From the NCBI GenBank assembly GCA_016932815.1, contig JAFGCC010000014.1, forward strand, positions 80,129-144,128: a DNA stretch of 64,000 nucleotides. Reading direction: 5' to 3'. Of the stretch, positions 1 to 64,000 are shown piece after piece (within the stretch, counting starts at the first letter, position 1; each line of letters begins with the position of its first letter). The stretch is from Candidatus Micrarchaeota archaeon. GTDB lineage: Archaea > Micrarchaeota > Micrarchaeia > Anstonellales > Bilamarchaeaceae. The notes under the pieces are model-generated. The model was not told the origin of the DNA, made no database searches, and was given only the letters and a program-made list of their open reading frames with translations. A program made the position numbers and the translations under genes.

Positions 1-2
1 AG

Positions 3-752
3 GACGACAGGCTCATGACGATATTGGTTAGCCCGCTTGTTCCGTGTGCTGCGCGCATGGAAGTGTTCGTGTTCCTTGCCGGGGCGTTCTTTGCGCCTTC
101 TGTTGCGGGGCAGGCGGTGTTTTCGCTCATGCTCCTGAGCTTCGTGCTGATTGCGGTAATGGGGATTTTGTTCAGGAAATTCCTTGCTTCCGGGGAGAGG
201 CAGCCCTTTGTGATGGAGCTTCCCCCGTATAATATGCCTACTTTGAAGGGGCTCTTCTTCCACATGTGGGGGAGGGCTAAGATGTTCGTGCAGAAAGCGG
301 GAACGTTCATATTCTTAGTTGCATTAATCATGTGGTTTTTGGCAGGGAATCCTTCCGGGGTTGAATACGGGAGCGCAGAAAGCTACATCGGGATTGCTGG
401 GAGGGCGATTGCGCCCCTTTTTGCTCCCTTGGGCTTTGGGTGGGAAGAAAGCGTTGCGTTGCTTTTTGGGTTCCTTGCAAAGGAGGTCGTGATTTCCGCA
501 TTCGGGATTCTTTATGGGGCCGTGGATGAGGGCTTGCTCACGGATACGCTAGCAGTTGTCTGGACTCCGCTCCAGGCATACGTATTTATGGTGTTCACCC
601 TCGTATATATGCCCTGCTTTGCGACTGTTGCGGTTATCAGGCAGGAAACGGGCTCTTGGAAATGGGCGGCTTTTAGCGCAGCATATTCATGCGTTCTTGC
701 ATGGGTTGTTTCGCTCGCCGTGCTTACTGCGGGAACATTGCTGGGATATTGA
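3..752 (+). CDS. feoB: Ferrous iron transporter FeoB, C-terminal part (5'-truncated by window edge)
   Basis: DRLMTILVSPLVPCAAR, FVMELPPY, GFLAKEVV and YMPCFAT motifs of the FeoB membrane domain; frame is open from window start. Confidence 0.95.
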   Translation, partial: DDRLMTILVSPLVPCAARMEVFVFLAGAFFAPSVAGQAVFSLMLLSFVLIAVMGILFRKFLASGERQPFVMELPPYNMPTLKGLFFHMWGRAKMFVQKAGTFIFLVALIMWFLAGNPSGVEYGSAESYIGIAGRAIAPLFAPLGFGWEESVALLFGFLAKEVVISAFGILYGAVDEGLLTDTLAVVWTPLQAYVFMVFTLVYMPCFATVAVIRQETGSWKWAAFSAAYSCVLAWVVSLAVLTAGTLLGY

Positions 753-775
753 AGTTTCTAATAGGTGGATTGAAA

Positions 776-1042
776 ATGTTGAAGAAAATATTGAAGGGAA
801 TCGAAAGCGGGTGCTCTAGCCCCGAGGAATTGGCGAAATACGCGGGAGTGGAAGTGGATTCTTTGCCAGGCTACATTGATACGCTTGTGGTGCAGGGATA
901 CCTTGCGCCAGCAGGGTGCTCCGGAGGATGTTCTTCGTGCGGGGGATGCCCATCTGCAAAAGAGGAAGCGGACTCCGGGGTTCTTTATATGACCGAGAAG
1001 GGGAAGAAGCTCGTATCTTCGGATGAAGGGAAAGATGAGTAA
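776..1042 (+). CDS. FeoC-like winged-helix protein with Cys cluster
   Basis: ATG at 776 after AGGTGG; HTH-like SPEELAKYAGV...LVVQGYL followed by CSGGCSSCGGC; directly downstream of feoB. Confidence 0.8.
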   Translation: MLKKILKGIESGCSSPEELAKYAGVEVDSLPGYIDTLVVQGYLAPAGCSGGCSSCGGCPSAKEEADSGVLYMTEKGKKLVSSDEGKDE

Positions 1043-1091
1043 GGGCATTATCCGCAAGGAATAAAATGCGGCTCTTTGATACCTGGTTCGT

Positions 1092-1658
1092 ATGGAGCAT
1101 GAGGAGGGCCCTTATTCCGGGCTCGTGAAGGCGCCTGGCGGGACCCTGCTGCCCACAAGGGAACTGCTAATTTCGGTGCACGAGGAGGTCATTGCGGATT
1201 CCATAAAGACCACTAATATCGGGCACCATGGGATACGCGACGACTCCATACTAGATTACCTGTGCTACAAGCTTGAAGGGCATCCGTACAAGAAAGATGC
1301 GGTATCCAACGCATATTATGTGGGGACCGAAGTGTTCTTCAACATCGCGTGCAGGCACCCGTTTATAGACGGGAACAAGCGCACCGCGTATGCATCTTCT
1401 ACCCTGCTTGTTTTTGCGAACCTCTCTGAGGCGCTTGGGGAGGGGGAGCTGGAGCTCTCAGAAGAGGCGGATACTGGGCAGGTAATTGAGAAAATTGCGC
1501 GCTGGGGGGAGGGCTCGGATAGTTCGTCTTTATTGGAGCTTGTGCGGGAAGCGGGGCTGCTTGGGAAGGGGCGCACGGACATAAACGAGGAGGACGTAAA
1601 AAGGTTTATTAATAAATTCCTGCGCGAAACAATACGCGTGCACGAGGAGGATGCTTAG
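1092..1658 (+). CDS. Fic/Doc family toxin (Doc-type)
   Basis: HPFIDGNKRTA motif (Lys variant typical of Doc), upstream H...GIRD motif. Confidence 0.9.
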   Translation: MEHEEGPYSGLVKAPGGTLLPTRELLISVHEEVIADSIKTTNIGHHGIRDDSILDYLCYKLEGHPYKKDAVSNAYYVGTEVFFNIACRHPFIDGNKRTAYASSTLLVFANLSEALGEGELELSEEADTGQVIEKIARWGEGSDSSSLLELVREAGLLGKGRTDINEEDVKRFINKFLRETIRVHEEDA

Positions 1659-1793
1659 ATGGACGGAACGAAAAAGCCGGGAAGGAAAGTGGTGAAGATT
1701 ACCATCACCCGCACTCGCAAGGCTCCCGTTAAGATGCTCCGCATAATCTTAAAGTCCAATAAGAGGACTTTCAAATATTTGTCCAATCGCTAG
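1659..1793 (+). CDS. 44-aa basic small ORF, candidate antitoxin partner of Doc
   Basis: ATG directly abuts the Doc stop (TAG-ATG), preceded by GAGGAGG; MDGTKKPGRKVVKITITRTRKAPVKMLRIILKSNKRTFKYLSNR; below the ORF track length cut-off. Confidence 0.5.
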   Translation: MDGTKKPGRKVVKITITRTRKAPVKMLRIILKSNKRTFKYLSNR

Positions 1794-1817
1794 TCACGCT
1801 CTGAAGAAACGGCAAGA

Positions 1818-2222
1818 TCAGGTTTTTAGAGAGAGTATTCTGGGACGTCCAGTTTTACCCCTAAAAAGAGTTACTTTGAATAATACAGAACTCCTACTAC
1901 GACGAGAGCTGAGATCTCTGTACATCACTAATACGTATGCACTCTGTGTTTGCGGCCTCAACTCAACCTGATTGAACATATTTGTTGATTCGCCTTTTGA
2001 GTAGTGCCTTAAGATTTTTTTATATACCTCGCCACGCTTTACTTTGTAATAAATATCATAATCAGACATTCCAGAATCAGAAGCATATGCCCCTTCCCTA
2101 AACCTTACTGCATTGCATTTGAGTGCTCTATGCCTTCTCTTACGTTTATTCCGTTTTTTCTTTTTGGCAGGTGCAGCAAAGAAACGGGCAAGAGTCCTTA
2201 GTATATCCATCAAATACCCCAT
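1818..2222 (-). CDS. Hypothetical basic protein in an AT-rich patch
   Basis: Open frame MGYLMDILR... with Lys/Arg-rich KKKKRNKRKRRHR; visibly lower GC than the flanks; start 2222 preferred over 2276. Confidence 0.6.
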   Translation of the reverse strand: MGYLMDILRTLARFFAAPAKKKKRNKRKRRHRALKCNAVRFREGAYASDSGMSDYDIYYKVKRGEVYKKILRHYSKGESTNMFNQVELRPQTQSAYVLVMYRDLSSRRSRSSVLFKVTLFRGKTGRPRILSLKT

Positions 2223-2259
2223 TACTTCTCCACCCCGCGGGGGAGGGTCAGGAGGTCTA

Positions 2260-2370
2260 GGAACCTTCGGTTCCAACTCGCCTCAAAGAGGCGAACCCTC
2301 AAACTGTCGTGAGTTCTGCTCACTAGAAGAAACCGGAGGTTTCTCAGAGGGAGGGGGTGGAACCCCCTCC
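2260..2370. repeat. Cluster of five perfect short inverted repeats
   Basis: GGAACC-ttc-GGTTCC (2260-2274), TCGCCTC-aaa-GAGGCGA (2278-2294), GTGAG-ttctg-CTCAC (2309-2323), AGAAACC-gga-GGTTTCT (2328-2344), GGAGGGGG-tggaa-CCCCCTCC (2350-2370). Confidence 0.85.
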
Positions 2371-2380
2371 GCGGTTCGGA

Positions 2381-2464
2381 CGCCGAGAAGGAGATTTGAA
2401 CTCCTAAGCCCCGAGGGGCACCAGATCTCAAGTCTGGCGCGATACCGGATTCCGCCATCTCGGC
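2381..2464 (-). tRNA. tRNA-Ser (anticodon TGA)
   Basis: Minus strand GCCGAGA acceptor stem, anticodon arm CCAGA-CTTGAGA-TCTGG, long variable arm GCCCC-TC-GGGGC, T-arm AGGAG-TTCAAAT-CTCCT, G discriminator, CCA not encoded. Confidence 0.95.
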
Positions 2465-2501
2465 ATGAGGGGAAAGTTAAAGGGGAAAAGGGAATAAAAA
2501 G

Positions 2502-2726
2502 CTATTTGAGCCCAAGCTCTCTTTTGATGGATTCAAAAGTATGGGCCCTGCCCTCTGCAATGTCCTTTTCCCCTCTTGCTATTGATTGTTTGAGTTCTTC
2601 CGAAAGTTCCGAAACGTCTTCTAGCAAATCCTCGATAACTTCTTCGTAAGTTTGCCCATCGTACGTTTTCCGTTTCCTTAACTCCACAAGCAGTTCTTCG
2701 GAAAGCTGGATAGACGTATTCGCCAT
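2502..2726 (-). CDS. RHH/RelB-like antitoxin-type protein (no adjacent toxin)
   Basis: N-terminal TSIQLSEE...TYEEVIEDLL ribbon-helix-helix pattern and C-terminal DIAEGRAHTFESIKRELGL typical of archaeal antitoxins. Confidence 0.7.
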   Translation of the reverse strand: MANTSIQLSEELLVELRKRKTYDGQTYEEVIEDLLEDVSELSEELKQSIARGEKDIAEGRAHTFESIKRELGLK

Positions 2727-2766
2727 GATATATCACACGCAGGAAAGGACATTAGCTAATTCCCTG

Positions 2767-3765
2767 CTAGAGGAGTTCGTCGCGCCTATCGACTATGTGC
2801 GCGGAATCCGGCCCGGTCCCAATTAGGGTAACCGGGACTTCGAGCCTCGCTTCCACCTGGTCTAGGAACCTCCGTGCCTCGGTTGTGAGGTCCGAATACT
2901 TCTTCTTGCCCTCGTTTCCGGGGAAGCGGATGTCCATCTTGGTTACCGCAATCTGGGTTGCGCCATTAACTTCGGCTGCGAATTTCAGGTCTTCCCAGTG
3001 GAGTTCGGGCGAAGTCCTCCTTGGGCGCCCGGTAACCGTCCCGTATTCCTGGAAATTGAGCTTGACTGCCTCTTCCACCCCGATTTCGCCTGGGAAAGGG
3101 CCGTTTCCCACCCTTGTGGTGTAGGATTTTATAGTCATTATTACATGGTCTATTGAAGTTGGGCCAAGCCCTACATCCGCTGCTAAGGAGGAAGCGGAAA
3201 CGTCCTTGGAAGTTACAAATGGGTAAGTTCCATAAAGAACGGAAAGCATGAAGCCCTGGGAGCCTTCAACGAATACGCTTTTTGCCTTGTGCACTTCCCT
3301 TGCAACATCTATTATGTATTTTTGCATTTTGGGCGAATCCCCTATGAAAGTTGCATCCCTTCTTGCCCTTGAAGTAACTGCTGGGCCGCACCCTGTTTTT
3401 GTTGTGCCGATTTTTCCGCTTAATGAGGATTTTGCATCATCTTCTTTGTGCTTGGCGGTGATTTCGGTGCACCTTCTGTCCACGAAAACCCTTCCTTCTG
3501 TTCCGGTCATTTCCACCTCTTTTAGGAACACTTCAGGGTCCACGGACACGCCTGCGCCAATCATTACTTTTGAAGAGGCATTTACAAAACCTGAGGGGAG
3601 CATCCTGAGCGAATACCAGTTGCCGTTGTAGAGCACCTTGTGCCCGGCATTCGGGCCCACTCCGCCCCTTGCCACAATCTCCGGTGTGTCTGTTAATGCG
3701 ATGTGGGAAGAAATTTTCCCTTTTCCTTCGTCTCCGTATTGCCCGCCTACTAGAATAGTCCTCAT
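2767..3765 (-). CDS. purA: Adenylosuccinate synthetase (short archaeal type)
   Basis: GGQYGDEGKGK, GPNAGH, EGSQG, YPFVTS, EYGTVTGRPRR motifs. Confidence 0.97.
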   Translation of the reverse strand: MRTILVGGQYGDEGKGKISSHIALTDTPEIVARGGVGPNAGHKVLYNGNWYSLRMLPSGFVNASSKVMIGAGVSVDPEVFLKEVEMTGTEGRVFVDRRCTEITAKHKEDDAKSSLSGKIGTTKTGCGPAVTSRARRDATFIGDSPKMQKYIIDVAREVHKAKSVFVEGSQGFMLSVLYGTYPFVTSKDVSASSLAADVGLGPTSIDHVIMTIKSYTTRVGNGPFPGEIGVEEAVKLNFQEYGTVTGRPRRTSPELHWEDLKFAAEVNGATQIAVTKMDIRFPGNEGKKKYSDLTTEARRFLDQVEARLEVPVTLIGTGPDSAHIVDRRDELL

Positions 3766-3859
3766 TGTTCCACCCGATGCATGTTTAATCTTAAATTAAA
3801 AGTAATATTAATTAAAGGTTAGCTTGTTTCCGTGTGCGGGGATTTTCTGCTCAAATGGT

Positions 3860-3946
3860 GGCTTGCGCCCAAGCGCAGGGATATTCTAATTAAGAGGTGG
3901 GCTTGCGCCCAAGTGCGGATACCTGCCGCTTAAAGGGGGCTTGCGC
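3860..3946. repeat. Three copies of GGCTTGCGC(CCAAG) at about 40-bp spacing
   Basis: GGCTTGCGCCCAAG at 3860 and 3900, GGCTTGCGC at 3938; first copy is palindromic GCTTG-cgcc-CAAGC. Confidence 0.7.
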
Positions 3947-5746
3947 TTATTTGGCGGCTTCTTCGCGTTTTTTATTGGATGCCCAGTCCGCGCCCAGTTC
4001 CACCCTCCATGCGGGCTTTCCCCCGGATACGTAGTCCACTGTGCGCACTGTGTATACGTTTAGGTTGAGCTGCGGGTAGCTCCTTAGGAGTGTTCCGAGT
4101 GCTATTGCATCGCGCTCGGCTTCTTTTCCCGTGCCCAGTTCAATTGTAGCTGCGGCTTCGCATTCCGGGTCCAGGTTGTTTCTGAGATAAGTGTAGATGC
4201 CGCCCACCTGCTTATCATCCAGGGCGAGGCGGCGCAACTTTGTTAGCAGGCCCACTTCGGATGGAGAACTCTCTAAGAGGGAATCGTGGTTTTTTGCCCA
4301 TATCCCCGTTGTTGCTTCTTCAAGCATTTCTTGTTTCTCCTTGTTTTTGCCTGCATAAGCGTGCATCCTGGCAAACCAGCGCGAGTATCCTGCAACATCC
4401 GCTTCAAGGGCGCGGATTTCCAGGGAGAGCTTCCTTTGCTCCTGCCTTGTCCTGCGCTTGGGGGCCTGGAGCTCTTGGAGCTTTTTTTGGAGCAGGGCGT
4501 ATTTTTTTAGGAACTCCCTGCTAAAAGCACGGTCGGAATAGAGCTTGAAGAATGAATCAAATTTCTTTTGCCGAACATTCTCGTTTGCGAATTCCACTTC
4601 CCCTAAGAGCCTCCTTAGTTCTGCGAACTTTCCCCCGGATTTTGAAGTGTGGACTGATGCGCGGTACCAGGCGTCTTCGGAGTAATCGGCGGCTTTGGTT
4701 CCCACCTTGCAGATGGCTTTTGAGGGGATTGCTTCCAGGGCAGATTCCACGCCATCCTCCCTGAAGTTCATGGTTTCTTTTCCGGGGGTGGATTCTTCCG
4801 CATTTATGGGCTTTATTATCAGCGTGCTTGTGGCACCGTCCCATCCCCAGTAGTCGGTAACGTATCCTTCTTCCCTAAGCGCGTCGTTCAGCTTCTCCAG
4901 TGCTTTGTGGTGCCTTTTAGGCTCTTCGGAGAACGCATCCAGTTTCCAATCCCTCCCATCCTCCAAGCCAGACAGCAAATCCTCGCGAATGTCCTTGTAG
5001 TCAGACGGTTTCGCGCCTATTGCATGAATATATTCGTCCAAGGCTTTGGAAACCCTGGCTTTCCACCCCTTTTGCCTGGGCGCCTCGGCACTGCCTTTAG
5101 CAGGAGATGGAACGGTTTCCCCGGAGATTTTTTGCTCTTTTTCAGATGGGGATTCCGCGGGCTCTCTTGCATCAATTACGAGTATGCTATGCGAGCCCCC
5201 TTTGGAAGAAATGCCCGGAAAATAGTGGGTTCGGTACCCTTCTTCATTAAGCACTTTGTTTAGCTCCTTCATTTTTGCATGGTCGTCTTCTGTGCCCTGC
5301 TCGGTTATCCTGAGCAGGCGGTCTTTTGCCGGGCCGGACAATACATCATTCATAAAGGGATTCCTAAAAGATGCGGGCGCATCCATCAACCAGAAAAATT
5401 CATCCATGGCCTTGAGAACCCTAACCCTGGATGGGCCCCTTTCACCTGAGGAGATATACATCCGGGTTTCCCCGCTCAGTTTTGAGTCCATGAACTCAAT
5501 GCCATATCCGGCGTTCTTGAGCAGTTTTCCGAGCTTTTTTAGCCGGACATGCAACTTCATGGGGGCGGAAGCGGGCACACTTATCCACCAGGGCCTTTTG
5601 TCCCTGAATCCGGAATTTAGGGCATTGCGGAACTCCTGCGTTGGGCTTTGGCTTCCGGGGCATTTGCCAATGTCGTCTATGAGCATGCTCAACTCATTGA
5701 GGAGGGGGTCTTTTGGTTTTGGTTTCGGCTTCTGCTTCTGGGCCAT
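3947..5746 (-). CDS. Hypothetical modular protein, paralog A (three N-terminal ~85-aa modules plus conserved C-terminal domain)
   Basis: Long ORF; module pattern LDE...SG...LxxLxxxLxxEGY repeated 3x; C-terminal ~265 aa highly similar to 5879..7348. Confidence 0.85.
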   Translation of the reverse strand: MAQKQKPKPKPKDPLLNELSMLIDDIGKCPGSQSPTQEFRNALNSGFRDKRPWWISVPASAPMKLHVRLKKLGKLLKNAGYGIEFMDSKLSGETRMYISSGERGPSRVRVLKAMDEFFWLMDAPASFRNPFMNDVLSGPAKDRLLRITEQGTEDDHAKMKELNKVLNEEGYRTHYFPGISSKGGSHSILVIDAREPAESPSEKEQKISGETVPSPAKGSAEAPRQKGWKARVSKALDEYIHAIGAKPSDYKDIREDLLSGLEDGRDWKLDAFSEEPKRHHKALEKLNDALREEGYVTDYWGWDGATSTLIIKPINAEESTPGKETMNFREDGVESALEAIPSKAICKVGTKAADYSEDAWYRASVHTSKSGGKFAELRRLLGEVEFANENVRQKKFDSFFKLYSDRAFSREFLKKYALLQKKLQELQAPKRRTRQEQRKLSLEIRALEADVAGYSRWFARMHAYAGKNKEKQEMLEEATTGIWAKNHDSLLESSPSEVGLLTKLRRLALDDKQVGGIYTYLRNNLDPECEAAATIELGTGKEAERDAIALGTLLRSYPQLNLNVYTVRTVDYVSGGKPAWRVELGADWASNKKREEAAK

Positions 5747-5773
5747 CCGGTTGCACCTAAACTAATAATACGC

Positions 5774-5801
5774 AAAAGAAGATATAAATGTTATTGGGTT
5801 G
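5774..5801 (-). promoter_or_regulatory. Promoter block of paralog A, identical to 7378-7405
   Basis: 28-nt exact duplicate AAAAGAAGATATAAATGTTATTGGGTTG containing a minus-strand TTTATATC TATA box. Confidence 0.7.
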
Positions 5802-5878
5802 TGCGTCATTGGAATGTGGGTATTGGGTTGTACGCTGGGAGCTAAACGGTGTTAATTGGGATTGGAAAGCACCCCTGT

Positions 5879-7348
5879 TCATGGGGAATTGGTTTCCTCC
5901 CGTTTTTTGCTGGTTGCCCAGTCTGCGCCCAGTTCCACCCTCCATGCGGGCTTTCCTTCAGATATGTAATCAATGGTGCGCACGGTATATACGTTCAGGT
6001 TGAGCTGCGGGTAGCCCCTTAGGAGCTCTCCGAGGGCCATTGCCTTGCGCTCTGCTTCTTTTCCCGTGCCCAATTCAATTGTAGCTGCGGCTTCGCATTC
6101 CGGGTTGAGGTTGTTTTTGAGGTATGCGTAGATGCTGCGCAACTGCTTGTAATCTAATGAGAGGCGGCGCAGCTTATTGAGCAGGTCCACTTCGGAGGGG
6201 GCAGAGTTCATGAGGGATTCGTGGCTTTTTGCCCAAATGGTTTTTTGGGCTGCTGCAAGCTTTGCCTTCTTCTCCGTGTTCTTGCCTGCGTAGGCGCTCA
6301 TTCTGGCTACCCATCTTGAGTATCCTGCAACGTCTGCTTCTATGGCGCGGATTTCAAGGGAGAGCTTCATTTGCTCCCCCCTTGTCTTGCCCTGCAGCGC
6401 CTCAAATTCTTTGAGCTTTTTTTGGAGGAGCGAGTATTTCTTCAGGAATTCCTTGCTGAAAGCGGCGTCGGAGTAGAGCTTGAACATGGAGTCGAATTTC
6501 TTCTGCCGGACGTTCTCGTTTGCAAATTCCACCTCCCCTACCAACCTGCGGAATTCCGCGAATTTTCCCCCTGTTTTTGAGATGTTGACCGATGCGCGGT
6601 ACCAGGCATCTTCGGAGTAGTCTGCGGCTTTGGTTTCCACTTCGCAGATGGCTTTTGAGGGAACGGAATCGCGGGCAATCCAGTTTCCTCCCAGAATGGA
6701 TTTCATGTCCTCCTCTGAGAATAGTATAGTTAGTGTGCTAATGCCATCCTCACTACGATAATCGACTTTGTATCCCTCTTCTACAAGCGCTTTGTTGAGG
6801 GCTTCTAGGGTTTTATGGGCCTCCCTGGGATCGGACCTTCGTAGCTCTAACTCCCATTGGTTTTTCAAGCCAGAACGCAATTGCTCCCGGAGATTCTCGT
6901 AGTCTGAGGCGTCCCCATCCGTTGCACGTATGAATTCATCCAGGGCTCTGAAAACCGGGGAGTCCGGCTCCAGTCCCCGCTTTTTCTTGGCATCCCCCTG
7001 GGCGGGAGAAGGGACTGTTTCCTTTGAGATTTCCGGTTCGCGTGGGGCATGGACCAGCAGTATAGCTCCCAGGCCTTTCCGGTTTCCCCTAAAAGAAATT
7101 TCGTATCCCTCCCCTTCAAGCAACTTCCCAAGTTTCTCTAGCTTATCATAGAGGTGCTGGGGATACTCGTCTGGAAACTGCAGGTAGGTCCATGGCTTGG
7201 ATTTGAAAGAGCACAGGTTCTGGACATCTTGTTTTATTCCCTCTGGAATCTCTCGCCCCAGCGACTCTTCGATTGCGAGTACCATTTCATCTAGGGCTTT
7301 TTCAACCTTGGATTCCTGTTTGGGCTTCTGCACTTGCTTCTGGGCCAT
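5879..7348 (-). CDS. Hypothetical modular protein, paralog B (two N-terminal modules plus conserved C-terminal domain)
   Basis: Shares PSKAIC...YSEDAWYRASV...YPQLNLNVYTVRT...PAWRVELGADWA with 3947..5746. Confidence 0.85.
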   Translation of the reverse strand: MAQKQVQKPKQESKVEKALDEMVLAIEESLGREIPEGIKQDVQNLCSFKSKPWTYLQFPDEYPQHLYDKLEKLGKLLEGEGYEISFRGNRKGLGAILLVHAPREPEISKETVPSPAQGDAKKKRGLEPDSPVFRALDEFIRATDGDASDYENLREQLRSGLKNQWELELRRSDPREAHKTLEALNKALVEEGYKVDYRSEDGISTLTILFSEEDMKSILGGNWIARDSVPSKAICEVETKAADYSEDAWYRASVNISKTGGKFAEFRRLVGEVEFANENVRQKKFDSMFKLYSDAAFSKEFLKKYSLLQKKLKEFEALQGKTRGEQMKLSLEIRAIEADVAGYSRWVARMSAYAGKNTEKKAKLAAAQKTIWAKSHESLMNSAPSEVDLLNKLRRLSLDYKQLRSIYAYLKNNLNPECEAAATIELGTGKEAERKAMALGELLRGYPQLNLNVYTVRTIDYISEGKPAWRVELGADWATSKKREETNSP

Positions 7349-7377
7349 CTGAATCGCACCTAAACTAAAAGATGCAT

Positions 7378-7405
7378 AAAAGAAGATATAAATGTTATTG
7401 GGTTG
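7378..7405 (-). promoter_or_regulatory. Promoter block of paralog B, identical to 5774-5801
   Basis: Exact 28-nt duplicate with TATA box; GCACCTAAACTAA (minus-strand AGGTG Shine-Dalgarno) also duplicated. Confidence 0.7.
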
Positions 7406-7468
7406 CGCAGGCAGGGATTAAGGAACAGGAGATGTAGCGGTTTGGGAAACTGCCGAACGATGTGGAGG

Positions 7469-8425
7469 TTATTGGGAAGAGTCCAGCTTCCGCACGAACA
7501 CTTCAATGCATTTTTCGAGGGTGGCTTCGGGGCGCTCTTTTGAGGAACAGCCTGCTGCTTTCGGGTGCCCGCCGCCTCCGCCTCCAAGCTCAGTTGCCGC
7601 TCCCCTCATTACTTCATTTAGGGGAACGGGGACGTGCTTGCGGGCACGGGAGGAAACGCGGGTTTCCTTTTCCTCCATATTCCAGTGCGCGGCGAAAACC
7701 ACGTCGGAGAATTCTGAGAGGGAGGAGGAAATAAGCGATTCGTGCGCGGGAACTATGACCGTTGCTATTGAGTAGCCGCCATGCGCGCTAATGTGCATTT
7801 TCTTGAACATCTCCAAAACGAAGAGTTTTTCGTCTAGTTCGAGTTCCGGCTCCGCGGATTCCAGGAGTTCCGCATAAGGCTTGCCGCATTTTTCTAGGAG
7901 GGATGCGAGCGTTGAAAACGTTGAAGCGCGCGAGGACTTGAAGCGCGCGGTATCCGAGATTATTGCAACGGCGAGCACGTGGGAGATTTCGGGGGAAACC
8001 GAAGGGAGGAGCTCTGCTAACATTTCAGCAGTAGAAGGCGCATCCTCATCGCGCAGGAGAAGCGGCGTGGTGATGCCGTTGCCTTCGCCTTGGGGATGGT
8101 GGTGGTCTATTACCAGCTTAACCTTCCATTTTTTGGCTTCGGGAAGCAAAACCGTGGTTGAGCAGTCAACTACCAGCATCCCATCGTAATCGGAAGGATT
8201 CAGCTTCCCAAGCTCGGAGAATTCCATGCCAAGTTTTTCCGCAAAGGCTTTTGCCGGGGAATCCATCTTGTCCGGATAGGCGAGGGTGGAATTGGGGAAT
8301 GCGCTCTTTAGTGCGTAGCAGCAGCAGAGCGCATCCAAATCCAGGTTCTTGTGGCTGGTAATTACGAAGCGCGAATCCCTGTTCCCTTCTAGAAACGAGA
8401 GAAAACGCTCCTTAAGCTGCATCAT
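7469..8425 (-). CDS. DHH/DHHA1 family phosphoesterase
   Basis: HKNLDLDA, VVDC, IDHH, SDT and GGGGHPKAAG motifs. Confidence 0.92.
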   Translation of the reverse strand: MMQLKERFLSFLEGNRDSRFVITSHKNLDLDALCCCYALKSAFPNSTLAYPDKMDSPAKAFAEKLGMEFSELGKLNPSDYDGMLVVDCSTTVLLPEAKKWKVKLVIDHHHPQGEGNGITTPLLLRDEDAPSTAEMLAELLPSVSPEISHVLAVAIISDTARFKSSRASTFSTLASLLEKCGKPYAELLESAEPELELDEKLFVLEMFKKMHISAHGGYSIATVIVPAHESLISSSLSEFSDVVFAAHWNMEEKETRVSSRARKHVPVPLNEVMRGAATELGGGGGGHPKAAGCSSKERPEATLEKCIEVFVRKLDSSQ

Positions 8426-8759
8426 CGGAAGAACCCATCTCTTCCTGGAGCTTCTTCTGGAGCCGGGTTAGTTCGGCACGGAGCTTCTCGTCCTGCCCAT
8501 CTAGCGTCTTCATGCGGCTCTCCATAAGCTCTTTCTTTTCTGCGAGGTCCTTTTTGGCCTCTTCGGCGGTGGTTTTTATCATCACGTTCCCGATGCTTTT
8601 GTATACTTCGCCGGATGATTTTGCGAGCTCGTCCTGCGCCAGCTTGATTTCCCCTAGCTGTATCTGGATTTGCTGCCTCTGCATCATTACCGCCTGGAGC
8701 TGCCTCTCAAAATTCTGCAGCCTTGCAATGTCCCTTTCCAATTCTTCGTTTTCGCTCAT
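8412..8759 (-). CDS. pfdB: Prefoldin beta subunit
   Basis: Coiled coil - VYKSIGNVMIK hairpin - coiled coil; position in exosome superoperon. Confidence 0.92.
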   Translation of the reverse strand: MSENEELERDIARLQNFERQLQAVMMQRQQIQIQLGEIKLAQDELAKSSGEVYKSIGNVMIKTTAEEAKKDLAEKKELMESRMKTLDGQDEKLRAELTRLQKKLQEEMGSSDDAA

Positions 8760-9002
8760 TCAAACACCAATTGTAGCTTCAATCACTTTGAGCTGCCTCA
8801 GGTAGCTATTTAGATGCGCCCTGAGGGCAACCGAATCCTCCGCGTGGATTTTTATGCAGAGGGTTTTGCCGCGCACGCAGACGCTTGCGCGGGCCCGCTT
8901 TGCAGAATCCTCACGCCCAAGGGCAGAAAGCGCGTTTTCCGCCTCTTTAACCGAGGGGAAAACGAACTCCAGGCTGCCTGAGCACTCCATGGGGATTCGC
9001 AC
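8760..9002 (-). CDS. pcc1: KEOPS complex subunit Pcc1
   Basis: IHAEDSVALRAHLNSYLRQLKV motif; conserved synteny. Confidence 0.88.
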   Translation of the reverse strand: MRIPMECSGSLEFVFPSVKEAENALSALGREDSAKRARASVCVRGKTLCIKIHAEDSVALRAHLNSYLRQLKVIEATIGV

Positions 9003-9140
9003 CTAGTCCGTTCCGAGTTCCTTTGCTATTGGCGGGCGGGTCTTGAATAGGACCTTTGCGCCGGTCGAGGGGAACTCAAACGTCTTGAGGTTGGAGATTA
9101 TTACCTTGTTTCCGGTTTCCCATTCGCGGTATTCTCCCAT
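9003..9140 (-). CDS. rpoP: RNA polymerase subunit P (Rpo12), cysteine-free variant
   Basis: Manually translated 45 aa MGEYREWETGNKVIISNLKTFEFPSTGAKVLFKTRPPIAKELGTD; keeps Y...G, P..G and (I/V)LFKxRPP; exactly fills the canonical rpl37ae-rpoP slot. Confidence 0.8.
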   Translation of the reverse strand: MGEYREWETGNKVIISNLKTFEFPSTGAKVLFKTRPPIAKELGTD

Positions 9141-9143
9141 TGC

Positions 9144-9386
9144 TCATTCACCCGCTCCTTCCTTTGCGACCATCCTGCGCGCACTCTGCCCGGTGGGGGT
9201 GCTGAGGCTGTATGCGCCTCCTGCAATCTTTGCGCCGCACGAGTTGCACTTCCAGAGCGCATAGGAAATCCTCTTTACGGATTTCTTGCCGCACTTGGGG
9301 CACTCATACGAATCCAGCTTCTTGGAGGTGGCGGCTCCTGCGAGCTTCCTTATCCTCCTTCCGTACCTGGGGGTCTTTGTCACCAT
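9144..9386 (-). CDS. rpl37ae: 50S ribosomal protein L37ae (eL43)
   Basis: RYGRRIRK, CPKC...WKCNSC, GGAY. Confidence 0.96.
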   Translation of the reverse strand: MVTKTPRYGRRIRKLAGAATSKKLDSYECPKCGKKSVKRISYALWKCNSCGAKIAGGAYSLSTPTGQSARRMVAKEGAGE

Positions 9387-9397
9387 TCATCTCACCT

Positions 9398-10186
9398 TCA
9401 CAAATATTTCCTTAGTTCATCCGATTTCTCAAATGCAATGTCGGTTAGCGCGAGCACCTCGTCGCGCGTTATTGAAGACGCGCCGGATTTCTGGATGCTC
9501 GAAACCTTTCCCTCAACCGTGCCGAGGGTTATCGCCATGTCCTGTGCGTGCTCTTCCTCGATTGAGGGGTCCATCAGGAAATTCTTCCCCACTTTTATAA
9601 AGGAAGTGGTAAGGGGCTTGTACTTCATTTCCAGGGGGCCCGCGCTCTCGTTGCGGATGATTGCGCCATCTTCCACCTTGGGCATCTTCGCATCCAAGAG
9701 TGCGCCGCACGCTGCAAGGGCGGCGGTGTCCATCATGTTCCCGCGCTGGTCAAGGACCCAGAGGTCTATGAAGAGCCCAAGAACTTTTCCTTCTTCTATG
9801 AAGAAATTCTTTACGTCGATTACTTCTGCGCTCCTGATTCCGCGGTCAACCACCCTTGCAAGCTCTATTGATTCCTCGCTTGGGGGCCCCGGCTCGAATA
9901 CCGGGGATGCAAAGGGCACGAATTCCGCTCCGGTCATGAACACTCCCTCTTCTGGGCGGTCCGCAAACGGAGTCATTATGTCGAACTTCACTGCCGCAAG
10001 CACCTTGGTGCCGCCGATTTCGGCAAGCGCGGAGCCTTCGGCGCTATCCAGAACGCCCTTGTCAACGCGCACCGCCCTCCAGTCGTTTAGGCCCCTCTCG
10101 TCAAAGCGGGCGCCCTCCTCCAACTGGTTCTGCAGGAAATCCTTGCGGACTTCGCGGAGTATCTTGATTTTCGTTTCTTCTCCCAT
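9398..10186 (-). CDS. rrp42: Exosome complex component Rrp42
   Basis: RNase PH fold; AEGSA, FEPGPP, ELARVVDRGIR. Confidence 0.95.
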   Translation of the reverse strand: MGEETKIKILREVRKDFLQNQLEEGARFDERGLNDWRAVRVDKGVLDSAEGSALAEIGGTKVLAAVKFDIMTPFADRPEEGVFMTGAEFVPFASPVFEPGPPSEESIELARVVDRGIRSAEVIDVKNFFIEEGKVLGLFIDLWVLDQRGNMMDTAALAACGALLDAKMPKVEDGAIIRNESAGPLEMKYKPLTTSFIKVGKNFLMDPSIEEEHAQDMAITLGTVEGKVSSIQKSGASSITRDEVLALTDIAFEKSDELRKYL

Positions 10187-10198
10187 TCAAATCACCTT

Positions 10199-10936
10199 TT
10201 ATAGCCTGAGCTTCCCGCGCTCGTGCGCGCTCTCATACGACTTGCGCAGGGCTTGTGCCTGGAGCTCGTAAACCTTTTCGCAGGCCTCGATTCCCTCATC
10301 GAGGTTCCGTGCAAGCTCTTCGCGGGTAAGGAGGCCGTCCATCTGGAGGAGGACCAGCTCCTTGCCCTTGCTCGTTATCGCCATTGGGACATCGGACTCT
10401 CCGTAGTTGTCCTCGTCTTTTCCCAAGTCCACTACCAGCTGGCCGTCCAACTTTCCCACTGCGACCCCGGAAACCATCTCCTTCATGGGGATTCCCGCAT
10501 CCGCAAGCGCAACCGCGGCCGCGGTCAGGGCGCTTACCCTGGTTCCGCCTTCTGCCTGGAGCACTTCCACGTAGACGTCAATCTGCGTCTTGGGGAACTG
10601 GTTTAGCATCACTACCGGCTCAAATGCCTCGCGGAGCACTTTGGAAATTTCCCTGCTCCTGCGGTTTGGGCCGCTGCGCCCGTGCTCGCTCTTTGAGCAG
10701 AAAGGCGCCATCGTGTAGCGCACTTTCAGCAGCGCCTTGTAGGGGTCTGCCCCGTGCTTGGGGATGCATTCGCGCGGGCCATAAACGCCTGCTACGACCT
10801 TGTTGCCGCCCCATTCCACGTATGCGGAACCGGAGGCTTCCTCAAGCACTCCCGCCTCAATCTTGAGCGGGCGGAGCTCCTTGGGAGTCCTTCCGTCAAT
10901 CCTTTTTCCGTCTTTAAACAATTCCGGCTTATCCAT
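10199..10936 (-). CDS. rrp41: Exosome complex exonuclease Rrp41
   Basis: RIDGR, GSAY, VYGPRE, RRSREIS, AEGGTR, EDNYGESD. Confidence 0.97.
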   Translation of the reverse strand: MDKPELFKDGKRIDGRTPKELRPLKIEAGVLEEASGSAYVEWGGNKVVAGVYGPRECIPKHGADPYKALLKVRYTMAPFCSKSEHGRSGPNRRSREISKVLREAFEPVVMLNQFPKTQIDVYVEVLQAEGGTRVSALTAAAVALADAGIPMKEMVSGVAVGKLDGQLVVDLGKDEDNYGESDVPMAITSKGKELVLLQMDGLLTREELARNLDEGIEACEKVYELQAQALRKSYESAHERGKLRL

Positions 10937-10941
10937 TCAAA

Positions 10942-11730
10942 TCAACCCTGAAAACAGTCTTGGTCAAAACAATCTTTCGTGTGCTTTCCGCCGCCATGGG
11001 CAACGGAAGTGTCCTCCCTTTCCCCCTCGCTGGATTCTCCGCGGGGGCGGGGCTCGCCCTCCCCATAATCTTCATGGGAGGGTTTGCTGCGCTCTCCTGG
11101 CTCGTCCCTGCTGGGTGCGGAAACGTTCCCCCCATTCTCGTTGAGGTAGTTTACCACCGCATCGGTCAGTCCCTGGGTGTGCGCATTCCTGATTATGAAT
11201 TGTATCGTCTTTAGGGCCAGCTGCAGGTTTCCCTTGCCGCCTATCCAGATGTACCCGTTGTTGCCTACGAAAATCGAGCATCCGGTTCCATCGCGCACGA
11301 CATTGAGCATGCTGCTGCGCTTGCCTATTATGCGCGGGACCTTTGAGGCCGGGACGCTCACTATCTTCCCAAGGGGAAGCCTCTTTGCGTCTGTTAGGTC
11401 AACGTTGCCAACTTCGTCTACGAACTTCACCCTGCCGTATATGAGGTCTCCCTGCTTGAAGCTCACCCTGGTGAACTTGGAGCTGATAAAGCCGTTTTGC
11501 GCAAGGTTCATGTCCACTATGTAGCCTGAGTGCCTAACGTCGGTTACTATGCCCACGGTGTTGTCTCCGGGCTTTGCCGCATAGACCATCTCCAGGGGGA
11601 CGAACTTGTCGTTCCTCATCATGCCCAGCACGGTCGCGTAGGTCCTGCCCCCTTCCACATACGTGTTCGGGACTCTTGTTTCCTCTTCCCAGAGAAGCTC
11701 TCCGGGCATTACGATTTTTTCCATTTGCAT
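10942..11730 (-). CDS. rrp4: Exosome RNA-binding protein Rrp4 (S1+KH)
   Basis: IVMPGE, KVPRIIGKRSSM, VGNNGYIWI, AHTQGLTD. Confidence 0.95.
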   Translation of the reverse strand: MQMEKIVMPGELLWEEETRVPNTYVEGGRTYATVLGMMRNDKFVPLEMVYAAKPGDNTVGIVTDVRHSGYIVDMNLAQNGFISSKFTRVSFKQGDLIYGRVKFVDEVGNVDLTDAKRLPLGKIVSVPASKVPRIIGKRSSMLNVVRDGTGCSIFVGNNGYIWIGGKGNLQLALKTIQFIIRNAHTQGLTDAVVNYLNENGGNVSAPSRDEPGERSKPSHEDYGEGEPRPRGESSEGEREDTSVAHGGGKHTKDCFDQDCFQG

Positions 11731-11735
11731 TGCAC

Positions 11736-12428
11736 CTATTCAACTTTTTTGGTTTCGGCCTCTCCGGCCGTAAGCTTGTTTATGCGGTCTAGGAACTCCC
11801 CCTGCATTCCCGCGGGGATTTCCACGACCACTACGAGGTGGCCATCCTTTAGCCACTGCTCCTTTTTTATTCCGTAAATCTTGAGTGTCCCGTATGCCCG
11901 GTGCGAATATGCGGGCGGGACTTTTACCGCTATCTTGAACTTTTCGAACTTCATGGGGATTAGGGGGCGGAGCTTCTTTAGGAGCTCGTCCATCTGCGCC
12001 TTTGCGTCCTTGAACGGGTCCACGTGGAAGCGCACTTCCTCCATCGCGTTTTCTATGCGGAGGGGGGGAATCGGGGCGCCTGTTCTTACATCCACCGCCT
12101 CGCGGCAAATCATGTCGATTATCTGCTTGCGCTTGTCTGTGACTTTTGACTTCCTCTGCTCGGTCGTTAATTGGACGCTGCCTTTTTCCAGGGCGATTTT
12201 GAGGACTTCCTGCATGTCGGTTGTCCCGAATGCTTTTTGGACATCCGAGCTCCTTGCGCGGGTGCCTTTCTTGGCGTTCTCATATACTTCATCTACTACT
12301 AAGATGTTCTTTAGGTCGCGCTTTCCCCCATCCAGGTACATGTAAGCTGGCGCTGGGTCCACGTATAGCTCAAAGTGCTTTCCCTCTTTGTCGTATGAGG
12401 CGATAATCGCCTTGTCCAGGCTTGCCAT
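11736..12428 (-). CDS. Ribosome maturation protein SBDS/Sdo1
   Basis: HFELYVDP, AFGTTD, QLTTEQR, PPLRIENAM; start at MASLDKA (12428). Confidence 0.95.
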   Translation of the reverse strand: MASLDKAIIASYDKEGKHFELYVDPAPAYMYLDGGKRDLKNILVVDEVYENAKKGTRARSSDVQKAFGTTDMQEVLKIALEKGSVQLTTEQRKSKVTDKRKQIIDMICREAVDVRTGAPIPPLRIENAMEEVRFHVDPFKDAKAQMDELLKKLRPLIPMKFEKFKIAVKVPPAYSHRAYGTLKIYGIKKEQWLKDGHLVVVVEIPAGMQGEFLDRINKLTAGEAETKKVE

Positions 12429-12710
12429 ATTTCCCACGTTGTTGCTTAAAGCATCAAACAATGACACTTTTCTCAAGTGCCGCCAAAAATGAGCAGGCGG
12501 TTTTGTTTTCACTCAGACTCTTTAATTTATTATAGATGTGTTTATAAACGTTGCTAATTGCCCCCTTCCGGTTTGCATGGGCATTTTGCGCATAAATATG
12601 TTGGCGTGGCGAAGAAGGGCGGGCGGGGGCTTTCCCCCTTCTTCCATTTTTCCATCCTGCCGAGGGCAGCCGGCATAAGCTTTTTATCCGTTGCCACAGA
12701 AACGGGAGGT

Positions 12711-15518
12711 ATGTTCAGGAATAACTTGGCCATATTGTTTTTTGTGTTGATTGTGTCTTCGGCTTCTTTTGCCATAACCCACACCTGTGGAATCATCAAC
12801 GAGTCGGGCGAATATACGCTCAACGAAAGCCTCCAAGGCCTGGGAACCCCTGTTAGCGGGTTCAGCATAGGGGATAGTTGCATAACCATACAAACGAGCA
12901 ACGTAACTCTTGACTGCGACGGGTTCAACATATCCTGCGAAATTTGCCTCTCAGACGCCATAGGGATAGCGGTAAACGGCTCCGCTTCGGAACCCCGCAC
13001 CAACATAACAATCAGGAACTGCCCCGGAATCAACAATTACGATTACGGGATTGCGCTCAAGTACGTGTATAATAGCACGATACAAAACAGCACCATGCTC
13101 AACAGCTCAGCCTCCACGGATTATGGGCTCCACATGGAAAACTGCTCCGGTGTAAATGTTACCAACAACACCTTCTACAATAACGGCAACGGAATAGACA
13201 TGAACTATTCTTACTCTAACGATGTTTTCAACAATACCTTCTTTTCAAACAACAATGACGTGTTCATGGAGGAGTGCGACTACAACGACATTATAGACAA
13301 CGTATTTTCCCTTAGCGACAACGGAATTTATCCATATTCCTCAGACCACAACTTCATTGCAAACAATACGCTGTCCTCAATGAGCAGCTACGCGATAGAC
13401 CCTGAGGTATCCAACTACAATAGGATAATAGAGAACATCATCCATAATGCATATGTGGGAATTAGCCTGTATGACCAATGCTACTACAATTTTATCTACA
13501 ACAACACCATTGAGGGCTCGGATGAGGGCATTGAGCTGTATGAATATACCAATTACAACAACGTGACCCAAAACGTAATAGAAGGTGGAACTTACGGAGT
13601 ATACGGATACCTGGCAAGCGGAAACAGGCTCGTGGACAACGAGATATACGAGAACACGGATTATGGGGTTTATTTTGAGGAAGCTTGCTCCAACAACACC
13701 CTCCTAAACAACACCGTGCGCAACCAGACCGACGAAAACGGAGTCTACATGGATGCAGGCTCCAATGGGAACAACCTCACGAACAATACGATGTACGGAC
13801 AGGACTATTCCATTAACATCCGCCATGGCAGGGATAATAGGATATGGGGCAACCACATCTGGGATTCGTATATCGGAGTAGAATTTTATTTTACGAACTC
13901 CAGCTACATATACGAAAACGAGATTAATACGACCGAAGAATCGATTGAGATTGACTGGGGATACAACAACAGCGTGGAGAACAACACAATCCGTGACAGC
14001 CCGTGTGACGGGATATATTTCAACAATGCCAACGGCACGGATATCCTCAACAACGTTATATCCAATTCCGAGTGCGAGGGGATATACATCTCGTCCTTCA
14101 CTTCGGGCATTGTTATTGCAAACAACACGGTAAGCGGAAGCGATTATGACGAAATATGCCTATACCGTGTAGAGAATATCGTGATTGCAGACAACGTTGC
14201 CTACAACGGGCGTGTGTCTAACATTTACTTAGGGCGCTCCAACAACATTACTGTAATCAACAATACATTATACGGTGGTGGTGCCGCATTCTACCTGAAC
14301 GAGAGCAACTACACGATAACCGAAAACGAAATCCGCGGGCCAGACGGAACCCGCACGGAATACAATCTTCTCTCGGCAGAAGACGTCATGACTATTGAGG
14401 CGTACTCGATAAACTGGAGCGGTTCCCCTTCTTCCTTCCCAAGCGGGAAGGCATCCTTTGAAGGCAAGCTACTGAACATAACGACCGTTGCGGGAAGCCC
14501 GAGCATAGACACGATTTCCTGGCTCTGGCTTGATTCGGAAAGCTCCGGACATGATGAGGATACGTTTGAACTCTGGATGTACAACGGCTCGGACTGGTCG
14601 CTTTTGAATGACACTCCAGACACGTCATCCAATATGTTGACCAACTACTCCCTCTCTCCTGCGAGCATATATGGAATCCTAGAGGATTCTAGCTCATCCG
14701 GAGAGGCGGAAGGCAATGACGTGGATGATTATGAGTGCATGACTTCCTCGGACTGCGATGAGTGCTATATCTGCAGCGGCCATGAGTGCGTGCTTCCATC
14801 CGGCTCGTGCGCAACTGCCTCCGATTGTTCAGGGGGATACCCGTTCTACAACTGCGAGGAGTGCTCCTGCGCAGGATACCAATGCAACGTTGATTCCGAT
14901 TGCAACGGGGAAGGATATTCCTGCGAGAACGGGGCGTGCATACCCCCGGAGTGTGTAGAAAATGAGGACTGCAAAGGGCTGGGGCTAAAATACTACTGCA
15001 GCCCGGGCTATGAATGCGTGCTTGGCGAATGCTACACGAGCGCAGACTGCATTGCAGGCTCAACCTGCTCCAATTACGTTTGCATCCCGCCCGAATGCAC
15101 AATTGACGATAATTGCGGGCCGGGAAAGATGTGCGAGAACTACAAATGCGTTCCCGGTGAATGCAGGACGAACGCAGACTGCGATGAAGGGTTCTACTGC
15201 GATAACAGGGTTTGCCAGAAAGACATAACGCCCGGCGGAACAGGCGGAAGCGGCGGGGGCTCTTCCGGAGGCTCCGGTGGAACCGGGGCTGCGCATGTTC
15301 CTCCTCCTGGAACTGAGGGGGAAAACGCTACCCAGCAGATGCAGCAGGGCTTCCCGTTCCTTGAAGGGGACAGCTCCGGTGCGGGAATCCTGCCGGATGT
15401 AGTATTTAGCGAGGAAACGAGGATTTCAAGCGGATGGATAATCCTCTTCTTCCTGGTGCTTGGGGGCGCTGTTTACTTCCTGCACAATAAAAGGAAGGCG
15501 AGGGTGGAGAAGGAATAG
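12711..15518 (+). CDS. Secreted, membrane-anchored surface protein: right-handed beta-helix (NosD/CASH-like), Cys-rich repeats, Gly linker, C-terminal TM
   Basis: Signal peptide MFRNNLAILFFVLIVSSASFA; many GI.L...NN.I.NN repeats; seven CxxxxDC/NC units; TM helix followed by HNKRKAR. Confidence 0.88.
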   Translation: MFRNNLAILFFVLIVSSASFAITHTCGIINESGEYTLNESLQGLGTPVSGFSIGDSCITIQTSNVTLDCDGFNISCEICLSDAIGIAVNGSASEPRTNITIRNCPGINNYDYGIALKYVYNSTIQNSTMLNSSASTDYGLHMENCSGVNVTNNTFYNNGNGIDMNYSYSNDVFNNTFFSNNNDVFMEECDYNDIIDNVFSLSDNGIYPYSSDHNFIANNTLSSMSSYAIDPEVSNYNRIIENIIHNAYVGISLYDQCYYNFIYNNTIEGSDEGIELYEYTNYNNVTQNVIEGGTYGVYGYLASGNRLVDNEIYENTDYGVYFEEACSNNTLLNNTVRNQTDENGVYMDAGSNGNNLTNNTMYGQDYSINIRHGRDNRIWGNHIWDSYIGVEFYFTNSSYIYENEINTTEESIEIDWGYNNSVENNTIRDSPCDGIYFNNANGTDILNNVISNSECEGIYISSFTSGIVIANNTVSGSDYDEICLYRVENIVIADNVAYNGRVSNIYLGRSNNITVINNTLYGGGAAFYLNESNYTITENEIRGPDGTRTEYNLLSAEDVMTIEAYSINWSGSPSSFPSGKASFEGKLLNITTVAGSPSIDTISWLWLDSESSGHDEDTFELWMYNGSDWSLLNDTPDTSSNMLTNYSLSPASIYGILEDSSSSGEAEGNDVDDYECMTSSDCDECYICSGHECVLPSGSCATASDCSGGYPFYNCEECSCAGYQCNVDSDCNGEGYSCENGACIPPECVENEDCKGLGLKYYCSPGYECVLGECYTSADCIAGSTCSNYVCIPPECTIDDNCGPGKMCENYKCVPGECRTNADCDEGFYCDNRVCQKDITPGGTGGSGGGSSGGSGGTGAAHVPPPGTEGENATQQMQQGFPFLEGDSSGAGILPDVVFSEETRISSGWIILFFLVLGGAVYFLHNKRKARVEKE

Positions 15519-15577
15519 GCGCAGGGATAAAAAACTCCCTGTGCCCGATTCCCTGCCTTTTTCCCCTTTTCTTTTTG
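15518..15577 (+). terminator. Hairpin plus pyrimidine tract after the surface-protein gene
   Basis: GGCGCAGGGA...TCCCTGTGCC stem followed by CCTTTTTCCCCTTTTCTTTTT. Confidence 0.5.
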
Positions 15578-15687
15578 CGGGCGCCAGGTAGCTCCCCCGG
15601 CGACTAGTTTATAAATATTTCTATGAACAAGATTATCTCAACAGTCAATTTCTGCCCGCAAGCACTGCTGGTAGCAGGAGGGATTGA

Positions 15688-16323
15688 ATGGAAAGGAAGA
15701 AACTACTAGAAGGCATCGAAAAGATGCTAGAGGAAAAAGGAAGCAGGAAATTCACGCAGTCAGTGGAACTTGTATTGAATTTCCGCGGCATTGATTTCTC
15801 CAAGCCGGAGAACAGGCTCAACCTGGACATCGCGCTCCCCAACGGGAAAGGCGGAAAGGAGCCAAAGGTTGTGGTCATTGCAGATGCGGACATGGGCGCA
15901 ACCGCCAAGAAAGCGGGAGCGGACAAGGTCCTCTCCGCAGACGAACTTGCAGAATACAAGGCCGACCAGCCCAAGCTAAAGAAGCTTGTTTCCGAATCCG
16001 TGTTCCTGGCCCAGCCCAACCTTATTGGGCAGGTGGCAAAGAACTTCGGGCAGTTCCTCGCAGTAAGGGGAAAGATGGCAAAGCCCCTGGTTGGGAACCC
16101 CGAGAACGCTATAAAGGCGGCAAAGCGCTCTGTGCGCCTTACCTCCAAGGGAAAGTATATGCCCGTTGCGCAGGCTCTTGTGGGCTCCGAGAACATGGAC
16201 GCCAAGGAGCTTGCAGAAAACATCGAGGCGGTATATGATGCCGTAAAGAACAAGGCCGGCGCTTCAAGCGTGAAATCCGCATACCTAAAACTTACAATGG
16301 GCAAGGCGGTACAGGTCATGTGA
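15688..16323 (+). CDS. rpl1: 50S ribosomal protein L1
   Basis: RKFTQSVELVLNF, LPNG, YLKLTMG; TATA-like TTTATAAATA near 15608. Confidence 0.96.
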   Translation: MERKKLLEGIEKMLEEKGSRKFTQSVELVLNFRGIDFSKPENRLNLDIALPNGKGGKEPKVVVIADADMGATAKKAGADKVLSADELAEYKADQPKLKKLVSESVFLAQPNLIGQVAKNFGQFLAVRGKMAKPLVGNPENAIKAAKRSVRLTSKGKYMPVAQALVGSENMDAKELAENIEAVYDAVKNKAGASSVKSAYLKLTMGKAVQVM

Positions 16324-16333
16324 GGTGGGAGAA

Positions 16334-17356
16334 ATGAGCAAAGACACTAAAAACGCTAAAAAGGCATCCAAGGCGCAGCCTGGGAAGGGGGAACCCCACG
16401 AGCGGCCCGCAATTGCAAGGAAGAAGGCTCAGGTCGAGGAGTTCAAGAAGGAGTTCTCCGAATCCAAGAACATCGTGGTCTTAGACCTTAGGAAACTTCC
16501 GGACAAGCTCCTCCAGGGCATGAGGAAGAAACTGCGCGAGAACGGAACCAGGATACGCATGGCGAAATCCACGGTCCTAAAGCGCGCGCTTGAGAGCGCG
16601 GGCAAGCCAAAGGAGCTAATCGACCTCTTTGATAAGCCCGCGGCAATCATCTTCAGCCAGATGAGCCCGTATGAGGTAAACAAATTCCTAAAGAGCAACA
16701 CCATGGACGTTGCGGCAAAGCCGGGGCAGATTGCGCCTAGCGACATAATCGTTCCCGCAGGGGAAACCAGCCTGCCTCCGGGGCCTGCGCTCTCGGAGCT
16801 CAAGGCAGCGGGAATCAACGCCCAGATTAGGGGGCCCAAGATTTCGGTGGCAAAGGACTCTACCGTCGTAAAGGCGGGAGAGGAGATTACCCTGGAGAAG
16901 GCGAAGGCGCTCCAGACTTTGGGCTTTAAGCCGTTCAAGGTGAATGCGAACATACTCCTTGCATACGATGGCGAATACGTGTATTCTCCGGAACTCCTGG
17001 ATATCTCCGCTGAGGCCCTTGCACCGGAATTCGCAACTTCGCTGCGCGACGCGTTCAACATGTCGGTAAATGCCGCATACCCAAGCGAGCAGAACATAGA
17101 GCTCCTTGTGGTGGAAGCGTTCAGGCAGGGAATGAATGCCGGGATAAACGGCGAAATTTACTCTCCGGAATCCATAGAGCAGCTTCTCGCCCGCTCCATT
17201 CGGGGTGGGCTGGCTCTATCGGAGCTCAATTTGGAGGCGGCGGCACCTTCGAAAGAAGAGCCTGCTGCGGCAAAGGCTCCCAAGGAGGAACCGAAAGCCG
17301 AAACTTCTCCCGATGCTTCTGCGGGAGAGGAAAAGAAACCGGAGGAATCCGGATAA
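16334..17356 (+). CDS. rplP0: 50S ribosomal protein L10 (P0)
   Basis: AKPGQIAPSDIIVPAGETSLPPGPALSELKAAGI motif; operon with rpl1/rpl12. Confidence 0.96.
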   Translation: MSKDTKNAKKASKAQPGKGEPHERPAIARKKAQVEEFKKEFSESKNIVVLDLRKLPDKLLQGMRKKLRENGTRIRMAKSTVLKRALESAGKPKELIDLFDKPAAIIFSQMSPYEVNKFLKSNTMDVAAKPGQIAPSDIIVPAGETSLPPGPALSELKAAGINAQIRGPKISVAKDSTVVKAGEEITLEKAKALQTLGFKPFKVNANILLAYDGEYVYSPELLDISAEALAPEFATSLRDAFNMSVNAAYPSEQNIELLVVEAFRQGMNAGINGEIYSPESIEQLLARSIRGGLALSELNLEAAAPSKEEPAAAKAPKEEPKAETSPDASAGEEKKPEESG

Positions 17357-17374
17357 AACAAAAGGTGAATGAAA

Positions 17375-17698
17375 ATGGCTAAAGTAGACCCATATTTGCA
17401 CGCCGTGCTTCTTCTGCATGGCGCTGGGAAGGAAGTTTCCCAGGAAGGGATTGTAGCTGTCATGAAGGCGGCCGGAGCAGAGGCAGACGATGCCAAGGCG
17501 AAGGTCCTCTCCGAGGCAGTAAAGGGAGTAGACTTCGAGGAGCTCCTCAAGAACGTGGCAACCGTTGCGGCAGCGCCTGCGGCGGCACCTGCAGCCGGGG
17601 CAGCGCCTGCGGCAGCGGCAAAGCCGGAAGAAGAGGAAGTTTCCGAAGAAAAGAAGGAAGAGCAGGCAGCTGAAGGCCTTGCGAACCTCTTTGGATGA
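17375..17698 (+). CDS. rpl12: 50S ribosomal protein L12 (P1)
   Basis: YLHAVLLLH, Ala-rich hinge, EEQAAEGLANLFG C-terminus. Confidence 0.96.
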   Translation: MAKVDPYLHAVLLLHGAGKEVSQEGIVAVMKAAGAEADDAKAKVLSEAVKGVDFEELLKNVATVAAAPAAAPAAGAAPAAAAKPEEEEVSEEKKEEQAAEGLANLFG

Positions 17699-17719
17699 AT
17701 TTAACTCTCTTATTTAATT

Positions 17720-17750
17720 CCTTTTTTTTATTTTTCTTTTATCTCTTTTC
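17720..17750 (+). terminator. Oligo-T archaeal terminator after rpl12
   Basis: CTTTTTTTTATTTTTCTTTTATCTCTTTTC between convergent genes. Confidence 0.6.
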
Positions 17751-17769
17751 CAAGTTTTGTTCGGCTAGA

Positions 17770-18540
17770 TTATAGGATTTCCTTTCCCTTTAGCTCGTTG
17801 CCGCGGATTACCGTGTAGCCTAGCGACTTGTCGGTGAGGGAAACGAGTATTGCGGATTCTCCGTCCTTTATGGCGAGCCAGGAGTGGCTCTCGCTTTTTC
17901 CATAGCCGAATTCGGGGTGCCTGCACTCCCTCCCTAAGGCTTCTGCGAGGTTTATCCCCACCCTTTGCTCCCTGCGTATTACAAAGAGGGTTTTGGGGGT
18001 GCAGATTGCCGCAGCGTCCTTGTCCACTACGGTGCATGAGATTGGAAGCGTGTGCCCGGGTTTTGCCCCCGCGCCCAATTCAACCTGCGCGCTGCGGCGC
18101 ACGCCTTCCTCGTTTATGAATACGTAGGCGCCTGCGGGAAAATCAAGGAGCAAAAAATTCTTTCCGATTGCGCTTGCGCAATAGCTTTCGGAGAGGGCAA
18201 AACCAAGGGGGTAATCCTGGGAATAAACCCCGAATGCCTCTTTTTCAAGTACCAATTCCAGCAGGACGACCTTCTTTGAGCCTGGATTTAGTATGTAGGC
18301 AAAATAGTCGCCATCCCCCGCGCTGCAGGCAATTAGCTTTGCCTTTGGGTGGAGGGGGCCTGTTTCAAAATCGTTTGGGTTTATGATTTGGAGGAGCCCT
18401 TTTTTAGGGTTTTTGAGCCCGATCATCCCGGAATCCACTTCTATTATTAGTTCGCCCACTTTTTCGGAAGCGCAGACTTCCCCGCGGGAGTAGGAGGATA
18501 CCCAGGATTCTAGCATCTTCCAGCTTACATGCTCATCCAT
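17770..18540 (-). CDS. Hypothetical protein (beta-rich)
   Basis: Long ORF; GGAGG precedes ATG at 18540; no recognised motif. Confidence 0.6.
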   Translation of the reverse strand: MDEHVSWKMLESWVSSYSRGEVCASEKVGELIIEVDSGMIGLKNPKKGLLQIINPNDFETGPLHPKAKLIACSAGDGDYFAYILNPGSKKVVLLELVLEKEAFGVYSQDYPLGFALSESYCASAIGKNFLLLDFPAGAYVFINEEGVRRSAQVELGAGAKPGHTLPISCTVVDKDAAAICTPKTLFVIRREQRVGINLAEALGRECRHPEFGYGKSESHSWLAIKDGESAILVSLTDKSLGYTVIRGNELKGKEIL

Positions 18541-18696
18541 TGGAAATTCCTCCATGCGGGCAAAGGGAATTGCCTGCGGGATAAATGAGGGCTCCGTTGG
18601 GAAGGGAGATATAAAAGGTATGGGGGGGCTTTTGCACACGGGAAACTACGGGAGCATCCACCTGGATTTGCACAGATATCAAATGTCTGGGCGCCA

Positions 18697-19986
18697 TTAG
18701 CGGCTCACCACTTCGTGCGCAACGTCCGCGGCTTTCTCCAGGACCAATTCTTCATCCACAAGCGTAATCTTTTTCTCGCGCAAAACGAACTTCCCGTTAA
18801 TCATCACATCCGTAACGTTGGATGGGTTGAGCGAATACGCTATTGAGCGAAGGTCGTTGTGGAGGGGGAGGAGGTTTGCGGCTTTTGCGTCCACAAGGAC
18901 TATGTCTGCCAGTTTTCCTTCCTCTATGCTCCCGGAATCGAATCCGAGCGCGCGTGCGCCGTTTATCGTTGCGCAGTCCCAGATTTGGGCGGGGCTCATT
19001 TTTTGCGCATCCCAGTACTTGTGCGACTGCAAGAGCAGGGCGATCTTCATTGTTTCAATCATGTCTTGGGAGTTGTTGCTTGCAGGGCCATCGGTTCCTA
19101 GGGCCACGTTGGCTCCCGCTTCCATGAATTCGGCTACCGGGCAGATTCCCCCGGTTGCGAGCTTCAGGTTGCTAATTGGGCAGTGCACGACGTTTACCCC
19201 GCACTTTCCGGCAATGGAGATTTCCCTTTTTGTCACCCATCCCATGTGGGCGAAGATTGAGCCGGAATCCGCTGCCCCTATGGACTCTAGGTATTCTACG
19301 GGGCGCATCTTCCTGCTCTCTAGGCAGGAGAAAACCTCCTCGCGGGTTTCACCCACGTGTATGTGGAAGGGGAGGTTGTGGTAGCTTGCAAACTCCTTTG
19401 CAAGGCGCAGGAGGTCTTCTGAACAGCTATAGACTGCGTGGGCTCCGACTGCGGCTTTTATGCGGGGGTTGGTTTTTGCAAGCTCGTTTGCAATCTTTTC
19501 CATCTTCGCCATTTCCGCTTCCGGGGTGCGGTGCTTGGCCGCATCGAATAGCCCCTGGGAGATTACCGCGCGGATTCCGATTTCGCCTGCGGCATCCGCC
19601 ATGCGGGCTAAGCCCAGCATATACATGTCCGAGAAGCAGGTGGTGCCGCTCCGAATCATCTCTATTGCGCCAAGCAGGGTGCCCCAGTAGATGTCCTCTT
19701 CTTCCAGCTTTTCTTCTGCTGGCCAGATTTTTTCTTCTAGCCAGCGCTTTAAGGGGAGGCCTTCGCCGTATCCTCTAAAGAGGGACATCGCTATGTGGGT
19801 GTGGGCATTTACCAAACCGGGGAATGCGATTTTTCCCGAAGCGTCTATTACCTCGTCCACCCCTCTTTTTGGGAGGCCGGTCCCGATTCTTTCTATCCGG
19901 TCTTTCCCGATTAGGATGTCTGCTTGCAGTATGCGGCGCTCGGTGTCCTGCGTTATTATTCTCGCGTTCCTAATTAGCGTGCCCAT
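18697..19986 (-). CDS. Amidohydrolase, MTA/SAH deaminase-like
   Basis: PGLVNAHTH, HIHVGET, HCPISNLKL, LGTDGPASNN, GKLADIV. Confidence 0.92.
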   Translation of the reverse strand: MGTLIRNARIITQDTERRILQADILIGKDRIERIGTGLPKRGVDEVIDASGKIAFPGLVNAHTHIAMSLFRGYGEGLPLKRWLEEKIWPAEEKLEEEDIYWGTLLGAIEMIRSGTTCFSDMYMLGLARMADAAGEIGIRAVISQGLFDAAKHRTPEAEMAKMEKIANELAKTNPRIKAAVGAHAVYSCSEDLLRLAKEFASYHNLPFHIHVGETREEVFSCLESRKMRPVEYLESIGAADSGSIFAHMGWVTKREISIAGKCGVNVVHCPISNLKLATGGICPVAEFMEAGANVALGTDGPASNNSQDMIETMKIALLLQSHKYWDAQKMSPAQIWDCATINGARALGFDSGSIEEGKLADIVLVDAKAANLLPLHNDLRSIAYSLNPSNVTDVMINGKFVLREKKITLVDEELVLEKAADVAHEVVSR

Positions 19987-20099
19987 GTGTAGTGGATTCG
20001 GGGGAAGGGTATATAAGTATATTTTAATGGCGGAACCTTCCTTGGGAGATTGCATCGGCAGGGGAGGCCCTGCTCCCGCAGTGCCCCTAAGGCGGAGGG

Positions 20100-22067
20100 C
20101 TACTGCTCAACCCAGTTTACGAAAACCTTGCCGCCTTTGCGGTAGATAGGGCGGATTAGCTCCCCTTCCCCTGTGAGTTCAAAGGAGGTAATCCGGGTGC
20201 GGAGTTCGGGCGCAAAAAGCGTTGCGCCCCATGTTCTGGAGATGCGCGGGCCGATTGATTCTTTTCCCTTGCCAGTTGAGCACGAATTGAGCACAATCGT
20301 AAGGTCCTCGGAGAAGAGGGGGCGGAGCGCCCTCATCTCGGCCTCATCTGTCAAATCCAGGAGGCTTTCTTCTGAGCTTCCGGGGCCCAGGCGGATTGAA
20401 TCCGCGGTTCCGTGGGCGCCAATCATCAGGGCGCTTATGCCGAAATACTTTTCACCGAATTTTTCGGCTTTTTCATAGAACTCGCGCTCGTTTTCCGCTT
20501 CCACAAATATTATGTTGTAGTATCCTTTTTCCACAAGCTCCCTGCGGACTCCGAACATCTGCGCGTCGTAGAGGACTCCGATGTCGTCGTATTTGCCCTG
20601 CATTACCAAAAGAAGGGGGCGGCCATCCGCCTTGTCCCCGATGTGCCCATAGAGGGATTCCAGCTCTTTTTTGGAGTATCTTGCGAAGTATTCTATCCCG
20701 AACTCGTTGTAGAGTTCCCTTGTTTTCTGTGCCCCGATTGTGCCTTGTGCGTATGCGAAATTTATGAAGACTTCGCGGTCTTCTATTGTCACTCCGGCTT
20801 CACGCGCGAGCTTCCTTCCCGCCTTCCACTTGCCCTTGTAATCCGAGAGGTTGCCTATCAGGGCTTTGGCAGGGATTTTATCCGGATTGTCCAGTAGGGA
20901 GAGCACTTCCTTCACGTTCTCTGGCTTCCCGGTTTTCTCCGCTTCGCTTAAAGTGAGGAGGATTAGGGAGTAGGCTGAGGCTTCTGCGAGTTTTGTTATC
21001 CTGGAGGGGTCAAGGGATAGTTCCTTTGCGACTAGCCTTTTGGACATGAGGCCGAATGCCGCCTCCTTCTTCCTTCCGCAGATGCGGCAGGCCTCTTCAA
21101 AAATGCCCGCAACCTTTGCGGGGTCTTTTGCGAATTCCGCTCCAAGGGGCCTTAGGGCGGAGAAGGCGTATTCCGCAGCCTCCCCGGCGGCCCGCCCTAT
21201 CCTCACTAGTGCATCGGTTACCTTTTTTGGGTTTTTTGCAAATGCCATCGCCACTTCTTCGCTTCCTATTACGCGGAATGCTTCCCAGGAGGGGCCTCCT
21301 CCTGCGCTCTTTCCTATGCGGGAGAAAAGGCTTGCCACCCTTGAGGGGTTTTCTAAGAACATGGGGAATATGCCTTCGCGCTCAATTGCCCAGAATGCGG
21401 TGCCTGCGGCATCCCCCGCCGCTTTGCCTATCCTGCGCAATGCCCTTGAAATGTTCGCGGGGCGTTTTGCGAATTCCCTGGAGGCATCCTCGCTGGCTAG
21501 TGCCCAGAACGCCTCTGGGGCATGGGTGCCTATGCGGGCGAATGCGTCCGCAACCAGTTTTGGGTTGCGGGCGAATGCGGTGGCTACGGGCTCCTGGGAG
21601 AGCAGGAAAAATGCCCCCTCCCTGGATTTTGCAGCAACGCGCCCTATCCTTGCGAACGCTGATGCTATTTTGGCAGGGTCTTTGGAGAATGCGCTGGAGA
21701 GTTCGCGGTTTGAGAGTGCTGCGAGGGCATCCGGAGTGCCTTCCCTTGCTGCCCTGGATATCATGAAGAACGCGCCGGGGTGGAGGGTTAGGAGCCTTGA
21801 GAGGCCCTCGTCGCTGAAGCGGTTTAGGGCGGCTTCCGAATTTTCCCCGGAATGGGAGATTATCTTTTTTAGGGTGTGCGCAACCCTGTTTAGCCGCTGG
21901 AAGTTGCCGGTTTTGAGGATTGCCTGCGCTATTTGGGGCGGAAGTTGTGCTCCCACCCTCTCTTCTAGCTCCCTTTGCACGTAATCCGGGGTGAGAGTGG
22001 GGGTGGCCAGGAGCCTTCCGCTTAACCTGGCATCGTGGGTGCGCCCTTTTAGTTTTCCGCTGGACAT
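20100..22067 (-). CDS. Helical-repeat protein with C-terminal caspase-fold protease domain (array copy 1)
   Basis: 38-aa repeats AFxxLxxxxxAxAFAKNP; EDREVFINFAY/GIEYFARY linker; IGAHG...LNSCSTG. Confidence 0.85.
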   Translation of the reverse strand: MSSGKLKGRTHDARLSGRLLATPTLTPDYVQRELEERVGAQLPPQIAQAILKTGNFQRLNRVAHTLKKIISHSGENSEAALNRFSDEGLSRLLTLHPGAFFMISRAAREGTPDALAALSNRELSSAFSKDPAKIASAFARIGRVAAKSREGAFFLLSQEPVATAFARNPKLVADAFARIGTHAPEAFWALASEDASREFAKRPANISRALRRIGKAAGDAAGTAFWAIEREGIFPMFLENPSRVASLFSRIGKSAGGGPSWEAFRVIGSEEVAMAFAKNPKKVTDALVRIGRAAGEAAEYAFSALRPLGAEFAKDPAKVAGIFEEACRICGRKKEAAFGLMSKRLVAKELSLDPSRITKLAEASAYSLILLTLSEAEKTGKPENVKEVLSLLDNPDKIPAKALIGNLSDYKGKWKAGRKLAREAGVTIEDREVFINFAYAQGTIGAQKTRELYNEFGIEYFARYSKKELESLYGHIGDKADGRPLLLVMQGKYDDIGVLYDAQMFGVRRELVEKGYYNIIFVEAENEREFYEKAEKFGEKYFGISALMIGAHGTADSIRLGPGSSEESLLDLTDEAEMRALRPLFSEDLTIVLNSCSTGKGKESIGPRISRTWGATLFAPELRTRITSFELTGEGELIRPIYRKGGKVFVNWVEQ

Positions 22068-22221
22068 CCGGTATGGATAGCTGCGAAGCAGTATATAATC
22101 TTATTGCATGGGCAGGCTTTGCTCCTAATCCCAAAGGAAGAGAAGACCTTGGGAGCAGATGCAGGAGAAAAGGGGCAATGCCGCATGGGCGCGGTTCGGA
22201 GGGGGTTTTGGGCTGGGAGTG

Positions 22222-24321
22222 TTATTGCGCATCCTGCCCTGCAAGGGGCTCTCCGCGCAGGAACCTGGTGCCTCCGGATTTGTATACTACGTTAAGTATT
22301 TTCCCTTGTTCGTCCCGCTCCAGTTTTTCTAGGTAAGTGTGGGAGCTGGGCGCAAAAAGCTCGGCTCCCCAGAGCTGGGATATCTTCGGGCCTATGCCCT
22401 TGGCTGTTAGGCAGGATTCCAGGATTATTAGGGGCTCGCCTACGAACAGGCCGTTTAGGGCGCGCATCTCCTTCTCGTCTGAGAGGTCGATGAAGTTGTC
22501 CTCTGACTCCCCTGGGCCCATGCGGATGTCCCTTGCGGTGCCGTGCCCGCCTAGTATGAGCGCGCTTATGCCAAAATACCTCTCTCCCAGCTCTTTTGCC
22601 TTCCTGTAGAACTGCTCTTCGGTTTCGGCCTCTATGAATATCGTGTTGTAGTAGCTGCCATTGCCTGCAAGCCCCTCTCTGGCCTTCGCCCCTCCGTAGA
22701 AGGCCTGTATGTCGTCGAACTTGTTGTAGGCTACTAAAAGGAGGGGGCGGTCGTCTCCGTTTTCCCCTATTTGCCCATATAGGGATTCAAGCTCCTCTTT
22801 TGAGTATCTTGCGAAATACTCAATTCCGAATTCCCTGTGTATTGCGATTGTTTTTTCCCTGCCTATCTTGTCCTGGGCGTAGGCGAAATTGATGAAGACT
22901 TCGCGGTCTTCTATTCCCACTCCGGCTTCGCGGGCTAGCTCCCGGCCCGCTTTCCAATGGTGGCGGTAATCGGTGAGCGGGGTTATGCCATAGACTGCAA
23001 AGAGGCGGTGAGGGTCGTCTAGGGCACTTAGCATTGATTCGATTGAATCGCGGTCGCCCCTCTTGAACGCGTCGCGGAGGTAGTAATAAACGTCCGTCTG
23101 GGAGAACGCTTCTGCAAGCCTTACTATCTTTTGGGGCTGCTCCAGGAACTCCCTGCCCCCAAAACCCTTGTGGGCTAGCGCGAAATAGAAGGAGAAGAGG
23201 AGCTGCTGCTTCCTTCCCGATATTTTGGAGGCTTCTATGAACGAATCCACCATTCCCATGGGGTTTTTGCAGAAGCTGTTGATGAAATCCCTGGAAGATA
23301 TGACTTCAAAGGCGCTCTTGAGTGCGATTCCGCGGGTGTTTCCGAGCTTTTCTAAGGCGTATGAGATGCCTTCTATGTTCTTTGAGAAGGGCGCGCTTGC
23401 CCATTGCGCGCAAAGCTTGGAGAAAGCCCTGCCGGAGTAGCCTCCCATTGAGTTGGCTATGCGGGCAAACGATTCCGCGGTTTTTGAGGGGTTTTTGGCG
23501 AATTCGATTGAAACTTCCCTGGTGGATAGGAGCAGGAAGGCGTCCACTGCGGCTTCCCCCAATGAGCTTGAGATTTTTTCGAACGCGGATGCGATTTCTT
23601 CTGGGTTCTTGGCGAATGCAAGTGCGGCTTCCCTGCGCTCCAATACGGAGAATGCATCGGAGGCGTTCTTGCCCGATGCTAGTGCGATTCTTGAGAGGGC
23701 CAGGGAGATTGCTTTGGGGTTCCTGGCGAATGCTGCTGAGAGGGGCTTGCTGCCTAGGAGCCAGAATGCTCCGGAGGAGTGGGCGCCTGAGTCCCTGATT
23801 ATGCTGAGGAATGCGGAGGAGATTGCTTTGGGGTTCTTGGCGAATGCTCCGGAGATTCCGGTTGTTGATAGTGCCCAGAGGGCTTCTGCCTTGTTCGCTT
23901 TTGCAGCCTTGCAGATTTCGGCTATTGCGTTGGATACCCCCGTGGGGTCTGCTGCGAATGCGCGGGCAACCGCATCCTGCTTTAGGGTGTCTAGGGCGCC
24001 AAGGAATTCGTCCTTTGCTGCGGCGCAGATTCTTGAAAATGCCTGGGGGCTCTTCGAGATTTCCCTGGAGAGGTTTTCATCCCTGAATTCCTTTAGGAAG
24101 GATTCGATGCCGGCTCCGCTGGATTCGCAGATTAGCTTTATTGCGCGGGCAACCTGCCCCACCTTCTGGGGTTCGCAGGTGAGGGCGACTGCGCGGGAGA
24201 GCTGGGGAGGGATTTTTACGCCCAGCACTTTCTGAAGCTCGGCGTGGACGTAGCTGCGGTTGAATGAAGGCGAAAGTGAGAGCTTTCCGTTTTTTTCCCG
24301 CACGCACGCTTGAGTGGACAT
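22222..24321 (-). CDS. Helical-repeat plus caspase-fold protease (array copy 2)
   Basis: Same architecture; LGGHG...LESCLTA. Confidence 0.85.
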   Translation of the reverse strand: MSTQACVREKNGKLSLSPSFNRSYVHAELQKVLGVKIPPQLSRAVALTCEPQKVGQVARAIKLICESSGAGIESFLKEFRDENLSREISKSPQAFSRICAAAKDEFLGALDTLKQDAVARAFAADPTGVSNAIAEICKAAKANKAEALWALSTTGISGAFAKNPKAISSAFLSIIRDSGAHSSGAFWLLGSKPLSAAFARNPKAISLALSRIALASGKNASDAFSVLERREAALAFAKNPEEIASAFEKISSSLGEAAVDAFLLLSTREVSIEFAKNPSKTAESFARIANSMGGYSGRAFSKLCAQWASAPFSKNIEGISYALEKLGNTRGIALKSAFEVISSRDFINSFCKNPMGMVDSFIEASKISGRKQQLLFSFYFALAHKGFGGREFLEQPQKIVRLAEAFSQTDVYYYLRDAFKRGDRDSIESMLSALDDPHRLFAVYGITPLTDYRHHWKAGRELAREAGVGIEDREVFINFAYAQDKIGREKTIAIHREFGIEYFARYSKEELESLYGQIGENGDDRPLLLVAYNKFDDIQAFYGGAKAREGLAGNGSYYNTIFIEAETEEQFYRKAKELGERYFGISALILGGHGTARDIRMGPGESEDNFIDLSDEKEMRALNGLFVGEPLIILESCLTAKGIGPKISQLWGAELFAPSSHTYLEKLERDEQGKILNVVYKSGGTRFLRGEPLAGQDAQ

Positions 24322-24405
24322 TCGGTTACCCTAATTGGGAATTATGGCGTAAAGGATATATAATTGTATTCGCCTTGAGGGGAAAACGTGCGGGCACTGA
24401 GGGGC

Positions 24406-26397
24406 TCAGGGGGAGAGCTCGACGCCGTCTATGAACAGGCCCTCGTCCACGTTGTAGATTGGCCCGGTAATCCTTCCCTTCTCATCCAGGTCGAACCCCA
24501 GTATGTCTGCTGGCTGCTTGGGGGCAACCAGTTCGGCATCCCATGCATCCGAAATGCGCGCGCCTATTGCCTTCTCGTCCTTGCCCGTTGAGCAGGAAGC
24601 GAGGAAAACCCTTGCATCATCTGCGAAGAGGCCTTTTAGCGCCTCTAGGTCCTTCATGTCCAGAAGGTTGAGGAAGTTTCCTTCGGGCGTGCCGTTTAAG
24701 CCGGGGCCCAGGCGTATGGACTTTGCGGTGCCGTGGCCGCCTATCATGATGTCGCTTATTCCGAAATACTTTTCCGAGAATTTCTTTGCCTTCTCGAATA
24801 GTTCCGCCTTGTTTTCGGCTTCCACGAATACGATGTTGTAGTGCCCTTTCCTCTCGAGGATTTCGCGCTCGCCGACTATCTCGGGCAGGTAGAACACGTT
24901 GGTGTCGTCCGATTTGTTGTAGGCAATTAGGAGGAGGGGGCGGTTGTCCTCCGTTTCCCCAATGTGCTCATAGAGGTCTTCGAGTTCTTCCTTGGAATAC
25001 CTAGCAAAATACTCGATTCCGTATTCGCGGTAGATTGCCTTGGTTTTTTCCGCGCCTATGTTCTCCTCTGCGTAGGCGAAATTTATGAACACTTCCCTGT
25101 CTTCTACCCTAACCCCGGATGCTTTCGCAAGGGCTCTTCCCGCTTCCCATTCCGAGCGGTGCAGGAGGAGGCTGGTAATTGCGGTCTTGGCAAGTTCGGA
25201 TGGGTTGTCGAGCAGGCGGCTTATCTGCTTCGCTTCGGCAGGGTCATCGTTCTTGACCATGTCAATTACCGTGCGGAGGATTGGGGTGTAGGTGGAAGCT
25301 TCTGCGAGCTTGGCTATGCGGGTGGGGTCTGCGGCCATTGCCTTTCTTAGGGGCCCATAGAGGAGCATTGAGAACATCCTTATGTTCTTCCTTCCGCATA
25401 TATCTGCGGATTCTACGAATGCATCTGCCAGCTGCGAGGGAGTTGCGAACTTGCCCCCTATGAATTCCTCGGTGCAGATTACCCCCATGGCGTATTCTTT
25501 GCCTAGCCCGTTGGACTCGGATATCCTGGAAAATGCGTCGACGACTCCATCCATGTTTTTTGCAAAATGCTCTATGACTCCCTTCTTGCCCAGCCTGGTG
25601 AAAATCCTGCCCGAATACTCTCCGGAGGCTTCGACTATGGAAACGAAAGTGTCCGCAACCTGCGAGGGTTTCTTTCCAAAGAGGGGCGCTATGTCCCTGC
25701 TTCCTAGGAGCCAGAATGCATCTCCTGAATGTGCGCCTGCGGCCGTGCCTATGTCTTCGAGGGCCTTGGTCGTTTGCTCCATGTTTTTTGCGAATGCTTT
25801 GGCTATTGGCAGCCTTCCTAGTGCCCAGAATGCATCGCCTGCGTGAGTGCCTGCTGCGATTCCTATGCGCTCAAGGGCGTGGCCGGTTTTGTCCATGTCC
25901 TTTGCGAATGCCGCTGCTATTGGCTTCCTTGCAAGAGTCCAGAAGGCGTCGCCCTGGTGGGTTCCCGCCTCCCATGCTATGCGCACAAAGGCATCGGTTG
26001 CCTTTTCCGGGTTCTTTGCGAATGCGCGGGAAATGTCCTCCTGCTTTAGGGCGTCGAATGCTTCTTTTGTGCCCTTCTTGGCCGCTTCGGATATGGAAAC
26101 GAAGGATTCGGTGTGGGATACGAAGGATTTTGCGAGGGATTCGTCTTCGAAGCAGTTTACCGCGTGCTCTGATTCCATCCCGGAGTATTCTATTATGTTT
26201 TCGAGGGCTTCTGCGATTTCGCGGACCTTTGAGGCCTGCCCGGTTTCGACTATTGCGTTTGCTAGCTCTTCTGGAACTTTAGTGCCCACCATCTTTTGGA
26301 GTTGCTCCTGCACATACGAATTGTCAAGGGAGGGCGCCATTGCGAGCCTTCCGATTGGTTTTTCGCTCTTTTCCTCTTTTTCGGCGAACTTGGGCAT
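24406..26397 (-). CDS. Helical-repeat plus caspase-fold protease (array copy 3)
   Basis: Clear GDAFWxL repeats; IGGHG...LASCSTG; ATG 26397 after AGGTGG. Confidence 0.85.
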   Translation of the reverse strand: MPKFAEKEEKSEKPIGRLAMAPSLDNSYVQEQLQKMVGTKVPEELANAIVETGQASKVREIAEALENIIEYSGMESEHAVNCFEDESLAKSFVSHTESFVSISEAAKKGTKEAFDALKQEDISRAFAKNPEKATDAFVRIAWEAGTHQGDAFWTLARKPIAAAFAKDMDKTGHALERIGIAAGTHAGDAFWALGRLPIAKAFAKNMEQTTKALEDIGTAAGAHSGDAFWLLGSRDIAPLFGKKPSQVADTFVSIVEASGEYSGRIFTRLGKKGVIEHFAKNMDGVVDAFSRISESNGLGKEYAMGVICTEEFIGGKFATPSQLADAFVESADICGRKNIRMFSMLLYGPLRKAMAADPTRIAKLAEASTYTPILRTVIDMVKNDDPAEAKQISRLLDNPSELAKTAITSLLLHRSEWEAGRALAKASGVRVEDREVFINFAYAEENIGAEKTKAIYREYGIEYFARYSKEELEDLYEHIGETEDNRPLLLIAYNKSDDTNVFYLPEIVGEREILERKGHYNIVFVEAENKAELFEKAKKFSEKYFGISDIMIGGHGTAKSIRLGPGLNGTPEGNFLNLLDMKDLEALKGLFADDARVFLASCSTGKDEKAIGARISDAWDAELVAPKQPADILGFDLDEKGRITGPIYNVDEGLFIDGVELSP

Positions 26398-26497
26398 TTT
26401 TGCATCCACCTTCTGCGATAGTTACTGTGGTAAAGGGTATATAAGAATATTAGCTTTTTGGGTTCCCGCAAACGGCCTGCCGATTTTGGGGGGAGGA

Positions 26498-28174
26498 TTA
26501 TTGCTTGCCGGGCATTTCCTTGCCCCGCAAGAATTTCCTTCCGCCTTCTGCATATAGCACACCGGAGATGCTGCCATCATTGTTGAGCACGAATTCCTCC
26601 ACATAAGTGGGGACTGCGGGGGCAAAGAGGTATGCGCCCCAGGCAGATGAGATGGCGGCGCCTATTGCCTTCTCGTTTGCTCCCGTGGAGCAGGAATCGA
26701 GTATTACCCTGGGATTTTCGGCAAAGAGCCCGTGGAGTTTTTTAAGCTCTTCTATGTCCGAGAGGTCCAGCTTGTTTTCTTCAGAGTCTCCAGGGCCCAG
26801 CGCTATGCTGTCTGCTCTGCCATGCCCGCCTATTATGAGCACGCTTATGCCGAAGTACTTTTCCCCGAATTTCCTTGCTTTTTCGTAGAACTCCCCTTCG
26901 GTTTCGGCTTCAAAGATGATGACGTTGTACTTGTTGTGCTTGCCGCCCCCCGTTAGCGGTGAGCGGGTTACCATGTCCCCATAGAAGCCCCCGTTGCGGT
27001 CGGACTTGTTGTTTGCAATTAGGAGGAGGGGGCGGTTGTCCTCTTTTTCCCCGATGTGTTCATATAGGGATTCAAGCTCTTTTTTGGAATACCTTGCGAA
27101 ATACTCAATTCCGTATTCGCGGTAGATTGCCCTGGTTTTCTGCGCGCCTATTGTTTCCTTTGCGTAGGCGAAATTGATGAAGACTTCGCGGTCTTCGAAA
27201 GTTATGCCTGCTGAGAATGCGAGGTCCCTTCCCTCTTCCCACTTGTCCCTGTAATCCGGGAGGCAGCCCATGCCGTATTCTTCGATTAGCGTTTCGGGGC
27301 TATCGAGCAGGGAGAGCAGGACGCGCACCTCCCCTTTTACCGCAGCCTCGCCCTTTTGATCAACGTTCTCCTGGGAAACTGCTTCCTTGAGGGAGTAGAT
27401 GAGGCTTGAGTATGCTGCGGTTTCGGCAAGCTTCTGGAGCTTGTTGAAATCTTTTGTGAAATCCCCTTCTACGAATTTCGCCAGGCCGAATGCCGCATCC
27501 ATTACGGATTTGCGCCTCCTTCCGCAGAGGCGGGAGATTTCGGAGAAGGTTTCGGCCGCTTTTGCGGGGTTTTTCGCAAACGCTTCTGCGAAGGGAATGA
27601 GCGTCCAGAATGCGTATTTGGACTCCGCCCCATACGTGTTGAATATGCTTGCAAATGCCCTGGATACTTCTTCGGGGTTTTTTGAGAATGCCTCTGCGAT
27701 TGGTTCGAGATTGTGGAGGAACATCAATCCCTGGGGGTTGAATGCCTGGGAGGTGTCTTTGCGTGTGGCCTCTGCTATCCTCACTATGGCATCGGTTATC
27801 CTCTTGGGCTCCTTGGAGAATTCATCCTTGAAATGGAGCACCACCTTGAATGCCTCTGCGGGGAGGCCCATTGCGGCTTTTGCCATTCTTGCAAACTCTT
27901 TTGGGTTTGCAACGAGCATTGCTGAGAGGCCTTCGTCCTGGAAGAGTGCGAGGGTTTCTTTTGCTTTGTTGCCCGCAGAAATGCTTATCTGCTCAAGGGC
28001 GTCGGAAACCTTCCTCAGCCTGGATGGCTCCCCGGTTTTTACTACATCCTCTATTAGCTGTTCTGGGACCCGCGGGAGGCTTGCCTCAAGCTGCTCCCTT
28101 ACGTACTCCGCTTCGAGTGCGGGCTTTAATGAAAGCCTGCTCCCTGTTTTCTTGCGGGCACTTTTTTGCACCAT
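26498..28174 (-). CDS. Helical-repeat plus caspase-fold protease (array copy 4, fewest repeats)
   Basis: IGGHG...LDSCSTG; GGAGG Shine-Dalgarno. Confidence 0.85.
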   Translation of the reverse strand: MVQKSARKKTGSRLSLKPALEAEYVREQLEASLPRVPEQLIEDVVKTGEPSRLRKVSDALEQISISAGNKAKETLALFQDEGLSAMLVANPKEFARMAKAAMGLPAEAFKVVLHFKDEFSKEPKRITDAIVRIAEATRKDTSQAFNPQGLMFLHNLEPIAEAFSKNPEEVSRAFASIFNTYGAESKYAFWTLIPFAEAFAKNPAKAAETFSEISRLCGRRRKSVMDAAFGLAKFVEGDFTKDFNKLQKLAETAAYSSLIYSLKEAVSQENVDQKGEAAVKGEVRVLLSLLDSPETLIEEYGMGCLPDYRDKWEEGRDLAFSAGITFEDREVFINFAYAKETIGAQKTRAIYREYGIEYFARYSKKELESLYEHIGEKEDNRPLLLIANNKSDRNGGFYGDMVTRSPLTGGGKHNKYNVIIFEAETEGEFYEKARKFGEKYFGISVLIIGGHGRADSIALGPGDSEENKLDLSDIEELKKLHGLFAENPRVILDSCSTGANEKAIGAAISSAWGAYLFAPAVPTYVEEFVLNNDGSISGVLYAEGGRKFLRGKEMPGKQ

Positions 28175-28260
28175 TTTCGAATCCTCCTAAGGTAAATAGC
28201 TCAGAAAGGGTATATAATGCTAACTTCTGCGGGGGCGCTTGCCCTTGAGGGATGCGGGAG

Positions 28261-30147
28261 TCATTCTTTTTCCGCTGCGCGCTTCCCATTTTTGAAATGC
28301 GAGCGCCTAGAATAGTATTGCACGTCCGTTATGCGGCCATCCCCATCCCGGATTACTTCCTTCATGTTGGTTGGGAGCTTGGGCGCAAAAAGCTCTGCTC
28401 CCCAGAGGCGGGAGATTAGGGCGCCTACCGCTTCTTCATTGGCCCCTGTTGAGCAGGAATCGAGGATTACGAGGGCTTCTTTTGCAAAGAGCCCATGCAG
28501 TCCCGCCATCTCGGCTTCGTCGCGGAGGTCCAGGAAGTTCTCTTCCTGCCAGCCCGGGCCGAAGCGGACTGAACCTTCCTCCCCATGCCCGCCAATCCAG
28601 AGCGCGCTTATGCCGAAGTATTTTTGCGAGAATTTTTTTGCCAGCTCGTAGAATTCGTATTCGCTTTCGGCTTCGAAAAAGATTACGTTGTAGTGGCCGT
28701 CTTCGAGCATGGGCTTTCTTACCTTCCTTGAGAGGGAGTGGTAGAATGTCCCGTTGAAATCGTTCTTGTTCTGCGCAATCAGGAGGAGGGGGCGCTCGTC
28801 TGTGCGCTCTCCTATGTGGTCATAGAGGTTTTCGAGTTCCTCCTCGGAATATCTTGCAAAATACTCGATTCCGTATTCCCTGTGGATTGCTTTTGCCTTC
28901 TGTGCGCCTATTGTTTCCTTTGCGTAGGCGAAATTGAGGAAGACTTCCTTGTCTTCGATTGTTACTCCCGCTTCTAATGCGAGCTTCCTCCCCTCCCTCC
29001 ATTGCCCCCTGTATACGGGGAGGGTGCTCAGCTTGTATTCGCTTTCGAGTTTATCCTGGTCATCCAGGGCGGCTACCGTGCCTGCTATTGAGCCTGTATC
29101 CTTCTGCATTATGTGCTTCTCCAGGTGGTAGAGGATATTCGTGTAGGTGGAGGCTTCTGCAAGCTCAAGCGCCCTTGAAGCATCCCTCATAAGGGCATCT
29201 GCGATTTTATCCTCTTTTAGGAGCTCAAAGAACTGCCCCGCCCTCCTGCCGCAGGTTTTGCACATCTGCACGAACATGGCGGAAACCCCTTCGGGGTCCG
29301 CGTAGAAATCTCCCGTGAATTTTTCGAGCGCGTAGAATGCGGCGCCCGCGTGCTCGCCTGCGGCATTGAATATTTCGGATATTGCGCCTGAGAGCATCAG
29401 GGGTTCGCTTGCAAAAAGTTCTGTGAGTAGCGGCATCGGGGCGCCTTTTTTGAGGCTTCCCTTGTTCATTACGTAGAAAGCGTAAGGGGCATTCTTGCCC
29501 CCTGCATTGGCTATTCCGGCTAGTGCGGTTGCATACTTTATGGGGTCTTTTGCGAATTCTTCCCGGATTCCGTTTTTTTCTAGGAACCAGAACATGAAGG
29601 TCTTGTCTTTTAGGCGGGGCGCGCACAGGGCGGAAAACGCATCCATCATCCTATTAGGGCCCCAGGCGAAAGAGGCTGCAACTTCATCCCTTGAGAGGAG
29701 CCGGAAGGCATCATCGGCATCCCCTTTTGCGGCTTTTGCTATCTTTACAAAATACTCTGCCGTTTTCCCGGGACCTGCTTCGAAAACCATCGCGATTGGC
29801 TCTTTTCGGAGCGCCATGAATGCCTGCCTTGCCGCTTCCTTTGCGGCTTTTGCCATTTTTACGAACTCTTCTGGGTTTGCAACGAACATCCTTGCTAAAT
29901 TCTTGTCTGCTAACACGCGGAGGGCGGATTTGGGCTTGCTGCCCGTAGCCTTCGCTATTTTTGAGAGGGAATCGCGGATTTCCCGTATCTTGGAGGTGTC
30001 TCCGCTCTGGGCAACTTCCTTTGAAACGGCATAGGGAACGTAGCCCGCTGCGCCTTTGAGCTGCTCTTCCACATAACTTATTTCGAGTGCGGGCTTTAGG
30101 GAAAGCTTTTCGCTTTTTTCTTGTTTGCGGAGTTGCCTGCCTGCCAT
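28261..30147 (-). CDS. Helical-repeat plus caspase-fold protease (array copy 5)
   Basis: IGGHG...LDSCSTG; start MAGRQ after AGGTGG. Confidence 0.85.
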   Translation of the reverse strand: MAGRQLRKQEKSEKLSLKPALEISYVEEQLKGAAGYVPYAVSKEVAQSGDTSKIREIRDSLSKIAKATGSKPKSALRVLADKNLARMFVANPEEFVKMAKAAKEAARQAFMALRKEPIAMVFEAGPGKTAEYFVKIAKAAKGDADDAFRLLSRDEVAASFAWGPNRMMDAFSALCAPRLKDKTFMFWFLEKNGIREEFAKDPIKYATALAGIANAGGKNAPYAFYVMNKGSLKKGAPMPLLTELFASEPLMLSGAISEIFNAAGEHAGAAFYALEKFTGDFYADPEGVSAMFVQMCKTCGRRAGQFFELLKEDKIADALMRDASRALELAEASTYTNILYHLEKHIMQKDTGSIAGTVAALDDQDKLESEYKLSTLPVYRGQWREGRKLALEAGVTIEDKEVFLNFAYAKETIGAQKAKAIHREYGIEYFARYSEEELENLYDHIGERTDERPLLLIAQNKNDFNGTFYHSLSRKVRKPMLEDGHYNVIFFEAESEYEFYELAKKFSQKYFGISALWIGGHGEEGSVRFGPGWQEENFLDLRDEAEMAGLHGLFAKEALVILDSCSTGANEEAVGALISRLWGAELFAPKLPTNMKEVIRDGDGRITDVQYYSRRSHFKNGKRAAEKE

Positions 30148-30167
30148 GTTTATTCCACCTTGGATTT

Positions 30168-32261
30168 TCATTCCTCTTCCGGGCGGGGAATTTCCTGCCC
30201 GTTTTTGAAGCGGATGTTTCCTTCGAAGAATACCGCGCCTTGTATGCGGCCCTCACCATCCAGCACGATTTCCTTTAGTGCGGTAACCTGCCTCGCCGCA
30301 AAGAGGTCTGCGCCCCAGAGCCGCGATATTATTGCGGCTATCCCTTTGCCGTTGGCTCCCGTGGAGCAGGAATCTAGGATTACAAGCGGGTTTTCGGCAA
30401 AGAGGCCGCGGAGCTGCCCCATCTCCTTTTCATCTGTGAAATCAAGGTAACGCTCGTCTCCTTCGCGCGGCCCAAGCTCCATGCTGTCGGAGGTTCCGTG
30501 CGCGCCAATCATCAGGGCGCTTATTCCGAAGTATTTTTCCCCGAATTTCCTTGCCTGCGCGTAGAATTCCTGCTCGGTTTCGGCCTCAAAAAAGATTACG
30601 TTGTAGTGGCCTTTTTCTAGTAGCTGCCCCCTTAGTTCGTGCCTTCCGTAGAAGACTTTTGTGCCATCGGACTTGGGGTAGGCAACCAGGAGGAGGGGGC
30701 GCGCATCCTCCCTCTCCCCTGCGTGCTCGTATAGGTTTTCGAGCTCGTTTTTTGTGTATCTTGCGAAATATTCAATCCCGAATTCGCGGTGGAGCGCGAG
30801 GGTTTTCTTTTTGCCGATTGTGCTTTCTGCGTATGCGAAATTTATGAAAACTTCCTTGTCTTCAATACTGATTCCGGCTTCGCGGGCGAGCTTTTTTCCC
30901 TCCCCCCACTTGTTCTTGTATGCTGCAAGAGTGGGGATTCCCAGTTCCCTGGAGAGTTTTACGGGGTGCTCAAGCATCCCAAGGAGCCTGGAGAGTTCAT
31001 CCTTCTTTATGTCCGCTAATGAATCGAGCTCGCGCACTATCGAAGTATATGCCATTGCGTCTGCAAGCTTTACCGCCCTGCGGATGTCTTCTGCGATGAA
31101 TGCGCTGACTGCTTCCCTGCACAGTAGTGAGTAGAGGCGGTTGGTGTTCCTGCCTGCTATTCCAAATGCCTTTGAGAAGATTTCTGCAAAGCGCTTTGGG
31201 CTTTGCGCAAACGCCCCATCGAAATCCGACAATGCCGCAAACACGTATTTCCTGTCTTCCCCGGTTGCTTCTGCCAGCTTTATGAATGCATCCACTGACT
31301 CTTTTGGGTTCTTTGCGAATGCGTATGCGAAACCCTCAACCGAGAGCAGGGAAACCGCCCCCGCTATTCCTTCCCCCACGCCTTTTGCAAGCCTTGCAAA
31401 CTCTCCAGGGTTTTTGGCAAGGAGGGCGGATACTGCCGGGTTGAGAAGGAGGGCCCCGAATACTTCATCTGCCATGCCGCCCGAAGATTTCCCCATCTGC
31501 ACAAACGCATCGGTAACTGCGCCGGGATTTTTTGAGAATGCTGCTGAGAGCTCTTTTTTCCTGAGAACGGAAAACGCCAGGCCTGCGTTTTCCCCCGTTG
31601 CCTCCCTTATGCGGATGAACGCTTCGGCCACCGCTTCGGGCTCCCTTGCGAATGCGCGGGTGATATCCGTTGTGGCCAGTGCGGCGAACGCTTCCTTGGA
31701 ATAGTAGCCCGCGGATTCTCCCACCCTGGAAATTGAGGATGAGAGGAGTTCCGGGTTTTTGGCAAAAAGCGGGGTTGCCGCCTTGTTCCCAAGAAGCCAG
31801 AATGCGTCTTCTGCGCCAAGGTCTGCTCCGGTTGCCACTTCGGTTAATGCGCGGGAAATCCTTGCCGGGTCTTCTGCGAAGGCTGCTGCCACTTCCTTCC
31901 TGGAGAGAACCAGGAATGCGTCCCTGGAATTCGAGCCTGCGCCCCATATCAGGGATGCGAGGGCGTCCGCGGCCCCGCGCGGATTGCCTGCTAGTGCGCA
32001 CGCTATGCTCTTCCTGCTTAGGATCAATGAGAGTTCATCTGGCCATTCGGATGAAAGATTGGCAAGGCGCGATAGGGCTTCTGCCGCGTGCCCGATTTGC
32101 CGGGGGTTCCTGGATACTTCGGAGACGAGCACTTCGGGGATTTCGATTTCCAAACCAGCACTGCGCACGGCGCCCTCTAGCTGCTCGCGCACGTGGGAAT
32201 GTTCAAGCGACGGGGTTAATGAGAGTTTTTCGCTTTTTTCCCTTTTCTGCTTCATTGCCAT
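30168..32261 (-). CDS. Helical-repeat plus caspase-fold protease (array copy 6)
   Basis: IGAHG...LDSCSTG; start MAMKQK chosen by alignment with paralogs. Confidence 0.85.
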   Translation of the reverse strand: MAMKQKREKSEKLSLTPSLEHSHVREQLEGAVRSAGLEIEIPEVLVSEVSRNPRQIGHAAEALSRLANLSSEWPDELSLILSRKSIACALAGNPRGAADALASLIWGAGSNSRDAFLVLSRKEVAAAFAEDPARISRALTEVATGADLGAEDAFWLLGNKAATPLFAKNPELLSSSISRVGESAGYYSKEAFAALATTDITRAFAREPEAVAEAFIRIREATGENAGLAFSVLRKKELSAAFSKNPGAVTDAFVQMGKSSGGMADEVFGALLLNPAVSALLAKNPGEFARLAKGVGEGIAGAVSLLSVEGFAYAFAKNPKESVDAFIKLAEATGEDRKYVFAALSDFDGAFAQSPKRFAEIFSKAFGIAGRNTNRLYSLLCREAVSAFIAEDIRRAVKLADAMAYTSIVRELDSLADIKKDELSRLLGMLEHPVKLSRELGIPTLAAYKNKWGEGKKLAREAGISIEDKEVFINFAYAESTIGKKKTLALHREFGIEYFARYTKNELENLYEHAGEREDARPLLLVAYPKSDGTKVFYGRHELRGQLLEKGHYNVIFFEAETEQEFYAQARKFGEKYFGISALMIGAHGTSDSMELGPREGDERYLDFTDEKEMGQLRGLFAENPLVILDSCSTGANGKGIAAIISRLWGADLFAARQVTALKEIVLDGEGRIQGAVFFEGNIRFKNGQEIPRPEEE

Positions 32262-32346
32262 TTTCCTGCGCCCCTGCAATTTAGTGGGGGCAGGAGATAT
32301 AAGTAGGTTGCGGATTTGATGCCGGAAACCGCCTGCAGGATTGCAG

Positions 32347-34104
32347 TCAGCGCCCAGCCGGCAACTCCTCTCCCTTGTAGAATCTCTTTCCGCCCTCGTT
32401 GTAGGCGGCATCCGTTATCAGGCCCATATCGTCCATGACGAATTCCCTGATGTATGCGGGCACTTCGGGGGAGAGGAGCAGGACTTCCCATGCCTCAGAA
32501 ACTTTCGGCCCTATCGCTTTCTTGCCTTCGCCGGTGGAGCACGAATCCAGTATTACTATGGCACCTTCGGCGAATAGCCCATAAAGGTTCCGGAGTTCAT
32601 CCAGGTCCGAGAGGTCAAGCAGGTTCTCCTCCCTGCTCCCAGGCCCCAGGCGTATGGAGTCCGCACTGCCATGGCCCCCTATTACCAGCACGCTTATGCC
32701 GAAATACTTGTCCGCAAATTTCCTTGTGAACTCATAGAACTCCTGCTCGGTTTCGGCCTCAAAGAAAATGGCATTGTAGCTTTCGGCTGCGATTACCGGG
32801 GCGCGGGTATCTGCTTCGCGGTAGAATGCCCCCGTCTGGTCGCCCTTGTTGCCCGCTACTAACATGAGGGGGCGCGGGTCGCCTTTTTCGCCGATGTGCG
32901 CGTAGAGGGATTCAAGCTCTTCTTTTGTGTATCTTGCGAAATACTCGATTCCGTATTCCTTGTAGATGGCACCGGTTTTTTGCGCTCCGATTGTGTCCTT
33001 TGCGTAGGCGAAATTGATGAAGACTTCGCGGTCTTCACTCGTTACTCCCGCTTTTCTGGCGAGTTTTTTTCCTTGCCGCCATTTGCCCCTATATCCTGCA
33101 AGGCGCGGAATCCCGTATTCGCGGGCTATGTTCTCCGGCTCGTTGAGCATATCCAGCCGTTTGAGGATTTTTTCCTTATCCTTCTCTCCTGCCTCTTCCA
33201 TCCCAAGCAGGAGGGTGGAGTAGGATAGGGCTTCTGCGATTTTTAGGAGCTTGGAGGAATCTGCGGATACTGCCCCGCTGACTGTTTTGTTGGAGAGGAA
33301 GCCGAAGAACGCGGACTTCTTCCTCCCGCATATGCTAGCTGCCTCCAGATAGGTTTCGGTAAAACGCTTCGGGCTTTTGGCAAAAAGCCCCGCGAAATCC
33401 TGCATTCCGAAAAAGTAGGCGCTTGCGCTGTTTCCGGCTTCCTGTGCAATCCTTACGAATGCATCGGTGGTCTCTTCGCTCTTGCCCTCTAATATGGGCG
33501 CATAGCCATTGCGGGTGAGCAGCAAGATGGCCGTGTCCATGGCGGTTCCCGCCGCATGCGCAATGCGGATGAATGATTCGGGCTTTTTGGCGAGGAGGGT
33601 GCGCAAGCCAGAGTCGGTGGAGAGTTCCCTGAATGCCCCGCCCAACGCCGCTTTCGTGGTTCTCCCCAGGGCCACGAAGGCATCCGTGATGGTTTCCATG
33701 TTCGGGGAGAAGGCTAGGGCAATCTCTTTTTCCCCCAGGGCGGCAAATGCGTATCCCGCGTTTTTGCCTGCGGCTTCCCTTATGCGGAGGAACGCTTCCG
33801 CTACTTTTTCCGGCTCCGTTGCGAAGGCCTGGGCGATTTCCGCGCTAGCTAGCGCCGCGAGGGCTTCCTTGGAATACTTCCCCGCGGATTCGGCTATTTT
33901 TGCGAGGGCTTCGGAAACTTCGGCGAGCTTTGCGGGGCTGCGGGTTTTTGAGACCGCGTTGATTAATTCTTCGGGGATTTCGATTGCGGGGCCTCCTTCT
34001 GTGCGCACGGCTTCCTGCAATTGTTTTTGGACATAAGAAGGCTCTATGGAGGGAGTTAGCGAGAGCTTTGCGCTTCCCTCTTTTTCCTTTTGCCTCATTG
34101 CCAT
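32347..34104 (-). CDS. Helical-repeat plus caspase-fold protease (array copy 7)
   Basis: IGGHG...LDSCSTG; start MAMRQK chosen by alignment with paralogs. Confidence 0.85.
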   Translation of the reverse strand: MAMRQKEKEGSAKLSLTPSIEPSYVQKQLQEAVRTEGGPAIEIPEELINAVSKTRSPAKLAEVSEALAKIAESAGKYSKEALAALASAEIAQAFATEPEKVAEAFLRIREAAGKNAGYAFAALGEKEIALAFSPNMETITDAFVALGRTTKAALGGAFRELSTDSGLRTLLAKKPESFIRIAHAAGTAMDTAILLLTRNGYAPILEGKSEETTDAFVRIAQEAGNSASAYFFGMQDFAGLFAKSPKRFTETYLEAASICGRKKSAFFGFLSNKTVSGAVSADSSKLLKIAEALSYSTLLLGMEEAGEKDKEKILKRLDMLNEPENIAREYGIPRLAGYRGKWRQGKKLARKAGVTSEDREVFINFAYAKDTIGAQKTGAIYKEYGIEYFARYTKEELESLYAHIGEKGDPRPLMLVAGNKGDQTGAFYREADTRAPVIAAESYNAIFFEAETEQEFYEFTRKFADKYFGISVLVIGGHGSADSIRLGPGSREENLLDLSDLDELRNLYGLFAEGAIVILDSCSTGEGKKAIGPKVSEAWEVLLLSPEVPAYIREFVMDDMGLITDAAYNEGGKRFYKGEELPAGR

Positions 34105-34265
34105 TTGGGACCCCCGTTGCCGGATACGTGCAATTCTTGTGGGGGGAAGCATATAAATAAAACTGATGGGCGGGGATGCGGATTCATTCGGGAAAGAGGG
34201 CTCCCTCAATAATCCTGTTTTTAAATGTTCTCCCCCCATACTCTTCTGCAAACATATCTGGTGAA

Positions 34266-34670
34266 ATGATGGATTATGATTCCCTTTTGGATAAGGCATA
34301 CGAAGCCCTCCCCGACAAGTCAAAAGGCGGGGAACGCTTCGAGATTCCCTCCCTCGATGCATTCGTGGAGGGGAACAAGACGATAATAAAGAACTTTTCA
34401 AGCGTCCTGCAGAAAATACGCAGGGAGCCTGCGCACATAATCAAGTTCTTCACAAAGGAGTTCGCGGTTCCGGCAACCGAGGAGGGGGACAGGCTGGTCC
34501 TGCATCGGAAGCTCCGCATTGAATTAATCAACAAGAAATTTGATGAGTACGTGAAAAGCTACGTGATTTGCGAGCAGTGCGGAAAGCCGGACACGCACAT
34601 TGAGGATTCCGGGCATCGTTCCAAGATGCTCGTATGCGAGGCATGCGGGGCAAGGACTGCGGTGAAATAG
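34266..34670 (+). CDS. eif2b: Translation initiation factor aIF-2 beta
   Basis: YDSLLDKAY, ERFEIP, GNKTII, CEQCGKPDT, CEACGA. Confidence 0.96.
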   Translation: MMDYDSLLDKAYEALPDKSKGGERFEIPSLDAFVEGNKTIIKNFSSVLQKIRREPAHIIKFFTKEFAVPATEEGDRLVLHRKLRIELINKKFDEYVKSYVICEQCGKPDTHIEDSGHRSKMLVCEACGARTAVK

Positions 34671-35033
34671 ATGGCAGCTGGAAGGAAAAAGAAACCCGTG
34701 TTCAGGCCGAGGGGGAACAAGCCCAAGAGGCCTCCGGCACCAGGGGAAGAACAGCCTATTATGAGGGTGAAGCTCCCGAGGCAGGGAGAACTCCTGGGCG
34801 TAGTGACCGGGATTATGGGCGGGGGAAGGATGCTCGTTATCTGCGAGGACGGAAAAGAGAGGATGGGGCGCATACCCGGAAAATTGAAGAGGAGAATCTG
34901 GGTGCGCGAGGGGGATGCCGTGACCATCCGCCCATGGGAAATAGAAGGCGACAAGAAGGGGGACGTTATCTGGAGATACCACCCAAACGAGAGGAAGTGG
35001 CTTAGGGACAAGGGGTATTTGAAGGTAGGATAG
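34671..35033 (+). CDS. eif1a: Translation initiation factor aIF-1A
   Basis: RIPGKLKRRIWVREGD, PWE, KGDVIWRY. Confidence 0.96.
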   Translation: MAAGRKKKPVFRPRGNKPKRPPAPGEEQPIMRVKLPRQGELLGVVTGIMGGGRMLVICEDGKERMGRIPGKLKRRIWVREGDAVTIRPWEIEGDKKGDVIWRYHPNERKWLRDKGYLKVG

Positions 35034-35837
35034 ATGGCGCGGAAGGTTTCAAAGAGGAAGAGGCCTTCTAGAGACGACTTTTTGTTCAAGGAGCGCTTCA
35101 AGCTTGAGAGCGAAGTGTTTGACCGCTCCACACTGCTTACCCTCTCCAAGCTGATTGGGAAGGGGATTTTCTCTACATTAGACAACCCCATTTCCACCGG
35201 TAAGGAGGCGAACGTTTTCCGCGCTAGTGTTGAATCCGGGGGGTTTTTGGCGGTCAAGATTTACAAGCTTGAGACTACGAGATTTATGAGGAGGAAAGAA
35301 TACCTTGAGGGGGACCAGAGGTTCGGGAAATTCCGGAGGACCGAGCGGGAATTCGTTACCGCTTTTGCGCAGAAAGAATACAAGAATTTGCAGATTTGCG
35401 AGAAGGTTGGGGTGCACGCTCCCCGCCCCCTGCTGCAGGAGAAGAACGTTTTGGTAATGGAATTCCTGGGGGAGGGGGGGATTCCTTATACTCCGTTGAA
35501 TGAGCTTGGGCCGGAATCGGTTTCGCAGCTTGAGGGCATCCTTATGGACTTGAGGAAACTGTATAAGGCCGGGCTTGTGCATGCGGATGTTAGCGAGTAT
35601 AATGTCCTTGTCGGGAGGAAGCCGTTCCTAATTGATTTTGGGCAGGGGGTTTTGCTCTCGCACCCGCATTCGGGAGATTACCTGGAGAGGGATGTCGGGA
35701 ACATCGTGAAGTATTTTTCCAAGCACGGCTTTGGGATGGATTTGGGGGTGGCTCTTAGGTACGTGAAGGGGGAGGGAAAGCTGCCGGGCAAGGCTGGCAA
35801 GAAGAAGGCGGAAGAAGGGAAAAAGAAGAAAGAGTGA
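35034..35837 (+). CDS. rio1: RIO1 family Ser/Thr kinase
   Basis: STGKEANVF, AVKIY, LVHADVSEYN, IDFGQ. Confidence 0.95.
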   Translation: MARKVSKRKRPSRDDFLFKERFKLESEVFDRSTLLTLSKLIGKGIFSTLDNPISTGKEANVFRASVESGGFLAVKIYKLETTRFMRRKEYLEGDQRFGKFRRTEREFVTAFAQKEYKNLQICEKVGVHAPRPLLQEKNVLVMEFLGEGGIPYTPLNELGPESVSQLEGILMDLRKLYKAGLVHADVSEYNVLVGRKPFLIDFGQGVLLSHPHSGDYLERDVGNIVKYFSKHGFGMDLGVALRYVKGEGKLPGKAGKKKAEEGKKKKE

Positions 35838-35856
35838 GCTTCCCTTTTGCTTAATC

Positions 35857-37668
35857 CTACATCCTATTTGGGATTGGGACTCCCAGCAGGCCCAATCCGC
35901 TTGAGAGCACTTTTTCAAATGCGACTACCATTGCGAGGCGGGTCTTTCTTTCTTCTTGTGTTTCCGCATTGAGCACGCGGCTGTTGGTGTAGAAGCGGCT
36001 AAACACGTTTGAGAGGTTGTAGATGTAATCGGCTATTATGTGCGGGCGCATCTTCCGTGATGCATCCTGCACCACTTCCGGGAACCTTCCTAGTTCCTTT
36101 AGGAGGCGCTTTTCGTCATCGTTGAATGCATGGGGCTGTGGGGACGGCTCGAAATTTGCCTTCTCCATGATCCTGCGGGCGCGGACGCACGCGTATTGGA
36201 GGTAGGGTCCCGAATCCCCTTCCAGGGAGAGGACCTCGTCCCACTTGAAAATGAGCTTTTTTTCGGGTGCGATTTTTAGGAAGGCATAGCGTATTGCGCC
36301 TGCTGAGACGGTTTTTGCAATCTCCTTTTTCTCGTCATCTTCGAAGTCGCCCTTTACCTTTTCCAGCGCGCGCTTTTGGCCTTCTTCTAGGAGTTCGTCT
36401 GCGGTGTGGCCTAGCCAGGTCCCCTTTCTTCCTGAGAACTTGGCTTCCGGGAGCCAGGCGTGCTCATAGGAGAGGTGGATGGAGTTCTTTGCCTCCTCTT
36501 CGAATCCGAGCAGGCCCATTACGTGGGCGATTACTTCCTGGGGGTATTTTTGCTCTACCCCGATTACGTTGATTACGAGTTCGGCTTTCCCGAATCCATC
36601 TTTCCTCTTTCCCTCTTTTGAGGTTATGTAGATGCTCTTGCCGTTGGGATTTGAGAGGAATTTTTCATAGTTGAATTCGCCGTTTAACTTTCCGAACTTC
36701 CAGAGCTGGAAGACCATGTCTTTTCCGGTGTAGGTTGCGGTTCCGTTGCTCCTAATTAGGATTTTGTCGGGGTCTTCCATCCCGCTCATTTTCCCTCCGA
36801 GCTTTACCACCCAGCAGCCTTCATTCTTGCCGGAAGTTTCGTGGTGGACGGCGTTGTTGTCTTTTAGCTTTTGCATTCCCTCCTTGAAAACTTCGCGAAG
36901 GATGTCGCTCTCACAGATTAGGGCATCGTGGGACACTCCGTAATTGGAGGCGGTCTCATACTGGGCCCTTACGCATTCTTCGGTTAGTTTTCTTGCCTGT
37001 TCTGCCACATCCCCGCTTCCGGATTCCATCTGCTTTAGGATGCCTTCGGCTTCCTTCTTTACTATTGCGTCCTGCTCCATCTTGGAGGCTACTTTTACGT
37101 ATTCGGCTCCCATCCAGTGGTCGGCTTTTCCTTCTATTTTGCCTTCGCTGTTGAGATACCCCCAGAGGCTTTGCGCAACTTGCAATCCCAAATCATCTAT
37201 GTAGTCTAGCCTCTGGACTTCGTCGCCCCCGAATTCCAGGATGTTGGCTACGCTGTTGCCCAGGAGCGCATTCCTTAGGTGGCCTATGTGCCAGGGCTTG
37301 TTCGGGTTTACCGCGGGGGATTCCACTATTACCCTGCGGTTGTTGCCGCCCCTTCCGTATGCTTTGCCTTCGTTGAGTATTTTGGTGCAAACTTCACTGA
37401 AAAAGGAATCGGAGAGGAAGAAGTTTATGTAGGGGCCTGTCGGCTCGGCTTTTTTTACCCATTCGTGGGACTCTAGTTTTGCCGCGATTTCCTGTGCCGC
37501 CTGCACCGGGCTCATTTTCATTTTCTTTGAGGCTATGAAGCTGATTTTGCTTGCAATGTCGCCCTTTCCTTCCTCTGCCACCTCTAAGGTTTTTAGGCAG
37601 AGTTCGGTTGGTTCGCCTGTTGCTAAACTAATGAGCTTGGATAGCTGGTGCTTGGCGTTTGCAATCAT
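35857..37668 (-). CDS. argS: Arginine--tRNA ligase
   Basis: NPNKPWHIGHLRN, FSGRKG, GDSGPYLQYA. Confidence 0.97.
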   Translation of the reverse strand: MIANAKHQLSKLISLATGEPTELCLKTLEVAEEGKGDIASKISFIASKKMKMSPVQAAQEIAAKLESHEWVKKAEPTGPYINFFLSDSFFSEVCTKILNEGKAYGRGGNNRRVIVESPAVNPNKPWHIGHLRNALLGNSVANILEFGGDEVQRLDYIDDLGLQVAQSLWGYLNSEGKIEGKADHWMGAEYVKVASKMEQDAIVKKEAEGILKQMESGSGDVAEQARKLTEECVRAQYETASNYGVSHDALICESDILREVFKEGMQKLKDNNAVHHETSGKNEGCWVVKLGGKMSGMEDPDKILIRSNGTATYTGKDMVFQLWKFGKLNGEFNYEKFLSNPNGKSIYITSKEGKRKDGFGKAELVINVIGVEQKYPQEVIAHVMGLLGFEEEAKNSIHLSYEHAWLPEAKFSGRKGTWLGHTADELLEEGQKRALEKVKGDFEDDEKKEIAKTVSAGAIRYAFLKIAPEKKLIFKWDEVLSLEGDSGPYLQYACVRARRIMEKANFEPSPQPHAFNDDEKRLLKELGRFPEVVQDASRKMRPHIIADYIYNLSNVFSRFYTNSRVLNAETQEERKTRLAMVVAFEKVLSSGLGLLGVPIPNRM

Positions 37669-37748
37669 GAGGGGGAATTTGTACGATAATAAATATAAAG
37701 CGTGCTTTCATTCTTTACTTTATGGGCCACTATGGGAAAGGGTTCGGC

Positions 37749-38441
37749 ATGGAAGGGATTTCGGTTTCCAGAATGCGGGAGCTTGATTCCAAAGCCGTTG
37801 CTGCGGGGACACCTGTTTTGGAACTAATGGAGCGCGCGGGTAGGGAGTGCGCTAAATTCATTGGAGGGGAGTTTGGGGAGGGCAAACGGATTCTGGTTTT
37901 CTGCGGGCCGGGAAACAACGGTGGGGACGGGCTTGTTTGCGCACGCTATTTGCACAAAGGAAATTCTGTGCGGATTTGTGTTGTTGGAGAACCCAAAACC
38001 CCTGCGGCAAAGGGGAATTTGCTGCGCGCAAAGAAGGCGGGGGTGGGGATTATTGCCTTTGGGGGAGATGGGGAGGGGGCTGTTGCTGCCGGGGAAGCAA
38101 AAGCGGATTGGAAAGCGGCGCTAAAAGAATTGGGGGAGGAACTAAAATCCGCGGACATGGTTGTGGATGCGCTCCTGGGAGTTGGAGCAAAGCTTCCCTT
38201 GCGCGGGAAGATGCTGGATGCGTGCAGGCTCATTAATTCTTCTGCTGGTTTTGCAAAGCCCCCGAAAATCGTTTCTATTGACGTTCCCACTGGAATGGAT
38301 GCGGATACCGGGAAAACGGATTATGATGCGGTTGCGCCGGATATTACTATCTGCATGCACGCACCTAAAATCGGGGAGCTAAAGGCGGGGGAGAGGAAAA
38401 CGGGAAGGCTCGTGGTTGCGGACATCGGGCTGGGAGGGTGA
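37749..38441 (+). CDS. nnrE: NAD(P)H-hydrate epimerase (stand-alone)
   Basis: LMERAG, CGPGNNGGDG, VDALLGVG, IDVPTG, ADIG. Confidence 0.93.
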   Translation: MEGISVSRMRELDSKAVAAGTPVLELMERAGRECAKFIGGEFGEGKRILVFCGPGNNGGDGLVCARYLHKGNSVRICVVGEPKTPAAKGNLLRAKKAGVGIIAFGGDGEGAVAAGEAKADWKAALKELGEELKSADMVVDALLGVGAKLPLRGKMLDACRLINSSAGFAKPPKIVSIDVPTGMDADTGKTDYDAVAPDITICMHAPKIGELKAGERKTGRLVVADIGLGG

Positions 38442-38532
38442 TTCCCGCGTGCCCGCTAAAGGCATCCCGGGTAAAAGGGCAATAATAGCACTTTTTATAC
38501 TTTTCACCACTATTAATTACATTAATCCATAG

Positions 38533-39861
38533 ATGAATTGCCGGGTAATGATTATGAAAGAGAGATTTCTTGCTGCACCAAGGAGAGGTATGGGGAAGGA
38601 AGGGAAACAGGTGGTGCTGGGCACCGCAAGGGAATCTTCCAGAAGGGAGTTCTCCAGGTTGGCTGGGGCAGCACTCCTTCTTGCGCCCCTCATGCTGCCA
38701 TCTGTCGCTTTTCCCTCGGGAAAGAAGGAAGAGATAAACCTCAGCAACAAGGAGATTGAGAGGCTTGGGCTGCTGGGGCAGGAATGTGCCGTGCCTACGC
38801 TAATTGGCATCCTAAATAGCCGGAAATCCGTTACCACAAAGCAGTACGCTGCGCAGGCCCTCGGGAGAATCGGAGGGGAGAAGGCGGAGAGGGCATTGCT
38901 CAAGGTCGTAAAGAACAGGCTCAATGAAGAAGATTTAAGGGACTGGGCCCTGATGGCGCTTGGGGAGATTGGAGGCGAGAAGGCGCTGGATGCCGCAATT
39001 GCGTCCATGAAGGACAGGAGCATCACAATTCGGTACACGGCAATTGATGTGGCTTCGGGAATCGGAGGGGGGAAAGCGGAGAAGGCACTGCTTCCCATGA
39101 TAAGGGACCGCAGTGACTTCGTAAGGTGCAGGGCCGTGGAAATGGTTGGAAAACTGCGCGTAGAAAAAGCCGTTCCGGGGTTGAGGAGGATCCTAAAGAA
39201 TCCCAGGGAATTCGAATACGTCAAGGAAGAGGCAATCGGGGCACTCAACCGGATTGGAGGGGAGGCGGCTAGCAAGGCATTGGAAGAAGCTTCACATAAG
39301 AACCTGGCGAAAACGAAGGAAAAAAACGCCATTGAGATTCTTGGGAGGGAAAGCGGCAACCTTTCTACGGCATCGATAGCCACTGCGCTCTCACACCGGT
39401 CGGCAAATGTGAGAATCAAGGCCGCCAAGCTTCTTGGGAAGAGGGACAGCAGGGAGTCTGCTGATGCGCTCATTGGGGCACTGGAGGATGGGCATGCCCG
39501 GGTGCGCGCATATGCCGCAGAATCCCTGGGGAAGATAGGCCGGGGCGCGGGGGCGCTCATAGACCTGCTTGATAAGGAGAAGGTCATATGGGTGAGGCAG
39601 ATGGTGCTCCTTGCGCTTGCGGATATGGAATGCAGGAATGCGCTTCCGACTATAATCGGCATAGTGGAGGAGGGGCTGAGGAACAAGAACTATGATATAG
39701 AAGAGCTGCGCATTGCGGTGTCCGTCCTTGGGACGCTGGGGGACTCTTCCAATATTCCCCTGCTTGAGAGGGTGCGTGAGCAGTATGGGCTCGGGCATGT
39801 GGGCAGCAACGCTTTCTACGCAATAGGGAAGATACAAGAGCGCTGTGGGAGAGCGGAATAA
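38533..39861 (+). CDS. HEAT (PBS-lyase-like) repeat protein with twin-arginine-like signal
   Basis: SRREF followed by a hydrophobic stretch; repeated AAxALGxIGG; exact start uncertain. Confidence 0.82.
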   Translation: MNCRVMIMKERFLAAPRRGMGKEGKQVVLGTARESSRREFSRLAGAALLLAPLMLPSVAFPSGKKEEINLSNKEIERLGLLGQECAVPTLIGILNSRKSVTTKQYAAQALGRIGGEKAERALLKVVKNRLNEEDLRDWALMALGEIGGEKALDAAIASMKDRSITIRYTAIDVASGIGGGKAEKALLPMIRDRSDFVRCRAVEMVGKLRVEKAVPGLRRILKNPREFEYVKEEAIGALNRIGGEAASKALEEASHKNLAKTKEKNAIEILGRESGNLSTASIATALSHRSANVRIKAAKLLGKRDSRESADALIGALEDGHARVRAYAAESLGKIGRGAGALIDLLDKEKVIWVRQMVLLALADMECRNALPTIIGIVEEGLRNKNYDIEELRIAVSVLGTLGDSSNIPLLERVREQYGLGHVGSNAFYAIGKIQERCGRAE

Positions 39862-39970
39862 GCGGATGCTCCGTTTAAGTGCATGCCCTTGAGAGGGTTT
39901 TGCCCTCCTAACCCCTTCCCCCCTTGCGGGGGCGCTTCCTTTATATTCTCTTTCTGCATTATCTGGGCAG

Positions 39971-40801
39971 ATGAAGCTCTACATACAGCTCCTGCTAATG
40001 TTCATAGCGAGCCAGATACTCGGAATCTATACCGGGGCTTACATACTAGAAGACGCGATGGCGAACGAATACGTGCGCTCGATGATGACTATTGAGTCGG
40101 GGCCCACGGCGATTCCCTACTTCGTGGTTTCGGTGCTGATTGGGGCGGGAATTTTCATAATACTGCACAAGCTGCACATTTCCCTGTTGTTTAGGCTTCT
40201 TGAAATCGGGGTGATTAGCACTACCACCTCGGTTTTCGCTTATGCTTTTGTGAAGCCCCTGCTTGTGGGGACGCTTGAATCCATGGCTGCTGCAATAGCT
40301 ATTGCGGTTGTTTTTGCGGTTTTGAAGCAGGTTTTCCATGGGCTAAAGAACCTTGCCGCAATCACTTCAAGTGCCGGGGCGGGGGCGGTATTCGGGTTCA
40401 CTTTCGGCTTCAGCAACGCCTTAGTCTTCCTGCTCATACTGGCGGTTTATGATTACATCTCCGTTTACAAGACCAGGCACATGATTACGATGGCAAATGA
40501 AATCGTAAAGAGGGACATGGCATTTACCATCTCGGCTGAGAAAAAAGAGGAGGGGTACAAGAAGAAATCCAGGCTGGATTTGGGGACAGGGGACATTTCC
40601 CTTCCGATAATGGCGGAGGTGGCCGCTTATGCTATTAGCCCCATGCTCTCGTTATTCGTATTTTGCGGCGCGGTTGCGGGAACTTTAGTCGTGCTTTATG
40701 CTGCCTGGAGGCACAAGTGCGTCCTTCCCGCCCTCCCCCCGATTGCCGCTGGGATATTCCTGTTTTCGCTTATAGCGATTGCCCTGGGTTTTGTGGATTA
40801 G
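39971..40801 (+). CDS. Presenilin/SPP-family intramembrane aspartyl protease
   Basis: YD, LGTGD and PALP motifs in a polytopic membrane protein. Confidence 0.92.
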   Translation: MKLYIQLLLMFIASQILGIYTGAYILEDAMANEYVRSMMTIESGPTAIPYFVVSVLIGAGIFIILHKLHISLLFRLLEIGVISTTTSVFAYAFVKPLLVGTLESMAAAIAIAVVFAVLKQVFHGLKNLAAITSSAGAGAVFGFTFGFSNALVFLLILAVYDYISVYKTRHMITMANEIVKRDMAFTISAEKKEEGYKKKSRLDLGTGDISLPIMAEVAAYAISPMLSLFVFCGAVAGTLVVLYAAWRHKCVLPALPPIAAGIFLFSLIAIALGFVD

Positions 40802-40826
40802 TAAAGGGGCTCCGAAGGAGCGGGGG

Positions 40827-41312
40827 CTAAGGGCTGCGGATTATTTCCGTTAGCTTGGAGATGAATTCTTCGCGGGGCAGATAATAGCCTTTGAGCGGCT
40901 CTGTGGAAAACGCTGCCTCCCCCTGCCCGGAGTGGCGGCGGACGTGTGCCCTCCTCATGGCTGCGGCCTCGGAGGCTTTCGTGGTTGCCTCCCAGTTGCC
41001 ATCAAGCGCCTTGAACGTGTGCATCCGGGAAAAGGGGTCTTCGCAGAAAACGGCTATGAAAATGAGCGCATCTGTCTTGCCCTCCCTTTTTAGCTGCAAG
41101 ATTGCGCTTTTCTTTTCGCGGCTGTTGCCATTTAGGAGCGTGCTGGCCAGGGTTCTTGGGGCGGCGTGCCTGTACAAGAGGGGCTTTGCATTCTTGAAAT
41201 TGTTCCTGCGCTTTGCGGATAGTTGGTTGTGGGGAATTTGCTGCCCCCTCGGGCCATTGTGCCCTTGGGAAGTGCAGGAAACTTTTCTGCGAACCGGCAT
41301 CATCATGGACAT
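40827..41312 (-). CDS. Hypothetical protein
   Basis: ORF filling the gap downstream of trm5; TATA-like TTTATAA upstream; no known motif. Confidence 0.55.
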   Translation of the reverse strand: MSMMMPVRRKVSCTSQGHNGPRGQQIPHNQLSAKRRNNFKNAKPLLYRHAAPRTLASTLLNGNSREKKSAILQLKREGKTDALIFIAVFCEDPFSRMHTFKALDGNWEATTKASEAAAMRRAHVRRHSGQGEAAFSTEPLKGYYLPREEFISKLTEIIRSP

Positions 41313-41339
41313 ATTGTGTTCAAAAGAGCTTATAAACGG

Positions 41340-42467
41340 TTATCGTTTTTTGGAAACCCGGAAATCGATTGCGAACTGCGCGGTGGAAGCTGAGTAGGGG
41401 CGCACTTCCTTTTCAAAGAGGAATTCCACTTCCCTGTTTAGCCTGCGGGCGATTTTGGTTATTTCCCTTTTTGCCTCCCTGGTTCCGGCTTCCCGCTCAA
41501 GCATTGTATAGAAGTGGATTGTGCATCCGTCTTTTGCGGCAACCATTGCCGGCTCCAGGAACTCTCCTGCGCCCATTGGGAGGGGCATCGCAATCCTGTC
41601 TGCCCAGGAGGCGAAGCGGAGGGAGCACTCCTTTTTGGCATCCCCTAGAATCGCTTCCGTGTTTGTGAGCTTGTTGAGCTTTATGTTCTCCTTGAAATAG
41701 CGGATTGCATCCGGGTTTAATTCCACTCCGGCAACCTTGCATTTGGGGTGGGCTTTTGCAACCTCCAATGCGAAGGGGCCTATCCCCGCAAAGAGGATTA
41801 GGACGTTTTCTTTGTCTTTTGCGGCTTCGGCTATCCTTTTGCGCTCCGTGCTGAGCCTCGGGGAGAAATACACTTTTGAGAGGTCAAGCTTCATCCTTAC
41901 CCCGTTTTCGGTGTATTCTGTTTCGGTGCGGTTCTCGCCTGCTATGTGGGCAAGGGGGGTTACGCGGAACACTCCTTCTCTTCCCCCGGTTTTCCGAAAT
42001 ACCGCCTTTACCCTTTTTTCCCCTTCTAGGAGGAGCTCGCCTATTTCCTTTTGGAGGGGCTCCATTTCCTTGGGGACCTGGATTATCGCTATGTCGCCTA
42101 TTACTTCGTAGGAGGAGAGGATTCCCTTTGCTTTTTCCTCGCCGAACCTTTTTGAAAAAAGGATTCTAAAGCTCCCCTGCTGCTCTTTTGCTTCCAGCTT
42201 TGCTTCCACTACCTTTGCGCCTTTTGGGAGGCTTGCCCCTTCCGCTTTGGGCGGGGTGAGAGGCTCCCCGTTTCCGCGCGCCCATGGGGAGGGCTTGGAA
42301 TCTTCGTTGATTTTTTTTGCGGATTCTCCTGTTATCGGGAGCAGGAGGAAATCGCCTTCTTTGCCTATTGTGCGGGATTCGTCTAGGGCGCCCATTGATT
42401 TTAGGGCTTCCTTTGCTTTCTGCCCGTCCTTCTTTTTTACGCGAAGGGCGTATCCGTCTTCCTCCAT
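41340..42467 (-). CDS. trm5: tRNA methyltransferase, Trm5/Taw2 (Met-10) family
   Basis: YEVIGDIAII, VYFSPRLSTER, LFAGIGPF, ELNPDA, DRIAMPLP. Confidence 0.88.
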   Translation of the reverse strand: MEEDGYALRVKKKDGQKAKEALKSMGALDESRTIGKEGDFLLLPITGESAKKINEDSKPSPWARGNGEPLTPPKAEGASLPKGAKVVEAKLEAKEQQGSFRILFSKRFGEEKAKGILSSYEVIGDIAIIQVPKEMEPLQKEIGELLLEGEKRVKAVFRKTGGREGVFRVTPLAHIAGENRTETEYTENGVRMKLDLSKVYFSPRLSTERKRIAEAAKDKENVLILFAGIGPFALEVAKAHPKCKVAGVELNPDAIRYFKENIKLNKLTNTEAILGDAKKECSLRFASWADRIAMPLPMGAGEFLEPAMVAAKDGCTIHFYTMLEREAGTREAKREITKIARRLNREVEFLFEKEVRPYSASTAQFAIDFRVSKKR

Positions 42468-42523
42468 TGGAGGGGAATTGCCGCATTCATGTATTTAAGT
42501 TTCACTATGCAAGGTTTCCCCAG

Positions 42524-43489
42524 ATGGAGGAGAAGGAATATTTATCGTGGCTGTCTTCCTATACGGAGGCAGAAGAATGCGTTAGGACGCAGGGGGGATT
42601 GCCGTATTATTTGCGGGTGAATCTGCTAAAGGCGGGGGTGGGGGAGTATCTTTCATGGACTAAATTGGGGCTGGAGGAGACTTTTCTTCCTTATGCTTTT
42701 AGGGTTGGGGAGGTTCCCGAAGGCGGGCTTGGGAACACCATTGATTATGCTAGCGGGTGGATGCATACGCAGAGTTTATCCTCCATGCTTCCTCCTGCGG
42801 TGCTCTCGCCCGTATCCGGGGAAACGATTCTGGATATTTGCGCGGCTCCCGGGTCCAAGACCACGCAGTGCGCTGCACTAATGGGGAATTCCGGGGTGAT
42901 TGTTGCAAACGATTCGAATAGGGGGAGGATTAGCGCGCTTTCTTCAAACCTTGAGAGGCTTGGGGTGATAAATGCCTGCACCATGAACCAGGATGGGGTG
43001 AGGTTCACTTCCAAGCACCGCTTTGATAGGATATTGGTGGATGCGCCGTGCTCCGGGCTTGGGAGCAACGAGAATGCGCATAAGTGGTGGGATGAGAAGT
43101 ATTCGCGGAATATAAGTGCGCTGCAGACTGGGATATTGAAGAATGCCTTTGCGCATTTGAAAGAGGGCGGGGTTTTGGTTTATTCAACCTGCACTTATGC
43201 TAAGGAGGAAAACGAGGTTCCGGTTTCGAGATTGCTAGAAACGCATGAGGACTCTAGGCTTGAGCAGGTGCGTGTTGTTTTGGGGGAGGGTGAGGGAGGG
43301 GCTGGCGCAGAAGGAAAGGGGGTGACTGCCACAAGGAGTGGTGGGGGGGAGGTTAAGGCAGGTGTGCCCATTCCCAATTCGCAGCCTGGGCTCTCAGAAT
43401 TCGGCAACGAATTTAGGAAGGTTGCGCGGGTTTATCCGCACGAATTCGGGAGCGAGGGATTCTTCGTTGCCAAGATACGGCGCACATAG
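42524..43489 (+). CDS. RsmB/Nop2 family RNA m5C methyltransferase
   Basis: DICAAPGSKT, DAPCSG, VYSTCT, ENE, GFFVA. Confidence 0.95.
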   Translation: MEEKEYLSWLSSYTEAEECVRTQGGLPYYLRVNLLKAGVGEYLSWTKLGLEETFLPYAFRVGEVPEGGLGNTIDYASGWMHTQSLSSMLPPAVLSPVSGETILDICAAPGSKTTQCAALMGNSGVIVANDSNRGRISALSSNLERLGVINACTMNQDGVRFTSKHRFDRILVDAPCSGLGSNENAHKWWDEKYSRNISALQTGILKNAFAHLKEGGVLVYSTCTYAKEENEVPVSRLLETHEDSRLEQVRVVLGEGEGGAGAEGKGVTATRSGGGEVKAGVPIPNSQPGLSEFGNEFRKVARVYPHEFGSEGFFVAKIRRT

Positions 43490-43570
43490 ACGATTGGCGG
43501 GCAGGTGTCCGTTTTGAGGCCTCGTGCAAAGGGGAGGATATATATATATCTATCATTGTATATTCATCAT

Positions 43571-44860
43571 ATGGCAAAAGATTTCAAGAATGCTCCGACC
43601 GGGGAATTGATAGCAGTGCTGGAAAATGAGGCTGCGCAGTCCTCAACCCGGCTTGAGGCCATAAAAGAACTTGGAAGGCGGAAGGAACCGGAGGCGGCTA
43701 CTGCTTTGAGCAATGCTGCCCTGCATGATAAGAGTGCGGATGTGAGGCGCTTTGCGGCTATGGCCCTTGGGGAGGCCAACGGTGAGAAAGCGTTTCCCAT
43801 ACTGATTAAGTTGCTTCAGGACGAGTCTCCGGGCGTGAGGGAAGCATCTGCACTTGCGCTTGGGAGGATTGGGGGGACTAGGCCCAAGCTTCCTGGAGAA
43901 AAGAAAGCGAGGGATGCGCTGCTTAATATTCTGAAGGATAAATATATGGAGGATGCGCAGGTAAGGGCGGCTGCCGCTTCCAGCCTGGGCTGGATCAACA
44001 TGGGCCAGCCCAAATCAGGCGTAACTAATGGAAGGAAGGCGGATGCGGAGGTTATTTCCTCCTTGATTAATGTATTGGGGGATGATGAGGGAAAGATGCT
44101 TTCCGGCTTTGCTGAGGCATTTGGGGAAAATGCGAGAACACTAGCAATCTTAAGGACCGAAATTCTCAGGGTGAAGGCGGCTGAGGCTCTGGGAACAATC
44201 GGGAACCGGTCCGCAGTTCCCAGCTTGATTAAGGCTCTGGGGGATGAAAATCCCAACCTCGTGTTTTCGGCCACGGGCGCTCTTGGGAAAATTGGGGGAA
44301 CGAAATCGAGGGATGCGCTGCTTAATGTAATGGAGGATGAAAAAAGAGATGTGAAGCTTAGGGCATATGCCGCTTTTAAATTGGGCCAGATTAGCGGGGC
44401 GAAAACGGATGCGAAAATTGTTTCCGCCCTGATTAAGGCATTGGAGAGTGGGCATGAGAAGATTAGGGAAAGTGCGGCCAACTCCCTTGGGATAATTGGG
44501 GACGCATCTTCCATACCTGCTTTGGTTAAGACGGTCCTAAACGACAATGCTAAAGTTAGGCGCTCTGCAGCTGGCGCTCTTAGGAGTATGGGGGCAAAGG
44601 CCGTTCCCGCGCTGCTGGAAGTAATAAGCGAGGGGGAGAACCCCTTCCGGAGGGGCAAGACTTCGGATGAAGAAGCGGTTCTTGCCGTGAAAATGCTTAT
44701 GGAAGTCGGGGACTCTTCTGCATTGCCCCAACTTGAGCAGGCTATGCGGCACGGGAACGAGGCGGTGAAGAATGCGGCTTACGATGCAATCAGGGCGATA
44801 GAGGCGCGTGCGGAGCCTGAAACTACTGCCAGCAAGCCCCAGAAGCTAAAGCGCAGGTAA
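43571..44860 (+). CDS. HEAT (PBS-lyase-like) repeat protein
   Basis: Repeated VRxxAAxALG; own (TA)n TATA-like element near 43538-43549. Confidence 0.88.
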   Translation: MAKDFKNAPTGELIAVLENEAAQSSTRLEAIKELGRRKEPEAATALSNAALHDKSADVRRFAAMALGEANGEKAFPILIKLLQDESPGVREASALALGRIGGTRPKLPGEKKARDALLNILKDKYMEDAQVRAAAASSLGWINMGQPKSGVTNGRKADAEVISSLINVLGDDEGKMLSGFAEAFGENARTLAILRTEILRVKAAEALGTIGNRSAVPSLIKALGDENPNLVFSATGALGKIGGTKSRDALLNVMEDEKRDVKLRAYAAFKLGQISGAKTDAKIVSALIKALESGHEKIRESAANSLGIIGDASSIPALVKTVLNDNAKVRRSAAGALRSMGAKAVPALLEVISEGENPFRRGKTSDEEAVLAVKMLMEVGDSSALPQLEQAMRHGNEAVKNAAYDAIRAIEARAEPETTASKPQKLKRR

Positions 44861-44866
44861 GAGGAT

Positions 44867-45283
44867 ATGCAGGCTGAAAAATTCTCCTCTTATCTGCTTG
44901 AGCGCTTTGGGATAGTGCTTCCTGCGGATGTGGAACTTGTGGGGGAGAATTCACTTCGGGTTATGAACAAAGGATTGAAGGGGTTCGCTACTTCCACCCC
45001 AAAGGGGATTCCGGCTTCCAGGATGAAGGGGAAGTTCCCGAAACCCACTACTGCGTTCGTACAGGTGTTTGGGAAGCTTGCGAATAAGAATGTGATTTCG
45101 GTTGGGGAGGAGGATGCGATGAGATATCTTGCGGGGGAAGAATTCGAAACCGGTGCGGGGGATGTGGAAACAGGATACGTAATAGTGCAGCATGAGGGCG
45201 CGGTCCTTGGAATCGGGTTCTACAAAGAAGGCAGGGTGGAGAACATGCTGCCTAAAGGAAGGAGAATAAGGAAAAAGAATTGA
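44867..45283 (+). CDS. NIP7/RsmF C-terminal PUA-like protein
   Basis: KPTTAFVQVFG, NVISV, YLAGE, GYVIV, LGIG, NMLPK pattern; normally adjacent to the Nop2 methylase. Confidence 0.7.
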   Translation: MQAEKFSSYLLERFGIVLPADVELVGENSLRVMNKGLKGFATSTPKGIPASRMKGKFPKPTTAFVQVFGKLANKNVISVGEEDAMRYLAGEEFETGAGDVETGYVIVQHEGAVLGIGFYKEGRVENMLPKGRRIRKKN

Positions 45284-45334
45284 GGGGAGGGAACTGCCCT
45301 CCACCGCGCACTTTTTATCCGTTTATCCGGCTGC

Positions 45335-48109
45335 TCACTCTAAAACGAGGGCGGGCTTTCCGGGTGCGGCTGCGCCTGATTTATCATGGCCGCCTTCGGT
45401 TTCCCTGCGCACAATCAATTCTGCAGCAAGCTCTTTTGAAAGGAAGGAAGAAGCATCGGAGAGCACGGAGAATTCTTCATCTTCAGAGAGGATTGGGCCG
45501 AGCGAATGCACCTTCTTCATGAGGGACTTTGCGAATGCGCTTGCTTTTCCCATGTCCGCATTGTTTTCTTTTGCCCACTCTATTCCCGCGCGCATATCCT
45601 TTTTCTCGCGCATTGCGGAATACACTCCGCGCTTTTGGGAATCGGCAACGTAAACGTAGATTTTGGAGGGCTTCTTGCCGAAGCGCTCCTCAATCATCTG
45701 CGCATCGTGCGCCACCCCGGAAACGATTTCCTCTCCAAGCTCCGCGGATTCGTCTATTGAAGATTCATCCGCCTGCGGGAAGGCCTGCTCAACTGCGAAA
45801 CCCTCTCCTCCGAGCGAATGCCAGATTTCCTCAGCTAGGTGCGGCATGAAGGGCGAGAATGCAATCGCCCATTTTTGCAGGAAGGATTTTAGGGCCGGCT
45901 TTTGCGCCCTCTTCATGTACCACTGCAATTCCGAATACATTTCGTAGAAGAACATCTGCCCCAGTTCGCGCATGCCCATAGAATCGTAGAGTGCGGGGGC
46001 GGCTTTGAGCTTGCGGTTTAGGCGCGAATGCAGCCAGCAGTCTGCGGGGGAATCGCCGTCCTCTTTTGCATAGTCTAGGAGGGAGAGGAAATAGCCTATG
46101 CGCTCTTTTACCCCTACTGCCACGCTTGCCTCAAAATCGGTATCGGCTGAGAGTTCTGCCCCCCCGACAACGGAGAAGCGGATTACGTCCGCGCCGTATT
46201 CGCGGATTGCCTTCCTAAGTGGAAGGATGTTTCCAAACGACTTGCTCATTTTCTTGCCCTCCATTAGCACGAAGCCGTTTACCACTATGCTTTTTGGCCA
46301 GTTTTCTTTTGGGAAAATCGCGGAATGGTTGAACACGAAAAAGGGCAGGTGGTTGCGCACCAAATCCGCTCCTGAGTGGCGCGCATCAAGGGGGTACCAG
46401 TAGAGGAACTTTTCGCGGAGTTCCTGCGCTTTTTGGCGCAGGGGGGAGCCTTCTTTCATGGATTCGGAGTTGGGGGCAACCTTTCCAAGGAATAAATAAT
46501 CGAAGAATTCCTCGCTTAAATCTGTTGGCTCCATTTTGGATAGCTCGTGCGAAACCGTGTAGAATGCCATGTAGATTGTGGAATCGGATAGCGGCTCAAC
46601 GATTTTGGTTTCATCGAAGGGGAAGGGGGTGCCCAGGCCGGAGCCGCGGGTGCAGGCTTTTTCCTTTAGCCAGTCGATTGTGGCAAGGTAGTCCTTGCGC
46701 GTGTTCTCCGGGATTAGTTCCATGCGGGAGAGGCAGTCTTTCGCCTTTGCCTTCCAGGAGGAATCCCCGTAGTTTATGAACCATTGGTCATCCACTTTCT
46801 TGACTACGACTTTTTCTCCGCAGCGGCAGAAAACCGGGCCTTTTGCTATTACGTGGACCTTGAATGCCCGCCCAATTGAGACGAGCTTGGAGGTTATTTT
46901 CTCCTTTGCATCCAGGGTGGGAATGCCGGAGAACTCGCCTATGCTCATCCTGCCTCCGTGCGCCTCTTTTTTGTAGAGCTCCTTGGTTGCAAGTTCCACT
47001 TTGGAGTCCTGCTGGCTTTCCACGCTGTGCTTCTCGATTACGTCCTGGGCGGGGAACTTTCCCTTGGGGGCGCCTTCGAAATCCAATACTGTTACGGGAT
47101 TAACTTCATCAAGCTTGCCCAAATCGCGCAATGCAACGTAATCGTAGGGCGCATGAGCCGGGACGCTCATTACTATTCCCGTTCCCTCTCCGGGCTTTAC
47201 AAACGGGGCGCGGAGGATTGGGATTTTCTTTCCGGAATTGCCGCATCCTTCTTCAATGGGCGGGACCTGCACCTCCTTGCCGATTAGCTTGCTTGCGGGG
47301 ACTTCGCCTAGGAGTTCGCCTTCAAACTGGTGCGATAGCGAATCCCAAGCCCCCTTGCCAAAGTAGAGAACATCGTTGCCCACCCTCACTTTTACCAGGG
47401 TGGAATCCGGGTTCAGCCAGATGTTGGTTACCCCGTAGATTGTTTCGGGGCGGTAGGTGCTGGTAACGAGATACTCACTATCGGAAAGAAGGAACTTTAT
47501 TGCGGCAACTTCCTCTATTTCGGGGTCCACGTCTCCTTTTGTGTCGTGGGAGCTTACCACGTTGTTGTCCGAAGGGCAGTAAGAGAGGAAGTGGCTTCCC
47601 TGGATTATCAGCCCCTGCTCTTTTAGCTTGCGCATCTGCCATTGTATGAACTTGTTGAAATGCGCATCAAAAGTGTAGAACTTGCGCCTCCAGTCTATGG
47701 AGTAGCCCATCTCTTTCATCCCTTCTTCTATTTCGCGGGAGAAATAGAGGACGAGCTCGCGGGGGTCGCCTAGCTCTTCAAACTTGGATTCTGGGATTGC
47801 GTAGATGTTCTTGAATATTGAGAGGAGCTCGGCGTCTTTTTCGCGCACCTTCTTGGCCATTGCGATTATGGGCGTGCCCGTAACGTGGAAGGCCATTGGG
47901 AGGAGAACGTTGTTTCCGCACAGGCGCGCATAGCGGGCGTGGATATCCAAAATGGTATAGGTTCGGCCGTGGCCTATGTGCTGCGGCGAATTGGGGTATG
48001 GGAAGGCGGCTGTGTAGAAGCGCTTCTTGCCCCCGGAATCGGCTGGTTCGTATATGCCTTTGGCGGCCCACTCTTTCTGCCATTTTTCCTCAAAATTCCT
48101 CAAATCCAT
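45335..48109 (-). CDS. leuS: Leucine--tRNA ligase (archaeal type)
   Basis: FPYPN...HIGH, GTGIVMSVPAHAPYD editing domain, LSDSTIYMAFY, KMSKS. Confidence 0.97.
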   Translation of the reverse strand: MDLRNFEEKWQKEWAAKGIYEPADSGGKKRFYTAAFPYPNSPQHIGHGRTYTILDIHARYARLCGNNVLLPMAFHVTGTPIIAMAKKVREKDAELLSIFKNIYAIPESKFEELGDPRELVLYFSREIEEGMKEMGYSIDWRRKFYTFDAHFNKFIQWQMRKLKEQGLIIQGSHFLSYCPSDNNVVSSHDTKGDVDPEIEEVAAIKFLLSDSEYLVTSTYRPETIYGVTNIWLNPDSTLVKVRVGNDVLYFGKGAWDSLSHQFEGELLGEVPASKLIGKEVQVPPIEEGCGNSGKKIPILRAPFVKPGEGTGIVMSVPAHAPYDYVALRDLGKLDEVNPVTVLDFEGAPKGKFPAQDVIEKHSVESQQDSKVELATKELYKKEAHGGRMSIGEFSGIPTLDAKEKITSKLVSIGRAFKVHVIAKGPVFCRCGEKVVVKKVDDQWFINYGDSSWKAKAKDCLSRMELIPENTRKDYLATIDWLKEKACTRGSGLGTPFPFDETKIVEPLSDSTIYMAFYTVSHELSKMEPTDLSEEFFDYLFLGKVAPNSESMKEGSPLRQKAQELREKFLYWYPLDARHSGADLVRNHLPFFVFNHSAIFPKENWPKSIVVNGFVLMEGKKMSKSFGNILPLRKAIREYGADVIRFSVVGGAELSADTDFEASVAVGVKERIGYFLSLLDYAKEDGDSPADCWLHSRLNRKLKAAPALYDSMGMRELGQMFFYEMYSELQWYMKRAQKPALKSFLQKWAIAFSPFMPHLAEEIWHSLGGEGFAVEQAFPQADESSIDESAELGEEIVSGVAHDAQMIEERFGKKPSKIYVYVADSQKRGVYSAMREKKDMRAGIEWAKENNADMGKASAFAKSLMKKVHSLGPILSEDEEFSVLSDASSFLSKELAAELIVRRETEGGHDKSGAAAPGKPALVLE

Positions 48110-48227
48110 GAAAATTACCTTATTGGGCGCTGCCCGGGCTTGGCGGGAGCGCTTTTTTGATGCTTTTTTCAGAATAGGATTGTTGATAGAATACCTTTAT
48201 ATTTGTTATAGCGCACAAAGTGGGTAT

Positions 48228-49445
48228 ATGCTCCCATACGCGGCAGCCTTGGATTCGTTGCCACTGCTAACAGCGGACCTCTCCAATGTTGCACAGGTTG
48301 CACCATTTGATTTCTCGCTGGTGTTCTTAGCGATGCTAATTGGGGGCACAATCGGGATACTCTACTACATCTTATCCAAGGTGCTCGCATCCCCGCAGAT
48401 TGAGGCGTTTGCAAAAGAGGAGTTCTCGCAATGGTTCATCAACCTCTTCATAGTCGTATTGTGGCTGGTGGTGTATGGGGCTTTGGGCTCTGTAATCTCC
48501 ATAGTGGCGTGCGACGGGGCTCCCGCGTGCGACCAGTTCAGCGTCGCGTTCTTCGCGCTGGACACGGTTTATTGGCAGCTATTTAGCGCGTATTCTGCGT
48601 TCTTGTCAATTGAGTTCCTTGTGGGTTTCTTCTCAAGTGTGGGCTTCAGCCTTCCTCTGGGAATCCCGCTAGCGGCGGTAAAGTGGTTCGGCTTCTCCCC
48701 CCTGGGGGGGCTTGCGATGCTCAGCAACGTCGTAGTCAATGTTGTTGAGAGCGTGGGGATGCTTGTAGGGCTGGTGGTTGGGAGGGAGCAGCTTTTGAGC
48801 CTGTTTAGGGATATTGTGCCCAAGTTCCTGCTTCCGTTTGGGCTGCTTTTGCGCGCACTCCCGTTTACGAGGATTACCGGCTCAAGCATAATTGCGATTT
48901 CCTTTGCCGCATTCTTCATATTCCCCCTATCAATCATACTCTCGCACTACATGATGTTTGAGGTGCAGGCAACCAACACTTATATCCCTATTGTGCCCAC
49001 TCCCACGGGCTTCTGCGAACTGCCGGAGAACGAGGCGGAATTCCTCAATTCAACTGCGTACCTGGCGGACAAGAACCATGAGGTGGGAGAATACCTCGCA
49101 TACTCGCCTGAGAGCCAGGTGTCTTATGACAGCCTGCGCTACCAATTTACGGAGTTCATCTCCTCTGCGGCGGAAGGGCTTGGGGCGACGACTTCCAACA
49201 TATTCGGGTTCACGGGGCAGTGGTACACCTCGATTAACCTGATTCCGGCGCTTGCCAAGCCGACCACTTTCGCGTATTTCTTCTATTACCTGCTCCTAAA
49301 CCAGCTCCAGGTCTCAGCGAGGCTTGCCGTTATGACCGCCGTGTCGTTCGTGATGGAGATACTAATCACGATTACCGGATACAGGGCGATTGCCGCCGCA
49401 ATAGGCGGAGAGCTCGAGATACTCGGGCTAACGAAGGTGGTCTAG
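48228..49445 (+). CDS. Polytopic membrane protein, CedA/VirB6-like family (operon copy 1)
   Basis: FAKEEFSQ; PFGLLLRALPFTRITGSSIIA; C-terminal IGGELEILGLTKVV. Confidence 0.7.
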   Translation: MLPYAAALDSLPLLTADLSNVAQVAPFDFSLVFLAMLIGGTIGILYYILSKVLASPQIEAFAKEEFSQWFINLFIVVLWLVVYGALGSVISIVACDGAPACDQFSVAFFALDTVYWQLFSAYSAFLSIEFLVGFFSSVGFSLPLGIPLAAVKWFGFSPLGGLAMLSNVVVNVVESVGMLVGLVVGREQLLSLFRDIVPKFLLPFGLLLRALPFTRITGSSIIAISFAAFFIFPLSIILSHYMMFEVQATNTYIPIVPTPTGFCELPENEAEFLNSTAYLADKNHEVGEYLAYSPESQVSYDSLRYQFTEFISSAAEGLGATTSNIFGFTGQWYTSINLIPALAKPTTFAYFFYYLLLNQLQVSARLAVMTAVSFVMEILITITGYRAIAAAIGGELEILGLTKVV

Positions 49446-49446
49446 G

Positions 49447-50391
49447 ATGCTTCCCGATTTGCACGTGCAGGTAATTGGCGTGACGATTGCGGCCATTGCC
49501 GCCTACATCGGGGTTGTGTTCATGGCCTCAAAGGCGCTTGGGCGCCCCCAGTTGACGGCGTACGCGAAAATTGAGGCGAACCAGCTATTCATCTCCGGGC
49601 TAATCCTGGTGATTGCCCTTGGGGCGTGGCACTTCTCAAACGGGATGATGGAGCACCTTACCGGATTCGGGCTTGAATCTGCGCCGCTGAAGTTTCTGGA
49701 CCGGATAATCAACGAGGGGATACTGCCCGTTTACGTCAAGCTTGTGCGCATGGAGGTTGCGCTTACCTATTTCAACGCGATTGAATACAGGATGGGGCCC
49801 GGGGTTTGGAACTTCACTACGCGCGTGGTTCCGGGGCTCGACCCCCTAATCTCTATTGTGCGCATGCTCATCTTTTCATATACCGCATTGTACGGGACGT
49901 TCTCGGTATTCGTCATTGTATTCACGATTGTGCCGGGGATACTCTATCCATTCATCCTTCCTGCGGGGATAGTGCTGCGTTTTTTCCCGCCAACGCGTGA
50001 TGCGGGAGTCTACCTCATAGCGCTAGCCCTGGCTTTCCAGACGCTCTTTCCGATACTTTATGTGATGAACTTCGTCGCTTTGAGCGAGATGTGGGTGGGG
50101 CACGAATGGGTGGCCGACGACCCCGACAGGCATGACGAATATACCCCGAACATAGAGCAAAGCAGTTATTTCAACGAGGTTAATGCCGCTGCGGGGGCAG
50201 CCGGCACGGCCGCCAGCGGATTCTCAACGTGGTTCCCGGTGCTCCAGCCGTTTTCGTTCGCGGGGCTCCTGCCGTTTTTGGACAGGGTTGCCCAGCTCTC
50301 ATTAGTGGGGCTGGTACTCCCGGCGCTGGTGTTTACGCTGGTGCTCTCAATGGTGAGCGCGGTGACGAAATTCATAACGGGGAGGGGATGA
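49447..50391 (+). CDS. Polytopic membrane protein, CedA/VirB6-like (copy 2)
   Basis: YAKIEANQ; PAGIVLRFFPPTRDAGVYLIA. Confidence 0.7.
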   Translation: MLPDLHVQVIGVTIAAIAAYIGVVFMASKALGRPQLTAYAKIEANQLFISGLILVIALGAWHFSNGMMEHLTGFGLESAPLKFLDRIINEGILPVYVKLVRMEVALTYFNAIEYRMGPGVWNFTTRVVPGLDPLISIVRMLIFSYTALYGTFSVFVIVFTIVPGILYPFILPAGIVLRFFPPTRDAGVYLIALALAFQTLFPILYVMNFVALSEMWVGHEWVADDPDRHDEYTPNIEQSSYFNEVNAAAGAAGTAASGFSTWFPVLQPFSFAGLLPFLDRVAQLSLVGLVLPALVFTLVLSMVSAVTKFITGRG

Positions 50392-50392
50392 G

Positions 50393-51649
50393 ATGCTGCC
50401 GACAGACCTATCCAGCATGGCAAGCCTTGAAGCGGTGTGGCTTGAGTGGCAGGTTGTCGCTTTTGCGGCACTCATGATTGCAACCGGGTTTGCGGCAATC
50501 GCCTATGCGTTTGGGCACTTCCTCTCCAACGAGAAGATAATCGCTTTTGCGAAATTGGAATTCGCGGAAATCATATACTCGGCGGTGCTAATCGTTTCTG
50601 TGCTCTGGGTGCTGGGGATGGCATCGGGGGCCGTGGAGGTCATGATTGAGGGGGCTTATCCGCACAACCTGGGGAGCACTATTTGCAGCCCCACATACGA
50701 TGCGTATTTCGGGGGGGATGCGAACTTCCCCTGCCACCTGAGGGTTGCGCGGTATTACCTGGATACGCTCTACAACGAGGGAAAGGAGTTCAACTACGAG
50801 CTCCTCTCTGCGCACATGTGGTATTCGTTCTTCCAGGGATTCCACCTTACAGGAGACTTCCATGAGCATGCAAGCGGGACTGTGGAATTCTCTCCTATGG
50901 GTTCGCTCTTTAGCCTGCCCTCTGCGGTTTATTCCTACATGTTTGAGTTCGGGATGCGCGCCATGCTGATTGTGCGCTTCCAGGCGTTCTTCATAAATTT
51001 CATAAACTACTCGCTATACCCGGTGCTGCTGATGCTGGGGATGATACTGCGCACATTCCCGTTCTCAAGGAGGATTGGGGGGCTTTTAATGGCGATTGGA
51101 ATCTGCCTTTACTTCGTTTTCCCGATGTTTTATGTGTTTGGGGGGTACGTGTTTGAGAACGTGCGCGAGAACGTGGACTGCGAGAATCCGGATGCGCAGG
51201 GGTATTGCCCCGTGATTGCCACCCTCACTTTCAACCCGCAGGAGCTTTATGAGGGGGTGGACTTCGTATCGGAGGACCCAAACGGGGTTAGCGCGATTGG
51301 GAAGGTTAAGCCTGCGGAGATAGGCACTGATGAGTTCAAGCTGTTGTATAATGGAACGGACACGTATTGCGATGTCAACAACATGGGGGTGGAGGGAATC
51401 GGCTCCACCACGTGGAACCTCCTGCGCTCCTCGGTTTTCGCCTTTGATTTTACCACGCTGCTATCAAGCGAGGAATACATGGATTCCATAGTCGGCCCCG
51501 GAGGGGCGATAGACGCTACTGCGAGATTGACGTTCTTCTCGATGTTCTTTGCGCTTCTTGCAATCTTCTCAACTATCGGAGCCATAAGGAGCCTATCCCC
51601 GATATTCGGGGGAGACATTGAGCTTGCGGGGCTTACGCACTTGATATGA
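50393..51649 (+). CDS. Polytopic membrane protein, CedA/VirB6-like (copy 3)
   Basis: FAKLEFAE; LGMILRTFPFSRRIGGLLMAIGICLYFVFP; FGGDIELAGLTHLI. Confidence 0.7.
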   Translation: MLPTDLSSMASLEAVWLEWQVVAFAALMIATGFAAIAYAFGHFLSNEKIIAFAKLEFAEIIYSAVLIVSVLWVLGMASGAVEVMIEGAYPHNLGSTICSPTYDAYFGGDANFPCHLRVARYYLDTLYNEGKEFNYELLSAHMWYSFFQGFHLTGDFHEHASGTVEFSPMGSLFSLPSAVYSYMFEFGMRAMLIVRFQAFFINFINYSLYPVLLMLGMILRTFPFSRRIGGLLMAIGICLYFVFPMFYVFGGYVFENVRENVDCENPDAQGYCPVIATLTFNPQELYEGVDFVSEDPNGVSAIGKVKPAEIGTDEFKLLYNGTDTYCDVNNMGVEGIGSTTWNLLRSSVFAFDFTTLLSSEEYMDSIVGPGGAIDATARLTFFSMFFALLAIFSTIGAIRSLSPIFGGDIELAGLTHLI

Positions 51650-51655
51650 GGTTGT

Positions 51656-52909
51656 ATGCAAATGAAGGATGCGGAAATGAAAATCAGGGTCGGGGCTCTC
51701 CTGCTCTCCCTGCTGCTGTGCTCGTGCGCGTTCGCGCAGGAAGGCTCAGGCGACTCTCCGCTATACGATTTGCCGGATGGCGCTTCCGCAGAGGGGGCGG
51801 CAACGGATGGAGTCCTTAGTGCCTCGGAGCCCGCAAGTTATGGGGCGCTAGCAGAATTCGACGCGAACCAGGACGAGGTCTCAGAGCGGATTGATGAGCA
51901 GCTTGATTCCACCCTGGGCGTGTTTAGCGGGACCTGCGCGCAGGACCCTGCGGAGAATTTCGATTTTGTTGTTCCCACTATGCTCGCATTGCTGGTAATC
52001 GGGATGGGGATTGCGATTTTCTACATGGCGGGCAACTTCCTTGGCTCGCCGCAGCTTATTGCGATGAGCAAGCAGGAGCTATTTGAGCTAATACACACCG
52101 CGCTGATTGTGGTGTTGTTTGCGCTGTTATTGAGATTCGCAGACCAGCTGATTTTCTCCGGGAGCGGGGGGAGCAGCATATACGATGTTTCCCTTGAGTA
52201 TTCGCTCCTGATGATACACAAGATAACAAAGGACACTATGTGGCTATCCCTCATAAACACGCTAATATACATGCTATATAGCGCTCCTTTGAGGCTGGGC
52301 GGCTCACTGCACCATGCTGTGCACTTCAACCTGGGGGGAGTGCTCAAGCCGTTCGTGGACGCGGTCGGGACCATGGCTTCGCTCTTGTCTTTTGCAATAG
52401 GCGAATGGATTGCGAACATCAGCGTTTTGTGCTTTATCAAGAGGTTCGTGCCCAATTTGTTCCTGCCAATCGGGGTGCTCCTAAAGGCGTTCCCGCAAAC
52501 GCGGGGCGGGGGGAATGCGGTAATAGCGATATGCATAGCGTTCTTCCTGATATACCCGGTAATGCTTTATATGAACCATGAGGCATACCTGTACAAATAC
52601 GGGGCGATAGGCGAGCGCAGCGGCCTGGAGGAAATCGTGAGCGCATTCATGGTGGAAACCGGATGGCTCAACCTTTCGTTCTATGCGTTCTTCCTGTGGC
52701 TCTTTACCGGGCAGCTTGTGGGAATTGCCTTCTTGACGCAGTTCGTGGTATTCTTCATAGACATGCTCTCGGATGTCATATACACTGTTTTCGTTTTGAG
52801 CATATTCCTGCCCCTAATGAACATATTCGTAACGCTCACTTTTGCAAGGGAGATAGCGAAGTACTTCGGGACGGAGATAAACATAGCCGCGTTCGTGAGG
52901 CTGATATGA
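51656..52909 (+). CDS. Polytopic membrane protein, CedA/VirB6-like (copy 4, with signal peptide)
   Basis: N-terminal signal (..CSCAFA-QE); MSKQELFE; PIGVLLKAFPQTRGGGNAVIA; FGTEINIAAFVRLI. Confidence 0.7.
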   Translation: MQMKDAEMKIRVGALLLSLLLCSCAFAQEGSGDSPLYDLPDGASAEGAATDGVLSASEPASYGALAEFDANQDEVSERIDEQLDSTLGVFSGTCAQDPAENFDFVVPTMLALLVIGMGIAIFYMAGNFLGSPQLIAMSKQELFELIHTALIVVLFALLLRFADQLIFSGSGGSSIYDVSLEYSLLMIHKITKDTMWLSLINTLIYMLYSAPLRLGGSLHHAVHFNLGGVLKPFVDAVGTMASLLSFAIGEWIANISVLCFIKRFVPNLFLPIGVLLKAFPQTRGGGNAVIAICIAFFLIYPVMLYMNHEAYLYKYGAIGERSGLEEIVSAFMVETGWLNLSFYAFFLWLFTGQLVGIAFLTQFVVFFIDMLSDVIYTVFVLSIFLPLMNIFVTLTFAREIAKYFGTEINIAAFVRLI

Positions 52910-52919
52910 GGTTGTTGAA

Positions 52920-54011
52920 ATGGAGATACTAGCTTCAAAATTCTGTTTTGCTTCGGGCTCTTCCATTGCGGATGCATTCTACATCCCGGAGTGGCAAACA
53001 CTCTCGCTGCTGGCCCTTGTAATCTCGGTGGGAATCCTCTCGGTCATTTACCTCTTCAACAGGCTCTTTGGCAACGAGCAGGGCGAGACTTGGGTAAAGA
53101 TTGAACTATTTGAGATACTGGCCACCTCGTTTATAGTGGTAATCATAATCGGGCTGCTCAATGCGGCCTGCGTGATTCCGGTTGGGGACCTGGGGATTAG
53201 CGTGGGAGACGATGCGGCGAACCTCAACGTGTTTGATGCGGCAGCGGAAACGCTAAGCCAGTTTTCGTGGGTATTGACTTATACGATGACTGCCCTGCAC
53301 ACTCTTTACATACCATTTGATTTCATGACCACCCAGACCATGACCGCACAGCCTTTGGGGATGGGAACCACGGTGCAGCCTACTGCTGGAATGGGGGCAG
53401 TCATCAAGCCCGGATACGTGAACGCGCTGCAGATGATGAGCGTTGCGTTCATAGTGGTGCGCGCGGAGCTGCTGCTCCTGGACTTTGCAACCTTTGCATT
53501 GATTAAGTATTACCTGCCCCTTGGGATACTATTGCGGTGCTTTGCTCCCACTAGGCGTATTGGGGGGACGCTAATCGGGCTGGTTGTGGGGGTGGTGCTG
53601 GTCCTCCCATCGCTTGTAGTCCTAAACGGGGTTTTCACGGAGTCGTTTACTTCTGCTGCAAACCCGTTTGGGTTGAATGAGCCAATCGAATTCTTAGGCT
53701 CCCTGCTTAGCGCCGGGGGGACTGCGATATGGAGCGACATGTGGGAGAGCTTCTCAGGTGCGTGGGGAGGCGGGAGCGGCTCGTTTACGCCGCTTAGCCT
53801 CTTCCAGATACCAATAGGGCTAGCATCGTCCATAGTGGGGCTGTTTGCAGGGCTTTATTCGTTCGTTTTCATGTGGGCTGCGGGGCAGGCATTCCTGATT
53901 GGGCTGTTCTTCCCGGCACTCAATACCCTTTTACTAGTTACCACCATAAGATACCTTACAAGGGCGTTCGGTGAGGAGATAGACGTCACGAACCTTACGA
54001 GGATGGTATAG
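52920..54011 (+). CDS. Polytopic membrane protein, CedA/VirB6-like (copy 5)
   Basis: WVKIELFE; PLGILLRCFAPTRRIGGTLIG; FGEEIDVTNLTRMV. Confidence 0.7.
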   Translation: MEILASKFCFASGSSIADAFYIPEWQTLSLLALVISVGILSVIYLFNRLFGNEQGETWVKIELFEILATSFIVVIIIGLLNAACVIPVGDLGISVGDDAANLNVFDAAAETLSQFSWVLTYTMTALHTLYIPFDFMTTQTMTAQPLGMGTTVQPTAGMGAVIKPGYVNALQMMSVAFIVVRAELLLLDFATFALIKYYLPLGILLRCFAPTRRIGGTLIGLVVGVVLVLPSLVVLNGVFTESFTSAANPFGLNEPIEFLGSLLSAGGTAIWSDMWESFSGAWGGGSGSFTPLSLFQIPIGLASSIVGLFAGLYSFVFMWAAGQAFLIGLFFPALNTLLLVTTIRYLTRAFGEEIDVTNLTRMV

Positions 54012-55043
54012 ATGGCATGGGAAACAATCGCGATTGTCGCAGTCGGGCTTTCCGCCCTCCTTGCAGCGATAATGGTGATGTTCTCAAGGCTCTTTGGAGT
54101 GCCTTCCCTTGAGCAGTGGGCGAAAGCGGAGATGGTGTTTTCCATATCCACCTTGTTCTTGGTGCTCTTCCTGGTGGTCACGGTGCAGGCGGTGGAGCCA
54201 TTCCTAAAGGACCTGGTAGTGGAGATGAGCACGTATAATTACGCGCAGGCTACGGGGACTGCGATGGAGGTGCAGGTTTCAGATGACGCGAACCTCATGG
54301 ATTATACGATTGCATACATGACTTCCATGACTTCGTGCATGAGGACGCTGTTTGCATTTTTAATGAAGCTGAATTTCCCCCTGGAACTTACCGCATCATT
54401 CAAGATTGACGCTTTCATGTTTGATATTGTGACCGGGTGGGCGTTCAAGGGGCCGGTGCAGACTATACGGAACATTACCAATTACATTACGTTTACCCTG
54501 TTCATATACTACCTGTTCATACACGTTATGAGATTCGTCAATGCAACCGCCATGAGCGTGTTCCTCCCATTGGGCATAGTGCTGCGGCAGTTCCCGCCCA
54601 CAAGGGGGGCCGGGGCATTCGTGATTGCGTTTGCGCTTGGGTTCTATTTCGTCTTCCCATTTGCGTACCTGCTTGCAATCAACGTTACGCCGCAGACTTT
54701 TGCGTGCCTTCCTTTGCCCGAATTTGACATACCTTCTGCGGCTGGGCTTGGCGATATGAGCAAGGCATTTGAGCTTGCGGCGTGGACGGATGCAAACCAG
54801 AACGAGATTCTAGGGGCGATACAGGGAACCGGGACCTACATTGCCGGATTCTCATTGGACCAGTTCAACATAATCCCCGATGCCCTTGAGCCTGCGGGGG
54901 GGAGGCTTGCGGGCTTCTCCATAAACCTGTGCTGCCTGCCATTTATCGCGATGATGCTCACTATGACGTTCATACTCTCTACTATGAACCTCTTTGGGGC
55001 GAACCTGCCGGAAGTCGGAAGGGGATTCGTGAAATTGATTTGA
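54012..55043 (+). CDS. Polytopic membrane protein, CedA/VirB6-like (copy 6)
   Basis: WAKAEMVF; PLGIVLRQFPPTRGAGAFVIAFALGFYFVFP; FGANLPEVGRGFVKLI. Confidence 0.7.
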   Translation: MAWETIAIVAVGLSALLAAIMVMFSRLFGVPSLEQWAKAEMVFSISTLFLVLFLVVTVQAVEPFLKDLVVEMSTYNYAQATGTAMEVQVSDDANLMDYTIAYMTSMTSCMRTLFAFLMKLNFPLELTASFKIDAFMFDIVTGWAFKGPVQTIRNITNYITFTLFIYYLFIHVMRFVNATAMSVFLPLGIVLRQFPPTRGAGAFVIAFALGFYFVFPFAYLLAINVTPQTFACLPLPEFDIPSAAGLGDMSKAFELAAWTDANQNEILGAIQGTGTYIAGFSLDQFNIIPDALEPAGGRLAGFSINLCCLPFIAMMLTMTFILSTMNLFGANLPEVGRGFVKLI

Positions 55044-55132
55044 GGATTGCGCAGGAAGCCAGGGGCATCTTTGCGCACTTTGTGCCCGAGCACACAGAAA
55101 CCAATATTAATGCTGGCTTCCTTTAGTTTTCC

Positions 55133-55690
55133 ATGGACAGGTTCATCCTTGACACCAGCCTTTTCGTGAATCCGGCTTCGAGGAAGCAATTCGGGAAGAC
55201 TCCCCCGGAGGCCGTAAGGGCATTTGTCCGCAAGGCAAAGGCGAAGAAGGGGAAGGCGGAGTTTTATATGCCCCCCCTGGTGATGGACGAACTTGCGAAC
55301 TTTGCGAAAAAGGATGCGGGAAAACTCTCGGCGGTTGTGAAAAAGCGCGCCCCGAACATCTATGGGATATACATACCCGCTGCGATACTCTATTCGTTTA
55401 TAGAGGACGTGCGCGCAAGGGTGAATAAGGGGCTGAGGCTTGCAGAGGAATTCGCGCAGGACAACCGTCCGGAAAATGCGGAAAAACTAAGCAAGCTGCG
55501 CGCGAAATACCGCGATGCCATGCGCAAGGGGATGGTGGATTCCCGGGAGGATTTGGAGATAATCCTGCTTGCATACGAACTGGGGGCGGCAATCGTGACA
55601 TCCGATGAGGGGATAACCCTCATGGCCAACCAGATTGGCGTTGAGTGGATAGAGGCAGAGAAGTTCGGGGAACTCCTAAAAGCCCTCTAA
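55133..55690 (+). CDS. RNA-free ribonuclease P (HARP / Aq_880-like PIN protein, 'RNA ligase partner')
   Basis: FILDTS, RARVNKGLRLAE, LRAKYRDAMRKGMVDSREDL, TSDEGI. Confidence 0.92.
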   Translation: MDRFILDTSLFVNPASRKQFGKTPPEAVRAFVRKAKAKKGKAEFYMPPLVMDELANFAKKDAGKLSAVVKKRAPNIYGIYIPAAILYSFIEDVRARVNKGLRLAEEFAQDNRPENAEKLSKLRAKYRDAMRKGMVDSREDLEIILLAYELGAAIVTSDEGITLMANQIGVEWIEAEKFGELLKAL

Positions 55691-55704
55691 GGTTCGGGGA
55701 GCCG

Positions 55705-57138
55705 TTATTTAGCGCCGCCCTCTTCTTTCCCAGGGGTTTTTTCTTTGGCGGCACCGCTATCTTCTTCTAGCATTTCCATTGCAACGTCTTCTGTGCTGGA
55801 TTCCTTCCTGGCTGCGCGCTTCTGCTTCTCCCTCTGTACTTTTGCGACTACCACCTTGTCCAGGTCGGCCCCCTTTTCATAGACGATTTTGGGCTTATGC
55901 AGCGCCTCTTCGCGCACCACCTGGAGGGCTCCGAAGGTGGTCACTATTATGCTTCCCACAATTACCACGAAGGCGATGTCGGAGAAGCCGCTAATCTGCG
56001 CGGTTATTTCCGCATAGGTCTTAGGGTCCATCGCCTCGGGGTGGTCTGCGGCATATTGGATTAGGATTCCCATGGGATAGGTTGCGAGCACTGCGGAGCC
56101 GAAGCCGCGCGGAATCAGGATTTCCATCTTGTGCGCATCGGCGCGCAGGTCGCTGCCCATAGTGGCAATCTGGACGGAAACCTTCCTTGCCACATAAAGC
56201 AGGATTATTATGCCCACTCCCAGGAACACCATGTCCATGCTTGCAATTGAGACTAGGGCACCTAGGAACACGAAGAAGAATGTGCGCACCATAAACGAGA
56301 TTTCGTCTTGGAACTTGAGCATTTCTTCGTCGTTGGTAATTGTGGTGAGGCCGGTTGCCCTGCCTATTTCGGCCATGTTTCCCAGCATGATCCCAAAGAC
56401 TAAGACTCCTATTGCGCCGCTTGCTCCTACGGATTCAACTGCGACGTAGAATAGCAGGGTGACTGCGAAAGTTAGCATGTGGAAGAACTTTAGTTCGCGC
56501 ATCTGGGTTCCGACTAGCATCCATATGGCGCCTGCGACTACCCCCAGGAAGGCAGCAGTTGAGAACTGGTTTACCACCCCGCTTACTATGCTCCCTATAT
56601 CCAAGGCGCCGCTTATTAGGCCGGAAGTGAGTGTAATTACGAGCACTACGCCCAGAACGTCTGTGATTGCGGACTCTATGCTCTGGAAGTGCTTGGTTTC
56701 TTCTTTGAGGCCAATTCCATCTGAGACGGGATTCACCATGGCTCCGGTCGTTCCCGCGAGGATTGCTCCGAGCAGGACTCCGACTATTACGTTGCCAAAG
56801 AGGTAGGTCCAGAGTGCCGCCACCAGGGCGATTGAGAGGATTCCCACCAATAACCCCATTGCGACTCCCCTGGCACTCTCGCTAATTAGCTTGCGCAGGT
56901 TCATCCTCGTTCCGCTATCAAAAAGCAGGATCATAAGGGCGAGAGGGCCAATTAGGCTCTGGAGTTCTCTTAGAAGGTCAATATCCACCATGCCCGTTAG
57001 TGGGCCTAGCATGTAGCCTATTGCAAGGAGGATTAGCACCGGGGAAATCTTGTATTTTTTAAACAGCATTTCGCCCAGGAACCCTATTACCAGAATCCCT
57101 CCGAGGATTGTAAATGAAACCAGTGTTTCGCTTGCCAT
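55705..57138 (-). CDS. Cation:proton antiporter (NhaP/CPA1)
   Basis: ILLFDSG, ESAITD, FFFVFLG, PRG motifs; about 12-13 hydrophobic segments. Confidence 0.9.
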   Translation of the reverse strand: MASETLVSFTILGGILVIGFLGEMLFKKYKISPVLILLAIGYMLGPLTGMVDIDLLRELQSLIGPLALMILLFDSGTRMNLRKLISESARGVAMGLLVGILSIALVAALWTYLFGNVIVGVLLGAILAGTTGAMVNPVSDGIGLKEETKHFQSIESAITDVLGVVLVITLTSGLISGALDIGSIVSGVVNQFSTAAFLGVVAGAIWMLVGTQMRELKFFHMLTFAVTLLFYVAVESVGASGAIGVLVFGIMLGNMAEIGRATGLTTITNDEEMLKFQDEISFMVRTFFFVFLGALVSIASMDMVFLGVGIIILLYVARKVSVQIATMGSDLRADAHKMEILIPRGFGSAVLATYPMGILIQYAADHPEAMDPKTYAEITAQISGFSDIAFVVIVGSIIVTTFGALQVVREEALHKPKIVYEKGADLDKVVVAKVQREKQKRAARKESSTEDVAMEMLEEDSGAAKEKTPGKEEGGAK

Positions 57139-57148
57139 CTTTTTTCAC

Positions 57149-58216
57149 CTAGTCTGCCTGTGCGTACCCCTCAATTGCACGCCTTATCTTCCTGCTGCCC
57201 TCCTTGTACTTCTTTTTGAAGCGTATAATGAGCGCACCCTTTAAGTTAGTTTCCCGCACGTCCCTTATTTCCACTTCCTTTGACATGTGCGAGAGGAGTT
57301 TGCCCCAGGTTTCCCTGTTTTTTATCGTGAATTCAAATTCCTCTGCGGCCTCCCCACCGGAAGTGAGGGCGGAATAGAGGAGGCAGTGGAGGGCTTCTCC
57401 CATGCGCGCATCGTATTGCTTTTTGTTTAGGCCAAGTTCATTTACGGATGCCGCGCAGCGGAACACCCTCTGCTTCATGAATCCCAGGGGCATATCAAAA
57501 ATGAGGTGCGAGTTTTCTGCGAGGTCGCGGATGTCGGAGGAAGGGAGGACGTATTTCAGGATTCTCCTTGGGTTCTCCTGCTTTAGGACCATTCCCTCTG
57601 CGCCCTTCTTGTCAAGGGAGATTGCCAGCTTTTTTAGCTGGCTGCGGTTTCCGCCGCCCACTCTTTTTACCAGGGGAACCGGGTTTAGGCCATAATCATT
57701 GCACAGCTTCCTGCGCTCTTTTGGGGAGAGGTAGTTGTTCTTCCCGTCTCCCATGTCGAATACGTAGTATTTTGCCCCGGTTCCGGATGGGGCTTTTGTG
57801 TAGGGGGTGTTTCCCACCATTTCCATGTAGAGGACCTTGTTTGGGTGGGCTGCGAAAAACGCCTTTGCGTTTTCATCATCGGATAGTTTTTCTGTTGCGA
57901 AGAAATCCAGGAAGCCGCCCCTTGAGATGCACATTATTTTTCCGCCCTCATAAATCGTGCGGAGGTTATAGCCGTCTATTTTTTCCTCCACGAATATTTC
58001 GCCTTCGTGCAGGTTCTTCTGCACGCCCTTTTCAAGCGAGAACACCCTGCGGATTTTGGGGTAGCCGTATATTACCCTCTTTCCGGTTACCACTGTTCCG
58101 CGGGGGATTTTGCCTATGCTCTCCGAGAACCTGCATACGCCGTCGCGCTCTTGTATCCTGCCCTTTTTGATTGCATTCAGGATTTTTTTGCGCAAGCTTG
58201 CTTTTAGGTCCTTCAT
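57149..58216 (-). CDS. ATP-dependent RNA ligase (Pab1020/Rnl3 family)
   Basis: GYPKIRR, EEKIDGYN (motif I), SRGG, FD, EGMVLK, KY. Confidence 0.92.
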   Translation of the reverse strand: MKDLKASLRKKILNAIKKGRIQERDGVCRFSESIGKIPRGTVVTGKRVIYGYPKIRRVFSLEKGVQKNLHEGEIFVEEKIDGYNLRTIYEGGKIMCISRGGFLDFFATEKLSDDENAKAFFAAHPNKVLYMEMVGNTPYTKAPSGTGAKYYVFDMGDGKNNYLSPKERRKLCNDYGLNPVPLVKRVGGGNRSQLKKLAISLDKKGAEGMVLKQENPRRILKYVLPSSDIRDLAENSHLIFDMPLGFMKQRVFRCAASVNELGLNKKQYDARMGEALHCLLYSALTSGGEAAEEFEFTIKNRETWGKLLSHMSKEVEIRDVRETNLKGALIIRFKKKYKEGSRKIRRAIEGYAQAD

Positions 58217-58220
58217 TGGT

Positions 58221-58730
58221 TCACCAGGGCACCTTCTTTAGGCCTGCGCGGTTTGCCAGCACGTTGGTTAGCACGTGTAGGGCGTAGGAAACGACTATTA
58301 TGAATGCGAGGTTGGGGAACGTATAGATGGGCTCTGCAAAGGGGTAGGCGAAAACCAGGCCGCCCACTACGAAATCCATCTGGTCAACCACGTTGAACTG
58401 CTTTCCCTCCCCGATTTTTAGCCTGCGCTTTAGGAAGCTTCCGGCAAGGTCGCCAATTAGGGCGCCTACTGCGAGCATTATGCCGCTTAGGAGGAGTGTT
58501 TGGGGATTGTTGAATATGAGGTTGGGCCAGAATTGGGAGATGAGGAGTGATGCTAAGACGCCCACTACGATTCCGCCTGCGAAGCCGCGGACGGTCTTGG
58601 TTTTCCCGAATAAGGGGTTGCCGTCTGCGAGCTTTATGCCCATGTCCATGCGGGGGCCTCCGCCTAGGAGAACCGGGGCGGCGTTTGCGGCGTAGCAGGG
58701 AACCATGAATGAGAGCAGTTGGAGCCACAT
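58221..58730 (-). CDS. carS: CDP-archaeol synthase
   Basis: ANAAPV, DGNPLFGKTKT, GDLAGSFLKRR, DQMDF, KKVPW. Confidence 0.95.
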   Translation of the reverse strand: MWLQLLSFMVPCYAANAAPVLLGGGPRMDMGIKLADGNPLFGKTKTVRGFAGGIVVGVLASLLISQFWPNLIFNNPQTLLLSGIMLAVGALIGDLAGSFLKRRLKIGEGKQFNVVDQMDFVVGGLVFAYPFAEPIYTFPNLAFIIVVSYALHVLTNVLANRAGLKKVPW

Positions 58731-58800
58731 TGGGAATCGTGGTTCCTTCCCGAATAATATTTATAAAGCATTACTTATCCCGGATTCCCTTTGGCCCCCC

Positions 58801-59559
58801 TCATTTTTCGCCGATGTTGAAGATGTCCTGCTCCAGCGACTTTTTGGATTTTAGTTCGGTGAGCACGTAAGTTAGGAGGATTGCCTTGATGCGCTCGTAG
58901 GATTCCTTTCCTACTGGAACGTTGCATACTGCATACCTGAGGTTCTTGGCATTTGAGCAGAAAAGCGCATCATGCACGTTTTCGCAGTTGTGGCAGAAAT
59001 AGGCTCTTGAGCACTCCTTTAGGGAATCGCACTCAAAGCAGCAGGTGCATTTTACGCAGTTGTAGCAGTTGATGCAGTATTTTGAGTAGAAGAGGCGGTA
59101 GCACCCAAACGAGTATTCTGCGAACTTCGTGTAGGAAGTGTGGGAGACCCATTTGGAATTGAATGCGTCCTGGGACTTGTAGGTGTTGAGGGTATCTTCC
59201 ACCCCGATTGTTTCTGGGTTGTTGCGGTCTTCGCCCTTGCGCATGTCCAAATTGAAGAGGGCTATTTTTGCAAACTCGCCCACCACGCCTTTGAGGGTGG
59301 AGAGATTTGCGGGCTGCAAGCTAAGCTGGCGCGCTTCCTTTATCTCATCGAAGCCGAGTATGCGATTGCTGGGAATCTTCTCCATGAATGCGTATTGGAG
59401 AATCAGGCGCAGCTTCTTTGAGTGGAAAAACGAGTTGCAGGTGCGCTCCTGCCCAAGGTGGCGCATGAGCCAGGGGCCATACGAGTCTATTCCCTCCAGG
59501 GGCCCTCCGAGGATTAGCCTGGCAGTAGTCGAGAAGGCGTTTTCCGCTTCTGCGCTCAT
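58801..59559 (-). CDS. Cys-rich beta-solenoid-like hypothetical protein
   Basis: CINCYNCVKCTCCFEC...FCHNCENVHDALFCSNAKNLRYAVCN...KESY; start overlaps the stop of the upstream paralog. Confidence 0.7.
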   Translation of the reverse strand: MSAEAENAFSTTARLILGGPLEGIDSYGPWLMRHLGQERTCNSFFHSKKLRLILQYAFMEKIPSNRILGFDEIKEARQLSLQPANLSTLKGVVGEFAKIALFNLDMRKGEDRNNPETIGVEDTLNTYKSQDAFNSKWVSHTSYTKFAEYSFGCYRLFYSKYCINCYNCVKCTCCFECDSLKECSRAYFCHNCENVHDALFCSNAKNLRYAVCNVPVGKESYERIKAILLTYVLTELKSKKSLEQDIFNIGEK

Positions 59560-60344
59560 TTGGCACCGCCTCCTGCTAGCTCGAAAATCGTGGGGAAGGA
59601 TTTTTTGCTCTGGATTTCTAGTGCTATTTCCCCTAGGAGCTTCTGCTTGAGGGGAAAATATTCCTCCCTTGGGAGGGGAATGTTGCCTATCATGAATTTT
59701 GCATTCACCTGGTTCATTGAGAAGAGGCATTCCTGGGAGAACTCCATCCTCCAGCAGAAATGCAAGTCCGAGGAGGTATGCGAGTATCCGCTCTGGAAGA
59801 AGCGGCTTGAGAGGTAGTTGTGGTAGCTTTTAACCATGAAGTTGCAGAAGGCTGAATAGGTGCAGCCGAATATGTATTTGGAATTTAGGAGGATATCCGA
59901 ATAGCAGGAATACTGGGAATTGTATGCGGCGTTGGTTTGGTGCATGAAGCCGCAGTCCATTATCCCATCAGAAGATGTGATTTCGAAGTTCTTTCCCAGG
60001 TGCTTGTCCCCGCAATAGGAGAAATTCTCCTTTGCGGCGGTTAGGAGTGAATCTATGTCTTTTATTTCGTTTATGCTGAATTTTGGGGGCGGGAGGAGTG
60101 GGCACTCCGAATCTGAGAGGAACGTTCCCTTTTTGGGGTATTGGGGGGAATAGAGGAACACCTCTTTTTTAGAGATGAAGGACTTGCGTGCTGTTGGGGG
60201 CGGGGCGGTGGAAGTGAGGAATCCCCTTAGTTCCTCTAGGCCGCCCAGCTCGCTGCCGATTGTGCTCCTGCAGGCGCTGCGGAATGCGGAATCGAGCTTT
60301 TGGAGGAGGAGCTTTTCCTTTGCCGAGGCTCCGGGATTGTTCAT
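59556..60344 (-). CDS. Paralog of 58801..59559 with fewer cysteines
   Basis: Shared layout: AF...R...G.ELG.LE, solenoid, LFS.N..N.K..I.N.P..REEY..LK..LL..I..E..SKKS...IF. Confidence 0.7.
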   Translation of the reverse strand: MNNPGASAKEKLLLQKLDSAFRSACRSTIGSELGGLEELRGFLTSTAPPPTARKSFISKKEVFLYSPQYPKKGTFLSDSECPLLPPPKFSINEIKDIDSLLTAAKENFSYCGDKHLGKNFEITSSDGIMDCGFMHQTNAAYNSQYSCYSDILLNSKYIFGCTYSAFCNFMVKSYHNYLSSRFFQSGYSHTSSDLHFCWRMEFSQECLFSMNQVNAKFMIGNIPLPREEYFPLKQKLLGEIALEIQSKKSFPTIFELAGGGAK

Positions 60345-60444
60345 GGGGGTTTTCGCGGGTTCCGGGCTATTTATTGTTTATTGTCCCCCTGGGGGGTAGC
60401 AGTAGGGATGGGGTTAATAAGGGATGCGTGCAGAGAAACTGTGC

Positions 60445-61194
60445 ATGAACACTAAGGTGCTGGAGGAAATCGGGCTCACGGAAGGGGAAACCAGGGTTTA
60501 TTTGGCGTTGCTTAAACTGGGCTCGACTAAAACGGGGGCTCTTGCTTCGAAAGCCGGGGTTTCCTCTTCAAAGGTGTATAAGATACTCGATAGGCTGGAG
60601 AAGAAGGGGCTTGTGGGGCACGTATTGAAGGGGGAAATCAAGCACTTTAGCGCGCTTGAGCCTGAGAGGCTGCTGGATTACGTGGAGAAAAAGGAGGCGC
60701 AGCTCTCAGAGAAAAAGCGGCTCGTTGAGAGGATGCTCCCCGAACTTCGGAAGCAGAGGGGCTTGGGGGAGAAATCCGAGGCCACTGTGTATTCGGGATT
60801 CAGGGCGGCAACCAACTTTTTTAGGGGGATAGTCGATGAGCTTGGGGGCGGGGAAACATATTACGTTATTGGAGCGGGGTACGGGGAAGGGGTTCCGGGG
60901 CTGTATGATTTTTTCTACAAGCACCACCAGAGGAGGGCGAAAAAGGGGGTGAGGGTGAAAATGCTTGCAAACCACAATGTGAGGGATACGCTTGTGGAGA
61001 CCGTGTGGCTCAAGTCGGAAATAAGGTTCCTCCCAGAATACCTGATTACGAACATGGAGATTGTTTTTTACCGCGACAAGGTTTACATAATACTGGCGGG
61101 AGACGAGCTTGTGGGGTTCCTGCTTGAGAATGCGGAAGCGGCAAAAGGCTTTAGGAAATACTTCAATATGCTATGGGGGATGTCCGAAAAATAA
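60445..61194 (+). CDS. TrmB family transcriptional regulator
   Basis: IGLTEGETRVYLALLKLG...SKVYKILDRLEKKGLV wHTH plus PLD-like C-terminal domain. Confidence 0.9.
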   Translation: MNTKVLEEIGLTEGETRVYLALLKLGSTKTGALASKAGVSSSKVYKILDRLEKKGLVGHVLKGEIKHFSALEPERLLDYVEKKEAQLSEKKRLVERMLPELRKQRGLGEKSEATVYSGFRAATNFFRGIVDELGGGETYYVIGAGYGEGVPGLYDFFYKHHQRRAKKGVRVKMLANHNVRDTLVETVWLKSEIRFLPEYLITNMEIVFYRDKVYIILAGDELVGFLLENAEAAKGFRKYFNMLWGMSEK

Positions 61195-61256
61195 GCCGGA
61201 TAATTGTGCAAAGCCAAAAACATAGATATTTAAACATTTTATGACACATCTTTTGC

Positions 61257-63359
61257 ATGGGCTCAGACAGGAGGAGGAAGAAACCGGAACATAGCATAGC
61301 GATAGCTCCGGCTGAGCATTTCTCCAGGCAGGGCATATTGATCTCGGGAGTATGGAGCGGAGCCCCGGACAAGAAGAAAATGGAGGAGGCCCTGAAGGTG
61401 GGGCAGGCATTTGCAAGCTCCGCAAAAGACTGCTCTTATGAAGAGGTCATAGGCTACTTCGGCGCGATTGAGGGCCTAATGGATTCCTTGCAGCAGGCGG
61501 AGAGGGGGCTTAGGATAGTGCTTGCAGACCGCATGATGAATGGGGCAAACGAATACGTAAAGTCTCATCCTGGTTCAAGAGAGAAGGTTCTGGAGATTGC
61601 GCTTCCCGCCCTGAGGAAAATCTGCCGGTTCTCAGACGTGGATGAAATGTGCCAGTTTACCGGGTACTGCATATCCAACCTTACAATCGCAGAGCCCGCA
61701 AAAAGCCTGATGACGCTGAAAGTTGCAATGGAGGTTGAGGGAATCGGGGAGAGCCTCCGCCTGCCGGAACTGGTAATGGGGGCGCTAATAGCGTCTCGGA
61801 GCCAGGATAGCGGGGTCCGCAAGGCTGCGAGGGAATTCGCAGGCAGGTTCTCGGCTTCCGGGCGGGGTACCACCATAATGTCTTCTGGGAAAGACGGCTC
61901 TGAGGCTGCAAGGGAATTCCTTGCGGCTGCGGAAAGCGATGAACACGTTGGGCTGGTTTTCAAGTTCGCATACGCCTGCGCAATCAAGGGAAGCAAGTGG
62001 GGGATGGAAGTTGCAAAGGAAATAATCCTGGAGCGGGAGAATCCTCCTCTTAGCAGGGAGCGCTTCGTTGAGGCGGTTGCCGAGGCCATGGAAGGGGCGA
62101 ATGCCGCCAACCAGAGCGACCCTGAGGGAGTCCAGGAAAGATTCGGGGGCCTAATGAAGCTTATGAAAGAGAGGGGATGGTGGAAGGATTCTGCCTCCAA
62201 AAAAGCGGAGGCTGCGGTGCCGGTAGGGGAAGTCACCGAAGAAGAGGGCTACCCCGTATTGAGCATAATTGCATTGGGGGAGATAGGCAAAAGCCTTGCA
62301 ATGTCCAACAAGGCGCTGCCTTTGCCCAGGATAGCAGAGGTAGTCAGGGACGTCATCAAGACCCTTGAGGGCAAGAGCGGATTCGGGATTGGAATCCGGA
62401 TTGGGGTGCTCGATTCTATTTTGTACAGCGTGAAAAATTATGTTGATGCGTATCCCGATTCTCTTGGGAAGGTGGAAGCGATTGCGCTCCCCGCTCTGGC
62501 AAAGCTTTGCGAATTTGAGAAGCCGGAGGAGGATTTCGCAAGATTCACGCAGTATTGCGAGGGGCGTGCGAGGGGGGACGAAACTACCGAATATATGTTG
62601 CTGAGGCTGTTTGCGCAAATCGGGGAAGCGGGCATCAGGGCATTTGGATCTGCCAAGGGATTCCCGCTGATAGCGGACAGGAACATGCTGTCCTGGGAAT
62701 CTATTAAGAGGCAGGCCGGGAGGGAAATCGTGGGCGTGGTTGGAGGAAGGTTTGAGTGTATTGCGGGGGTTTATAGGGCAACGGGGGATTGCTCGGCGGA
62801 GGTTGCGGAATTCCTGAAAAACGAAATGCGCAAGCCCGTAATCGATGGAATGTTCAACCAGTCCTATGTTGCGGCCCTGCGGGGCAGCACCTGGGGCATG
62901 AACGTTGCAACGCAGATGATTAATCAGATGGATGAGGCGCCCTTATCTGCAGAAGCTTTTTCCGTTCTTAGGGGGAGGGCGCTTGAGGGATGGCATGGGC
63001 AGTGGGGGCCAAGGGGGGTGGAGGAAGCCGGGGTGCTCAGCAGGGTGTGCGGATGGGCCGCAGAAGAGCAGGTCCAAATGGAGGAATTGGGGGAGATGGG
63101 GCAGATGGTCCATAATAGGCGCAGGCTTCGGGAAGAACGGCTTGATTCCGCAATCAGGGCGGCAAGGAAGCTAGACTGGCTGATGAGGGAGAACAGGTGG
63201 AGCTGTGTTGGCTGCGGAAAGGAAAATGCGGATGAGGGCGGGCACTCATACAGGCTTGGCCTTGCGAGGATGAGGCTGCGCCAGGCGCGCGAGCACCTCC
63301 TAAAGAACCACCCGCCGGGGAGGCAGGCAGTGCAACTCCCAATGCCCAGGCCAAAATAG
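61257..63359 (+). CDS. Hypothetical helical protein with internal duplication
   Basis: Two copies of YVxxxPxSxxKVxxIALPALxKxCxF...YxxAxxGSxWGMxVA...PLSxExF...LMxExxW. Confidence 0.8.
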   Translation: MGSDRRRKKPEHSIAIAPAEHFSRQGILISGVWSGAPDKKKMEEALKVGQAFASSAKDCSYEEVIGYFGAIEGLMDSLQQAERGLRIVLADRMMNGANEYVKSHPGSREKVLEIALPALRKICRFSDVDEMCQFTGYCISNLTIAEPAKSLMTLKVAMEVEGIGESLRLPELVMGALIASRSQDSGVRKAAREFAGRFSASGRGTTIMSSGKDGSEAAREFLAAAESDEHVGLVFKFAYACAIKGSKWGMEVAKEIILERENPPLSRERFVEAVAEAMEGANAANQSDPEGVQERFGGLMKLMKERGWWKDSASKKAEAAVPVGEVTEEEGYPVLSIIALGEIGKSLAMSNKALPLPRIAEVVRDVIKTLEGKSGFGIGIRIGVLDSILYSVKNYVDAYPDSLGKVEAIALPALAKLCEFEKPEEDFARFTQYCEGRARGDETTEYMLLRLFAQIGEAGIRAFGSAKGFPLIADRNMLSWESIKRQAGREIVGVVGGRFECIAGVYRATGDCSAEVAEFLKNEMRKPVIDGMFNQSYVAALRGSTWGMNVATQMINQMDEAPLSAEAFSVLRGRALEGWHGQWGPRGVEEAGVLSRVCGWAAEEQVQMEELGEMGQMVHNRRRLREERLDSAIRAARKLDWLMRENRWSCVGCGKENADEGGHSYRLGLARMRLRQAREHLLKNHPPGRQAVQLPMPRPK

Positions 63360-63414
63360 GCGGGAAGCGGGAAATCCGGCAGGTATTTAAGCAACTTAAG
63401 GCAGATAATTTTGC

Positions 63415-64000
63415 ATGGGCCCAGCTCTCAAAAGGGACATTGATACAAGCGTTTCGTTTGGAACGGGGGATTTCTCCGCGCCCCTTGTTTATGCGCCAAA
63501 ATCCTTTGAGGAATTCTCCCCTGAAGCAGCAAGGAAGGGGATTCTCGGGATAGGAAAGCGGATGGAAGAGAGCTGGGAGGGCATTGCGCTGCCGCCTGGG
63601 AAAATGGAGGTTACTTTCGCGGTTATTGAGGGTTTCCTTGAGGCGGGAGCATACCTTAGCGTTTCCGAGAGGCTGAACCTTGTTGATGACGTAATTATGA
63701 CCGCCGGGAACTGCATGGAGGCATATCCGGATGGCCGCGAGGGGGCAATGAATGCCGCTTTGCCGCTTCTTGGGAAATTGTTCATGCTTGAAGATAAGGG
63801 CAGGATGCTCCTAAGCCTCACCCCATACGTGAAAGTGAGCCTGGAGGATGGGTACGAACTAAAGAAACATTTCATGCTCAGGCTGCTTGCGAGGATGGAT
63901 GAGGGAGGAGCGGAGATATTCTGGAGTTCGGATTCTGTCCGTGATTCCGTGCTTTCTGCGGCAACGAGCTGGAATGGGGAACTGAGGAGGGCCGCAAGGG
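63415..64000 (+). CDS. Paralog of 61257..63359 (3'-truncated by window edge)
   Basis: Manually translated open frame MGPALKRD...VIEGFL...AYPDGREGAMNAALPLLGKL...LRRAAR; same TTTTGCATGGGC start context. Confidence 0.7.
   Translation, partial: MGPALKRDIDTSVSFGTGDFSAPLVYAPKSFEEFSPEAARKGILGIGKRMEESWEGIALPPGKMEVTFAVIEGFLEAGAYLSVSERLNLVDDVIMTAGNCMEAYPDGREGAMNAALPLLGKLFMLEDKGRMLLSLTPYVKVSLEDGYELKKHFMLRLLARMDEGGAEIFWSSDSVRDSVLSAATSWNGELRRAAR

Follow-up and report, generated by a model that had tools for sequence, protein, structure and literature searches.

Background

Among the closest known counterparts of the locus described here are the Ced system found in Sulfolobales and Desulfurococcales (CedA, CedE, CedA1, CedA2, CedB and CedD) and the Ted system of Thermoproteales. 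CedA and CedE have been proposed to form a hetero-oligomer (PMC11868833). The solved structures of VirB6/TrwI (R388) and DotA (Dot/Icm) are described as homo-pentamers (PMC9259494; 10.1101/2025.06.23.660953), capped by VirB5/IcmX in a two-membrane machine, and the R388 VirB6 is reported as a base for pilin recruitment and pilus assembly whose structure has no continuous channel (PMC9259494). In the T4SS of Rickettsiales, whose cells depend on a host, VirB6 is present as several divergent paralogs that vary in their extensions, four of them being expressed in Anaplasma (PMC7648143). Domesticated T4SS parts are also described in small epibionts: virB6 is reported as essential in Ca. Southlakia epibionticum ML1 (Patescibacteria; PMC12102498), and a host-directed use has been proposed for VirB4-like ATPases of Nanohaloarchaeota (PMC10266531).

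Here we analyse a block of six paralogous membrane protein genes of a Candidatus Micrarchaeota archaeon, located in a window (the whole stretch of DNA analysed) of 64,000 nucleotides. Our literature search found no published description of such a block, which is also absent from the descriptions given for Patescibacteria and Nanohaloarchaeota in the two papers cited above.

The six-gene block

An earlier note, made from the sequence, had proposed an operon of six paralogous genes, spaced by 0-10 bp and encoding a CedA/VirB6-like channel. The arrangement was borne out (Table 1), with gaps of 1, 1, 6, 10 and 0 bp, and BLASTP aligns each of g1-g6 with each of the others (E values from 2e-19 to 3e-3; identities mostly 22-30%, across some 200 aa).

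Table 1. Genes of the block, with positions in the window
Gene	Positions	Strand	Description	Basis
g1	48228..49445	+	405 aa VirB6/CedA-like membrane protein, position 1	ORF list, BLASTP, tree
g2	49447..50391	+	314 aa, position 2; shortest; without the common tail; weakest CedA match	
g3	50393..51649	+	418 aa, position 3; conserved Cys98/Cys114	
g4	51656..52909	+	417 aa, position 4; conserved Cys94/Cys259	
g5	52920..54011	+	363 aa, position 5; structure modelled	
g6	54012..55043	+	343 aa, position 6; conserved Cys109/Cys232 and Cys307	

Seven residues are invariant in all six proteins (K63, E65, G205, L208, R215, G218 and P233 in g1 numbering). The N-terminal xKxE motif is indeed present in each of them, its first residue being F, Y, F, M, W and W from g1 to g6, and the C-terminal tail (GxE/D...L-x-K/R/H-x-x) ends all except g2. 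The central motif proposed in the note also occurs in all six, but g3 has MLG instead of PxG and g5 has FAPTRR. Cysteine pairs had been noticed in several members; the ortholog conservation check of all six found them conserved in g3, g4, g6 and g5 (9/84), and found no conserved pair in g1 or g2. An additional N-terminal hydrophobic stretch is carried by g4, signal-peptide-like as judged by eye, together with an acidic segment.

As previously noted, neither an ATPase nor a pilin gene adjoins the block, which is preceded by leuS and followed by a PIN_5/HARP gene. The block looks native because its GC content (53.5%) is close to that of the genome (52.7%). A mobile-element origin was rejected considering this composition, the housekeeping neighbours and the absence of a plasmid match for g6. 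Promoter and terminator scanning, done with a bacterial model, gave chance-level results.

Homology to CedA and VirB6

The first CedA comparison set was biased because it had been chosen by the motif of the earlier note; it was therefore discarded and replaced by an independently gathered set. Against the latter, the family profile matched end to end (96%, 233 of 260 columns aligned; controls below 0.5%), and 12 of the 17 family subgroups matched CedA at 87% or more in profile comparisons. Reciprocally, g3 was the top match of the CedA profile among all 12,933 ORFs of the genome (E 1.7e-7). The NCBIfam CedE model was matched by two of the 40 g6 orthologs (best E 3.6e-7, far under its cut-off).

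No Pfam or NCBIfam family names g1-g6. The curated models CedA NF041796 (cut-off 330 bits) and CedE NF053657 (400 bits) gave no match for the six proteins, the CedA model retrieving nothing in the whole genome, and Pfam TrbL/VirB6 matched neither these proteins nor 86 relatives of g5. The PDB sequence search returned nothing for the family. The CedA1 profile did not match the N-terminal hairpin of the family (0.1-0.3%) and we therefore do not claim pilin homology for this hairpin.

The end-to-end match assigns g1-g6, on sequence grounds, to the CedA/TedA/VirB6 superfamily; among the families compared, the Micrarchaeota proteins are nearest to CedA, and by family cut-offs they would not be counted as Ced members. 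With the reciprocal match, the CedE matches and the fold ranking given below, we regard their homology to VirB6/CedA, as the earlier note had proposed, as highly probable. That the likeness is convergent, in an unrelated membrane family, is very hard to reconcile with the profile match and its clean controls, with the two top-ranking folds, and with the linkage to pilin and VirB4-like genes, and we give this reading almost no weight.

Predicted structure

The model of g5 (pLDDT 88, pTM 0.82) has TrwI/VirB6 and DotA as its two top-ranking fold matches, over the whole chain and at 8-10% identity; like them, it has a hairpin at the N-terminus and long hydrophobic helices after it. The ranking suggests structural similarity to this group; Foldseek on the PDB gave no significant match. 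The central motif had been read as re-entrant-like; this reading was not retained, since in the model two long helices (H156-207 and H209-247) are joined there by a tight turn. Single-sequence folding of g5 was unusable (pLDDT 45), and the complex prediction for g4, g5 and g6 (score 0.06, mark 0.32) speaks neither for nor against co-assembly. In the ESM Atlas, the structural neighbours at TM 0.7 were Microcaldota clusters without names; one cluster, with PF27251 CedA1 on 23% of its members, scored 0.89 and is taken as a lead only. The term "channel" may be too narrow, because of the R388 VirB6 base described above.

Conservation and linkage across Micrarchaeota

Conservation of the six-gene order, suggested as a check in the earlier note, was found throughout the range covered (Micrarchaeota): 39 of the 40 chosen relative loci show the order 1-6, the 40th being only partly covered, and every complete set examined has exactly six genes. 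Two six-gene blocks occur in the taxonomic order to which the present genome belongs. The family was absent from six Micrarchaeota families, with genomes ranging from 0.7 to 1.6 Mb. In the tree, the genes form position-specific clades, and g1 has a clade of its own whose sister is position 1 of the second set. Accordingly, g1-g6 are old, position-specific paralogs, and the set has been duplicated as a whole. The VirB6 expansion of Rickettsiales (bacterial, with four paralogs in Anaplasma and a full VirB system) is presumably independent of this one.

These data bear on whether the six proteins work together. Separate homo-oligomers or small sub-assemblies, alternative or side by side as for Rickettsiales VirB6, would agree with the homo-pentameric TrwI and DotA and with the four paralogs expressed in Anaplasma. 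Such an organisation seems rather improbable to us considering the constant number of six in complete sets, the fixed order, the abutting genes and the duplication as a unit; were the copies interchangeable, differences in their number and arrangement would be expected.

Linkage of a VirB4-like ATPase to VirB6-like genes, used to recognise T4SS, was also observed. The six genes lie directly upstream of the ATPase module in three of five single-contig genomes of other orders, and family and ATPase are concordantly present or absent in 150 of 151 genomes. From this position upstream of a motor ATPase, the six genes are likely to encode the central part of a transfer machine that is so far undescribed, and we consider it probable that the set and the ATPase of contig C4 form one machine. 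The partners include a coiled-coil protein and others of no known family.

Other loci of the genome

The genome carries 13 family genes: the block, a second six-gene set flanked by Cys-rich proteins of 1,500 aa, and a lone copy within a pilin-VirB6-ATPase locus. The earlier note had suggested a search for ATPases and pilins. Two CedB/VirB4-like ATPases are present, one of them on contig C4; that of contig C12 has CedB as best family, but scores 105 bits where the cut-off is 700. The VirB4-like motor is split into a membrane-anchored N-domain protein, whose comparison with the CedB N-terminus gave 56% (reversed control 0.3%), and the ATPase. A VirB2/TrbC-type pilin was found at the lone-copy locus, away from the block, whereas no CedA1-type pilin lies beside g1-g6 and the CedA1 profile finds nothing genome-wide, the C12 pilin likewise failing to match it (0.1-0.3%). 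One PDB sequence match of the pilin was rejected as due to chance. In two genomes of other orders, a third ATPase, without match in the present genome, adjoins the lone copy.

The resemblance to Ced is partial. Shared features are the chromosomal location, a membrane subunit homologous over nearly the whole of CedA, a CedB-like ATPase and, at the lone-copy locus, the succession pilin, membrane subunit, ATPase. Unlike Ced, with one or two such genes, Micrarchaeota have six fixed paralogs per block, a VirB2/TrbC-type pilin without CedA1 match, no match to the CedA model, an ATPase split in two proteins and the partners of no known family, in a host-dependent phylum. The same machine might nevertheless serve Ced-like DNA import or exchange within the species (repair, recombination), without a host role, as suggested by its nearest sequence relatives, CedA/CedE and CedB, whose tested function is DNA import, and by the proposed CedA/CedE hetero-oligomer. 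We consider this use unlikely: the compact Ced-layout locus could already fill the DNA role, Ced itself manages with one or two such genes where this genome has 13, and the large Cys-rich proteins flank the second set; DprA was not found in the genome, which counts weakly at 91.5% completeness.

These Cys-rich proteins, coming after the second set, and the R388 assembly base might instead suggest an exapted, non-transporting platform for pilin extraction and assembly or for display of giant surface proteins, in adhesion or envelope building. This is improbable, as the Ced/Ted and Dot/Icm relatives do transport macromolecules and no pilin gene lies beside any six-gene set inspected for gene content.

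Proposed function

We suggest, at about even chances, that g1-g6 co-assemble into a heteromer and so provide the membrane core for a T4SS-like machine of the chromosome, driven by the C4 ATPase and used for host contact and exchange. Each subunit would be anchored in the membrane by its N-terminal helical hairpin, with the KxE turn, and the long helices of all six would contribute to one ring in the fashion of TrwI or DotA. The shared motifs would build the common ring and a motor-facing surface, on whose cytoplasmic side the split VirB4-like motor (N-domain protein and ATPase) would dock; the divergent, often Cys-paired outer segments might give each position its own partner, disulfide-rich inserts being also described in DotA (10.1101/2025.06.23.660953). 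Because of the host-dependent lifestyle and by analogy with Patescibacteria, a host-directed use appears somewhat more probable than DNA exchange among kin.

In ARM-1, an unidentified 21 nm barrel is described as the docking site of host nanotubes (PMC11329633). A more doubtful proposal is that a VirB6 ring of six different subunits, together with the VirB4-like motor, makes up the symbiont's part of the host junction and might be this barrel. The ARM-1 proteome table (supplement file 1 of the same paper) does not contain the lone-copy protein BCS90956 and has DUF87/COG0433 labels on host proteins only; with membrane proteins often missed and ARM-1 rows often unannotated, it is uninformative here.

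Significance

The proteins joining DPANN archaea to their hosts are left unidentified in the cryo-tomography reports on ARM-1 and YN1 (PMC11329633, PMC11420986). The present family would provide a nearly phylum-wide candidate for host contact, whose parts can be listed (the six membrane subunits, the split ATPase and a coiled-coil partner, the pilin locus being separate), and would widen the range of Ced/T4SS-like systems beyond Thermoproteota to a phylum of the DPANN. Since members of the family have been recorded from strains grown in co-culture, namely ARM1_0413 (P0184) and a protein of Ca. Mancarchaeum acidiphilum (P0271), the idea is testable now. If true, a six-part VirB6 ring would be a new architecture for type IV machines, none of those solved having this form.

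Organisation and conservation of the six-gene block

The six open reading frames g1-g6 described in the earlier note are present on the + strand, separated by gaps of 1, 1, 6, 10 and 0 bp, and the GC content of the block is that of the genome. Their paralogy is borne out by a BLASTP alignment for every pair, and the KxE motif, the G-x-x-L-R/K...R-x-x-G...P motif and the tail motif proved real, with minor deviations in g2, g3 and g5; of the cysteine pairs noted in several members, conserved ones occur in four proteins and are lacking in the other two. Pfam and NCBIfam gave no name for any of these proteins, and the PDB contains no sequence relative of them. Named homologues are nearly all from Micrarchaeota, the exceptions carrying the labels "bacterium", "ainarchaeum" and Saccharimonadales.

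Each of the 41 genomes sampled from the order has 9-24 family matches. To compare gene order, we picked 20 loci with clustered top matches from the 40 relatives in this sample and 20 more among the matches listed in a wider survey of 151 genomes. The order g1-g6 is kept in 20/20 and 19/20 of these loci, respectively (the remaining locus, whose fetch ended early, shows g1-g5), which, as the 40 loci were picked, is evidence of conservation and not of frequency. Together, 39 of the 40 loci, all from Micrarchaeota, keep the full order.

The five genomes of the same taxonomic order that were examined fully all contain two sets, and four of them a lone copy; five single-contig genomes of other orders contain one set and a lone copy. 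In three of the latter the six genes are directly followed by two genes for membrane-anchored N-domain proteins, the CedB/VirB4-like ATPase of the type found on C4 and its partners; in one, the N-domain genes stay with the set and the ATPase lies elsewhere, and in one the set and the ATPase module are fully separate. In a FastTree phylogeny (125 sequences, 280 columns), all 19 groups form clades. Positions 1, 2, 3, 5 and 6 pair across the two sets (support 0.70-0.90) and position 4 does not; from this pairing we conclude that the six-gene block was duplicated whole. Positions 6 and 5 of other orders group with their counterparts (support 0.97 and 0.75), deeper nodes being without resolution, and at least some positions are therefore older than the split of the orders.

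Other family members and ATPase modules

A profile built from g1-g6 detected 13 family members in the source genome (contigs C4, C12, C17 and C25 in the table), namely g1-g6, a second set of six and a lone copy. A relative 69% identical to the lone copy is labelled Bilamarchaeaceae, which makes membership of the genome in Anstonellales probable.

Features in the source genome and its relatives (L numbers, fetched loci)
Feature	Coordinates	Content and basis
Second six-gene set	C17:31695-39223	Profile of the six
Second set with following genes	C17:31695-48271 (L016, L144)	Followed by Cys-rich proteins of 1,522 and 1,477 aa; similar giant genes flank the second set in three more genomes examined
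Retroelement-like region	C17:28483-30666	Looks like a diversity-generating retroelement (by eye): two-frame reverse transcriptase, Asn-rich template-like stretch, upstream gene with matching variable stretch
AAA+ protein	C17:23650-27885	1,411 aa, multi-helix membrane N-terminus, apparent intein (by eye)
Lone copy	C12:47197-48153	Profile of the six
Lone-copy locus	C12:46947-51082 (L018)	In order: 81 aa two-helix protein (pilin), lone VirB6-like gene, 259 aa membrane-anchored N-domain protein, 503 aa ATPase, 231 aa coiled-coil protein; compact, Ced layout
Second ATPase module	C4:3135-9370 (L146)	N-domain protein, ATPase and coiled-coil partner as on C12, plus two more genes
DUF87 ATPase	C25:65166-67760 (L145)	864 aa, 12 kb before the window; TrwB-like match, possible coupling protein
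Third, HerA-like ATPase	L105:10843-13197; L107:476-2695	785 and 740 aa, after the lone-copy locus in two other-order genomes; no match in the source genome
Flanking genes	window 55133-58730	PIN_5/HARP, RNA-ligase-like, cation/proton antiporter-like, CDP-archaeol synthase; with leuS, flank g1-g6 in many relatives
Ser/Cys/Tyr-rich proteins	window 58801-60344	Two neighbours, look alike, no Pfam match
g2 ortholog	L040:4100-4700	About two additional upstream hydrophobic hairpins, like its own first hairpin (by eye)
Six genes in one relative	L039:11112-18090	Followed by 1,555 and 808 aa proteins; the latter weakly matches lytic transglycosylase (SLT; E 7.6e-4, not reaching the cut-off) and in this recalls VirB1

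Two CedB/VirB4-like ATPases lie elsewhere in the genome, on C12 and C4. Among NCBIfam families, CedB matches the C12 enzyme best (E 3.6e-30, a score far short of the family cut-off), followed by HerA. The compact locus of this type is present in most genomes examined. Orthologs of its 81 aa protein match Pfam T4SS_pilin in 5/8 cases and TrbC/VirB2 in 4/8; the source genome's own copy matches neither, and its neighbours in the Atlas are T4SS pilins. Over most of the phylum, the C4 ATPase retains 51-89% identity. N-domain proteins scored 56% against the CedB N-terminus (reversed control 0.3%), and their sequences suggest that N-domain protein and ATPase may be a split CedB/VirB4.

Among the 151 genomes of the wider survey, the family occurs in 135 and the ATPase in 134; none of the 16 genomes that lack the family has the ATPase, the losses being concentrated in six families and not independent events. 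In one further genome, 89% complete, the family is present and the ATPase is not. A deeper profile upheld absence in 5/5 genomes rechecked. Five genomes have a single family match: two contain only the lone copy with the ATPase adjacent (gene content inspected in G165), and in two others the ATPase module lies at a contig edge; the fifth is G072, which these two situations do not account for.

Relationship to CedA

The curated CedA model has no match in the source genome. A first CedA set was obtained from Ced loci fetched by the motif of the earlier note (CedA frame from 7/11, three checked against NCBIfam). The family scored 91% against it, but this test was partly circular, because ortholog groups taken singly scored 3, 68 and 16% and the match was gone once the motif was masked. 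We therefore rely on a second set of 49 CedA-family proteins gathered via the NCBIfam model, of which one contains the exact motif. Here the proposed CedA/VirB6 relationship held: the family scored 95.9% and 96.2%, and the match covers 233 of 260 columns, beginning at the N-terminal hairpin and extending as far as the last helix. Controls, for which CedA was reversed or three unrelated membrane families were used, scored <0.5%. Of 17 subgroups, 12 score at least 87%, position 2 being the weakest. Conversely, a CedA profile searched against 12,933 ORFs found g3 (E 1.7e-7), two further family members and nothing else; the family profile, run against five Thermoproteota genomes, gave a sole match, inside a CedA gene (1/5). 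CedE matches were found in 2/40 g6 orthologs.

Proposed function

Our literature search, short on subscription papers, turned up no article that deals with Ced/VirB6-like systems of Micrarchaeota, and the supplementary CedA-homologue tree of PMC11868833 could include such sequences; the terms "secretion", "T4SS" and "VirB" are absent from the main text of a 2025 Micrarchaeota genome survey (PMC12892359). In known families, VirB6 and DotA form a central pentamer (PMC9259494; 10.1101/2025.06.23.660953), VirB6 acting in pilin recruitment and assembly (PMC9259494) and DotA opening into a conduit, and CedA and CedE were proposed to be heteromeric (PMC11868833).

Six abutting genes, always six and each under its own constraint, would most simply encode a single complex containing each subunit once, which may be driven by the C4-type motor. 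This system would work like a Ced/T4SS core, but the tests that define Ced leave it outside Ced. The six-paralog expansion of the VirB6/CedA subunit is real, old, lineage-wide and tied to a VirB4-like motor. Between contact with a host and DNA exchange within kin, we tentatively favour the former: a compact Ced-like locus is present apart from the six genes, these small genomes retain 7-13 members of this kind, and Patescibacteria offer an analogy.
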